This document shows, one piece after another, positions 1-64,000 of a DNA stretch of 64,000 nt. The translations under genes were made by a program, and so were the position numbers. The DNA comes from Octopus vulgaris. Taxonomy: Eukaryota. The notes under the pieces are model-generated. The model did no database searches. It had not been told where the DNA came from and was given only the letters and a program-made list of their open reading frames with translations. The stretch is taken from assembly GCA_951406725.2 (NCBI GenBank), contig OX597825.1, forward strand, positions 88,474,001 to 88,538,000. Reading direction: 5' to 3'. How positions within the stretch are numbered: the stretch's first letter is position 1; each line of letters begins with the position of its first letter.

Positions 1-816
1 AACTTATGAAATTTTAAAACATCAGGGTAATATAAATCTGTTAAATAATCGTCTGGAGTTGGGAGCATATTGTATACATTCCACAACCCGAACGTTTAAA
101 TACTTTAAATAAAAATTGTGAGTATTCCTATATTTTTCAAATTTTAACTTTTTATTATAATGATAATAAGAAATATATTATGCTAGCTTTCAATTTAACT
201 TTCATAGATGACTAAAAAAACTTCACTGCAAACTTGAAATTGAATTTGTTTCTAAAATTAATCTAGCTTTAAAATTAATAAGGCTTTCCCCCAGTTAAAA
301 ATTACTATGCCTACTCATAATAATAAGTGATAGGTTGTTTCCCCTTTTTTTCTCTAAATTACACTGTCTGTGAATGGGATTGGGACCATTTGACATTGAC
401 TTAGTTTCTCTCATCAAATAGCAGTAATTGGCATTTATTAGTGGCAATTGCTGTTTTCACCATGAATTCCTTTTATGGAGTTCTGAAACCTCCTTTACCC
501 CATTTCTACAATTAAACAATCTTTATTGCTTCTAACCTTACAGCAGTTAGGAACAACCATATCTTAGTCAGTCAGTGGAAATACTTCACTACCTCATATG
601 TTCTTAAAATTTAAATCCACATCTTTGTCTGTATATCTACCTTCTCTACAATGTTGCCACTTGATTCGAAACTTTTTGTATTAATGGATAACCTCTATAA
701 TTATCTGATGAGTACTCACCATATTAAATATGTTGTATTACAACATTTAATAAAATGATGTAGTACGAAACGATCGTACCAAATTACCGGAGTCATTCTT
801 GTTGCTTATTTTGAAT
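1..816 (+). mobile_element. Possible 3' end of a Penelope-like element (degenerate EN C-terminus plus pLTR-like tail) ending in (TA)n
   Basis: Degenerate peptide EHIVYIPQPERLNTLNKNCE near 63-122 resembles the PLE GIY-YIG C-terminal LNKxxE motif; hammerhead-like motif at 698-788; ends at TA repeat ~817. Confidence 0.3.
698..788 (+). ncRNA. Type I hammerhead ribozyme-like motif (weak stem I)
   Basis: CTGATGA 705-711; stem II GTAC...GTAC enclosing ATTAAATATGTTG/CAACATTTAAT hairpin; GAAA 767-770; palindromic stem III ACGATCGT; GTA triplet 776-778; stem I imperfect. Confidence 0.55.
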
Positions 817-1938
817 ATATACATATACATGATTTGATAGCACCGTTGCCTCCTCTAGTAAGGGTGGATAGTTGCTGTCCTACACATTAGTTTAAATTGG
901 AAATTATAATCATACATATATACATGCATACAATCATGCACAAACATACACATATGTATATTGAATATATCGATCAAAACATCAAAAATACAACACAGAA
1001 GATTTAACTGCATCACGGTTATAAGTGTTGCAAAAGTTGTCTATAAGATTTGAACTATGCAACTTGAGAGAAATGCAGTTTTACTCTGTCTTTACGGAGC
1101 AGATGAAACATTTTGTATCTGAACAAAATATACGGATCAGATATGGAGAAATACTATAGCAATCACAGTGGACATCCAAACGATTAAAAGAGAGAAAGGG
1201 AGACAGAGAAAAACAGGGAGAGAATTTTGCGTGTATATAAAGGTAGGAATTGTAAATACACATAAATGTATCTATATACTGAAACACAGGCATACGTGTG
1301 CACATACATAATGCCGTACACACAATACACAAATAAAACACAAAAAAACAGAACTTCCGGATCTGAACTCCTTTTCTTTGCAAGAAAAGAAGCCAAAATG
1401 TTGAAATGGAATTCCTGCTTTGTGTGATTGTTTGGGGGAAAAGGTAATAAGTCCCCAACATCCTAATCCATTGTGTTGCACTCACCTTTCCGGTGAGATC
1501 CATTTGATCGAAAATGCTTCAACAAATATTAACAATGTTGGCCAATCAAGTAGTGGAGTGGTTACACATTTTCTTCAACTACCATATACTACGATATAAA
1601 AAAAACGAAAATTATCGGAGGCAATTCGACCGGATGGCGTGTGCCAAGTACAAAGGTTTTTCTTGCAGAGTATTGAACGACTTAAGCCATACTACTAGAA
1701 GATGCCCCAGGATCTTTTTCCTATGTCTGTGATAGAACACATCCGTAGGCGATGTCTGGACTCCATGAAATCAATCAGTTCATCATCAATCAAAAACGAT
1801 AATAATATCAGTTGGGGTTATTATTGATAATAATGCATTCACAATTTTCATGTATATATACGCTCACACATACATGCATATATGTGTGTGTGTGTGTGTG
1901 TATAAATTTCAAACAATGAGAATGAGATAATGAATGTC

Positions 1939-2017
1939 GCATTAGGGAATAAAATTTCTTTATTTTAAAGCTACCATCGATTTCATGTTATGAAAGTAAT
2001 CTTAATATCTTAACAAC
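1939..2017 (+). repeat. 79-bp direct repeat, copy 1 (copy 2 at 3237-3315)
   Basis: GCATTAGGGAATAAAATTTC...TATCTTAACAAC reads identically at both positions. Confidence 0.9.
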
Positions 2018-4237
2018 ATTTAATAAAATGATGTAGGAAAAGAATGTATAAATTATAGCAGACCGGGGTTGAGGTTCATTGCAGGTGTTTCAAACATTTT
2101 ATTTGTTGATGAACGAAAGCGTTACAAACTGCAAAAAAAGAAAACCTTTGTCCAGGTGAATAAAGAGTAAAATTTAACACTTATAATTCCCACAATAAAG
2201 AGCATAATGCACGTTCACCATAATTATATATATATATGAGAGAGTATCAAAAGATGGACACGCGCATACAAACATATATTTATGTTTATTTCACTTACGC
2301 ATTTCAATTGCCACCAATGAAATTGAAATTCCTTTTGCAACACCTTCAGTGTGTGTATGTGACTTGATTAAACGAATTCAATGCAAATTGTGAGCTTACT
2401 TTGCTTATTATGTTCAATTAAGCTAGTTCTCATCTTATTATATATGTGTCGTGTTCCTGTTTCATGCACAACAACAATTATGCAAATGTCAAGCAAAACT
2501 TCCATCCTTCTCCTCCGCTAAATACTTTTAAATATATTAAGAAGAGAGCAACCAGTCTAATAGGAAATACAACCATTTGGACGAATTTATAGTTTTGATA
2601 AATTTCCTTAGATCAACAAAACAAATAGAAACATTTGCATAAGAGTTCATGAAAATTACATGGGAAGTAGAATCGGTTCGTGAAATTGAATCCTCAAGTA
2701 TTAATAAACACAGGATTTTCCTAGGATTGTTCTCACTAAACCGTCAATAAAGCTGGAGGCCTCAATCATAAATAATTCATAAAATTCATATGTATTTTCA
2801 CTCAAGTGGTTGTGTGTGAAGATGCAAATAATGTCCTTTTCTATGTATTTGTACGAGGTCATTAATAGCATATAATGTTTCGCAAGTCTTTGCAAAATTA
2901 CCCCGAAATAAACTTTTCTGTTCTACCAGTGTTAGATTTCTGTGAGGCAGTTCGCTGGATGGCGAAGTTACACAAGTACTTTCACCAAAGTATAAATATC
3001 ATGCTAACAATTGTTACTCTAAATTTAGTTTGTTAATACTCAGGTATCTGTAATTACTGCTGTCACAAACATATATACTCACTTATATATACATATTACT
3101 ATAATAGTTCATTTATATAACTTACTTGTAAATACTACTTCATACATCGTCAGATATATATAAAGACGTTTCTTTTTCTAACTTTTGCTGCTTAATTATC
3201 GTTATTCACACATCAGTATAAGTAATTTATGAATCTGCATTAGGGAATAAAATTTCTTTATTTTAAAGCTACCATCGATTTCATGTTATGAAAGTAATCT
3301 TAATATCTTAACAACTTTTGAAGCCAATCGCACGCAGGGATGTAGGAATAAATAATTCCTGCCATTTCAGAATCCCTACATTATAGTAAACATGTTGTTA
3401 AATTCTGCAATTCATTATCGAAAATAGAATTCAATCCTATTACATATCTTATAGCAGATTAAATTCGTGTGTCTAAATTACTTTAACTTTGTAAGGTTGC
3501 AAACAGACTATATAATAACATCTTTTGAATGTCGAATATAACAGTGCATGTTGATTGTTTTAAACTAGGTATCAGCTGGTGCATTTCGCTCAGGAGTTGG
3601 AGAGATATTTTAGACTACCATAACGTTTCGAAGTTACTAATGATGCAATACTTCATACGGACACTATAAAAATTTTAATTCCCGAAATTAAACTTATGGA
3701 TCTATCAGTTTATTTCCTTTGAAATGCAGAAATATAACCTATTTAATATAGTACTTGCAATGCGCTTCTGCACTCAGAATTTACGCCGGTTATCTATATT
3801 TCGAACGTGCATAAAATATTTCATTTGCCTTTCTATATACATTTCCCTCGGAATGTTACTTGGGATTTTGAAATCAAGATTTCTTGACAGAAATTATGCA
3901 AAAAATTAATCAGTTTGCATCAACTAAAATAAATAGCATTTTGCCTAATCTCTCGTGATCTGTTGCTGAAATCACTGAACCATATTGAGAGGAAGATACC
4001 GATATTCTTTATGAAATACTGCAATGCCAGTTCTATTTAAACTTGCCAATTTTCGGCAATATGAGGAATCATTGAGCTATCTTTTGCGATGATATTTTCC
4101 CATATAAAAGAAACGGAGAATATGAAGATTTTACGAATATACAAATAGTTTGAAGAATTTCATAATGAGTTCATTATTGTTTACATCTATTAAAAATGCA
4201 ATATTAGCCTTAAAACAACTAACAATAGATAACAACA

Positions 4238-4271
<34 letters not shown>

Positions 4272-4665
4272 ATACACACACACACACATACACGCACACA
4301 CAGACAACTTCAGCTTTATATATAGAGAGTTTATTTGAAATGTAAATTCATTTACTGAAATGTGAGAATTGCATACGAATCTGAGATGGAGAACTATATA
4401 TGATTGTGTACTGAATTTGATCTGATTGAACTGCTCAGATCGCAGTCTTGTTCGATAGTGAGGAAAACAAGGCGTTATATGCGTCATATATATATATATA
4501 ATTTAGTTAATTTTATGTATTGGCTTATGTTTTTCATTGTTTGATTTACCTAATAGTGGTTTTATCTCTAATTTAATATAATGTAATATATTTATACTAT
4601 AAAATTGGAATTAATCCTAAATCTGATTTTTCCTTGAAGTTTGGATTTATTCCCTAATATTTTAT

Positions 4666-5198
<533 letters not shown>

Positions 5199-5698
5199 CA
5201 TTACCAGAAGACCGCTGCCACGGGGAGGAAATCATTGACAGAGTCGAAAGACTTGCAAAGATGCATGAATCTCAAACATGGTTATTCTTTCTCATGGAAT
5301 TTATGAATAGAGAAGCTGACTGGCCAACAAATGGAATTTGTTGCAAATGGAATTCCTTGCAAAAAATTAATCAGTTTGCATCAACTAAAATAAATAGCAT
5401 TTTGCCTAATCTCTCGTGATCTGTTGCTGAAATCACTGAACCATATTGAGAGGAAGATACCGATATTCTTTATGAAATACTGCAATGCCAGTTCTATTTA
5501 AACTTGCCAATTTTCGGCAATATGAGGAATCATTGAGCTATCTTTTGCGATGATATTTTCCCATATAAAAGAAACGGAGAATATGAAGATTTTACGAATA
5601 TACAAATAGTTTGAAGAATTTCATAATGAGTTCATTATTGTTTACATCTATTAAAAATGCAATATTAGCCTTAAAACAACTAACAATAGATAACAACA

Positions 5699-5739
<41 letters not shown>

Positions 5740-6129
5740 ACACACACACACATACACGCACACACAGACAACTTCAGCTTTATATATAGAGAGTTTATTT
5801 GAAATGTAAATTCATTTACTGAAATGTGAGAATTGCATACGAATCTGAGATGGAGAACTATATATGATTGTGTACTGAATTTGATCTGATTGAACTGCTC
5901 AGATCGCAGTCTTGTTCGATAGTGAGGAAAACAAGGCGTTATATGCGTCATATATATATATATAATTTAGTTAATTTTATGTATTGGCTTATGTTTTTCA
6001 TTGTTTGATTTACCTAATAGTGGTTTTATCTCTAATTTAATATAATGTAATATATTTATACTATAAAATTGGAATTAATCCTAAATCTGATTTTTCCTTG
6101 AAGTTTGGATTTATTCCCTAATATTTTAT

Positions 6130-6170
<41 letters not shown>

Positions 6171-6174
<4 letters not shown>

Positions 6175-6549
6175 CTGAAGTTCTCTGTGTGTAGCAGGTT
6201 TGGTAGCCTTCAACTAACACGATCTCCTCCGAGACCCTGCGGCGCAAGTTGACCAAAATTGAGAGTATGATAGAAGGCTTGCTCTTCCTTCCGTAGAAGA
6301 AAAAATTCAGATCGGACCATGTTAAGACCAAAAATTATTTACATCTAAAAGTTGCTTTTTTTCTATGAAAATCCCTATTTTGTACGATTTTTTGACTGCT
6401 GTGTTGCCATTTGTCGGTGTAATACAACCAGAAAAAATGTTCACTTAAAGAGAATAACAAGCTACATAATGCAAAATTATTACGTTTTAAAAATTCAAAT
6501 TGTAAAGAGTCGAAAAGAAAACAAACCCGAGCAACGCCGGGCTACACTG

Positions 6550-6553
<4 letters not shown>
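6171..6553 (+). mobile_element. Non-autonomous Helitron (copy 2, inside tandem duplication)
   Basis: Same sequence as 4707-5089. Confidence 0.7.
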
Positions 6554-6601
<48 letters not shown>

Positions 6602-6602
6602 C

Positions 6603-6678
<76 letters not shown>

Positions 6679-7744
6679 CATTACCAGAAGACCGCTGCCA
6701 CGGGGGAGGAAATCATTGACAGAGTCGAAAGACTTGCAAAGATGCATGAATCTCAAACATGGTTATTCTTTCTCATGGAATTTATGAATAGAGAAGCTGA
6801 CTGGCCAACAAATGGAATTTGTTGCAAATGGAATTCCTTGAAAACATAATCATTTAAAAACAACACTTAAAAATAGAGAGAGATTATATAGAGACGTATT
6901 AATATCTCACTTCGACAATACTGTGGAGATGGTTGATTCACTATAATTTTACGGTATGTTACTGTACGACGAAGAGAATATTACGACTAACAGAATATTA
7001 ACACGGTTAGGTCTCAATTTTCGAGTATTGACGCTTTATAGAGGCCTATTTTAATAAAATATATTTGCATATGAACTCGTGTATATGTCCATTGTATATC
7101 GTTATACTCTAAACTACTTGGAAAATATTCTGCGTGGGATTTCCCGCCGGAGTTAAGTCAAAATACAAAGAGAAATTTGCATTAAATATTATGTATTAGA
7201 AAGCTGAATTACGGCAATGATGTCTTGGGAGGTGTGACAAATGTCATAGAGATACGAAACCATGAGTAATCATGCGGTACGATGTCATTTGATCTATAAA
7301 CACAACGATCATTGAATGTGTTTCCATTCGATTCTTATATTTGTCTATTATTTCTTTATACTAAGCATTTATATGAACACAATAAGCAGTAATCTATTCA
7401 CAGATACACTCACATAGAAACGCTCAAGAGATTAAATGTTCTTTTTCCAATATAGTATCTGATGATTACTACTATACATCTAAGAAGCTGATTTACCAAC
7501 ATTTTGTTCCAGATTGAATGGGACGACTCTATCACACACGCTCGCACGTACGCACATCGGCGACGTTCATTAATTTCTTGAAAATGGGGTCATAACCTCG
7601 AAATATTGAATACAAGGTAAGTCTACACTAATTCACATATTTGTTTTCTTGTGATTTTCCTTGCATTTAGTTTGAATTGTTTTGGCCTTAACCACGATCT
7701 TTTATACAATATATTCTACACAATGCTTCATAGTAATTATTCCA

Positions 7745-7803
<59 letters not shown>

Positions 7804-7808
7804 TAAAG

Positions 7809-7928
7809 AGGACAACAAACGCTCGGACAAGACAAACATCTCAAGCGTTATCATTATTAGATTTTTTTTTATAATGATAACGTATATATGACTCGAGATA
7901 TTTGTCTTGCCTCAGTGTTTGTTGTCCT
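7809..7928. repeat. Imperfect inverted repeat next to TA/TG microsatellite
   Basis: AGGACAACAAAC..CAAGACAAA..ATCTC..CGTTATCATTAT pairs with ATAATGATAACG..GAGAT..TTTGTCTTG..GTTTGTTGTCCT. Confidence 0.75.
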
Positions 7929-8094
7929 TCTCACCAAATATCCGCTATATCGGATATCTACAATGGTCTCATGACTCAAGTTACGGCCATAAGCCTGCAG
8001 CCCTAGTAATCCGTTGCAGCATTTATACAGTGTACCTTGTCGACTAGTTCACCCGCCATCTAAACCACCATATGTATATATGCATATGTATCTA

Positions 8095-8173
<79 letters not shown>

Positions 8174-8322
8174 ATGTGTGTGTGTATGTGTGTGTGTGTG
8201 CGTGCGTGTATATTTACATACAAATACACGCATATGCATATGTGAGCATATATACATACATAGACATATACACATATGCGCACATATATACATGGAGTCA
8301 TATATAAATATCTACATATGTG

Positions 8323-8393
<71 letters not shown>

Positions 8394-8412
8394 ACAATTA
8401 TTCGGTAGCCAT

Positions 8413-8473
8413 GATAAAACTCCGAGTTTCGGATGTCGGGGCGGAAACCCACGCCGGCATCTCTTCAGTTATC
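8413..8473 (-). ncRNA. Type I hammerhead ribozyme motif
   Basis: Minus strand: GATAA-CTGAAGA-[GATGCCGG...CCGACATC C]-GAAA-CTCGGAG-TT-TTATC; stem I GATAA/TTATC, stem III CTC/GAG, GUU site. Confidence 0.75.
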
Positions 8474-8499
8474 GGGTCATTGAAAAAATGGTATGGCTC

Positions 8500-8560
8500 G
8501 ATAACTGAAGAGATGCCGGCGTGGGTTTCCGCCCCGACATCCGAAACTCTGTGTTTTATC
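8500..8560 (+). ncRNA. Type I hammerhead ribozyme motif (stem III partly mutated)
   Basis: GATAA 8500-8504, CTGAAGA 8505-8511, GAAA 8543-8546, GTT 8553-8555, TTATC 8556-8560. Confidence 0.65.
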
Positions 8561-8676
8561 ATGGCTACCAAATAATTGTCACATATTATATTTACACATA
8601 ACTTCCTCAATTTACATAATATCGAGGTCTCTTTTATTCTTTTGTTGTCTTGCCATTTCTATCAATACGTTTCTAT

Positions 8677-8725
<49 letters not shown>

Positions 8726-8728
<3 letters not shown>

Positions 8729-9120
8729 TCTTTTACTTGTTTCAGTCATTTGACTGCGGCCATACTGGAGCACCGCCTTTAGTCGAGCAAATCGACCCCG
8801 GGACTTATTCTTTGTAAACCCAGTACTTATTCTATCGGTCTCTTTTGCCGAACCGCTAAGTGACGGTGACGTAAACACACCAGCATCTGTTGTCAAGCGA
8901 TGTTGGGGGGACAAACACAGACACACACACGTACGTATATATATATATACATATATACGACAGGCTTCTTTCAGTTTCCGTCTACCAAATCCACTCACAA
9001 GGCATTGGTCGGCTCGGGGCTATAGCAGGAAACACTTGCCCAAGATGCCACGCAGTGGGACTGAACCCGGAACCATATGGTTTTTTAGCAAGCTACTTAC
9101 CACACAGCCACTCCTGCGCC
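8726..9120 (-). mobile_element. tRNA-headed SINE family A (octopus OR/OK-type), full length with internal CA/TA microsatellite
   Basis: Minus strand starts GGCGCAGGAGTGGCTGTGTGG (A box) ... GGTTCAGTCCC (B box); tail ...GACTGAAACAAGTAAAAGAG; homologous copies at 33635-34010 and 43744-44140. Confidence 0.85.
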
Positions 9121-9275
9121 TATGTTTCTCGATAAATTACGAGCGCCAGGCGATATACCAGAATTCCCTAGTTTTGTCGGGACGTTCGGAGTCTGCGTAG
9201 TGATATGATTAGTTAGGGAGAGTAAATCATTAGAAGCACATGCTGCTAGTGAGTTAGGATCCCAGAAAGACAGGG

Positions 9276-9347
9276 TCTCACTGAAGAATTCTCCCTGAGC
9301 AAATAAATTATCTTTATTGCTGAAAAGAAAGAAACTGCAGTCTGAGA
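9276..9347 (+). ncRNA. Type I hammerhead ribozyme motif
   Basis: TCTCA-CTGAAGA(9281-9287)-[long stem II with AGCAA..TTGCT]-GAAA(9331-9334)-CTGCA-GTC-TGAGA; stem I TCTCA/TGAGA, palindromic stem III ACTGCAGT, GUC site; 10.1-11.1 is an A.A mismatch. Confidence 0.7.
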
Positions 9348-9510
9348 ATTACCGGTTTAGTAAATGTTTTTATCTTCATTTCACTTAATTTATCAAGCTT
9401 CTGTATTCCTAGCACATATTTCGCCTTAATGTACTGATATATGAAAAATATATGGCTTGTGTTAGTAATACCAGCGATTATAATTATTTTTATTTTATCG
9501 CAATTTGATT

Positions 9511-9583
<73 letters not shown>

Positions 9584-10010
9584 ATATATATATCTGTGTG
9601 AGTGAATGTTTCTGATTCGATAAGAATTATTCTACATTGAAGTTGAGGCATACAATTATAGCGAGATGGTCAATAGAATCCATTTGGTGTGAAAGTGCGG
9701 ATTTTGGCAGATACACGGAGTAATCATTCTGATTTTATTGATGTTGATTGGCCTAAATAGCCATTGAGTCTCAACTAATGTTCTATTATTCTTTGTTTAC
9801 ATCTTCAGAAATAAACGAATGTTTTTTGATGATCTTTCCAAGTACTTGTGCACTCTAGCCCACGCACACACGCGGACATACTTCTGCAAATACACAGACA
9901 CACACACAAAGACAGAAACACATACACACATACACTACACTCACAAGCACACAGATATATCAGAAGAGGTATGGAGACCCCTTCTTTCAGGCAGACGTGT
10001 TTGTGTGCGA

Positions 10011-10011
<1 letters not shown>

Positions 10012-10100
<89 letters not shown>

Positions 10101-10175
10101 CATATATATATATATATGCATATATATATATATATATATTGCATATATATATGTATATATATGTGGATATATATA

Positions 10176-10215
<40 letters not shown>

Positions 10216-10318
10216 TATATGCATATATATATATATGCATTTATATAAATATATATACATATATATACATATATATACATATATATAAATATATATACAT
10301 ATATATAAATATATATAC

Positions 10319-10355
<37 letters not shown>

Positions 10356-10400
10356 CACTCACAGAAATACATACATATATGTATATACATATATATAAAC
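10012..10400. repeat. Compound (TA)n microsatellite
   Basis: Long TA run with CA/GC interruptions. Confidence 0.95.
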
Positions 10401-10432
10401 AAAAATAAATATATGTGTGTGTATGTGTGTAT

Positions 10433-10588
10433 CTTTTAGCTTTACTTGTTTTAGTCGTTTGGCCATCGCCATGTTGGAGCACTACCCTGAGAGGTTTTAG
10501 ACGAAATGATTGACGCCAGGGGTTACTTTTTTAAAGCCTAGTACCGGGTCGTAAACAAACCACCACCTGTTTTCAACTGACAAATACA

Positions 10589-10590
<2 letters not shown>
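10433..10590 (-). mobile_element. SINE family A, degenerate 3' part
   Basis: TTTACTTGTTTTAGTCGTTTGG..GCCATGTTGGAGCAC matches tail of 8726-9120. Confidence 0.65.
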
Positions 10591-10641
<51 letters not shown>

Positions 10642-10648
10642 CTCTCTA

Positions 10649-10707
10649 TCACATTAGCTCTCTATCAGCACTCCCTAAGTAGACCATACTAGATATATAT
10701 AATATAG

Positions 10708-10740
<33 letters not shown>

Positions 10741-10796
10741 TATCTGTTTAAGAAAGTATGGTCTATTTAGGGAGTGCTGATAGAGAGCTAATGTGA
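10649..10796. repeat. 42-bp inverted repeat bracketing a TA microsatellite
   Basis: TCACATTAGCTCTCTATCAGCACTCCCTAAGTAGACCATACT (10649-10690) vs AGTATGGTCTATTTAGGGAGTGCTGATAGAGAGCTAATGTGA (10755-10796), one mismatch. Confidence 0.9.
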
Positions 10797-12584
10797 AAAG
10801 ATACCACGTAGAGGAAATTGAAACTGCGAATCATAAGCAGGTTCCCGGACGCATAAACGAAGATATTCAATCAATGTAATTGAATCATATATATTTAGGA
10901 TACATCTACATAAATCATGCATGTGCAGGCGTAAAGGGGATGAAGAATAAAATCAAATATACATAAAAATATATGAAAATATATAAGAATACTTATAAAA
11001 TTACATAAAATTAAAGATTACATGTAAAGAGTTATGCCTGATAGATATAGGCGGTGCCAAATGAATGAGAAGTTGATAAATATAGGAATAAAAACACGAA
11101 CCTTCAAAATGGCAAACGCCTAAATTGTGTAAAGATTCCATATTATTCTATCTATCTATCTACCCATCAACACACACACCCACATTCTGGACGGTTTCGT
11201 TCCCCCAGTGGTTATCGATCACCATCAACGTTCCAAGCATATCTCCAGATTCCTTATCGAAAGGCATCGCATACCTTTGTCTCCATACCTATGAATAGAC
11301 CTCACCAAATTGAGAAAATGCAGTCAAACCGACCAAGTATCACCCATTTTGTTTTACATTTCACAGAGTCCATGAAGATATTTTTCTTTTATGTTGTTTC
11401 TGCCACACTCATGAATGAACCATCCTGTGTTTCCGTCTCTCGTGCGTATTTTGCTGCTTGCTCTCATTCCTATATCATATGTGTACCTGGTAATACCTTG
11501 CTAAACAAGTTACAGAAACTTGAAAGACTGCCTTCCTTGGAAACATATGCTCCAGCAGTGCCTAACTTCAGTCATTCCATCCGAACCCCACAGTAGTGGC
11601 TGATGTTGGAAGAAAAACTTACACAATTCTGAGGAATAATTGGAGTTTTGTATAAGAGTGTTTCCTATCATCGTCAAAAGAAATGACTAAATATAGCATA
11701 CTTCCCCATTTATGACTGCAAGTAGGGCAACACACGGAATTTTAGTCCGAGGTAACGGACGTGTCAAAGTATTGTACTATTAATACTTCTAGGAATTGCT
11801 GATCATTTGAAGAAACAAACCGTGTTTATGTGAAATCAGTATTTATGCAAGACACTTATTGATGTCTCGAGTGAAAATATGAAATTCGTCGTTTTCACGA
11901 AAACGTGACTGATGAGTTTCTGCGTGATTACATTGGTGATTTAGCCCGGATGATAAGCAGAGTGTATTTGTTCTAGAATCTTCGTGGAAGAGTATAATAG
12001 TGTTAGGTTCCAGCTGACTTCCTTCAAATATTGTTGATTCTATACATTCTAATAAACTGCATGTCAGTTAAGTTCTTTATATTAGATTCGACATTTAAAT
12101 AGTGAAAAAACTGGAAAAAAGAGCGCAAAACATATTGTGCAGCACTTTACAATTTCCTTCAACTCTCCATTGGTATTTTTCTTCACCAGAAGGATGAAAA
12201 CAAATGTTGCTATTCACAAGATTTGATACTAGGTTGTGTTGTAGTTGCAACTTTCCGTGGAATAATTTTGGTCGATGTCAATAATTCTGCCAGTTTATTT
12301 ATGTCATTAGCAATTTACAGGTTTCCGACCAATTTCTTCCAATTTTTGCCCGTTGGCCGCATTGTAAAAGTTCAAGTTAAATACATGCTAATTACGTATA
12401 GAGTTTGACTACAATGAAGGCTGTAGCAACTTTGCGTTAGAATACATTTCGATATTTCCAGTGGGGAAATTCTAAAATGTGAAGCATATGCGTATTTCAA
12501 ACACTGTAGGTGTAATTTTAATTAGCTATTATTGATTGACAAATGAATTATGTTAGCACTCATACCACAATATATGTGTTTCGT

Positions 12585-12734
12585 TATTACCAAAAAGAGG
12601 CTAAACATAGAGGGGACAGAGAAGGACAAACAAACGAATTAAGTCGATTACATCGACCCCAATGCGTAACTGGTACTTAATTTATCGACCCCGAAATGAT
12701 GAAAGGCAAAGTCGACCTCGGCGGAATTTGAACT
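12585..12734 (-). mobile_element. SINE family B (Meta-domain type), 5'-truncated
   Basis: Reverse complement of GAGTTCAAATTCCGCCGAGGTCGACTTTGCCTTTCATC..GGGGTCGATAAATTAAGTACCAG. Confidence 0.8.
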
Positions 12735-14337
12735 ATTCCTAGCAGACTTGGAATTTGTACATAAAAAATTGAATTCCAGAGAAACTCGAAATTATACCAA
12801 TAGGAAATGGCCGGCTACAAGGTCAACTATAAGGCAGTTTTCTCCAATTCATATTCATCGATCCTATATTTTAGAACACATCGGATAGTGTTGCTAATAC
12901 ATTGAAATTTTATATTAAGTGAGGTACATTACTTACTCGAGAATTTTTAGCTTGCCTTAGAAACAAGCCGTAAAATTCACCAAGCTGCGTTTACACACAC
13001 AGGATATCGTTACTATTGATAATTCAAGAAAAACCTAATGGGACTTTAGAGAAGTTTGAATGTTTCTTTCCGAGTATATGTAGGCAGGGGTTCTACTAAT
13101 ACTAAAAAGTAAAATCTCCACGTGGGGTTGATGATAGACGTCAAAAATCAGGAATCTTTCTTATGTGCTTCCTATAGGTAAGAACTTATATAAATGCCTG
13201 CTTTTTAGGAACTTCATTACATGTTTCTACATCAAAAGAGAATATCACAGTGAATGCTTTCCCACTCGACGATATTTCGAACAATTTAGTATCGTGGGGT
13301 AATCGAGAGAAGGAATGAATGCAAATCAATAAAGTTCCTAACGAGAATAAAATGTTCTGTTAGATAATATCTTGATATTTAAAAGGTAAAATATCCATTT
13401 TTTGTATTAAGAACAGCGTGTCAAGTTTCATGCAAACTGAATTTTATCTCAGCGTGAGGAGGTTTGCGATTTATTCCAATAAAAATATTCCTGGTAAATT
13501 CCATGTACAATAGGTATATGAACGGATGACATCGTATATTCTTCCTTTTTATTATATTTTAATTTCAATCATTAACACGTAATAGTCGTATTTCATTGCT
13601 AATTACAAGAGAGGAATGACATTGGAAATGTGTTGTCTGTTGGCAAAAGTCTTACAATCAAAACTAGTTTATATCATATTGTCATGAACCTGGCGAAATT
13701 GGTAAGAAATACTCTTGTATTTGTGCTTGGCATATTTACGTAAGCGTGTACGGTTGATAAAACACATGATTCTATTCGGTGTATAAATATTTCATGAGAA
13801 AGAACAAATAAGAGTCAACAACCATTACAATAGTTTCGCAAACAAATATTCAACTGCACTCAAAATGTTATGAGAGATAAAATTGTTTCCTTCTGATGTG
13901 TTTATGTCAAACACTTCAATCGGTAAACGCCAGCCGACGTGTGGCAACATTTGATGCCTGAAGTAACGATGGCAATATCAACTAATGTGATTCTGCTGTA
14001 GATTACTGCCAGAAAATTAAATGAGATTATTGCAGATTAAAAATAGAATTGGCCTGGCGATATATAATATGGGGTTTAAAATCGATATCATTGATATTTA
14101 ACAGACGATGCAAGTTACGTTAAAACCAATACTTCAAGCATTTAAGAAGACGAAAGTAAAAAAATAGAAGAAAGATAGTTTAAGTTATTTATTCGTGTGA
14201 TAAGAGTTCCATATAAGATTTTATATACATCCTCACTAACAACATAAAAGAATTGAAGTGTATGCTATTAAATGCTAATTAAAATTCTACATTTAAACTG
14301 GTCAAAAACAACATAAGCATATTTGCATTGGGCTATG

Positions 14338-14516
<179 letters not shown>

Positions 14517-14632
14517 TTAAAACTTTCTTGGAAAAGCATGTGTGGCGTTCGATCATATAATAATATAAATAATACATATTTATTTGGGGTGCGCTTCCAA
14601 GGTACTGGAGATGGATAGATTGAAATATACGT

Positions 14633-14675
14633 AGGTAGATAGGCTGATAGATAGACATATAGATAGATAGATGGT

Positions 14676-14721
<46 letters not shown>

Positions 14722-14723
14722 TG

Positions 14724-14761
<38 letters not shown>

Positions 14762-14778
14762 TGTAGATAGATAGACAT

Positions 14779-14853
<75 letters not shown>

Positions 14854-14889
14854 TGTAGATAGATAGATAGATAGATAGATATGTAGATA
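14633..14889. repeat. (GATA)n microsatellite
   Basis: About 250 bp of AGAT repeats with periodic ATGT/AC variants. Confidence 0.95.
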
Positions 14890-15482
14890 TGTTTCTTTAT
14901 TAGCCACACAGGGCTGCACACAGATAGAACAAAATACAAGGTAGAGCTTTTCTTTTGGAGGTAAAAAAAAAGGAGAGTGGTGGTTTTCGATCAAAAGGGA
15001 TCGTAAAAGGAAAGAAAAAGGACAAAAAAAAGGGGGGGAGAGAAGAAAAAATGAATAATAGGGATCGTTATCACAGAAATGTCAATATGAAGTGTAAAGG
15101 GGAGGACAGGTGAGGTTTACCCGTGGAAAGAAAAGCCTACGGAAAAGACCACGGTAACCACGGTCAATGAAGTCACATGTTATATTTCTTTTTTTTTTTT
15201 TTGCAAATAAGCAACTCTGTATTAATTTTTATGGTTCATAGAATCATAGTCAAGGTGGCTTCATCATTCATACGTGCCATCCTTGCTACATTCACCCATC
15301 TTTTTTTTAAACATTCACTAGACAAAACTTGCCTCTCTACTCTCACTTTCCTCTTCAAGTGATACTTGAAGAAGTTGATGAGAGATTGACCAGAGAGGAA
15401 AGTGTTTGTCTCTAATCCTTTCAGGCGCGTCCACCAGACACATTCTTTCGCCATAGCCACAAGTATGATAAAAATAGCTCTC
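14890..15482 (-). mobile_element. 3' end of an L1/Tx1-type non-LTR retrotransposon (ORF2 C-terminus plus 3' UTR)
   Basis: ORF 15236-15484(-) ILVAMAKECVWWTR...FFKYHLKRKVRVER...KKRW resembles the Tx1/L1 ORF2 end (AK..W..R...E.....W); pyrimidine-rich UTR with AATAAA then (TATC)n. Confidence 0.6.
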
Positions 15483-16750
15483 ATGGGATGGAATAGTTTT
15501 TTTTTTTTATTGACGTTACCTTAAAGGAACAGTAAAGTACACACAGGCGCAGACACGCACTCACACGCGCGCGCGCATTTACTCATAGTCATATGAAAAC
15601 ATTTAATCTTAAGGCAAACAAAGGCAGAAATGTATCTGGAAACTTAATAGACTTCGCCAAACCACCCAGTAGAGTAATGTGAAATGGAACGAATAAAAAT
15701 ATATAAATGTTGTAAGTTAATAAGTTTTAAAACAAGTTTTTGTGAAATTTTGTTTGTCAAGTGAGTCATGACCACCTCAGTGAAATATAGAAGGACATTA
15801 AGAATGGAAGCCACGAAACCGAATTAGGACCTTAAGATTAGAAAGGCGAGTGTGGTGAATGCGAACTGAAGTAAGCAGGCGATCCCAATGAGGGCAAAAA
15901 AGTAGGATAGAATCAACCAATCAACTTCGACTGAATATTCGCTGTGGTTTTCAGCACTTCATTAGTGTTTGGTATTGCTCTATAACAATGTGTTGCAGGC
16001 AATCACAGGTAAACATTACAAAACAAATTCACAAAAATGAACATGAGGATAGGAAGGCAGGAGTAATAGCTGTGAACGGATGTTTTCGACTCAAATGAGA
16101 CAAAGAAATAGGAAAATAAATGTGGCCTTAATTAATCCACAAACGGAGCCAGAAGATGCGGAAGTTTATTTTGGGAGAATAATAAATGAGGTTGAGCAGG
16201 AGATGAACAGGGCGTGCTTTTCTAAGCGTATTCCTTTCGCCTTTAATCAAACTTGTTTTGTTATTATTGTGCTCCCTACATCTACGTCATCAGATTTAAA
16301 ACCACTATTAAAAATTAATGAGCACTGAATATGGCTATGTGGAGTAAGTTATGCAAAGACAAATTAATGAAGATTGCAGTTCACTGTCTGAGTTTGCGAA
16401 TAGATGTGTGTGCTATGCATATAAAACCGTATACTAATTAATTAAATATAATTAGGTGGTCGAGATGATCATTTGCCCAGAAATATGAATGGTAAGAGAA
16501 GGAATTGTAGAGCAACATAACAAACCTCTAAACAGGTGAAAATAGGAAAATATAATAGACTTCAATAACGACGAACGTGGTTTTAAGTGAGACTGAGACA
16601 TCAAGAATAGGTAAGTGGAGCGCATATTGCCAAACAGAGAGAGAGAGAGAGAGAGAGACGCACAATTGGAGTGGAACTCGAATGATGACCAAGAATATTT
16701 AAACAAACGAAGAAATCTAAACGAATTTGAAAGATATATGGAGACACGTG

Positions 16751-16831
<81 letters not shown>

Positions 16832-17030
16832 GACCTCGTGTGTACCGTTGGCGATTTTTTTTCCTGTCTTCCCTTCTCTGGATCTTTCCTTCTATGTTTC
16901 CGACGAAGTGCTCCGCTCGAAAGGTTAAATCCTCCTTCTTCCCTTCCTTCCTGAGCGTCCAATAATACTATATTTGTTCCACGTTCTCGCATTGTTGTGT
17001 TTTTTTGTGCTTTCTTGTTTGGATTAACTT
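16832..17030 (+). mobile_element. pLTR-like unit between (TA)n tracts with a degenerate minimal hammerhead
   Basis: TTT-CCGACGA-A-GTGC-TCC-GCTC-GAAA-G-GTT-AAA at 16897-16929; homologous layout at 29270-29468. Confidence 0.55.
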
Positions 17031-18039
17031 TATATATATATATACACAGACACATACATGCTTACATGCATATACATATATATAAAATATATATATGTAT
17101 ATATGTATAGACTTATATACATACATCCACAGAGATATATATTTACATTTATATACATATATATACATATACATTTCAATATATAGACACCGTGGGTAAT
17201 TATGTGGATGTTGAGTGAAATGTTGAATAACTGGATACATAACTGCATGTGACAAAACCGCAACAAACACGCTGACATTTGTTGATTTATGTTTTTACAT
17301 CACTTTTTGTTTTCTGCATGTTTTTTTTTGTTACACTTCGCTCTCCTTTGCATCCTCCTTCACTTTGAAGATTTGACAATCAAGTTCTCGGCAGAAGGAG
17401 AGAATAATTGGAGAGTGCTCTGAGGATCAGAGATAACCAGTGTGCAACACGTGATTACAGTTTCGCACACACTTGCACAGACGCATACCTTTGCTCGCAC
17501 AAGTTATAGCATTGAATTTTTAGCTGAAAATCTCGTTTTGCATTCAGCAAAGCGGTTCGTATGGCTGGGCCTTAATAGCTGTGTTCATGCTTATGGCTTA
17601 TTTGCTCTGGATCATAAGCTGTGGGTCTGCTGTCAATGTAACAAGGCTACTTTTAGAACACATCCACTGTCATTTTGAATCATTAAAGAATAGTAATTTT
17701 GTTAATGAAGCCTTTGTCCTTTAAGGTAGATATACAATTTAGTGATAGTTGGAATCGCTGTAACGTTAATACTGTCTTCAACAGGAACAGGGTATAATGA
17801 GGATAATAGCAATGGTGGAGAGTTCTCGTGTTGTACATAGGTGTCTTTGTTGTGTTTTTGGTGAAGTGAAATTAGTAATGAACACGATAAGTTTGGATCA
17901 ATGCAAATCAATATAACCGTGTTGACGCTAGTTGAATAAGATGTGTTTGATAAGAGCACACACATGTCATTGTTTATTTCTAAAGTTTTTTTCTTGTAAT
18001 TTTTATCCTTTCCTAAATCATTATAGTAGGCGTATGTGC

Positions 18040-18093
<54 letters not shown>

Positions 18094-19580
18094 ATTCACG
18101 TGTGTGCCTTGTGTACTTTCGTTGTATGCATGGGTCAGATTTGTTTGAACAGCTGTAGCACTTTGTTTTGTTGAGCAGACATTTGGGCTGCCGAAAGAAA
18201 GTTAAATAAAGTATTTATTTCCTTTGAGAAAAATCAATAATTTGCGTTGAACATAAAAGCGATTCGTAATTTATCTGTTGTATGAGACTAACGGTAAATC
18301 ATGTGGCCTTAGAAACATTCGTTGAATTATTTGAAGTGTCTTTAGTATGAAAAACAACATTAATACTACACTATATATACAATTTATTCTAAATAATACG
18401 GCATCAACATAAAAAAATACAGTAAATTTAGTGTTAACCTATCAAATGTAGGAAGACTTAAAACGATAAATTTTACATTATTATACAGAAAGAGAGAGAG
18501 AGAGAATATTTATGAATGAGTTGCAATATTTTCTTGAAATATATTCTCAAGAATTCTAATATTCCCACCAAAATATGTACTTTACGACTTATCACTTCTT
18601 CGACAATTTGTTTATGGATTTTGTAAGCTGAAGGAAGCTAATAAGAGGAATCTTGTTTCGGGATTATCTCTTGCACTTATCGGGTTTAATTGTAACAATT
18701 TGTCAAAATTTATATTTTCCTCACTCGATAATCACTTCAAATTTACAATTTACCTCTACTTCAGATATGCAGAAATTTAATTATTAATACATATATGTAT
18801 ACGTACTTGGATCGAATAGGAAAAATTCTGCGTTAAAATATCAAGACTTTAAAACTACTAAAATATTTGAATAGAAAAAAATCGTGATATCGTAAAGCGA
18901 CGAGGCAGCGTCTTGAAAACCACATTTTCTGTTATTGACATAGTAGTGAAACATCTGTTAGTCATTCTCTAATGCTAAGTTACACGAGGCAAAGAAACAA
19001 TTGTGTTATGGCAAGAAAACAAATGCTCATACAACTGCTTGATCAGATTAGATAATGTAGACTTCTGATTTCTTCTTCTATGGAGATATTCCGAATGTCT
19101 AGGTTATTATACGGTTGTTGCTTTTAAGATTTATAGGTTCTCACTATATATACATACATATATATGCAGAATCTAGACCTGTTGTATATGTCTATATCGA
19201 ACTATATATGAATATGTGTGTGTAGTTTGGCATGCATGTGTGCCCCAATGTGTCCTGTGTAGGAGAGTGTATGCGTGTTTCTCAACGAATATCATTGTGT
19301 GTACGTTTCTTATTTGAGTTTTTTTTATTACTGTTAGCGCCTGTACGTTAACCTCCTTTATGAATTCTTATTTTGTCGCAAAATATAGCATTAAACAATA
19401 CATTATGATTATAAATCTGCATAAAACATCACTCTTGCATATACTACCAGGGCATTTTGGTTGTGAGTAAGTTGTTGTGGTGTATCCATCATCACTCCCT
19501 TCCTTTAAAGTTGTTATTTCTTTCTGACATTGGCGCGTAGCCATGTTTTTTTATGGAAATCCCTAACGTTTAATTGTAAG

Positions 19581-19631
19581 ATTTCAAATTTGTAGTAATT
19601 TCAAATTTGAGTAATTTCAAATTTGAGTAAT
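19581..19631 (+). repeat. Short tandem repeat, 3 x ATTTCAAATTTG(T)AGTA
   Basis: Directly visible 16-17 bp unit. Confidence 0.85.
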
Positions 19632-22507
19632 GATCATATATAGACTAGAAGAATAAAATATAAATTCGAATCATTTGCGATGGAAATGCAGAGCTGTGGT
19701 GACCCGGAAGTATAAACCACACAATATTGTGGTGCATACTCTCTTGACCACGTACGTGTGAGATATGGAGATATTACACTTTTTCGATACACGGGGAAAC
19801 GATATAAAGAAAGAAGGTCAGGCTGAAATGAGGAAATAGAATGAGGAAAGAATTTAGAAGAAGAGATGAAGTGAATGTGAGTGTAACATTAAATTGGATA
19901 CATTTCAATTATAGACTTATTTTTATATATTTGCGTGTAAGTATAGTTCAGCGCTTGCTGGTAGGCAGATAGAAAGCTGATAAATATATTTAGCATTTAA
20001 TACTATTTCAATAAATGGCTTTATATCTTCTTTGCCTGATATTTATAAAGGTTTTTTCTTCTATTAAATATAATTTCACAATGAAATGATTCTTCCACTC
20101 TTTTCACTTCACTTCTTTAAAATGATTAAAAATTTCAACCTAAATGACATGTGAAGTGATGGATACTTAAAAATGACAGACTCTATTAGATTTCGGTACT
20201 GGAAACGAATTACTAATTCATTTATTAGCGAGAAGCGCAAAGCTGCTGTAAATTGATTACACATTTAGAAAACGAGTAAGCTGAAGGAATGCTAATTGCC
20301 GCTCGAAGTGGAGCATACCATCTTGAGAGGAAGATTTAGCAAATTTCTATATTTGATTGGCTCAAAATAATAATTTATTTAAGTATGCGTTTAATTATTT
20401 AATTTAATAAGTAAATATTCAGCAAACATCAGCAGACGGTTAGAGTGTAGGTTATGCGCATGTAGTGATAAACCAAGGTAGACATATACTTGCGTTTACT
20501 AAAGTATTTAAATCATATCTTAAAGGGGTTTAATTAAAATACCATTTTTACTAACAACATCTGATGGAACTGTTAATTAAATATATCTTTAATGCTCATT
20601 AACTGTCACCACCTGAGATATCATCGTGATGTCTGTGAGTCAAAATTGTGTTTCAGACCTAAGCCATTTCAGTAGGACGCATAATCTAGCCAAAGTGAAC
20701 GATGTTTACAGCCTCATTGATAATGATAAATTTCTCAAATGAGCAAAAGTTAATTTAGTGGAACATTTAAATGGTATGGCATATTTAACGCGTTACCCAG
20801 TAGCTGTCGTTTAGTAGAAGCAGTAAATCGGAATTAATCTCAAATGGAAATCGAAGAGACAAATTATTTCCTTTCCGTGTGATTTAAGCTGAATATTCTA
20901 TTTGGTTTTTTTTTATTCTTTACATAACATGAAAGAGTTAATGTGAAGAGTTATACATTTTGGCGAGAAGTTGGAGACGTTTTAAGGCTATACATAGAAA
21001 CACACACACACACAGACATACACACACACACAGACACACAAACGCAAACATTTATATGTATACACATATACGCATGTGCGTAGAGATACATAGAGGCATA
21101 CGTATATGTACATATTACATACATACATACATACGTGCACATGCTCATATACACACACACACGCATACATACACACTCTTTGTCTCACCCACATACGCAT
21201 ACACACACACAGACAATTATATGCATACACATATACGCAGGTGCGTAGAGATACATGTTTAATTGATCGGGTTTAGCATGACCTGTATCCAATCAGCACC
21301 TGTAGTAGCATTATTGAATCACAAGATCAAGTCCCACCTCCGTCGAACAAAGTCTAAACTGTTCGCGTCGAGATCCTTCTTTTTTTTCTCTCTCTTCATA
21401 CACAGAGTAATTTTTTAGCGTTCACCTAACATGTCATTTTCTGTCTGCGTTTGATATCAACATGAAAACATGTTTACCTTTCCGTTATTTTTGCTTCTAG
21501 TTGAGTTGATGTATTTATTTACCATTCAATATATAACACGACAATATTTCAAATGGAATTTAAGCTAATAATTCTGTACAGAATTTATACAAAAGCGATT
21601 ATTTAGCACAATAATTTGCTTTAATGTTCAAAATAAAACTTACTCTGATATTTCAAATCTAGTTACAGTTAACTTTAAGATGAAAATAATTCAACAATAA
21701 AGAATTCATGAATTTAGTTAGATGAAAATATTTAGAGAAATCTAGAGATATTTATTATCATAATACTTCGAAATAATATTTCTATTTAGTATGCGTTAAT
21801 CTGTTAAATTTCTGAGATACTAGTAAATCAAATTTCATTTTTATGTATTAAAACATTCAAACAAATATGATGAGGTTAAAACTCTGTATTTCCTGCATAT
21901 ATTCAGCCGCAATCATCAAGTCAGTCACAGACACATACACACACACACATACACACATACACATACACACACACACATACACAAACACACAAACACACAC
22001 ATACACACACTCTCTCTCTCTCACTCTCACACACACACACATACGTATCGAAGCACATAGCATAGTTAACGTGATGGGATCACTGTCATTAATTATGACT
22101 CAGATTCTTTGATAGAATGTGCGCAGCGAAGTATTTCATTTCTTCTTGTACGAGTCAACTCAGTAGAAATTAGTACCAAGCCCGCTCTGGAGCAAACCCT
22201 CTTCCCTGTTAAATCGCCATTTATCATACGACAGTTGTGGTGAGTGTGTAAATGTGCGGCGCGGGCGTGTATGTATATATGTGTGTCTGTATATATATAT
22301 TTCTATGCGTGTGTGTCTGTGATTTATTTCACTTTCTAGTTGAAAGTCTGGAAAGACATTACTATACTCATGTGACTTAAGTAATCGCAACACCAAAGCT
22401 CATAAATGACATCTTAACTCTTTCCAAACATTCAAATTGCGTCGACCTTACTTTGCGCAACTCGTATTTATTTGATCGTCCTTTGAGAAATATTTATTTG
22501 ATCGGCC

Positions 22508-22715
22508 TTTGGACTCAGAATGTAAGGACGGACGAAATGCCGCTAATCATTTTGTCCGGTGCTGTAATGATTCTGTGAGCTTTCCGCCTTACGCCGCTTT
22601 AATAATAATAATAATGGTTTGAATTTTTGGGACAAAATAATTTCGGAAATGAGATTACGGCGATCCCAGTGTTCAACTGATGCATATTTAAGCGGCCCCG
22701 AAGGGTTGAAAGGCA
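22508..22715 (-). mobile_element. Two SINE family B fragments separated by (TAA)n
   Basis: Head fragment 22508-22592 and body/tail fragment 22616-22715 whose tail ends CAAACC(ATT)n on the minus strand. Confidence 0.55.
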
Positions 22716-23278
22716 ACAAGCGCCGTCACAATAAAGTGTGTGTGTATATTCATTGGCTCTTATACCGTAAATACCAATATGTAGTAAAAGAGAACTGGTA
22801 TGAGCATGTACCAAGTACATTTCTGCAGTAGGATGGAAAGTAACGATACTCTAGAATTGTGATTTTCAGACGGATCGTGTAATCAAAGACCGTTGGCCGA
22901 ATATTGTCATATCGAATAAGAGAGACAGATACTGTCAGATCATTGATGTTGCCATGCCAAATGACATTAATGTGGTGAGTAAAGAGGTCGAAAGAACCAC
23001 CAAGTACTCCGAATTGAAAGTGGAAATGTCAAGACTGTATGAAATGCGAGATGGTAAGTGATACCAGTGGTGATCAGAGCGTTGGGCTCAATCCAATTGA
23101 CACTTCAAGACTTCTTAAGGCAACTGGAAATCCCATGCAAGATTTATGTCTTGCAAAAAGCAACCTTATTGGGCACAGCGCACATCTTAAGGAAAGTATT
23201 ATTTGTGTGAGGTACTTGTTGTAATTTGACAAATGACTAAGACTCCGGTGAATTTTTACCTACACTCTGTTACGAATT
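22716..23278 (+). pseudogene. R4/Dong-type RLE retrotransposon 3' fragment 1 (degenerate)
   Basis: KRRHNKVCVYIHW..WYEH..QTDRVI..PNIVI..IIDVAMP..KY..LLGTAHILRKVL* with stops and frameshifts; followed by (TAA)n 23279-23380. Confidence 0.85.
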
Positions 23279-23318
23279 AATAATAATAATAATGATAATG
23301 ATAATAATAATGATAATA

Positions 23319-23382
<64 letters not shown>

Positions 23383-23395
23383 CAGGCAGTGGCTA

Positions 23396-23952
23396 AATGC
23401 CCTGATGAAGTACCAGGCAGTGGCTCTCATGGCTTCTGATCTTAACTGGTTGGAAGTGTTATCATGTACATTGTTTTGTCTTGGTATAAAAGATGGGCTA
23501 CAGCAAGTATTCTGCTCAACACCACAGATTTGCTTGTCAGTTGTTTGACCTTAAGCAGTTGAGCATGTCCCTTAGTGGCTGACGATATGTGCATCTCTGA
23601 TCACGAGCAGAAGTAGTGGGGGAGCATCATAGCCATGTGTTGAGAGGGATTCTTTGGGGTTTGAATAATTCACCTCTGGAAACATGGGTGGTTCTTTCAA
23701 CATCCTTAAACAACCCTTATTCAGGGACCTTTTGAGCGGGATGGGCTACTCAACCTGAAGAAAATTCTAACTGGGCCCCACCTGCAAGGTCATGTGCTGT
23801 TTATCTTGATATGAGATCACCATGTCGCGCACATATAGTTGTGATGCATGTGCCTGGTGTACCTTTATCAGACGGGTAGTCATGATGGGTATATTGGGCT
23901 TCGTATATTTTACCCCAGTGTCACTTTGATGGCATGCACTGCTCTCTCACTC

Positions 23953-23953
<1 letters not shown>
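23396..23953 (+). mobile_element. ~560-bp non-coding element flanked by (TAA)n, copy 1
   Basis: Same start (AATGCCCTGATG.AGTACCAGG) and end (CTCTCTCACTCAATAA) as 26058-26601 and 48210-48750(-). Confidence 0.85.
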
Positions 23954-23985
<32 letters not shown>

Positions 23986-23987
<2 letters not shown>

Positions 23988-24989
23988 AAACAAATACAAA
24001 CAAGAAATCATACCACCTAATAAACACAAAGAAGAAGAAGAAGATGATGAAGAAACAACAAAAGCTATAAAACAAATGAAATCCAAACTAAAAATAGAAC
24101 AGCAACGAGCCATGATAAAACGATGGCAAGAAAAGCCCCTTCATGGTAAACACTGCACTAAACTAAACGCAAAAGAAATAGACAAAGAAAAATCCCAGCA
24201 GTGGTTGAGAAGCTCAGGACTCAAAGCAGAAACAGAGGGATTTTTAATTGCAGCACAAGACCAAAACCTCCCCACCAGAAATTACCAAAAACATGTAATG
24301 AAAAGAAATATTACAAGTAACTGCAGAATATGTGGAGATGGACAAGAAACAATAAATCATATTATCTCTAGCTGCCCAGTCCTGGCTAAGAAGGAATATA
24401 TTCATAGACATGACAGAGTTGGAACCTACATACATTGGAAGCTATGCCAACATTATGGAATAACAACAGAAAAAAGATGGTATAGGCACACACCAGAAAA
24501 GGTCACAGAAAACGAGAAAGCAACCATACTCTGGGATATGCCGATACACACAGATAGAGAAATTAAGGCCAACAGACCAGATATAGTTGTCAGAGATCAT
24601 GAAGAAAAAAAATGCTTTCTAATTGATGTATCAATACCGGCAGATGACAACGTGTCTCTAAAAGAAATGGAGAAACTCTCAAAATACAAAGACCTGGAAA
24701 TAGAGGTAACTAGAATGTGGAACCTGAAAACAGAAACAATTCCTATCATAGTAGGTGCATTAGGCATGATAAAAAAATATTCAGACAAATACATAACAAA
24801 AACACCAGGACTTAGAAACACATATAACATACAGAAAATCGCACTACTAGGCATTGCACACATCCTACGCGGAACACTTTCCATACAATAACCATCAGAG
24901 CATCACAAAAAATCACAGCACATACCCAAGGCACACAGAGCTGCGCTCGGTAGTGAAGTGAAAGCACGCTATAAAAATAAAACTACTGA
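23986..24989 (+). mobile_element. R4/Dong-type retrotransposon 3' fragment 2: open ~300-aa frame with CCHC knuckle and restriction-like endonuclease
   Basis: CRICGDGQETINHIISSC, RHD, RPDIVV, IDVSIP, EKLSKYKDL; stop at 24891; 3' UTR then (TAA)n; 5'-truncated, no RT core. Confidence 0.92.
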
Positions 24990-25009
24990 ATAATAATAAT
25001 AATAATAAT

Positions 25010-25504
25010 ATGACTGTCCCAATCGATATAAACGTATCTGTCAAGACCTACCAAAAACTGAGCAAATATAAAGATCTTGAAATAGAAATCAGCAAAATGT
25101 GGAAGCTGAAGACTAAAACAATACCTGTTGTCATAGGTGCCCTGGGAATGATAGCGAAAGGGACTGATTGCTACCTAACTCAGATACCAGGAAACCCCAA
25201 AATGGCAGAAATTCAAAAGATAGTGCTCATGGGAACTGCTCATATCCTACGCAAAATACTCTCTATGTAATCCCAAGGTTTAAAACAAACTTTTTTTAAA
25301 TTTTTTTTTTATTTTTTAAATTTATTTATTTATTTTTTTTATTTATTATTATTTTATTTTATGTATTAGACATTCACTAGTACAACACCAAAAGAAAAAA
25401 AACCCAAATATATGGCACAGAACTTCCAACCTGTTGTCTCTTGAGGGCTCTGGGTGAGACCTGGAGCCAACTTGTACAGACATAAAGCAAAAGTCAAACA
25501 TAGA
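25010..25504 (+). mobile_element. R4/Dong-type 3' fragment 3
   Basis: MTVPIDINV..KLSKYKDLEIEISKMW..IPVVIGALG..GTAHILRKILSM* (25010-25270); own 3' UTR; (TAA)n on both sides. Confidence 0.9.
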
Positions 25505-25527
25505 ATAATAATAATAATAATAATAAT

Positions 25528-26021
25528 CAAAGCCAATAAACCGGATATTGTTGTGAAAGACCAAAACAATAAAGTTTGCTTATTGATCGACATGAGCATC
25601 CCCTGTGACTATGATATCTCGGCGAAAGAATTTGACAAGCTCAGAAAATATAAAGACCTGATCATTGAAATTGAGAAAATGTGGCATCTCAAGGCGGTTA
25701 CAATACCAGTGATCGTAGGAGCACTAGGAATGATCAAGAAGGGAACCGAAAATTATATGAGAATGATGCCTGGCTTACCATCCCTGCAAGAAGTGCAAAA
25801 GATTGTTTTAACTGGTACATCACACGTATTGAGAAGAGCATTGTCGATGTGAGAACTATTACTACCCATGTATTTTAATTTAACTTTATTTCTATCAAAA
25901 ATAAAAAAAATTAACGAACTAGTGAGTTTAGTTTAATGTATACTATGAGTTTCTTTGCCCTAGGAGTCGGGAAGACACTCGGCAAGAAATGGAAGCAAAT
26001 TTGAAAGAAGAAGAAAAACCC
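25528..26021 (+). mobile_element. R4/Dong-type 3' fragment 4
   Basis: KANKPDIVVKD..LIDMSIP..KYKDLIIEIEKMW..GTSHVLRRALSM* (to 25852); different 3' UTR; (TAA)n on both sides. Confidence 0.9.
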
Positions 26022-26057
26022 ATAAATAATAATAATATTAATGATAATAACGATAAT

Positions 26058-26601
26058 AAATGTCCTGATGCATTACCAGGTAGTGGCTCTTATGTCTTCT
26101 GATCTTAACTGATCGGAAGTGTTATCATGGAAATTGTCTTGTCTTGGTATAAAAGATGGGCTACAGCAAATATTCTGCTCAATACCACAGATTTGCTTGT
26201 CAGTTGTTTGACCTTAACCAGTTGACCATTTCCCTTGGTGGCTGGTGATATGTGCATCTCCGATCACGAGCAGAAGTAGTGGGGTAGCATCATAGCCATG
26301 TATTGAGAAATTCTTTGGGGTTTGAAAATTTCACCTCTGGAAACATGTGTGTTTCGTTCAACATCCTTAAACAACCCTTGCTCAGGGACCTTTTGAGTGG
26401 ATGGGCTACTCAACATGCAGAAAATTCTAACTGGGCTCCACCTTCAAGGTCATACGTTGTTTATCTTGATATGATATCACCATGTCACATATGCTTGTGA
26501 CGCACGTACACTTATTTGACAGGTAGTCCTCATGAGTATTCTGGGCTTCATATATCTCCGGCAGTGGTAATTTGATGGTATGCACTGCTCTCTCACTCAA
26601 T
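26058..26601 (+). mobile_element. ~560-bp non-coding element, copy 2
   Basis: Colinear with 23396-23953. Confidence 0.85.
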
Positions 26602-26617
26602 AAGGATGATAAGGATA

Positions 26618-26963
26618 ACCAGAATCAAAGCGAAATAAGGAAAACTGAACAACTATAATTATTTGAAGTGGGAAATATGAAGGTTGTGGTCAACGACAAG
26701 AGCAGACGTGGTGTCAATTGTATTTGGTGCAGTTGGAAATATCAGCACACATTTACCACCATGGGTCGAGAAGATTGATATATGTGTTAAGTTAGAACAT
26801 CGACAAAAATCAGCTTTGAATGGAACCGCAAGAATACTTCGCAGGGTTTTTGAAGCACGACTTGTAAACACGTGTCACCTTAGTCTATTGGCTATTGACA
26901 GCTGACGTTTTTCATCATACTCAGCAACATATGCTGTGAGTTTCATCAAGTAGTAGTAGTAGT
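26618..26963 (+). pseudogene. R4/Dong-type 3' fragment 5 (degenerate)
   Basis: YLKWEI*RLWS..VVSIVFGAVG..QKSALNGTARILRRVFE; ends in (TAG)n. Confidence 0.75.
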
Positions 26964-26979
26964 ATTTGAGTTTAAATTG

Positions 26980-27198
26980 GGGCCCTGGCAGAATAGCCAA
27001 CACGCCGGAAAAAAAGCTTTGCGGCATTTTGTCCGTCTTTACGCACTGAATTGAAATTCTGCCGAGGTCGACTTTGCTGTTCATCGTTGGATCCGATAAA
27101 ATAAATACCAATTGAGTACCACCGGGGTCGTCGATCTAATCGACTTACGCACCCCCACCACCCGGACAATTGCTGTTCTGATGCCAACATTTGAAGGC
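26980..27198 (+). mobile_element. SINE family B, degenerate
   Basis: CTGGCAGAAT..GCCGAGGTCGACTTTGC..CGATAAAATAAATACC. Confidence 0.75.
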
Positions 27199-28454
27199 AA
27201 TATTCGTCGAGTTTCTATCACTGTCGATTCTGCTAAGAATAAGCTGACTAAATGAGAAGCTATCCTCATAAGTATTATAATCATTCTTTAAGTCAGAAAG
27301 TTCTTTTATCAGATTTTACAGGAAATATAGAAATATTTTCACTTACAGACAAAATCAAATTATTTGAAAAGCACGAAATTGAACTTTCACTTGCATTTTT
27401 TTCATAAATGTTATTGTGAATTGCAAAAATTATAAATATAATTAAATTGAAAGTATTTTTCAGTTTTCTATCCTAAATGTCGTTGTTTGATGTTTGTCTA
27501 GTATAAGCGTATGGAAACAGCAGTCTAGATCTGTTACTGAACCATTCAGATTATCTGTGTGTGTGTGTGTGTAATGTATGTGAACGAATATTTATATACG
27601 TTTGTGAAAAGATATATTCGTTCGAATATGTGTGCGCATTTATGTCTATATATTCCATTTAAATTTTAGTCTGTTAAACAATATTTAGAAACAAAATATT
27701 ACTCTTTATCACATAATTCTATTTTTTAACATATCATATGGAAACCTCATATCTTATTACAAGGAATACCATTAGATTATTTGGAGAATTGTTGTTTACA
27801 GTCCATAACGATTTTATACTGATTATTATAAGAAAAAAAATATCTATTGATCTCAGTTATTCCCAGTTTCTCTAATTTTGCTCTCGACACAACGCTGAAT
27901 AAAAATGAGGTGTCTATTTATGCTCGACATAACTGGTAATTACCAGCTCTCATGACAGACAACGTTTCAGCCGTCGAGGTATATGAATAATTGGTAGATA
28001 AATGGATAAAATATAATTACACACACGCACTCACATCCCTGCGTGTTCGCCATCATTCTGTGAGTATCAGCATTGATTATACACATTTACATATCTCGTT
28101 TTCCATTGTCTATGGAATGCTTCTTTTATTGCTATACATAATATTTACCTTCATGTCTAAAGTAGAGGGCACAGACTCGTAATATTTAGCCAGAGGTTCC
28201 AATTGCAATTTATAGAAAAAACACGAGGGTGTGTATAATGTTACATGGAAACAGAACTGCAAACATGCTCTGTTCTATTATCACATGTTAATTATATTGT
28301 ATATATATATTCTTGTGTTCTTTTACTTGTTTCAGTCATTTGACTGCGGCCATGCTGCAGCACCGCCTCATATATATGATGATGAGGATAATTGCTTCAT
28401 CTCGAAAGGTGATAGCCTTTCCACATACACCGCACAGCATCAAACAGAAAAATT

Positions 28455-29040
28455 CCTACGTTGATGAGCTCTCAGTTGACTTTTAAGACTGACAGGATTT
28501 AAAACACAAGTGAGATATTATTCAAGTTTCTTCCATATTTTTGCTCTTTCGAATCTGATTCTGAAGGTAAATCTTTTGTGAAGTAGCATATGTCTTTGAA
28601 GTCCAGATATTGTCTTACACATTTTGTGACAAATGACACAAGAGGTGATCCGTATTCAAGATTGTAACCTACCCGGTCATTTCAATTTTTGTGTGACTTC
28701 ATATGATTCACGTATCCTGCTTTTGAGAAGAGAACATGATCAAACATAGTACACATCCAATATTCTTAGCTAATTTCAGTTGTTCCTTTGCTTCACACCC
28801 TTTTAAGCTCAGAGAGCTGGATCCTTCCCAGGCTTGCAACCAGTCCTAACAAAACGTCTGCACTTGCTCCATTCTAGGGCGTCCGTTTCCCAATCACTTT
28901 TCTTCATATCCAGTTTTTTCAGGTTTTCTTTCACGCAGTTTTTATATCTTTTACTCGGCGTATGTTGCGGTCAATTACTAGAGTTGAGCTCACCATAAAG
29001 AGATTGTTTCCATTTATTTCAGTACGTTTCTGCATTGAAT
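28455..29040 (-). pseudogene. RTE-type LINE ORF C-terminus with tandem C2H2 zinc fingers
   Basis: LYGEL..KRYKNCVKENLKK..WETDA.. then CTMFDHVLFSKAGYVNHMKSH and CVICHKMCKTISGLQRHMLLH (28577-28640), plus a third degenerate finger. Confidence 0.65.
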
Positions 29041-29201
29041 CACATTACACATAAGCGGTCATCGGCCATTATATAACAAATTCCAGCATCTGAAATAATG
29101 GTTTCTTCTCGGACGCTCGTCAACCTCAGCCGCCATGTATGATTGGCGTCTATAAGGATATGTATACGACCAAATGTGTTTGTGTGTGTGTGTGTGTGTG
29201 T

Positions 29202-29244
<43 letters not shown>

Positions 29245-29269
29245 TGTGTGTGTGTTGCAACCACATGTG

Positions 29270-29468
29270 AATCGTTGTTGTGAATTTTTCCTCCTTCTTC
29301 GTTTTCTTTTGGACTGTTCTCTCACTCCTGTTTCTGCAGAAGAGCTTTGCTCTAAACGTAAATCCACATTTCTTTCCTTCCCCAAGGTTCTGCTAAGACT
29401 TTGCATGCACCACGACCTCGCGTTGTTCTTTTTTCTTTGTGTTTATCCTTCGTTGTTTTGGTTTTACT
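29270..29468 (+). mobile_element. pLTR-like unit with a degenerate minimal hammerhead
   Basis: TTT-CTGCAGA-A-GAGC-TTT-GCTC-TAAAC-GTA-AA at 29331-29362; related to 16832-17030; ends in TA/CA repeat. Confidence 0.5.
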
Positions 29469-29513
<45 letters not shown>

Positions 29514-29516
29514 CAT

Positions 29517-29562
<46 letters not shown>

Positions 29563-29574
<12 letters not shown>

Positions 29575-29793
29575 AGGAAATGAAGAAAATGCTGACAAAT
29601 AATTGAAGTAATTTAAGTAATTTAATTAGGTGAAAGTTCTTTTTACGGTTGCGCATTTGTTATGCTTATCAAAATATGATATTTTGATAAGCATAACAAA
29701 TGCGCAACCGGTAAAAAGAACTTTCACCTAATTAAATTACTTAAATTACTTCAATTATTTGTCAGCATTTTCTTCATTTCCTTTTTTATATAT
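29563..29793. mobile_element. Almost perfect palindrome (~115-bp arms, 1-nt centre at 29678) between (TA)n tracts, each arm with a variant hammerhead-like core
   Basis: Arms differ only by single-base indels; right arm TTGATAA-GCAT-AACAA-ATGC-GCAA-CCG-GTA (29684-29713). Confidence 0.85.
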
Positions 29794-29817
29794 CACCACT
29801 CGTGTTCGACATCTCCT

Positions 29818-29885
<68 letters not shown>

Positions 29886-29923
29886 GAAAGAAGGTTTCAA
29901 AATGCAATTTAAAAGATGTTTAT

Positions 29924-29968
29924 TTACTTAACCGTTTTCACTCTTTGGGAAAAGATTGTCAAAAGTAA
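29924..29968 (-). ncRNA. Hammerhead-like motif with U3-A8 core
   Basis: Minus strand TTACTT-TTGACAA-TCTT-TTCCCA-AAGA-GT-GAAA-ACG-GTT-AAGTAA; 6-bp stem I, GUU site. Confidence 0.6.
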
Positions 29969-30010
29969 CATAGAATATTATGAATTCAAGAAATTTTTTT
30001 ACATAATTGA

Positions 30011-30292
30011 CACATTACATGTATATATACAGTCTTTGGTAACAGGGACATGTTAAGGACATAAAGAAGTACAACAGTGTGATGAGAATATTTGAAAAAA
30101 TGGGCAGAAAAGAATAAAACATATATATTATTGGACGTTTGGTTGCGTTAATTATTGGTTGTTGCAAATTGCCACATTACATGTATATATACAGTCTTTG
30201 GTAACAAGGACATGTTAAGGACATAAGAAAGTACAACAGTATGATGAGAATATTTCAAAAAAATGGGCAGAAAACATTAAAATAAATATATT
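30011..30292 (+). repeat. Two diverged direct copies of a ~110-bp unit, period ~162 bp
   Basis: CACATTACATGTATATATACAGTCTTTGGTAACA.GGACATGTTAAGGACATAA at ~30011 and ~30173. Confidence 0.85.
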
Positions 30293-30664
30293 ATACATCT
30301 CAGGGTCAGTACAGAATATTATGAATTCAAGGCGAGCTTGTTTACTGACCTGTCCGTTTTAGCAGAAATGTAGAATTGAGAAAGATGTACCCGTTTTTTT
30401 CTGTTTTTGGCCTTCCTTCAAGCATCAATGATTTTGGGGTCAGGATGAGGTGAATATGTGTGTCTCTCTGCGTGTGTGTGAATAGATGTGTCTGTGTGTC
30501 TGTAGTATTTGGTCAGACGGCGTCTGTTTGTCAAGTGTGTGTGGTTGTCATGGTGTTGTTTCGGTGCCCAAATTCTGAACTGAAAGACTTCCCCAGGTGG
30601 TGCTATTATGTTAGACATGGTCTGGGCCAATACTGGCCAAAACCTTTCTACGTTATTCTAAGTT

Positions 30665-31136
<472 letters not shown>

Positions 31137-32494
31137 ATGTATGTATGCATGAAATATCGGTCGCACGTGTGGTCTGTGTATACGTATCTGCTGCAGTATA
31201 AAGTCTTTGGAAATCTCTGTGTGTGACATCGAGTGTTAAAATACAATGAATAACCCAGAACTGGTGACCAAGTTCAGCTCGAGATTATGGAGGATATTAG
31301 GTAATGATATTTTGCCATTCATGCAGCTCACCCCTACAATGTACTCGATTTTGCTTCGATAGCCCGCGAAGCAAAATGAAGTCTTGAAAGTCAGAAAAAT
31401 CGGAGAAACCAACAAAACCTTTCAAATTAAATCATCCGAAAGACACACAAGTGCATTTTCAACTTCTTTTTCTACACACACACATACACACAAATTCATG
31501 CACGCTCGCAAAGACATAGTTGAACTATTTTGTAACTCCTACTGAAGGTACAAGTAGCTTATTGTTCCCTTAAATCAGAAAACATAGGGCAAATTATGAG
31601 CGGTGGGGGTCACATTCGTATCCACATTGCATAATCTCATACAAATATATGATTTTTAGACATGTGTATATATATGTATAGGTGTGTGTATCTCACTCGC
31701 ACTCTCTCAATATATATATATATATATATATACACGCAGAGATGCACAATCATATATAAATATAAAACACATACATACAGACACACACACACACGTATAT
31801 ATACTTACACATGCATACATAGTTATCGATATAGGTGTATAGATATATGTAGATACATACACGCGCATATACAAGCATATGCCTCTATATATGTGTGTGT
31901 GTTTATGTACGTTCGCTTGATGCATGTTTATAGAATTTCGATCGTTGTAAATCTGAAGAAATCAACACTTCAAGTGAGTTCTGAGTGAATTATATCGAGT
32001 TCAAGAAAATAATATAATTGAATGAAATCGGTGGAGAAATCTAAGAAGTTGTCTCTAAATCCTAAACAATACAGGGATATTCACTAATAGTTAATAAGTT
32101 GCGAGTAGCCAGATGCATCAAAATCTTCTTTCCAATGCTCTGCAATCGAGATATTCTGTGCTTTTAAAATTGAATTATACCACTAAATTTAGTTCGAACG
32201 ATTAGATTATGAAGTAGCAGCTTAATTAGGCATTAACTGATGTTGAGCAAATGCCTCCTTCCACGAACTCAAATGTTTAAAGTTTCATAAAACAGTAACT
32301 GTTTCAGGCCAACGCGTTTGAAGGGAGGGTCCAAGTTGATTATAACGACTCCAGTACTTGGGATGCATTTTATTTCATTGAGTTGACGATGGCGACGTTT
32401 GAAATTAGAAGGCATACATTCAGGAGATATTCCATTAAGCATTTTGTTCGACGCAACAATATGTCTGCTAGTCATGTCAAGTCATAATAGTTTC

Positions 32495-32820
32495 ATATTT
32501 TGGCTCCGTACGAGCATTTTTTGAGGGGAAGGGGCAAATCGATTACAGCGACCCTAGTACTTGAGAGGTAATGCCACATAGCATTTTGTCCGGCGCGCCA
32601 ACGTTTCCGCCAGCTCGCCGTCTTTTCCCATTTTAATAATCAGTTCTATTACAGGAACAAGGCCTGAAATTTTGGATGTTGATTTGTCGTTTACATCGAC
32701 GCCATTCCAGAATTGGTACTGTTTTATTGATACCGAAATGAAAGGCAGAATTTGAAGTCAGAACGTATCACCGAAGAAATGCCTAGAAATGTTTCGTCCG
32801 GATTGCTAACGATTCCGTCA
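32495..32820 (-). mobile_element. Cluster of degenerate SINE family B fragments
   Basis: CGTTTCCGCCAGCTCGCCG, GAAAGGCAGAATTTGAAGTCAGAACGTA and GCTAACGATTCCG match the family B minus strand. Confidence 0.6.
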
Positions 32821-33634
32821 TATCATATACAACACGTTTTATTAAAAAATTATTAAGTTAAAGTAGAATGCATTCAAAACAGCATTTCACACAACTTCAG
32901 GCTTGCGGTATTTATTACGTACGTAGACAATAAATTATGTTATTCTACGTTAATCCATATTGTAGATGAACGTCGGTACTTGAATATACATGTGTATTCT
33001 TTATATTCCAAAGTCAGTAATAAAGAAATCGCTTAACTCTTACTAAGAAGACAACGCAAATTGGAAATCGGCACGTGCAGACGTGTACCAAGACGGAGGG
33101 ACACACAAACACACATAAACACATGCACACGCACTCACACATCTATGTACATATACGTGCCCTGGAGCACACGAACACCATCAGGTAAACAATAAGTTGC
33201 CGGCAGTATCTTAGAAAATGGTTTTAGTAATATATTGAACTGTCCTAAAATGGATTACAAAGATCAAATCTATTTTTGTAGTGCCTCAGTTCTATAACAC
33301 TTGCAGTACAGTTGAAGATTCAAGGTTATTTCGCAAGTTTTACTGTTGGACATTTTTATGGAACTAAGCATGACTTTATTTCTTTTGAAATTATATATTT
33401 TTTTCTTTTTGACAAAAAGCATTTGATTTGTTCGTAATAAAGGTGTCATCTAAGAAGAGTGTACATTTGTAACCTATATTCTTTGTTTGGGATTAAGTTA
33501 CCTTAGCTACATTAAAACTCGTCTATTTTATAATGACATCAGAATGTAAATATTGTTCACTGTCGGAATTAAATTGAACGTTTGCTATCAATAATCTTAT
33601 TTTCTCATGGAAATACAGCGTACTCTCTCTCTCT

Positions 33635-34010
33635 CTTTACTCTTTTACTTGTTTCGGTCATTTGACTGCGGCCATGCTGGAGTACCACCTTTAGTCGAGC
33701 AAATCGACCCCGGGACTTATTCTTTGTAAGCCCAGTACTTATTCTATCGGTCTCTTTTTGCCGAACCGCTAAGTGACGGGGACGTAAACACACCAGCATC
33801 GATTGTCAAACGATGTTGGGGGACAAACATATACACACATACATATATATATATATATATACATATATACGACAGGCTTCTTTCAGTTTCCGTCTACCAA
33901 ATCCACTCACAAGACATTGGTCGGCCCGAGGCTATAGCAGAAGACACTTGCCTAAGATGTCACGCAGTGGGACTGAACCAGGAACCGTGTGGTTGGTAAA
34001 CAAGCTACTT
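33635..34010 (-). mobile_element. SINE family A, full length
   Basis: Colinear with 8726-9120, including A/B boxes and internal microsatellite. Confidence 0.85.
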
Positions 34011-34186
34011 ACCACACAGCCACTCCTGCGTAAGTGAATTTTCAACAATTTTTAACACACATTAAATTTTTCAAACTTTTATATCAGAAAAATTATAAAA
34101 AGTATAGTTAAATCTTACCCGTGCTTACCCGAAGCGAGGTTTGATCCTGCCCGCTCCAGTTTTCTTTGTTGTGTTACAGAAGAAAA

Positions 34187-35097
34187 ATGGCTCCAGCATC
34201 AGTGTATGCCAAGGAGGAACAGAGACCAAAGGACCAAATTTGTGGATATGAATGTGTGACAAGTACTGAAATTCATCGCAGCCATTCCGTATAATGTAGA
34301 GACAAGACAAACGTGAAGCACGAAGAGGGAGAAGGGCGCCCATCACACTCCACCACTGGCGCGGAGGTTAAACAACAAATCAGGAGATGGTTTTGGTGAA
34401 CCGACGAGTAAACCAGCGATGAGGCGGCACACTCTCTCCAAATTAGATACGCTTCTGCATCTGAAATCATCCACGATAAGCTTCGCTTTCGTAAAATCAG
34501 TGCGAGATAGAGGACAAGAGAGATAGCGCAGTGTTGTGGAGATCTGTTGTCGCCTACTCAATCGCTACAACGATGAACGGAAAAGTTTTTGGAGAGAATA
34601 GTTACATGAAATGAGACATGGATCCATCACATACAACATGAATTCAACAGGCAGTGTATGGAGTGGACACACTCACAATCACCGGCGATAACGACATTTA
34701 AGCCTCAATGTATATATGACTCGATTTATGTGGCGCAGCTGGTTTTATGCTGGACCATTACCAAGTCAAAGTGTTTACAAACACCAGTGTAGGTTACACA
34801 TACAGCTTTGAAACCATTGAAAAATCGGGTCTCCAGTTGCTGAAACACTCTTCATACAGTCCAGATATCGGCTCTTCCGACTATCAGTTCTTTGGGCCGC
34901 TCAAACATCAATTTGTTATGGACAAAGAAGTTCAGAAGGTGATGTATAAATGATGGCATAACCAGCAGACCCTTCTTCTCTGTCGGAATAAGCAAGTTTG
35001 TGGAACGCTGAAAGAATTGCACCGGAAAATGATGTAATTGTTCAAACCCTAATAAATTACAGAAACAAGGGTGCGTATAATTTTTGACTTTCCCTAA
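34187..35097 (+). pseudogene. Decayed mariner transposase, internally deleted
   Basis: EGRP, EIIHDKLRFRKISAR*, RIVT*NETWIHH (=TGDETW), HSSYSPDIGSSDYQFFGPLK (=HPPYSPDLAPSDY). Confidence 0.85.
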
Positions 35098-35429
35098 CCC
35101 TATTAAAGGTCGACTGAACCCACAGATTCCGGAAAACGAAGGTCAATAACTGCTGAATGATGTTCATTTACGCACCCATATGACTTTTTAGAAACATATG
35201 TGCATATAGAAATATTTGTCTATACCAATAAAATACTGACATGTGACGTCACTTGGTTATTGTCGAGTATAATACCGAATGATTGAATGAGAAATATACC
35301 AGAAATTTCCGCATTACAAGAACTGTTGTTACACACATAAATTATTGTAAAATAAATATAATCGGTGTGTGAAAGTAAGTGAACGTTAGATATTATTCTG
35401 ATTCTGTAGGAACTAAGATAAGCACCACA

Positions 35430-36420
35430 GCCACTGGTGATTTCTCCATCCATTGAACCAATGGTTCACTGTGTCCCTTTTCTTTTTGTGGATTTTAGTT
35501 CCCTCCTCTACAGGTTCCTCACTTAAGCAGCCCTTATTACACATTCTGCCTGGATCCCGAAGCAAACTGCATGGAGATGTGGTATTCGACAATCACCTTA
35601 CTTTTGGTCTACTCTGTCGCTTGGCTGGGTTTGAGGTATCCTTCATGCAACTCTGTCTAGGGATACTATCACCCCACGTCCGGAGCCCTGTAACTGTGAC
35701 CTCTCCATACAGGGAAGTGGCTGCTGGAATTGGGGAGATTCTTTGATCTCCGAGCTGCGCACATTGTCGATAAAAGTCACTCCAAAATTCCTTCGGAAGA
35801 TCCTCCTTTGGGCTGCTTGTATACGGGATCTTACTCGTTCGGCCTTTACCTATGATTTATGACCATTGGTGAGGAGAGGCACGAAAAGAGATGTGAAGGA
35901 AGCAGGGTAATTATTTTTTCCACTGGCCCATCCTTTTCTGAGTGTCTGATGCTGGAACTGGAACTTCCAGCATCCAATCTAGTCTCCTGCTTCTGGTCAT
36001 TCATGATTATGGCTCCGAGACCCTTAAACGTGACCACATATCTTAGTGATGTTCCATTAACATGCAGAGTGCACTGACAAGCCTTCTTTTTATGCGTATC
36101 AACATCCCAGTCTCTGCAACACTAATTCTCATCCCTGCTTCGCATTATTTCATAGCAAACACATTCAATGCAGGTTGGTGATCATGTTTTCATACGCCAA
36201 GTGGCACCATAACATCGGCATATATCAGCTGACAGATCCCACTTCTACCGATTCTGATACTAATTATATAACGCCTGCACATGTAAACCCAGTTCATAGA
36301 AATTAGGAGAAGATGGGATGAAAATGCGCTCCCTAGACCCATTTTGCTTTCAACATTTCTCCAAAGGTCTTTCCACAGGTCCATGCATGTACGAGCTGGG
36401 CAGAGAATACTTTTTCCTTT
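35430..36420 (-). pseudogene. Decayed RTE-type LINE reverse transcriptase 3' region
   Basis: GLGSAFSSHLLLISM (QG..LSP.LF-like), LIYADV (YADD-like), VTFKGLGAII (FKYLG-like) in expected order. Confidence 0.55.
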
Positions 36421-36672
36421 GTTAAATCATTAAAGATCTGGAAAGGAATTTTATTTTCTTAGAGGTCTCGCCACGTTTCAGAGCTTTAATCTCCTCTATG
36501 ATATCCCCGCCCACCACTGAGGTTTTGCCTTGTCCCTGGATGCACCTTGCGACTATCAGAAGACATTTTTGTAACTGGATTTAGGAGAAAAGCAAAGCAT
36601 TCTCTCTGGTTGAGCTAAGACAAAATCTATCAGTGACCTCTGTATCAAATTATCCTTATGCCAGATATAATT

Positions 36673-36704
<32 letters not shown>

Positions 36705-37744
36705 ATCTACTCGGAGTAATGCGTCGATTTTTTAATTGGAAATGTAAAGTGTAATTTGAGGAATATTTCGCTATTATTTCTAGCATGTCAGTTGACTGCA
36801 TAAAGGGCCTAATGTAAATGTGGTTGAATTTTAATACAATATCAACTTTGATCACTATTCAACCAGGTCTAGGATTACACGTATACCAGACGTGACCAAC
36901 CTACCGTTTTTAATTATATATATCAGGATATATATGGCAGTCAGTTTCCCATTTTTTGCTATAGACGCTGCTGTATTGATGTCTGTAAGCAGTTCACACA
37001 CCTTGACAAAGATTTCCGAATAGGGAAAAATAATGTTAGGCAGTGGTATGTCGAACAATGTGTGTGACCGAAAACAAGAAACATACACTGAAGTTATCTT
37101 TCTGTGGGTGTGGCCGTTCGCCTGCCTCCGCCTGTTTCTCGTACTTTCTGTTTCATATCATCGATGAAAGAAATCGGTGGCGTTAGGTTTCGGTTATTTG
37201 CAATTAATTATTGAAGAATGGTAGTTATTGTAGGAGACGTTGTGAGATATCAGTCATGTCAGAACATTATGACAAATGAGGGTTAGGGAAATGAAGATAT
37301 ATATCTATACACCAGTTACATTATAATTATTACTTTTGATGGCAAAATTGTTGCCTGTTTCATTGATAATACAGAATGCTATATCTACTCAAGACGACAG
37401 ATAAAACCAATGATTAAATTCCTTAAATAAAACCTACGCACATCTTATCAAATATTTAAACGTTGCAAATGGAAAGACGCCTAAGAGACCGGCAGTTCAT
37501 AAAAGTAGTGATATCAAAACGATATCACACCTTGGATACTATTAACATTTTCAGTTATAAACAGTTATTGATAATCACCAGAATCGATTAAATATACTTA
37601 CAAGATTTACAAAACAGAGAAAGATTTAATTGTAAAATATCTATAATAAAGAAGCCAAAATCTAAAAGTGTAATTATGAGTTCTGGTATTTTGTTTATTA
37701 ATACTGTTACCATTCCACAGCTTTATGAAGACGGTATAACACTA

Positions 37745-37971
37745 GCGGCGAGCTGGCAGAAACGTTAGCACGTCGGGCGAAATGCGTAACCGTATTTCGT
37801 CTGCCGTTACGTTCTGAGTTCAAATTCCGCCGAGGACGACTTTGCCTTTCATCCTTTCGGGCTTGATTAAATAAGTACCAGTTACGCACTGGGGTCGATG
37901 TAATCGACTTAATTCGTGTGTCTGTTCTTGTTTGTCCCCTGTATGTTTAGCCCCTTGTGGTTAATAAAGAG
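37745..37971 (+). mobile_element. SINE family B (Meta-domain type), full length
   Basis: GCGGCGAGCTGGCAGAAACGTTAG head, GAGTTCAAATTCC B box, GCCTTTCATCCTTTCGG..TAAGTACCAG domain, tail CCCCTTGTGGTTAATAAAG. Confidence 0.85.
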
Positions 37972-38783
37972 ACAGGTATAACACTAGCCATTTCACTAAT
38001 CGCTTCACAACAGAGCAGCTGCACGGTCCCTTTCACCCGCAAAGTGTGTTTCAATCCTTCACAAATAAAAAAAAACATGTTATCACTCATTATTCTACGA
38101 ATGTAAGCTTTGCTGTTCGCTGTTCACTTGAAGTCGATGTAACTTTGGTATTGATATAAGCGTATCCTACTTGACCCTACGTCAAAAATAGAAAAATATG
38201 TTGGTGATGATGCCAATATTTTTCTATGACATATAGTGTAGGTCTAGAAATAATATTTTACAGAAATATTCGATCAACTCTTATCCATGGAATTGCAGTT
38301 TTAAAATGTCTTACCGTGGTGAACAGCAAACACGTACGCGCGCGCGCACACACGCACACGCGCGCACACACGCACACGCACATACAATTTGATACCATCA
38401 ATCGAATAGCCTGCTTCGCCTTCCATTTACTTGTATTTACTCCCTTCAAACATTCTACTCTTAAATGTCACTGCATTATCGCCCGGAACTTTAAATGCCA
38501 ACGCCACTTGCTTGAGTAAGGCCGGATTTACGGTAACGTTTACCTGCATCCACTCCTGGCCCCATTTTCTTCACATTTTGCACACTCAATCTGCCAACAT
38601 TACAACTATTATCTACTTACAAGCACTCAGAAGTAACCCTCAGACCGGAAATACCATGCACTCACCCCTTAGTTTTCTACATATTTTGTACTCCACGTAA
38701 ATCTCTCATGTAAAAATATATATCGACATGTTTAAACATAACTGTTTATCTGGCGATTATTTTTAGTATTTGTTTCTCTGTAT

Positions 38784-39606
38784 GGATCTTTTCCTTTTGA
38801 ACGGTACTTTTCAACACAATTTCTAGTTAACTAAACACTTTTAAACTTCGTATACAGGTAGAATGTGTTTATAAAACATCATTTTTTCTTGGCATTATTG
38901 AGAAAATTCTATATGTTGTAACATATTTCATCTTTAATTTCGAGCATTTCGGCAATTTTAACCAATCGCTGGCGTCCATTTAGGTAAATAACATTCTGTG
39001 CATAATGAATATGTCCCTCCTTTAAGAAACAGATTGGGTTTATTTACATTTGTGAAGAACAAAGATACCCTTCCCCTACCCCTAAATCTAACTCTCACCC
39101 TAAATCTAAAATAGATTGAAATGCAATAGATCGATACTAGGATTATAATTATGGGTGACAATTTCATACGACACCGCTACAGAAAATGGGTTCTTTTTCT
39201 AGCGGTGTCAAATGAAAATGTCACCCATAATTTTGGCCTTAGTATCGATCTATTGCATTTCAATCTATTTTAGATTTAGGGTGAAAGTTAGGGTTAGGGT
39301 TAGGGGTGGGAGAAGGGTATGATACTTAATTTATTCACAAATGTAAATAAACCCAATCTGTTTCTTAAAGGAGGGACATATTCATTATGCACAGAATGTT
39401 ATTTACCTAAATGGACGTATTTGATTGGTTAAAATTGCCGAAATGCTCGAAATTAAAGACGAAATATCTTACAATCTATGGAATTTTCTCAATAAAGCCA
39501 AGAGAAAATGATGCTTTATAAACACATTCTACCAGTACACGAAGTTTAAAACTTTTTAGTTACCTAGAAATTAAGTTACAAAGTGCCGTTCAAAAGGAAA
39601 AGATTC
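38784..39606. mobile_element. 823-bp foldback/MITE-like DNA element with ~400-bp inverted arms and 8-bp TSD
   Basis: Termini GGATCTTTTCCTTTTGAACGG / CCGTTCAAAAGGAAAAGATTC; CTCTGTAT at 38776-38783 and 39607-39614; centre ~39190; internal TTAGGG-like repeats. Confidence 0.9.
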
Positions 39607-39634
39607 CTCTGTATTTATCCCTATGTTTATTTGC

Positions 39635-39684
<50 letters not shown>

Positions 39685-39872
39685 TATATCGAGCCCCTCA
39701 TGTTTTTCTACGTTTATCTCCATATCAGCTCACCTGGATTTCTACCATAGACACTCATTACGTCGTCGACTTAATCCTGGATGACAAAGATTTCGAACTG
39801 TAAGTTCAAAGCATTTGAGTACAACTATTTCGTATATTGATCATATACGGACCTTTTCCGTTTATTGCCTTC

Positions 39873-39911
<39 letters not shown>

Positions 39912-39915
<4 letters not shown>

Positions 39916-40964
39916 AAAACAATTGTGGGTCAACGACTTCACATACGACACCACCCTTCAAACAATTAATCATATATAAAAAAAATACCCCATGGTCTAC
40001 AAACACTTATCCATAATACATATCCATAAAATCACAGAACGTAAAAATATATCCTAATAAAATGCAAACAGAACGGCCTATCAAAAAGTTACATTTAACG
40101 ACTAAAAATTCAAAACTATCAAAAGCCTACTGGACAAATATAAAATAAAGATAAAAATAAAATAAATGTCCACCGACTAAAAAGATTTTATCTGACGATT
40201 AAAATATATTTTTTTTAAAACTATTAATATTAAAAAAATATATATTTGAAATTGTTTTTTACTGCCCTCACACAGGTACATCCACTGTTCATAAGTAGAC
40301 AGACATCCACAGGTTAAATTCACGTACGTCTTGAAAAAAGTCTTTTAATCCCTTCACACAAATACGTTCAAAGTTCATAATAAACAGATATCACCGGTCA
40401 AATTCAACATTCACATACATCTAAGTCCATTTCGTGAGATGACCACCGCAGTTTATTTACACTAAAGGGCATGACGGTGATGACCCCACATCTGAATAAA
40501 CATAAAACATTCGCAGATCAAAATTTTTACGAAAAGCTTTTACCGTTTGATAAAAGCTTATATAATTTGAGAAGATCCCATCAACGGACGAGTCCAAATT
40601 TTCTGTTGAAGAAAAAAATTGCAAAACACGCAGGTGACTGTAGTTAACAGAAAATTAACATCGCGGTTTCAACTCCCCTGGCTCTCGAAATAAGGGGCCA
40701 TTCCAGAGAATAACTCTTATTATTCCTCTTTAGATCGTGGAAATAAGATGGTAGTGTGGTAGAGTTGCAGTATTTTTCGTTGGAGAACCAGCTCACGTGG
40801 GCCCTATATCTAGCCTTAAAATTTACTGTACCTCCTATATAAAACTTATTTAGATTATCCTCATCCTTAACAACACCTTTATATACTGCATTGGTAATTG
40901 GATAGAACCCGTGAAGGGGACATGATCCAGGGTTTCTATAATTACGTGATTTGTGTTTGTACAT
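39912..40964 (-). mobile_element. Penelope-like element 3' fragment with GIY-YIG endonuclease
   Basis: ORF 40644-40964: CPLHG..NAVYKGVV..FYIGGTVNFKARYRAH..STTL..LK..LEW; long non-coding tail; TA repeats on both sides. Confidence 0.85.
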
Positions 40965-41244
40965 ATATGTGTATATATATTCATAAATATGGACGTGAAC
41001 GGGTTTTCACGAATACGATGATTGAGAAGTAAAATCCCTTGTGGTTAACGCAGTTTCTCGTCAAAATCCCGGACCAATCCAAGGGAGACAAGTTGAATCC
41101 CATGATCTTATTTTTATATTTCTATATCTCGTAAAGTCTCGTGTGGGCTTCTGTATTCTCATCCAAAATAACGAGGTGTTCCAATCTCTCCATGTGTACT
41201 GTCTCTTTCTATTTCACAGACGCACACACGCAAACATCTGCGAA

Positions 41245-41420
41245 GGTGCGTGGCCTAGTGTTTTGCGAGTTGCATCGTGATTACAAGATTTTGGGTTCTA
41301 TACTTGGGCCTAGCAGCACGTAGGGTTTTTCGACCAAAACACTTCATGTGATTTCCTCCAGTTCACTGGCCTGAAAATTGGTTATGCTGTGACGCAACAG
41401 CCTTCCGATCAGGGGAAATA
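41245..41420 (+). mobile_element. Degenerate tRNA-headed SINE
   Basis: GGTGCGTGGCCTAGTG (A-box-like) ... GGGTTCTATAC (B-box-like). Confidence 0.45.
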
Positions 41421-41559
41421 TTGGCCAGTATATATCTATTGCATTATGAGCGTATACTTAATACATTGTCTCTAAACGTGTAAATGCCATCTCCCTAGAG
41501 GAAAATATTCGAAAAATGGATACTGGCAGACTTTCTAGAATATAGTTATTAATAATACA

Positions 41560-42900
41560 AAATAGAGGAACAAGTGTTTGCCTACGTTTGTGAACCAGCT
41601 ACTAATAAAACGTATTAATACTTTTGTAGAAAGAAGTATGAAACAAGCTTATTCTGCAAATAAATGAAAAATTGATGAGAAATTTATGGGAAAATTTTGA
41701 TGGAAATTTGTACGTAATTTTTAGATATCAGCAAAACCTTTTTATCAGTCCGCCATCGAAATCTCAGGAGCAAAGTTCATGGTATTTAATTAGCGTCGCA
41801 ATATGAATTAACTAGATTAACTAATAAAAGCTTACATAATTTTGAAGAAGTCAGAAAATATTACTTAATTTAATTTTATAAACCTGATTGAGTCGGTTAA
41901 GCTAAAATTATAATTGAGATAGTATTGGTAATTTAAGTCTACATGCGTAGATATTGGAAGAAGATAGAAAGAGAGAATATATAAATAGAAATATGTAATA
42001 GACTCGTTGGAAATCCTTGATTTAAAATGTTCGAAGAAGGAATAAACAAATATTGATTAAATTATTTACTTTAATATAGTAGAATGAATTGATTAGAATG
42101 TATTGATTAAAGAAGCATACGATATTCACTGATACAAAGCATATTAATTTAAATTTACAAGAGGAGGTTATAGAATGTGTAATCAAATGTAGATAGTAGG
42201 GATCAGTAACAATTTCAGAATATCAGCAAAGATACTTGGCTATCACTGAAAGGTAATTAAAATGTACAAGCGATCGGTTTTAAAAGATAAGATTAAAAAG
42301 TGTTCATTTTGGCATAGGTTCTTAAATGAGACATGATGACATTTTGTTAGGTCGTATTAGTTAAATAGTTCTGGCGATTTAAAGGAATACTAAGTGGAGA
42401 GGGCAATAAAGCGGGGGGGGATAATAGGAGGTGTTATAAGAGGAAACTAATTGAAAATTGTTGTTGAGTATATTAATTTATATCCTCGATAATTGTAAAT
42501 AATAATTAATAGTATTTCATTGCATATTTGTTCAGGAGATGATTGTGGCATATAGCCGTGAAAAGAATTGAATCCAGAATTATATAAGTCACTTGTAGAG
42601 CATTAAAGTTATATGTAATCAAAGAGAAATCAAAATAGTTTGAACAATGTACAAATGGTGGTGCCCCAGCATGGCCACAGCTCGTGATCTGAAACTAGAT
42701 GAAATGAAAAAAATATAAGAACTTGATTTTAAAACATATACAAAGATTGGAAAAGAAGCCAGGCAGATTTAAATTACTTATACGAAAGAATTTGAATACC
42801 TGATTGAAAAACTATCAATATTGATGAAATAAGGATGAATCTGAATTTATAACTTCAACAATAGCAAATTAGTAGAGAACTAAATTATACGCATTATCTA
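41560..42900 (+). pseudogene. Possible endogenous RNA-virus RdRp relic
   Basis: NRLVGNP (41997), NISKDTW (42219) and GILSGEGNKAGGDN (42384) in one frame; HICSGDDCGI (42523) after a frameshift; many stops; SINE-tail insertion at 42656-42710. Confidence 0.4.
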
Positions 42901-43743
42901 TGGTGTTGTAATGGTGAACAGAAGGTACAATGGAATGTTCTTATTTGTATGAAAATTATCGAAGATTATGTTTTATGCCTTTTGCCGCCTGGTGGCGTCT
43001 TTGTCGAATGCTTTCTCTAAACGCTCGGCGATTGAAAGCTTACGAGTTCTCATTGTTTCTCTCTAAACTAAACTGCAATGCAGTTTCCCAATGGAGACTG
43101 TTAGATACAGATATATATTCCATTTCTTAGTTGTCCATAACCGAAGATGTAAACAAAGTCAAATTATTACAATTGTCTATTCTGAATCAGAACACTTTTA
43201 ATCTGAAAATAACCGCTGATATATGGTTGTATAAAACAAAATAAAAGACAACTTTTTTTTGTTGACGATGAAGACGGATTTCCACAACAGACTTGTACAT
43301 ATTTGGGTTATTTTGCGGAGTATTTCGTGGGTGTTTCGTTGTATAAAACCAAAATACGTGATTTTAATTTAAAATGGAGAAATAAGAAGAACAAAGAAAA
43401 GCGCTACCTCGACTCGTATACATAGACTGCCAGCCAGAATTTAGTCAACGGACCAAGTATCGGGAAGAAAGTTGGTGAAGTGAGTGTGTACAAGATAAGT
43501 ACAAAAATGAATACAAAGATTTAGCACACTAATAATGACCAACGAAGAAGACACAATCAAAAAAAGAACGAATTAGAAGGATGAAAGAGACATTGGGGCT
43601 CATCCGCAGACATTTTGCTACAGTTTTGTCTTATCCTCAGCACCAAGTTACAAAATCCATGCGCCCGAGACAGATTACGGTAAACCAGCAAGAAGTCCAC
43701 CAAGAGAAACGTCGTAAAAATTTCCAAGAGGAATCATGACAAA

Positions 43744-43858
43744 GGCGCAGACGTGTGGTAAGAAGTTTGTTTCGCGACCACATGCATCTGAGTTCAATCC
43801 TTTTGGAAGTGAAGAGTCTTGTAAGTGGATTCAGCAGACAGAAACAAATAAGCCCAGT

Positions 43859-43893
<35 letters not shown>

Positions 43894-44140
43894 GTGTATG
43901 TGTGTGTGTCTGTGTGTGTACGTGTGTGTGAGTGTCTGTGTTTTTCTCCCCTCCCCACCTTGACAACAGGTTTTCATGTGTTTACGTCTCCGTTACTCAG
44001 CGGTTTGCTAACAGAAAGTGATAGGATAAGTACTAGTCTTTATTTTAAAAGTAAATAGTGGGTCGATTCATTCGACTAAAAACTCTTCAGCGTGGTGCTC
44101 CAGCATGGCCGCAGTCTAATGACTGAAACAAGTAAAAGAT
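43744..44140 (+). mobile_element. SINE family A, diverged
   Basis: GGCGCAG..TGTGGTAAG head; tail GGTGCTCCAGCATGGCCGCAGTCTAATGACTGAAACAAGTAAAAG. Confidence 0.8.
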
Positions 44141-45349
44141 AAATTTTAAAATCTCAAACGTAAACAGTCCAAAGAGACTTTTCTTCGGTTCACCAAGTTT
44201 TGATAAATCAAAAATTCTTGTTCCGAAGATTATTGCGGATTTCTTCGAGGATTTCTTACTCTCCAGAAAATAAAGAGAGCAGCCGAATAACCACTACTCG
44301 TCATACTCTGAGCCGGGTAGCTTCGAACTGAACAAATAGTAACCATTACATACGACACAGAGATAGAGAGTAGTTAGTCCCTCTCTGGTTTCTGGTTTGA
44401 AGTCACTCACCATCAGTCAAATCCAACCATGCCTCACATTCTTGGATATCATTCTCGAGACACAAATTTTAAACTCCTAACTTCGTTGTAACACATCCCA
44501 GTTAATCTTTATGTTCATACAATCCAAAATCTTCCTTAATCCCAAGTTCCAATATTATTTCACAAATTCCAACCACAACGAATTACCTCTTTAAACGTAT
44601 TTTTACTTTAACAGAGGAGTTTTATTACAAACGGCAAATTAAATTCAAAATATTTCCAGAAATATATTTTTTTCTTAGGCGTAACTTAGGAAAATATGGT
44701 TTGCCCAATTCCCATGGGCTTTTGTCGATGACCGCAGTACCTTAGTGGTTTTCATCTTAAACACCGTGAAGGAAATTGGTGCGTCGAAGAATGAATGTGC
44801 ATTGAGAATGGGTGTGCAATAAGACATCAATTACACGAAGAACATGAAGAATTAAATAAATGGAACACATAAACATATAGAAGCTTTTGAGTGGCAGTCA
44901 ACTCAGGTACTATCTATGAAATACATGTGAGAGAGAGGGGGAGAGAGAGAGAGAAAGAGAAAGACAGAACGGAAGAGGAAATGAGGGGTACACAGTGAGA
45001 GAGAAAGACAGAAAGAGAGTGAAAGAGACAGACACGACAGATGAGGGAATGACACGGGTAGTGAGAGAGATAGAGAAAGAGAGAAAAAGATACAGACAGA
45101 CTAACGACACGTGTTTTGTGGTTCTAATTAAGAAATGATAATAGTAATGATAATAGTAGTAGTAGTAAAATCACTTGAATGTGAATATAACCACTCTTCA
45201 GGTTATATATAAGATAGTAATTTTTCTAATGGTATAATTTAATTTTTCATTATTGAATTGATAAAATTGGTTATTCTCTAATTTATGTATATATATATAT
45301 GTATATATATACATACACACATATTTATATATTTATATACGTGCACACA

Positions 45350-45395
<46 letters not shown>

Positions 45396-45975
45396 GCGTG
45401 TGTGTGTGTATGTATATGTATATTTGTTTACGTGTATGTGTGTGTTTGTACGTATATGCATAAATTTATTTATATATGTGAAAACAAAAATACCATAAAA
45501 TCTGCTATTCTGTGTTTCACGTTCCCGTTTGTAGGGAAGTTGTGATCAAGAATGGAATGAAAATTGTGATTGTGCATATAAAGTATATTTTGAAACGTAC
45601 GAGTGCGGGTACACATACACACACACACACATACAATACCAACACACAGTTTTATTGAAAGTCATCTCGAATAAAGTAAATATTCGCAACACAAGAAGCA
45701 GGTTGAGATCCTAGAACGTGCGCTTTTGCAAGTGTCATCTTTTACAATTACATCCATCAGGAATACGTGAGAGAAGAGGGACCTCGTAGGGACCCGGCGG
45801 CTGATCGTATCGAGTGCGCCTCCGATTCAAAACCAATGACTCCTGCACACACTCAATTTCCCAGTGAATGAAATCTTTACCTGACTGAGGAATATTCAGT
45901 CAATTTCATGTTCATACAAGAGATTATTCAGTCGATCGATCAAATTAAACTCCTCTTGCCCAAAGACGGAGATCC

Positions 45976-46031
<56 letters not shown>

Positions 46032-46424
46032 TATATATATATGCGTGTGTGTGTTTATGTGTGTGCAATCATTAAAAGAAATTGGCATATATCGATCATT
46101 TCATATGTAAATTTAATTGTATTCCAGAAATGATTTCATATTTATAATGCCAGGTATGCGTGGAGCTGCTGTCGGTTATTTAATCAAATTCTTCCTAAAC
46201 TTTCATGTCGTAAGTTCTACATTATTATATTTATTGATTTAAATTTCCTTCGCAAATATGCAGGCTATAAAACATCCATCCCACTTATTAAGCCACTGTG
46301 TGTATGTGTGTACGCACACACGCACACATATGAGTGTGTGTACGTGCTTGTGTGATGTGTGCATGCGTATGTGTGTGTATACATACATATATTTAGAGAG
46401 AAGCAGAGTGAAGAAGCAATGCTC

Positions 46425-46437
46425 TATGTATATATAT

Positions 46438-46472
<35 letters not shown>

Positions 46473-46525
46473 GAAATATATATATATATATATATACATA
46501 TATAGATATATATATATAGATAGAT

Positions 46526-46580
<55 letters not shown>

Positions 46581-46807
46581 TATACATATACATATATATA
46601 TAGATATAGATATATACATAGATATATATATATATAAATATATATATATACATACATATACATATACATGCATATATATATATACATACATATACATACA
46701 TATACATGCATATACATATATATATATACACATACATATATATATATACATATACATATATACATACATATACATATATATACATGCATATACATATATA
46801 TACATGC

Positions 46808-46882
<75 letters not shown>

Positions 46883-46938
46883 TATATACGTATATATATA
46901 TGATATATACACACACACACACACACACACATATATGT
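46425..46938. repeat. Compound (TA)n/(CA)n microsatellite
   Basis: About 510 bp low-complexity tract. Confidence 0.95.
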
Positions 46939-47021
46939 ATTCTTACATACCATTCTTAGATGCATTGCAGTTTAGTAGCATAAACTTAATTTAATTCAGT
47001 GTCTTATTCTGTTATAATTAA

Positions 47022-47231
47022 TTATTGAGCAATGGAGCAGCACGGGCAATCAAGGTGACGCTAGAGTGCCAAAATCCGAAGCCCAATATACCCAAAACGC
47101 ATCCCATCTGTTAAGTGCGCAAAAGGCACATGTATAACAACCATATGGGCACGACTTTGCGTCCTTATATCAAGATGTACATGAAATTTCGTGTGGGGTC
47201 CAGTTACGAGTTTATTCACGTTGAGAGGTCC
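47022..47231 (-). mobile_element. Diverged relative of the 3' 200 bp of the 560-bp element
   Basis: ATCTTGATAT, CATATGGTTG, CATGTGCCT, GGGTATATTGGGCTTCG and GCTCAATAA occur in the same order as in 23745-23955. Confidence 0.75.
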
Positions 47232-47925
47232 ATCAATAGCTTTTTGACAGTCTACCCAGACTACCAACAAGTCTGTGTCGTTTCTGACAATCTTCCAAGA
47301 TCATCTAATTGATGAGTAGGTGATCTTTACAACCATAGAACACACAATTACATCCTTTTTGCTCATTCGGGAATATGCCAATTTTTAATTAAAATACTCA
47401 ATCAAGATAGATGTTTGTATTTTATACATTATTGTTAAGAGGTTATGACTGTAAATAATTTTGGTTAATTTGTTTCTTCATTTTTGAAAATAGGAATGTA
47501 ACACCATTACCTAGCCAAGAGGGAATCAATGTTGTAAAGTTTTGTTAGCTGTTCATGACTCTCTGGGAGAGCATTCTACCAGAAGTTATGAATTTTATGT
47601 TTTCCTGGAGTCTTCCATTTGCTTGACTTCCTGAGAAGTCTTAGATCCCCTGCCTTGATACCCTCCCACTTTTGCTCTTCTAAGTCAGTAGATATTCTGT
47701 CAATCCAATTGTTATTGTGTTTTTTCTTCTGCCCAAATCGTATTCCAACATTACTGCACTTACTCTTTTGATGGCACAGATTTTACTATAAATGGTATCT
47801 TCCCTACTTCCCTGTAAAACTTGTTTGGGCTATTTTGGAACATGATGTCCTTGAAGACTCTAACGCGCTTTTCATATCTTGCTAAGCAGACAGCTTTTGC
47901 ACATACTTTTTGCTTGACAGTTACT
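47232..47925 (-). pseudogene. R4/Dong-type retrotransposon pre-RT and RT N-terminal fragment
   Basis: KQKV.AKA..LARYEKR..NKFYREVG; KWKTPG.HKIHNFW; MYKIQTSIL; YGCKDHLLIN*MILED; VWVDCQKAID (=WIDYKKAFD). Confidence 0.85.
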
Positions 47926-47957
47926 TGATATTACTATCATTATTATTATCATTATTA

Positions 47958-48012
<55 letters not shown>

Positions 48013-48186
48013 GAGGCATCTCGGATACTTCTTAATTACCGATTATTCTTTACTTGGAAGTAGGCAATAACAAATCATCAAAGGTTTCTCTTGTGACTCA
48101 AAGAGACAATGCTCTCCTTAGAATGCGAGTTGTACCCAACAATGCTGTCTTTTGGATCACCTCGAGCCTGAGAGCAGCTCCAATAT
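48013..48186 (-). mobile_element. R4/Dong-type 3' tip
   Basis: IGAALRLEVIQKTALLGTTRILRRALSL*, short UTR, then (TAA)n on minus strand (47933-48012). Confidence 0.8.
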
Positions 48187-48209
48187 TAATATGTTTTTAT
48201 GTCATTATT

Positions 48210-48750
48210 ATTGAGTGAGAGAGCAGTGTATGCCATGAAAGTGATACTGGGGTAAAATATACGAAGCCCAGTATACGCATCATGACTACTCGTTTGATAA
48301 GGGTATATCAGGCACATGTATCACAACCATATGTGCGCGACATGGTAATCTCATATCACGATAAACAGCGCATGACCCTGCAGGTGAGGACGAGTTAGGA
48401 TTTTCTTCATGTTGAGTTACCCATCCTGCTCAAATGGACCTTGGCTATGAGTTGTTAAAAGGAGGTTGAACGAACTACTCATGTTTCCAGAGGCGAATTG
48501 TTCAAACTCCTTCCAACATATGACTGTGAAGCTCCCCCAGTATTTCTGCTCGTGATCAGAGATGTACATATTGCCAGTCACTGCTCGGCTGGTTTAGGTC
48601 GGACAACTGACAAGCAAATTTGTGGCATTGAGCATAATATTTGCTGTAGCCCACCTTTTATACCAAGACAAAACAATGTACTGGACAACACTTCCAGTCA
48701 GTTAAGTTCAGAAGCCATGAGAGCCTGTGTCTAGTATTGCAACTAGGTAT
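48210..48750 (-). mobile_element. ~560-bp non-coding element, copy 3
   Basis: Reverse complement colinear with 23396-23953; (TAA)n on both sides. Confidence 0.85.
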
Positions 48751-48781
48751 ACTCTTCTTCTTCTTATTATTATTATTATTA

Positions 48782-48827
<46 letters not shown>

Positions 48828-49192
48828 GACGGTGAGCTGGCAAAATCGTTATCACGTCAGGCGAAATGCTTAGCGGTATTTCGTCTGCCGCTACGTTGCT
48901 AGTTCAAATTCCGCCGAGGTCGACTTTGCCTTTCATCCTTTCGGGGTCGATTAAATAAGTACTTGTTACGCACTGGGTTCGATATGAATCCGTTTGTCTG
49001 TCCTTGTTTGTCCTCTCTGTGTTTAGCCATTTGTACTGAGTTCAAATTGCGTCGTGATCGACTTTGCCTTTCATCCGTGTTGGTATATTAAGTACCAGTT
49101 AACCACTGGGGTCTATGTAATCGACTCATTCCCTCGCCCCCCACCAAATTGCTGGCTTTATGACAAAATTTTAAAATATTATTACTATTATT
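48828..49192 (+). mobile_element. Two tandem SINE family B copies with different tails
   Basis: 48828-49033 ends CCTCTCTGTGTTTAGCC; 49036-49192 ends GCTGGCTTTATGACAAAATTTTAAAAT(ATT)n. Confidence 0.8.
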
Positions 49193-50399
49193 ACCAATAT
49201 AAATAATCGATATAATTGAATAATTGAAATCAGCCATTTCAATTTAATGGCTGTAGAAGGTGGTGGCCCCGTTGATAGATGTTACTGGATGGTTATACGA
49301 TTTTTTCTTTACAATAGATATCAACATACAACAATTAATAAACTTGTCTTCTTGTATCTGAAACGAATTCTCACTCACATGATTTTTCTTCGACTATAAG
49401 CGTAACAGATTTTAAAATGTTCGAGATTAAAGAGCGCCCTAAATATTTATTTAATGAATAACCGCTAACATCCATATGGTTTACGTTGTATTTAAATATT
49501 TTATAGAGAATTTGTTATCAGAATTGTCGTTATTTGAATTAATGTTATATTTATCGTTACTATATTGGTAATTTTCTTATTGTTGCCATCAGAACGAGAA
49601 CTTTGAAACTTTTTAAATTTTATATTTAATTTGCAATTAACACAATTTCACTAAATATGCACTCGCACCATTTTAATGCATTCATTAATAAAACATCAAT
49701 ATCGTAAAATTACTAATATTTCATTGCTGATTATATTAGTAGTTTTTCCTATAATATAATTATGATACAGACTTGCACTCGGCAGGGGCTGCATAATAGC
49801 TTTGGTTTATAAGTATTTCCTCCGGGTCTTAACACCTTGAGTTCAATTTCCCCGAGTACAATTTTGTTTTACAGGCCACAAAATTCATAAAACAAGTATC
49901 ACCTATGTATTAGGGTCTATAATATAAGAGACTGCTTCACTTTTCCGCTCATTTTACCTTTGTGACTTAAAGGAACTCTTATAAATGAGAGGGTGATATG
50001 ATATGATAGTGATATGTTTAGGTATTACAATTGTATTACTACCGCAGCATAGTATTGCTGTTTTTATTTTACAAATTTTCCATAAATAAAACTGAGAGAA
50101 ACCATTCCTGCCACCATCCTCTGTGGACAGACAATGGTAAAGCCTCAAAACGTCTTGCAGTGCAATGATATTGCCAGGAGAGTCGGAAGGTCAACTGGTG
50201 AAGAGCTTTATGGGTGTGATGGTTAAGATCGATATTCAACGATTCCACGATTAAGTAGAATGCGTAATTAATTGCATGTACGAGAACAAATAAATAAACA
50301 GTTCTCGTATGCAGCAAACATCTATTGCGTTGCTGACATATTACAGATGCCCAACGTAAAGCAGATGTTTTACTAAATTCTTCGTATAGATATATATTA

Positions 50400-51660
50400 T
50401 ACTTTTAACTTCAGGCACACGTATTGTTTTAGTTGATTTTGTCAACTTCACAGTATAGTAGGGTCAGTTGGGCACCGTTTGTGGGAAACACAGCATCATG
50501 AGGCAATTCACTCTGTTAGAAATTTGGAAACCACATGCTTTACTGCTTCGCATTCTCGCCAGCAGCCCAATACGAAAATTTCACAGTGTTTGCGTATCAA
50601 TCCGAGGACAGTGCAGAGCATTCGACAAGAGTTGGATGAGTCTAATAGTAATTACGAAGGCTCGGTAGCCCGAAAATATTTACTTGGATCCTTATGACAA
50701 GCAAAGAATTCCTGAATTTGTTGGTGCGATTCCGGCCACGATTGACAACGTTCCCTCCGAGTCAATCAGGTCCATCGCCAGGGACATGGGAGTGTTTGAG
50801 ATCCTTTTCAGGCAGGTAGTGCATCTTGACATTCGGTATTCCTCAACCAAGATGAGAAGGGACCACTTTTTGATCCCAAGCCATCAAGAACAAAAGAGAG
50901 ACAGCGCTACGAAACTTTTGAACAAACTCAAGAATCCGCTCAAACTGATAATGCTTTGGTTTCCTCAGACGAGAAAAATTTCTGCCGGGATCTGATAGTG
51001 AACACACAGAGCAACCGTTGGCTTGCCGTGTGCCAAGAGTGATAAAAATCAAACATCCAGTTAACATTATGGTGTTTGGATTGATCACTAATGATGGCTA
51101 CACTATATCTCCGTTCATCTTCTCACACAACCTCACACTCAACACGAAGGTCTATATCAAGTGCCTGGAGAAATGAGTGCTGCCCTGGGTCACGTGGGTG
51201 GCTGCTGGAAGAACGTATATCTGACAACAGGATTCTGCACCATGCCACATAAGCAGGAGAACCCAGTCATGGCTGTCAGACAATTTCTTTGACCACACTA
51301 ACCTTAACATCTAGCCACCTAATTCCCCAGACTGCAACCCCCTTGATTATTATGTGTGGTTTGTAGTTAAGTAAGAGACATACAAAACAACTTGTAACAC
51401 TGAAGATGAACTGAAGGCAAGGATTGTGACAGTATTCAACGATTTAAGCAAGGAGTGCGTCCAGAAGAATTTCCGAAGGTTCCAAAGTCCTCTCGAGTTT
51501 TTTCCTGAAGCAAATGGCGATTTTATTTAATAAATTTATTCTTTCGTATTATTTCAAGATATTCTATGCAATTTTGATAAACATATCTGTTAGAATGAGA
51601 TGTCGATGTTATTTTCATTTTCGCGTAATTTAGTCGAAAATTTATTCACCTCATCCTGTG
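50400..51660 (+). pseudogene. Decayed Tc1/mariner-superfamily transposon, DD37D (maT) type
   Basis: SDEKNF, IMVFGLITNDG, QQDSAPCH..QSWL, PPNSPDCNPLDYYVW; 37 residues between second and third D; probable right TIR ending ~51660. Confidence 0.85.
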
Positions 51661-54600
51661 TATGAATTAATGGACAAACAAAAGAAAAGGGTACTCAAAA
51701 CTTTTAGTAGAAGTTGCATATGATATTTAAAACAATTTGATTCAGTTTCCGTGCCAAGGTTTGCAGGTCCTTAACGTAGCGCGAGGCCTTCAGGCTTCTG
51801 GAATGGCCGAATGAATGAAGAAGTTCAAAAAGTTTAACACGGCTACCGGAAGATGGGCTACGACGGAACTGAGAGGGTCACATGGTGTTAAGGTGGATAA
51901 TGTCGCTTGGTAAACGACACCAGTTCCATCAATAAAAATGGAGTTTCTTTGACTGCGTTGTTGGAGAGGTAACTGACGGTGTCTGTGTGTCTGAATATGG
52001 TATTAGTAAGGCCGGTGTATACTTGTTTTGTGTGTGTGCGTTTACTCGCGCACATATTCATTTGAAGAGTGTGGACTTGCGCGTGCACTGGCGTGGCTGT
52101 TGCGGTGTTTATGTGTGTTGTGTATGCGTGCGTATATGTGTATGTGTGCGCACATGCTTACGTATGTATATGGAAACATAATAATGTCAGTAATCTCCAA
52201 GATTTTGAGGTTCAGCAGGGGAGAGGATCTAGAGAAAATCACTCGTTTCCAGCAATGAGAAGTCACTTTTCGGTTGATTAAAGTAGTGTGTTTATATCTA
52301 TTGAGACTCAGCGATCCGTCTCGGGCAGTGAAACCTGTGAATGTCTAAAGACATGCTCGTCTGTTGCCGCTTGACATGCATTTATGATAATGTCTAACGT
52401 CACAGCAACTGCATGTGCGAGTGCTTGGCAGAATAATGCGCTACATTTGCCATAACAAATGTAAAATTGACTCAGCTTTTGAGCAAGATGCTGTGCTGGA
52501 AATCGAGTTGGCGATCACGTTACAAATACACGTGTGTGTGTGTGGTGGGTCTGCTTGTGTGTGTGTGAGCAGCGTCCCACTAATTATTGAGAAATTTCGT
52601 TGTCTATAATTTTAGTGAGTAACGATGCGAAATACAAAATCAGCACACACACACACTTATATGGACATTTTATTGCATATGTTATTCAACTGTCGAAGTA
52701 GCTTTTTATACAATAAATAATTTTCCATGTAAAATTATTTACGATTTTCTAATATATGTATATGTCTGTGTGTCGTGAAGATACAAGAGAGTTTTTTAAT
52801 TAAAATCTGCGAAACTAGAGACGAATTATGTTTGTTAGTCTGCTCCTGGTAACTACAAATAATTATGACTAACATGTTATTAAAACTCATAATGGCTGTT
52901 ATGTTTGATGTTCGTATTCACAGACGTTCATCAGCTGATTCCAAACAAACATTTTTTTCTATTTCGTTTGTATTCTAACATGGAAGGAAAAGTGAAACGG
53001 AACGTAATTGAGTTCTTTTGTTGATGTTTTAGCCACAGCATATCGTCAACCGTGGCTCTCCGTTTCGTTAGCTTTCCCTGTCATTCTCTCTCTCACACAC
53101 ATACACGCTCACATACATATATAAATGTTGTGGAGTTATCTATACCTATTTAAATGTTTGCCATGCTCTGTAATCTTATTATCTGTTTCAGGACAGTAGC
53201 GAAATTCTAGCTAGAGTATTCTGAACACAACATTACTTATTTACACTCTATTATGCATTGAGCAACTGATTTCCCGTCCTCGGAAATTCTAACGCATATC
53301 TATACCCACATTGATATTATATATATATATATATACATATACTACTACTAAATTAGTCTGCCGGTTTATAATTACGGAATCAAAATGTTAGACTATATAT
53401 GATTATTGTCAGTTATTTATACATAAATCATTTCCTATACCGGCGGTTGCATATTTATTCTTGTTTCTTAAAAAGTCATTATTTATCCTGCAATAAATCT
53501 TCTGAGATGCTTCTGTTTGACAACTTAAACTCCTTTCTACATCATATATTTAGTTAGGTAGTGAAGAATATTCTCTCTAAATTTTTGAGAAAATAAATAG
53601 ATAGCAAAAATATCACTTTATTTCCTTCCCAGTGCACTAAACGAAATGTTTGTCAATATGATTTTTCTGCCTGTCTTTACATTTTCTCACCCTCTCTTGC
53701 TTCGATCCTTTTTTACCCTTCCAACCACTTTTGTTTACGAAATCTGTCATCTCGTATTCATTTTTATTTCAACATATTTTACTTTGGTTGTATTTGTTTC
53801 AACGTTTACTCCATTAACTTTTTTTTTTCAGATCATTACGCTCCTTATATCGTGCAAAAATTTCATACATATTCATTACGAACTTATCTGGAATGAAACC
53901 AAAAGCAATAAGCTTCCACAAAACGGACGAAAAACATAGTTTATCGTTAGAATAGAAATAAGAAGAAAAGCATAACCGAAGGTTGGAGGAGGCGGGGAAA
54001 AGCGAGTTTGTTTCTAAAATCGATTATTCTCGGAAGACTTGAGAAAATTTCAACACTTGCGCTTTCCGCAAATATTAACCATGTGTTCTGTTCATTCATC
54101 GAACTGGCAACAAATAAATAGACATTTGTTTTACGATTCAGGTAAAAATACAAAAGCAATGACAAATGGTGCCATTATCACCACCTTTTTTTGTTTTTTG
54201 GCTGTTTCTTTCTTTCTGTTTTCTGTGTACGAATGCACTCAAATAAACTATTACGGCAAAATTTGTTAGAACAATATCTCACCTTTAATTGATTACCAGT
54301 ACCAAATGGTACTTTGCAGAGCGCAAACATGTCTTAACTAAACGTAAAAGGCACTGCTTCAGTAAAAAAAATGTTGACATAAAATACAGTTTCAGACAAT
54401 TGAAAGGCTTAACAGCGTGTTTAGAAAATAAACAAGAAAACTAAGCTTAGCACAAATCTACAACGCAATTAATTAGCTAAGGTGAGTAAAACATCCACAT
54501 AAACAAAGGGCATAATGTGGACAGGTAAGATACCTCTTTGGAAACTAGGTTCAATACAAAAACGCATGTATAAAGTAGCAATATTCGAAGACCTTCCAAA

Positions 54601-56198
54601 ATTATGCAGAATAGAAGAATGGATGATTCTGTCAAAATCGAAAAAAAAAAAACAATTATAAAATATCTGCTGGTGGAAGCTTAATGTTAATTACGACATA
54701 GGATATTTTTTTTCCATTAGTTTCCTGGTGAGAATATAAAAGACAGCATCCGTGATAGTTACACAAAAAGTACTCAGATGAAAAGAAAAAAAATCATCTG
54801 AAGATAAATAGAAATTAGAAATCGTAGAGCAATTATCGGCCATGTGTTTGCGATGGAATCAACTGAGGAATTTCTCATGAAAGATTCTATAAATTTTAGA
54901 CAAGTGTGAATTTGAACAAGTGACAGATGGGTAGATGAAACTAATCATGGATTAATGGGAAATAAATATGCAGTTCCGAACATTGTGAATATACCGTCAA
55001 ATAAGATTCGTTTTATACTGCAGATGGAATGAATACTATATACACAGATTACATTAAGCTGGAATAGATCGTGTCCAGAAACTCTGCAGAAAGCTGGACA
55101 ATAGAAGATCTTCAGCCAAGAAATCAACCGCTTCTCGTAACAGTGTTTTCGTTTAACTCATTACATTCTAAATGGGAAATACAACGTATCAACGCCATGA
55201 TTCTTGAACATCAGTGTGTTGGTACGTAAAGTGCAACATTCACATTCCTAACTGCTCAATGCGCACCCCCTATCTGAGTGTGTGCGTGTGTGTGCGTGTG
55301 TGTATGTGTTAGTGGAAAATAGATGATAAACACACCACGTATTTCAGAAGCATACAACTAAACTTCCTACATTTGAACCTATTTTTCTGAGAATATAATT
55401 TTGAGAGAGCATCCTGCATATTTCATTTTTTTAAATATTTTATTTTATCTAGTTTTAGCTCACGAGCTTCGGCCATGCTGGGGCACCGCCATTATTGTAG
55501 AATATAAGAGTTAGATACATAACTGCTTCCGCCAAGGATTCTTTAGTGTTCGAAGAAGTCCTATATTACGGGAATATCATTTACCATGAAACATCCTTAT
55601 AGTAATATTTACAGCTTTCAGAACATTTTGAATGATTGATAAGGAATTCATCGACTTTTCGATCGAATAAACTTCGCGAGGACACATTTAATGTTTGGCT
55701 GATTAGACACACGGACATAAATCGCTTGGCTTCCATAAACATCTACCACGGCTTCTCCTTATTACTTCGGTAACTGGTATTCATAACACTGGGCTCTTCA
55801 CGCAACTACAAGGATATCGCAGATTGATATTCATGATTTTCTTTTGCCACTTCTATATGTCATTCACACTTAATCTACACTTGTACTGATGCTACACTGA
55901 TTAGACAGATAGTGTTATTGACAGACGAAGAGAAACACAGTTTAAAGAGGCACTTCGCTATACAAGGACAGAAGTGGATGCGAACTCACAGTACTGTGTA
56001 TTGCAATTTTAGTGAAATATTACTGAACAGAGTGATGGCTAATTGAATAATATTAAAATCTTAGTTTGTCCGTGTTGAGTAAACACGCACACACACACAC
56101 ACACACACATACATATACAAATGTGCGCTCTGAGTGATGGAAATTAAATGCGCTTTTTAAAGTTACTTTAAACGTCTCTCCGACATTTTTTCTGATAT

Positions 56199-56415
56199 TT
56201 ATTTCTTTACTACCCACAAGGGTCTAAACACAGAGGGGACAAACAAGGACAGACAAACGGATTAAGTCGATTACATCGACCCCAGTGCGTAACGGTACTT
56301 AATTTTTCGACCCCGAAAGGATGAAAGGCAAAGTCGACCTCGGCGGAATTTGAACTCAGAACGTAGCGGCAGACGAAATACCGGTAAGCATTTCGCCCGA
56401 CTTGCTAACGTTTCT
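56199..56415 (-). mobile_element. SINE family B, nearly full length
   Basis: Reverse complement matches 37745-37971. Confidence 0.85.
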
Positions 56416-56504
56416 TAATCAACACATGTATTGGCAGTTTGTACTGACTAAAACTTGATTTAATATTTACAAAACCAAGTTGTGACTATTTTACATGAGT
56501 GTAA

Positions 56505-56559
<55 letters not shown>

Positions 56560-58549
56560 TCTCTGAAATAGTTTTTATCTCAACTCAAGAGAAGTGTAAT
56601 TAGGGGTCTTCCATCGAGTATTCAGAATTCACTATTTTTCTATATAATTTATTCGGACGAAATGTAGCATTCGCCTCTCAAGATCCATCTCAGAAATGTT
56701 GATCTAATGCTGAATTTGATGTTGGTTTTATTGTTTCGTTCCAGAATTTACCTGACTGAGAAGACGTTTCCAATCGTGATTATCCGGTTCGTAGGTACAG
56801 TTTATCTGGAGCGACAGTGTTTAATGCGCAGAATTGATTCCCACTATGCGAAGAGCGTGTTTTTTTTAATAATTTTTTTACTTTGCATGTATTTCATTCC
56901 TAGTCATCTTATTTACTGTTATTTCTTTGCAAAGGATCTTGTTTGCGTCACACGTTAAAGCCGAGAATACAATGATCCATATATTCAATTTAGATAAATA
57001 TTTTTACATAAAAGAAGATAACACCAGCCTTGTCCTCCTTCTCTTGAAACATTTTGAATTTACTCTAAGTAAATAATACAGATAAAACAGAATATTCACC
57101 CATGATACAAGATACTGAAGGCTGCTAAAAGGACGAACCTGGATTCAAAAGAGTGCTTTTTTCTGTTTGGGAGCTATAAACTTTAAAATATCCTGTGGTG
57201 TTTTTTCCCGGAGGTAACAGCAAATGGGAACAATATTGCCAACTCTTGTGCCTTTTATTTCCCGTACTTGTTTCACGCGCTCACTTGCGCGTGGGCGGGA
57301 TTATACGGGTGTAAGTAGACGGGTTGTTTTTTTCTACCCTATTATATTTACAGTATGGCTGTATTCCCACAAGCTTTATGAAATGTTCTAATATATTCTA
57401 TTTAATCCCGATTGACTGTTTTGGAACTGGAAATTTTCTTAGCCTCTTTTACTGTAACATTTCTAATAGTCTGACCGTTTCAGAAGGAAATCGTTAAAAC
57501 CAGACGTGAAATGGTTTCACAGATTCATCGGTTTTATTTTCATATGTTTATATTCCATGTATGATGCATTTTTGTATAGTTTATCTTTGTAATTTGTTAT
57601 TAATAATTAGCTATAACTAATTTTTTTAAGCAGCAGAAACAATCCCCATTCGGTAGCATTAGTTGCAAGTGGGTTGTCCTCATTTCGGATAGGTTTTGTT
57701 ACTGCATCAAGTTGTCTTATTGCTCCGCCGTTCTAACGAATGACCAACTTAGTTCAATATTTACTTTAAATACTAAATTGTGACTTGTCCGATGTACTTT
57801 TAATGAAACCATAATCTTTTGTATAACCAGCTTATATTTGATCCATGCAAGGATGTATTATCCGTCTTTTACTAAAGACTGGATTTGTTGGTCTTGTATT
57901 GCACCAAAATAACATGTTTCTTCGTCTCTTATTAATTATGGGATTTAATCATTGATTCCTTATTAAGGGTTGGTAATTAAACATCTGAAAATAATTACAT
58001 AAGAAAATCTTCAACTATGAACGACCGAACATTAAGAATGCCTTCTACCTGTCGAGGTTTCTCTCGCACTATCCCCCCTCTCTCTGAGTATACACATGTT
58101 TGTGCGTATGTATTATATATATATATATATGTATACTTATGCATGTACTAAGCATACACACACACACATATATATGTGTGTGTGCGTGTGTGACTATGTG
58201 TTTACGTGTGCACATGCTTCCTGCATGTATGCGCGCGTCCGCGTGAACTTAGCCTATATTAATTTATTGTCACCTCGAGACAAAACACGCATGAAATTTG
58301 TACTGATAAGATATGAATTTAACTTGTATATTTTAATGTAAGCAATTCCCTCTATAGAATTAGTTTAAAACTATTTTCGTTACAGTTAGGATGATTAGAA
58401 ATTCTGAAAGAAAATTGCAGACTTTAATTACAAAATTCATTATATTTTCGCTTATCTTGTTTCTTCAAAAATAACTCTTGTAGACTCTGTTAGATTACAT
58501 TCATTCATTTTCTGCCTTATAATCAACACCACCATTACTACTTCGCAAA

Positions 58550-58650
58550 TCATCTTGTGTAGCAGCAGCAGGAGAGGCATCATAATAATCATCATAATCA
58601 TTACAATCGTCATCATCACCACAACCATCATCATCAGCAGCAGCAGCATT
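58550..58650. repeat. Mixed (CAG)/(CAT)n trinucleotide tract
   Basis: Directly visible. Confidence 0.8.
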
Positions 58651-58962
58651 CGTCAACGGCACCATTGGTATCGTATCAGTTCTACTTTTGTATTGACAAA
58701 ATATAATAATGAAAATGACGCCTGATCGTAAGTAACATAAGCTAAATATAATTAAATGTTGTGAAATCGATTAATAAAAATAATAATATTTGCAACTGAA
58801 TCTATCCTTGAGAATGTTCAAGGTTTAGTGCTGGAATGGCTCGTGGTTACGTGTGCTTCCTGACCGAAAAGCATGAGGCAGAACAGTTAAGTCGATTAGA
58901 GAAACAGAAGCGCATTTCATTGTCTCAGAAGCAAATGATACTCAACATATGTATAATTTAGT

Positions 58963-59021
<59 letters not shown>

Positions 59022-59039
59022 GTAAAGGGTCCTCTCGTT

Positions 59040-59400
59040 GGGTGCTTGGTACATTTATATATAAAATTTTTACTCATACAGAGATTCATCAGAGGACATT
59101 TTGATTTATCTTTGCATGCGCATTTATCGTTTTTATTTGTATATAAGGCAGTCCTAATACCTAACTCCATTAATCGGCGTTGTTACTGTGGTAGCTGTAC
59201 TATTAATATTTCTACTATTACAAATTGGTCGTAGTTGTTCTCTATCAATGCGGATTACATCTCCTTGGTCGGTATTTAGATGCAAATTTTCGCTCGATCC
59301 AGTACGTGGTTTAGTGAAGCTTCGCCACATTTTGCTATTGTTTACGCGATGAATAAGCTGCTCAAATAATAGCAGAGTGTGTCGATTAAAAATAAACATG
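59040..59400 (-). pseudogene. Penelope-like element linker and start of GIY-YIG domain
   Basis: IFNRHTL.. then CACKDKSKCPLMNLCMSKNFIYKCT (CxC..CPL..C..IY motif); truncated at a CA/TA microsatellite. Confidence 0.75.
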
Positions 59401-59683
59401 ATACCTAACGATCACTGTGAAAGCGATCGTGTTTTACCAGAAAGATAACAGGTGTAAACTATCCACAGATAATTGCTCATTTACAGTTATGCTGCAATTC
59501 TGTATCTTATATACAAATACATCTCAAGAGAAAATGCATATCATTCTTGGATAATGTATGCCAGTTGTGTAATAAAATTTATTGCTTAGCGTTAAGCAAT
59601 ATCTTAACACCATTAGAAGATGTTGAAAAATTGTTAGGTTTGTTAAAGCTGAATGTGTTACTCTCCTGGGAGGTAAATATCTT

Positions 59684-59745
<62 letters not shown>

Positions 59746-61002
59746 CAGTGACAAATGCTGGAGAATGCGTGGGAATTATGATAGAAAGAAAAAGAGAAAG
59801 TCATTACAATGGTCAGAAAGGAAAACTCGAGAATACGAAAGATTGATTATGATATTTAACGATTTGAGGTTGAATTGCATTTCAACTTGAAGCATGAATG
59901 AAATTAGAGAAAAACATTGCAAGCCGCCTATTATGTTTCTTACACTTTCCGCCCCATTTCTTTACATTCAGTGTCTTCACATACCTCTGAACCTCTTCAA
60001 ACCTCGATACTCTGATCATAGGATCTGTTTCTGTAAGCGCAGAATCGTCAATAGAATAAAGAATAGTGAGATAAATCTTTGTCCCAGGCAGGTTCATTCG
60101 TTAATGTCCGAACGTTTGAAATGTATGTTAAGGACATCACTCCTGTTACTGATGCATAATTAATCTCCAACTGGTTGGAAAGATTTACATAAGTATTCAA
60201 CATATAATAGCGACGATTTGTGTCAATACGATTATTTAATACAGTTCCAGCAGAAAGTATAGCAAAGTTTCAATTGATCAACACATGAAGATTTCGCTTT
60301 TATTTCTAATGAAATAAAAGAATGACAAAGGCATGAATAGAAAATGGGAAGATTGAATGATAATCAACGCTACACTTGTGAAATATTAAATGACTCCATA
60401 CTTTGTCGATGAATGGGTGGTAACCAACTTCATTGGCTTCGCCATTGCAAGATACTGGTTCGATTTTCAGGATTATTACTGCACTTCAAACTACAGCAGA
60501 ATAATCAAGTAAATTGTATTTATATATATAATATGGGAGAACTTTCGGCACAACAATGTCACTCTTAACAATAGAAGAACGTTTTGTTGAAATTTCTAAA
60601 TGGGTTTCATTAGAAAAATATGAGCTGACAAATGCCGACTTGTAGAGTAGATATCCTGTATAGCAATGAACGCTTCAGATATGAATGTCTGAGTAACTCA
60701 CAAGTGTCTATTATACAAATTGATTGCTTGTATCTTTAGTGTTACACTGTCGTCACTGCAGTAAATAAGAGACCTGGTTTTTAATGGTTCGGAAATAAAA
60801 TATCTACATTGAATCTGTATGAATCAGAAACCTGTGTTTTAAATAACAGTAGGAATACGAATTTAAATAAGTGAGAGCAAAGATAAAAAACGACGCGACA
60901 CGCCAGACTGTCACCGCTATCTTAAGCCATTTGTTGCGAAAATAACAATTTCTGACTTTGTTGAAATTTCTTCCTCTTTATTCAGTAATCAAATGTATAA
61001 TA

Positions 61003-61066
61003 TGGTCCTCTTTTGTAGCAGTGGAAATAAAGTTTTCTTTATTTTCACTGCTACAAAAGAGGACCA
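61003..61066. other. 64-nt hairpin (30-bp stem, TTTT loop)
   Basis: TGGTCCTCTTTTGTAGCAGTGGAAATAAAG-TTTT-CTTTATTTTCACTGCTACAAAAGAGGACCA; single G.T. Confidence 0.9.
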
Positions 61067-61959
61067 AAAGCAATATCTTACATCTTATGGTAATTATTAT
61101 TGAAACAATGCTCCTTTTATCATTGTTTCAATATGTTTCATATGTTATTTGCTTCAGAGATGATGAGTGTGTTGAACGGTGCCAGCTTCATCTTCTTTCA
61201 CCGAATTATGTGAGGAATTTTTAAAAACCAGATGGATTTGATCGAGTTTGCTTTCGGTGTTGATTTGCCAAAGTGGGTTAAATTCAGTATATACAATTGC
61301 AAACAACAGAAGCTGTTACGAGAGTATGCAAAGAGTATTAAAATGACAACATCCTCTATATTTAAGTAAAGACCAACCAGTAAGTTTTATAACTATTAAC
61401 ATTTTGCAGTAATTAAAAACAATTACATTACATAAAAATTAATGAACATTACCAACAAAATATCTTTCCTCTTGAACTAATCAAATGATAACATATGTCA
61501 ATGTTATGTAATTTAAAGTGAAATATGGGTATTTCAGATATCCGTATTTGTGACAGACATTAGACATAAATACCTATGAGTGTTTCATTGCATTTTTAGA
61601 GGTTGAAATTATCCCCAGTTTATAATGTAAAAATTGCTTTGAAAATATTTAAATCTATAAAATCGCAATGACAAAACCTGTACAGATGGAGATTACAATT
61701 CCAATTCGAAAGACACTACTTTCACGACTGAGCCATCATTGAAACACAAAATAACTTGTAACCAATAAAACAATCAACATTCGCCGCTCAAACAAAGCCA
61801 TGACAAAAATTAAATAACAAAATATTTAGTTTGTGAGGCTTGTCTTTGTTGTAGAAAGATAAATGTTTTAATATTTCCGTTCCCACAGAAAAGGTCAAAC
61901 AACACAACACAACATGTAATTTAAACTTTCTCAGTTTTTCCATTTCAATTAATTTTAAG

Positions 61960-62031
61960 AAAGTAATAACTCGTTTCATATGAATGCACTCAAATGAACT
62001 CCATCGTGCTCTTTCATCAGTAAATTACTTT
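61960..62031 (-). ncRNA. Degenerate hammerhead-like motif
   Basis: AAAGTAAT-TTA-CTGATGA-[..GCAC...GTGC..]-GAAA-CGA-GTT-ATTACTTT. Confidence 0.45.
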
Positions 62032-62329
62032 TTCTACTAATATTTTTCCAAAATAACGGTCACTTTCCATAACGCAGAAAATTAAACCAAAACACAAACA
62101 TATTCTAACCGCTTAATTTTCTACATATTCATTAACAAAATAATTCAGTTCCAGATTTAGATGAACACGAAAGAAATGTTGCATTAAAAATAGTTATTGC
62201 TCGCTGTTCGTTATTTTCAACAAATAACGACCACTAAAAGAGGAATCAAAGAACTCGATTCTTCCTTATTAATAAAATCAGACAAACAAGTATGACGAAT
62301 TTTCGTACAGTTACACATTCACAGATGCA

Positions 62330-62380
<51 letters not shown>

Positions 62381-63232
62381 CATACATACATACATACATA
62401 CATACATACATACATTAACGCAAATAAATATACACACGCGTGCATGATCACACACACACAAACAATTCCTGTATGCATTTATACTGGCAGAGATGGATAT
62501 ATCGTAACGTTCCTGAATACTTCTTTCTCTTTCAAGCATGCTATATTTAAGAGATAATAAGTTTGACCTTCTTTTTGTTATTGAAAATGATTAATGTTTT
62601 CTCATTGGTTCATTAAGTTTTAAAGACGTGGCCAGAAAGATCTTAGAATCTCCATCGTTATTTTACCAAACTAAATAATAACAATGAAGTGAAAATCAAA
62701 CATAAAAAGCGGATGGCCGACGATTAAGTGGTTCTGTCATAAAATTAAAAAAAAACATGAAAAAAAAACATATTCTGAGACGAATATAACAGATATAGCT
62801 CATATTTAATGCACACATCGTATAAAAGAAAAAATATAACTTGACAATATTTAAATGAATCACAGAAAGTACTTTAAGTACCAATATAAAATATAATTGC
62901 AATAAGAAATGAATCATTTTGCTACATCGATCATATGGTTATAATATAATTGTGATAATCGTGCATTAGAACCCAAAGCCAACCGATCTAAAATAAACCA
63001 TTCTGTCAGTATTTCATTGTGAGAGAAAGTTCAAATAGCTATGAATTACTAATATGTTAATTAACTAATTTATTTATTTAATTGATTTAGGAGACTAATA
63101 TCAAACATACAGAGAGTGACAAAGAAAAATGGAAAATATTTTGGAAAAAAATTATAACCCTTTGCGTAATGAAGTATGTTTGACGCATAAACTCCTCTCG
63201 GCAGATTTGTACATATATTAACACATACAACA

Positions 63233-63435
63233 TGGCGGAATCGTTAGCTCACTTACAAAATGCTTGGCGGCATTTCGTCCGTCCTTTCGTTCTAAGTTCA
63301 TATTCCTCCGCGGTCGACTTTGCCTTTCATCCTTTCGAGGTCGATAAAATAAGTACCCGTTGAACTCTTGTGTGCGATGTAATCGACTTAGTCCTACCCG
63401 TGAAATTGATGGCTATGTGCTAGAATATGAAATCA
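63233..63435 (+). mobile_element. SINE family B, alternative tail
   Basis: GTCGACTTTGCCTTTCATCCTTTCGAGGTCGATAAAATAAGTACC. Confidence 0.8.
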
Positions 63436-63487
63436 ATATCAATAATGCAGACCCACACACACATGCATAAGAGAGAGAGACTAAACA

Positions 63488-63534
<47 letters not shown>

Positions 63535-63562
63535 CATACATACATACACTCTTTGAGTAAAG

Positions 63563-63904
63563 ATTATTCTCAAGAAAATCCAGCAAACGCCGGAACGTAG
63601 GCGAGCAAGACAAATGAAAAGATACAAACTATAAAGATTAATCACAAACCAGATTTCATTGTTACCACATACGTAATACTTACCTAAATGTCTGCAATTC
63701 ATCAGTGTGATTCTCAGAACAAAATATAACATGCAGAACTATAAACGGGACGTCCGCATGGGAGTGAATATTGAGCATTGAACGTAAGTATTACGTAAGT
63801 GGTAACAATGAAACCGGATTTGTGTTTAATCTTTATATTTTGTATCTCTTCATTTGTCTCGCACGCCTATGTTCTGGCGTTTGCTGAATTTTCTTGAGAA
63901 CAAT
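63563..63904. mobile_element. Diverged inverted repeat (~125-bp arms, ~85-bp spacer) of pLTR-like tails
   Basis: TTCTCAAGAAAAT.CAGCAAACGCC..TTTCATTGTTACCAC.TACGTAATACTTAC vs its reverse complement at 63776-63904. Confidence 0.85.
63640..63712 (-). ncRNA. Type I hammerhead ribozyme motif
   Basis: AATCACA-CTGATGA-ATTG...CAAT-GAAA-TCTG-GTT-TGTGATT; 7-bp stem I, GUU site. Confidence 0.7.
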
Positions 63905-64000
63905 ATTTTCTTAGTGGTCAGACAATATGGAGTCTACTTCTAGCATAATGGATCTCCACTTAGTGGTCATCCGACTTATATGTATGTAATATAATTTTTC

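Follow-up and report, generated by a model that had tools for sequence, protein, structure and literature searches.

Penelope-like elements and opposite-strand hammerheads

Insertions of Penelope-like elements (PLEs) have been described that carry an inverted copy truncated at its 5' side and a tail confined to one end, and that show a bias towards microsatellites, according to the accessible sections of Craig et al. (2021, PMC8557442). In this regard, inverted pseudo-LTRs (pLTRs) of unequal length, with an optional tail and with head-to-head junctions as the commonest type, are reported in the available part of Arkhipova et al. (2013, PMC3846280). On the biochemical side, a purified PLE protein, the anole Poseidon PAc, is able to cut AT-rich DNA on both strands and to extend them, with two internal starts of reverse transcription whose spacing equals the tail (Frangieh et al. 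2024, PMC11167929, excerpted text). The accessible portion of that paper demonstrates no joining of two cDNAs, and the ribozyme depended on protein and was not required for insertion.

As for the ribozymes, the available text of Cervera and de la Peña (2014, PMC4209133) describes such hammerheads as inactive in monomeric and weak in dimeric form, and the accessible part of a review (PMC6765202) concurs on the dimers. The 2014 work also presents pairs of minimal hammerheads on opposite strands of the Schistosoma mansoni genome, 100-700 bp apart, which were attributed to truncated PLEs. Another related group is that of the animal non-LTR retrozymes, presented in the available sections of two sources (PMC7229834; bioRxiv 10.64898/2026.07.22.740005) as short non-coding type I hammerhead repeats, proposed to depend on PLEs and arranged as tandem units on the same strand. 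For Octopus vulgaris, 31 Penelope-like families with recently active copies have been reported in an article whose main text, in its accessible part, does not bring up hammerheads (PMC13282606), and among open-access texts no publication title describes the particular family treated here.

The present locus lies in a window of 64,000 nucleotides of O. vulgaris (contig OX597825.1, positions 88,474,001 to 88,538,000), where a palindrome with one hammerhead on each strand had been pointed out as a special arrangement. Such an arrangement is already known, since it follows published PLE architecture and pairs of hammerheads on opposite strands have been in print since 2014 (PMC4209133, PMC3846280 and PMC8557442, each in its accessible text), and the idea that it is special is not supported. 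As in the inverted pLTRs of EN+ PLEs, we find unequal head-to-head arms, a junction with overlap or microhomology, a single-ended tail, an AT-rich or (TA)n target and a hammerhead in the terminal repeat; a weak, self-complementary helix III and an inverted copy with variable truncation are further features of this group seen here. Unlike those elements, no coding body lies between the arms, both of which are stumps, and the tail, of about 85 nt, exceeds the published 30-40 bp, which counts against a PLE origin. With the S. mansoni pairs the locus has in common two closely spaced type I hammerheads on opposite strands with a weak palindromic helix III. In contrast to the non-LTR retrozymes, there is a single inverted pair; tandem same-strand units were not found within the window, and this classification was rejected.

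A lopsided insertion between (TA)n tracts

The near-perfect palindrome of about 190 bp originally proposed at 8391..8582 is indeed present. Its axis falls at 8486.5, and the two arms (8391-8480 and 8493-8582) are mismatched at 5 of 90 positions, namely the pairs 8403/8570, 8421/8552, 8423/8550, 8475/8498 and 8477/8496. Between them lies an unpaired centre of 12 nt (8481-8492), and pairing of the arms extends outwards to 8387/8586. For the whole palindrome, the predicted hairpin energies are -164.9 kcal/mol on the plus strand and -159.4 kcal/mol on the minus strand.

The palindrome is only part of a longer and lopsided insertion, which does not stop at 8582 and covers 8387-8681; no further copies of this element occur within the window. 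On the left side, a TA run at 8326..8389 is a (TA)n microsatellite that would represent the insertion target, to which the left arm is joined via ATAT. This arm (8387..8495, minus strand, including the 12-nt centre) is an inverted 5'-truncated family end devoid of tail, which extends 27 nt upstream of its ribozyme core. The right arm (8493..8586, plus strand) is another 5'-truncated family end, whose start, 12 nt upstream of the core, coincides with the base of a predicted extended stem I. Both arms share three nucleotides of microhomology at their head-to-head junction, the ATG at 8493..8495, with loose contig ends before 8493 and behind 8495. The right arm is followed by a one-sided tail of about 85 nt (8583..8667, plus strand), and then by a stretch (8668..8681, plus strand) in which two extra bases precede a duplicate of the final 12 nt of the tail (8656-8667, seen again at 8670-8681), which reads as a putative re-priming stutter. 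A right (TA)n microsatellite (8680..8727) would be the other half of the target, and the presence of (TA)n on both sides of the unit hides any target-site duplication. Further to the right, a SINE-like repeat occupies 8732-9120, in a genome context that is rich in AT and in microsatellites.

The tail belongs to the same repeat family as the arms and is not host DNA, since 8583-8667 is deeply covered by contigs of the family and single records bridge arm and tail (for example, 8493-8634, 8546-8667 and 8526-8657). In this line, the original prediction of two equivalent arms, each made of a hammerhead plus a tail of about 22 nt, stands for the hammerhead motifs and not for the symmetry, given that this family sequence is found on the right arm only. 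Nor is the centre a plain spacer: its 12 nt belong to the left arm, whose 5' end is the longer one, because contigs continue upstream past 8495 into family sequence.

These unequal ends also bear on a rearrangement after insertion, in which break repair or template switching within the TA tract would have duplicated and inverted part of an ordinary copy, as the (TA)n tracts and the microhomology might suggest. However, the left arm has 12-15 nt of family sequence absent from the right one, and the tail is absent from the left, so neither arm alone can template the other. Inversion-type joints are moreover common in the family, and we regard a later rearrangement as highly unlikely.

Copies of the family in public sequencing contigs

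The element sequence was found in 21 of the 24 listed public runs, with half of its words or more in 12, and in five coded organisms. Contigs aligned to 8460-8680 were taken from four of the 24 runs, and amounted to 3,461, 5,418, 5,141 and 796, respectively, their summed depth not being equivalent to copy number. The 3' ends of the family cluster near 8587-8600, 8649 and 8667, with simple repeats coming next at 8598-8600, 8649 and 8667. A one-sided tail together with several 3' ends matches the signature of PLEs (PMC8557442, PMC3846280) and the behaviour of the anole PLE in vitro (PMC11167929), as presented in the accessible text of these papers. At the opposite side, the family goes on upstream of 8493, the four runs giving 43, 61, 84 and 15 contigs with loose ends there, and loose ends behind 8495 that continue into other family sequence are seen in 11, 28, 27 and 7 contigs.

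Whether the centre of the palindrome is fixed or variable among copies had been advanced as a check, and the contigs answer that it is variable. Among the 15 joints listed out of 22, 5 lead from an inverted to a forward arm, 9 are strand switches and 1 is an internal deletion. Other copies thus hold at least 14 inversion-type joints, with coordinates that are all different, where each joint represents one contig per run, those with a likeness below 95 may stem from repeats, and the polarity of the strand switches is not given. Some joints carry 1-27 inserted letters, and two of them recur in 2-3 runs.

A MITE or similar non-autonomous DNA transposon, with long terminal inverted repeats, a TA target duplication and a hammerhead look that would be incidental, could account for near-perfect arms and for the TA found on both sides of 8391-8582. 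The right-hand TA is, however, family tail sequence and not target, the family shows several ends and extends upstream of both arms, its centres vary, and the hammerhead motif exceeds what is expected by chance (see below). A MITE of the Tc1/mariner type was rejected, as neither fixed TA-bounded ends nor a uniform length and centre were found, and a DNA transposon of any such kind seems barely credible. The earlier view of a palindrome that has the look of a MITE and is instead related to PLE insertions is supported.

On the other hand, centres near 8493-8494 do recur. Centres comparable to this one are spanned by 5 of the 32 contig pieces listed, which come from three runs and show 8-21 other letters and 0-14 gaps, and this also counts against a simple integration product. 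In an alternative reading, the palindrome would be a replicating non-autonomous unit copied as a whole by PLE proteins, where one ribozyme per strand processes both polarities. Depth through the centre, read as contigs passing through 8493-8494, was 68-105, 589-592, 675-751 and 0 in the four runs, and the values of 589-751 in two of them, compared with 14-59 for most single records, point in the same direction, as does the recurrence of the two other joints. However, depth at the centre stays below 2% of that at 8498 (42,884, 53,715, 78,015 and 2,591 in the four runs) and below 0.1% of that at 8560, the other junctions are scattered, the two ends are unequal, and the ribozyme fold is predicted to cost 90-93 kcal/mol against the hairpin. 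Recurrence across runs is, moreover, explicable by the shared ancestry of a single locus. A replicating palindrome is therefore very unlikely, and we give similarly little credit to a minority of palindromes being a self-propagating two-polarity ribozyme unit, a non-coding hairpin of about 280 bp copied by Penelope proteins. If this were true, such a unit would be the genomic counterpart of viroid-like RNAs with a ribozyme in each polarity, and its other copies would be represented by the few contigs of three runs in which a comparable centre is spanned.

The family variants help to place both arms. At 8498, 8550, 8552 and 8570, four of the five positions where the arms differ, it is the right arm that departs from the family majority, and both arms have in common two minority letters of the family, C at 8499 (about 11-32% of depth) and C at 8516 (about 14-36%), as read from 40 of the 54 variant rows. 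Sharing these letters is what would be expected of arms copied from one template. Depth at the 3' part is 4-8-fold above that at stem II, which fits 5' truncation and to which we give little weight. Variants are mostly C>T and G>A changes at CpG and offer no usable covariation. Scans for the exact motif among viral, metagenome and prokaryote genome contigs gave 0 matches in each collection.

Hammerhead motifs of the two arms

Each arm carries a hammerhead motif and both motifs point outward, every one composed of a 5-bp stem I, the CUGAAGA box, a stem II region of 31 nt, GAAA, a stem/loop III of 7 nt and U16.1-U17. The type I hammerhead of the left arm (8413..8473, minus strand) has its core at 8468-8462, GAAA at 8430-8427 and a self-complementary stem III at 8427-8419, which agrees with the majority letters of the family; cleavage is predicted after the GUU at 8418 (minus strand). 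A self-complementary stem III of this sort fits the hammerheads of PLE type, as described in the available text of PMC4209133. In the right arm (8500..8560, plus strand; core 8505-8511, GAAA 8543-8546), where the predicted cut would follow the GUU at 8555 (plus strand), stem III is damaged: private changes break it at 8550, which differs from 81-91% of family depth, and at 8552, which differs from at least 98.8%, leaving a helix III of one pair beyond A15.1-U16.1. The type I core elements (CUGANGA, GAAA, UH and helices I-III) are consequently all found in the left arm, and the right arm has them with a reduced helix III. A complete hammerhead had originally been assigned to each arm, which proves correct for the left and not for the right one. 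Likewise, the label of double hammerhead is misleading, since in the literature it denotes a dimer on the same strand, unlike the opposite-strand pair seen here.

The motif deviates from the textbook form in two respects, with an additional C ahead of GAAA (on the 3' side) and a U at position 17 (H17 = U), and both also set it apart from the S. mansoni pairs, as do a longer stem II (31 nt in all) and cores separated by 36 nt. A U at position 17 makes a weaker cleavage triplet.

A descriptor scan of the 64-kb window was compared with 30 block shuffles. It gave three matches, the two arms of the palindrome and a third one at 63705, against 0 in each of the shuffles, so that the motif exceeds chance. 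Rfam gave 0 matches at the gathering score in the whole window, hence none to a hammerhead family, which counts against the assignment. At E<=10, the region 8300-8700 gave 25 Rfam matches, none of them a hammerhead and most of them generic miRNA hairpins. A microRNA precursor was rejected, as the best of these matches (MIR1319, 74.9 bits versus a gathering score of 116.6) is a generic hairpin match.

Origin of the head-to-head arms

Inverted arms, unequal 5' ends, ATG microhomology, a tail on one arm, flanking (TA)n, family sequence upstream and variable junctions make up the observed set. With good confidence, we attribute it to a PLE-type origin at the time of integration, whether by priming at two ends or by fold-back. 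Within this framework, a single PLE insertion in (TA)n, with two cDNAs of one family joined head to head via ATG, is the explanation that we favour as probable. Following the published mechanism of PLEs, the GIY-YIG endonuclease would nick both strands of the AT-rich (TA)n target, and reverse transcription would begin at two internal sites whose spacing corresponds to the tail. The right arm would be the cDNA from the long start, with tail and stutter, and the left arm the one from the short start, lacking the tail. Both cDNAs would halt shortly beyond the ribozyme, at distances of 12 and 27 nt on the upstream side of the core, and their ends would be joined through the common ATG. As for the hammerheads, they would be passengers brought from the pseudo-LTR, which in the parent tandem RNA would cut as same-strand dimers. 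Two-strand cutting and extension by the anole Poseidon PAc, together with its two starts of reverse transcription, would yield the one-sided tail seen here.

The geometry of the junction, where pairing of ATG with CAT would close a loop of 12 nt, is equally compatible with a fold-back of PLE origin, in which the 3' ATG of the cDNA would pair with the CAT located 12 nt back and copy itself, with removal of the tail from one arm at the later resolution of the intermediate. The 12-nt loop has the microhomology precisely at its base, self-priming has been proposed for head-to-head PLE junctions (accessible Discussion of PMC3846280), and endonuclease-mediated resolution has been proposed for the tail (available text of PMC8557442). 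However, the loop lies on the left arm, which would have been the template and has no tail, unlike the right arm, so fold-back requires that the tail be trimmed in an additional step; at the right end, the stutter of 12 nt suggests separate priming, and extension of both strands by the anole PLE in vitro (PMC11167929, in the part available) adds to the case for two primings. Fold-back thus appears to us possible, if rather unlikely. Also to be counted against the preferred PLE reading, no reverse transcriptase or endonuclease gene was linked to the family, the three contig collections scanned having given 0 matches. The original prediction of a two-ended integration product, with cDNAs joined 5'-to-5', is accordingly retained as to PLE origin and formation at integration; two-ended priming is the best mechanism, and fold-back gives the same junction.

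Expected activity of the ribozymes

A read-through transcript of the locus carries one sense ribozyme plus its antisense. Forcing the ribozyme fold against the hairpin is predicted to cost 93 kcal/mol on the plus and 90 kcal/mol on the minus strand, and even the isolated left arm would favour an alternative fold (-23.8 versus -14.6). The predicted duplex of stem III in a dimer reaches -9.7 kcal/mol for the left arm and +0.1 kcal/mol for the right one. Self-cleavage in place is unlikely, given that a same-strand dimer is reportedly needed, that the hairpin would win by about 90 kcal/mol and that stem III of the right arm is damaged. Self-cleavage at 8387-8681 is therefore predicted to be negligible, and the locus to be catalytically silent, dead repeat DNA. 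Transcripts had been expected either to self-cleave or to form a hairpin of about 90 bp masking the ribozyme: masking is supported by the predicted energies, and a functional two-ribozyme device is not.

If transcribed, the 90-bp hairpin could be a substrate for ADAR or Dicer, like any inverted repeat. A>G places numbered 2 in run X15 (the one with 796 contigs), which was guessed to be RNA and may be DNA, against 2, 2 and 3 in DNA runs, figures that carry no weight for editing or transcription. Depth steps near the predicted cut, from 8548-8555 to 8556-8563. As a sign of cleavage in vivo this step was set aside, because alignments in this place can be clipped by the two mismatches private to this copy (8550 and 8552).

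Other repeats of the window

A second hammerhead palindrome, unrelated and older, is found at 63556-63911, with visibly diverged arms of about 128 bp around an asymmetric centre of 100 nt, very unlike that of the 8387-8681 element, which favours the PLE integration reading. It has a complete motif on the minus strand (core 63705, 7-bp stem I), its other arm begins inside stem II, and a (TA)n run lies nearby at 63492-63529. At 29570-29822, a palindrome of 218 bp (98.6%) is flanked by a (TA)n run on either side and has some 35 nt on the right that the left lacks. Its right arm begins with a hammerhead-like variant at 29684, which shows a U3-A8 core, a 4-bp stem II, GCAA in place of GAAA, a CCGG loop and a weak stem I; this is possibly a third pair of PLE stumps, with a non-standard core. 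Several unrelated families with the same type of scar are what a shared insertion mechanism predicts. Under relaxed criteria, the hammerhead scan returned 3 matches for the window, whereas 40 shuffles averaged 0.125. Outside any inverted repeat, a solo hammerhead-like motif at 705-790 (plus strand) combines CUGAUGA, a 5-bp base of stem II, GAAA, a palindromic CGAUCG loop and a poor stem I.

Only three occurrences of the 9-mer TTGTCTTGC are found in the window, always in or beside an inverted repeat: in a degenerate palindrome at 7809-7928, in the tail of the 8387-8681 element (8645-8653) and in the 63.7-kb element (63605-63613). It could be a shared 3' motif of PLEs. A frame fragment resembling a GIY-YIG endonuclease lies at 40647-41006 (minus strand; Pfam E 0.03, below the cut-off; Atlas features 0.93 to GIY-YIG clusters). 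None of 26 candidates passed as its full-length relative, and the fragment is possibly a decayed PLE end with no link to the palindrome. Three 3' fragments of a non-LTR retroelement at 23845-25852 (plus strand; zf-RVT, Pfam E 1.4e-5), which we take to be Dong/R4-like, have frames that begin in simple-repeat runs. For a neighbouring retroelement protein, the named matches among at least 120 listed were distant, with about 50-60% identity, and came from sea star, sea cucumber, corals and shrimp. Palindromes of MITE-like appearance and devoid of a hammerhead core are also present, at 38786-39604 (819 bp, 87%, whose arms contain telomere-like TTAGGG repeats), 61003-61066 (64 bp) and 10649-10796 (148 bp around a (TA)n centre). 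Finally, two near-identical open frames about 1.46 kb apart (4131-5419 and 5592-6678) point to a local tandem duplication or to an assembly duplication.

Significance

As it stands, 8387-8681 is a tidy example of a known phenomenon. It would be surprising only if a fixed-centre, self-propagating subfamily existed, and the evidence is against it. A large family of tiny two-armed insertions is nonetheless good material to distinguish two-ended priming from fold-back, a matter left open in the PLE papers. For repeat annotation, what matters is that short palindromes that look like MITEs in AT-rich animal genomes can be the stumps of Penelope elements.
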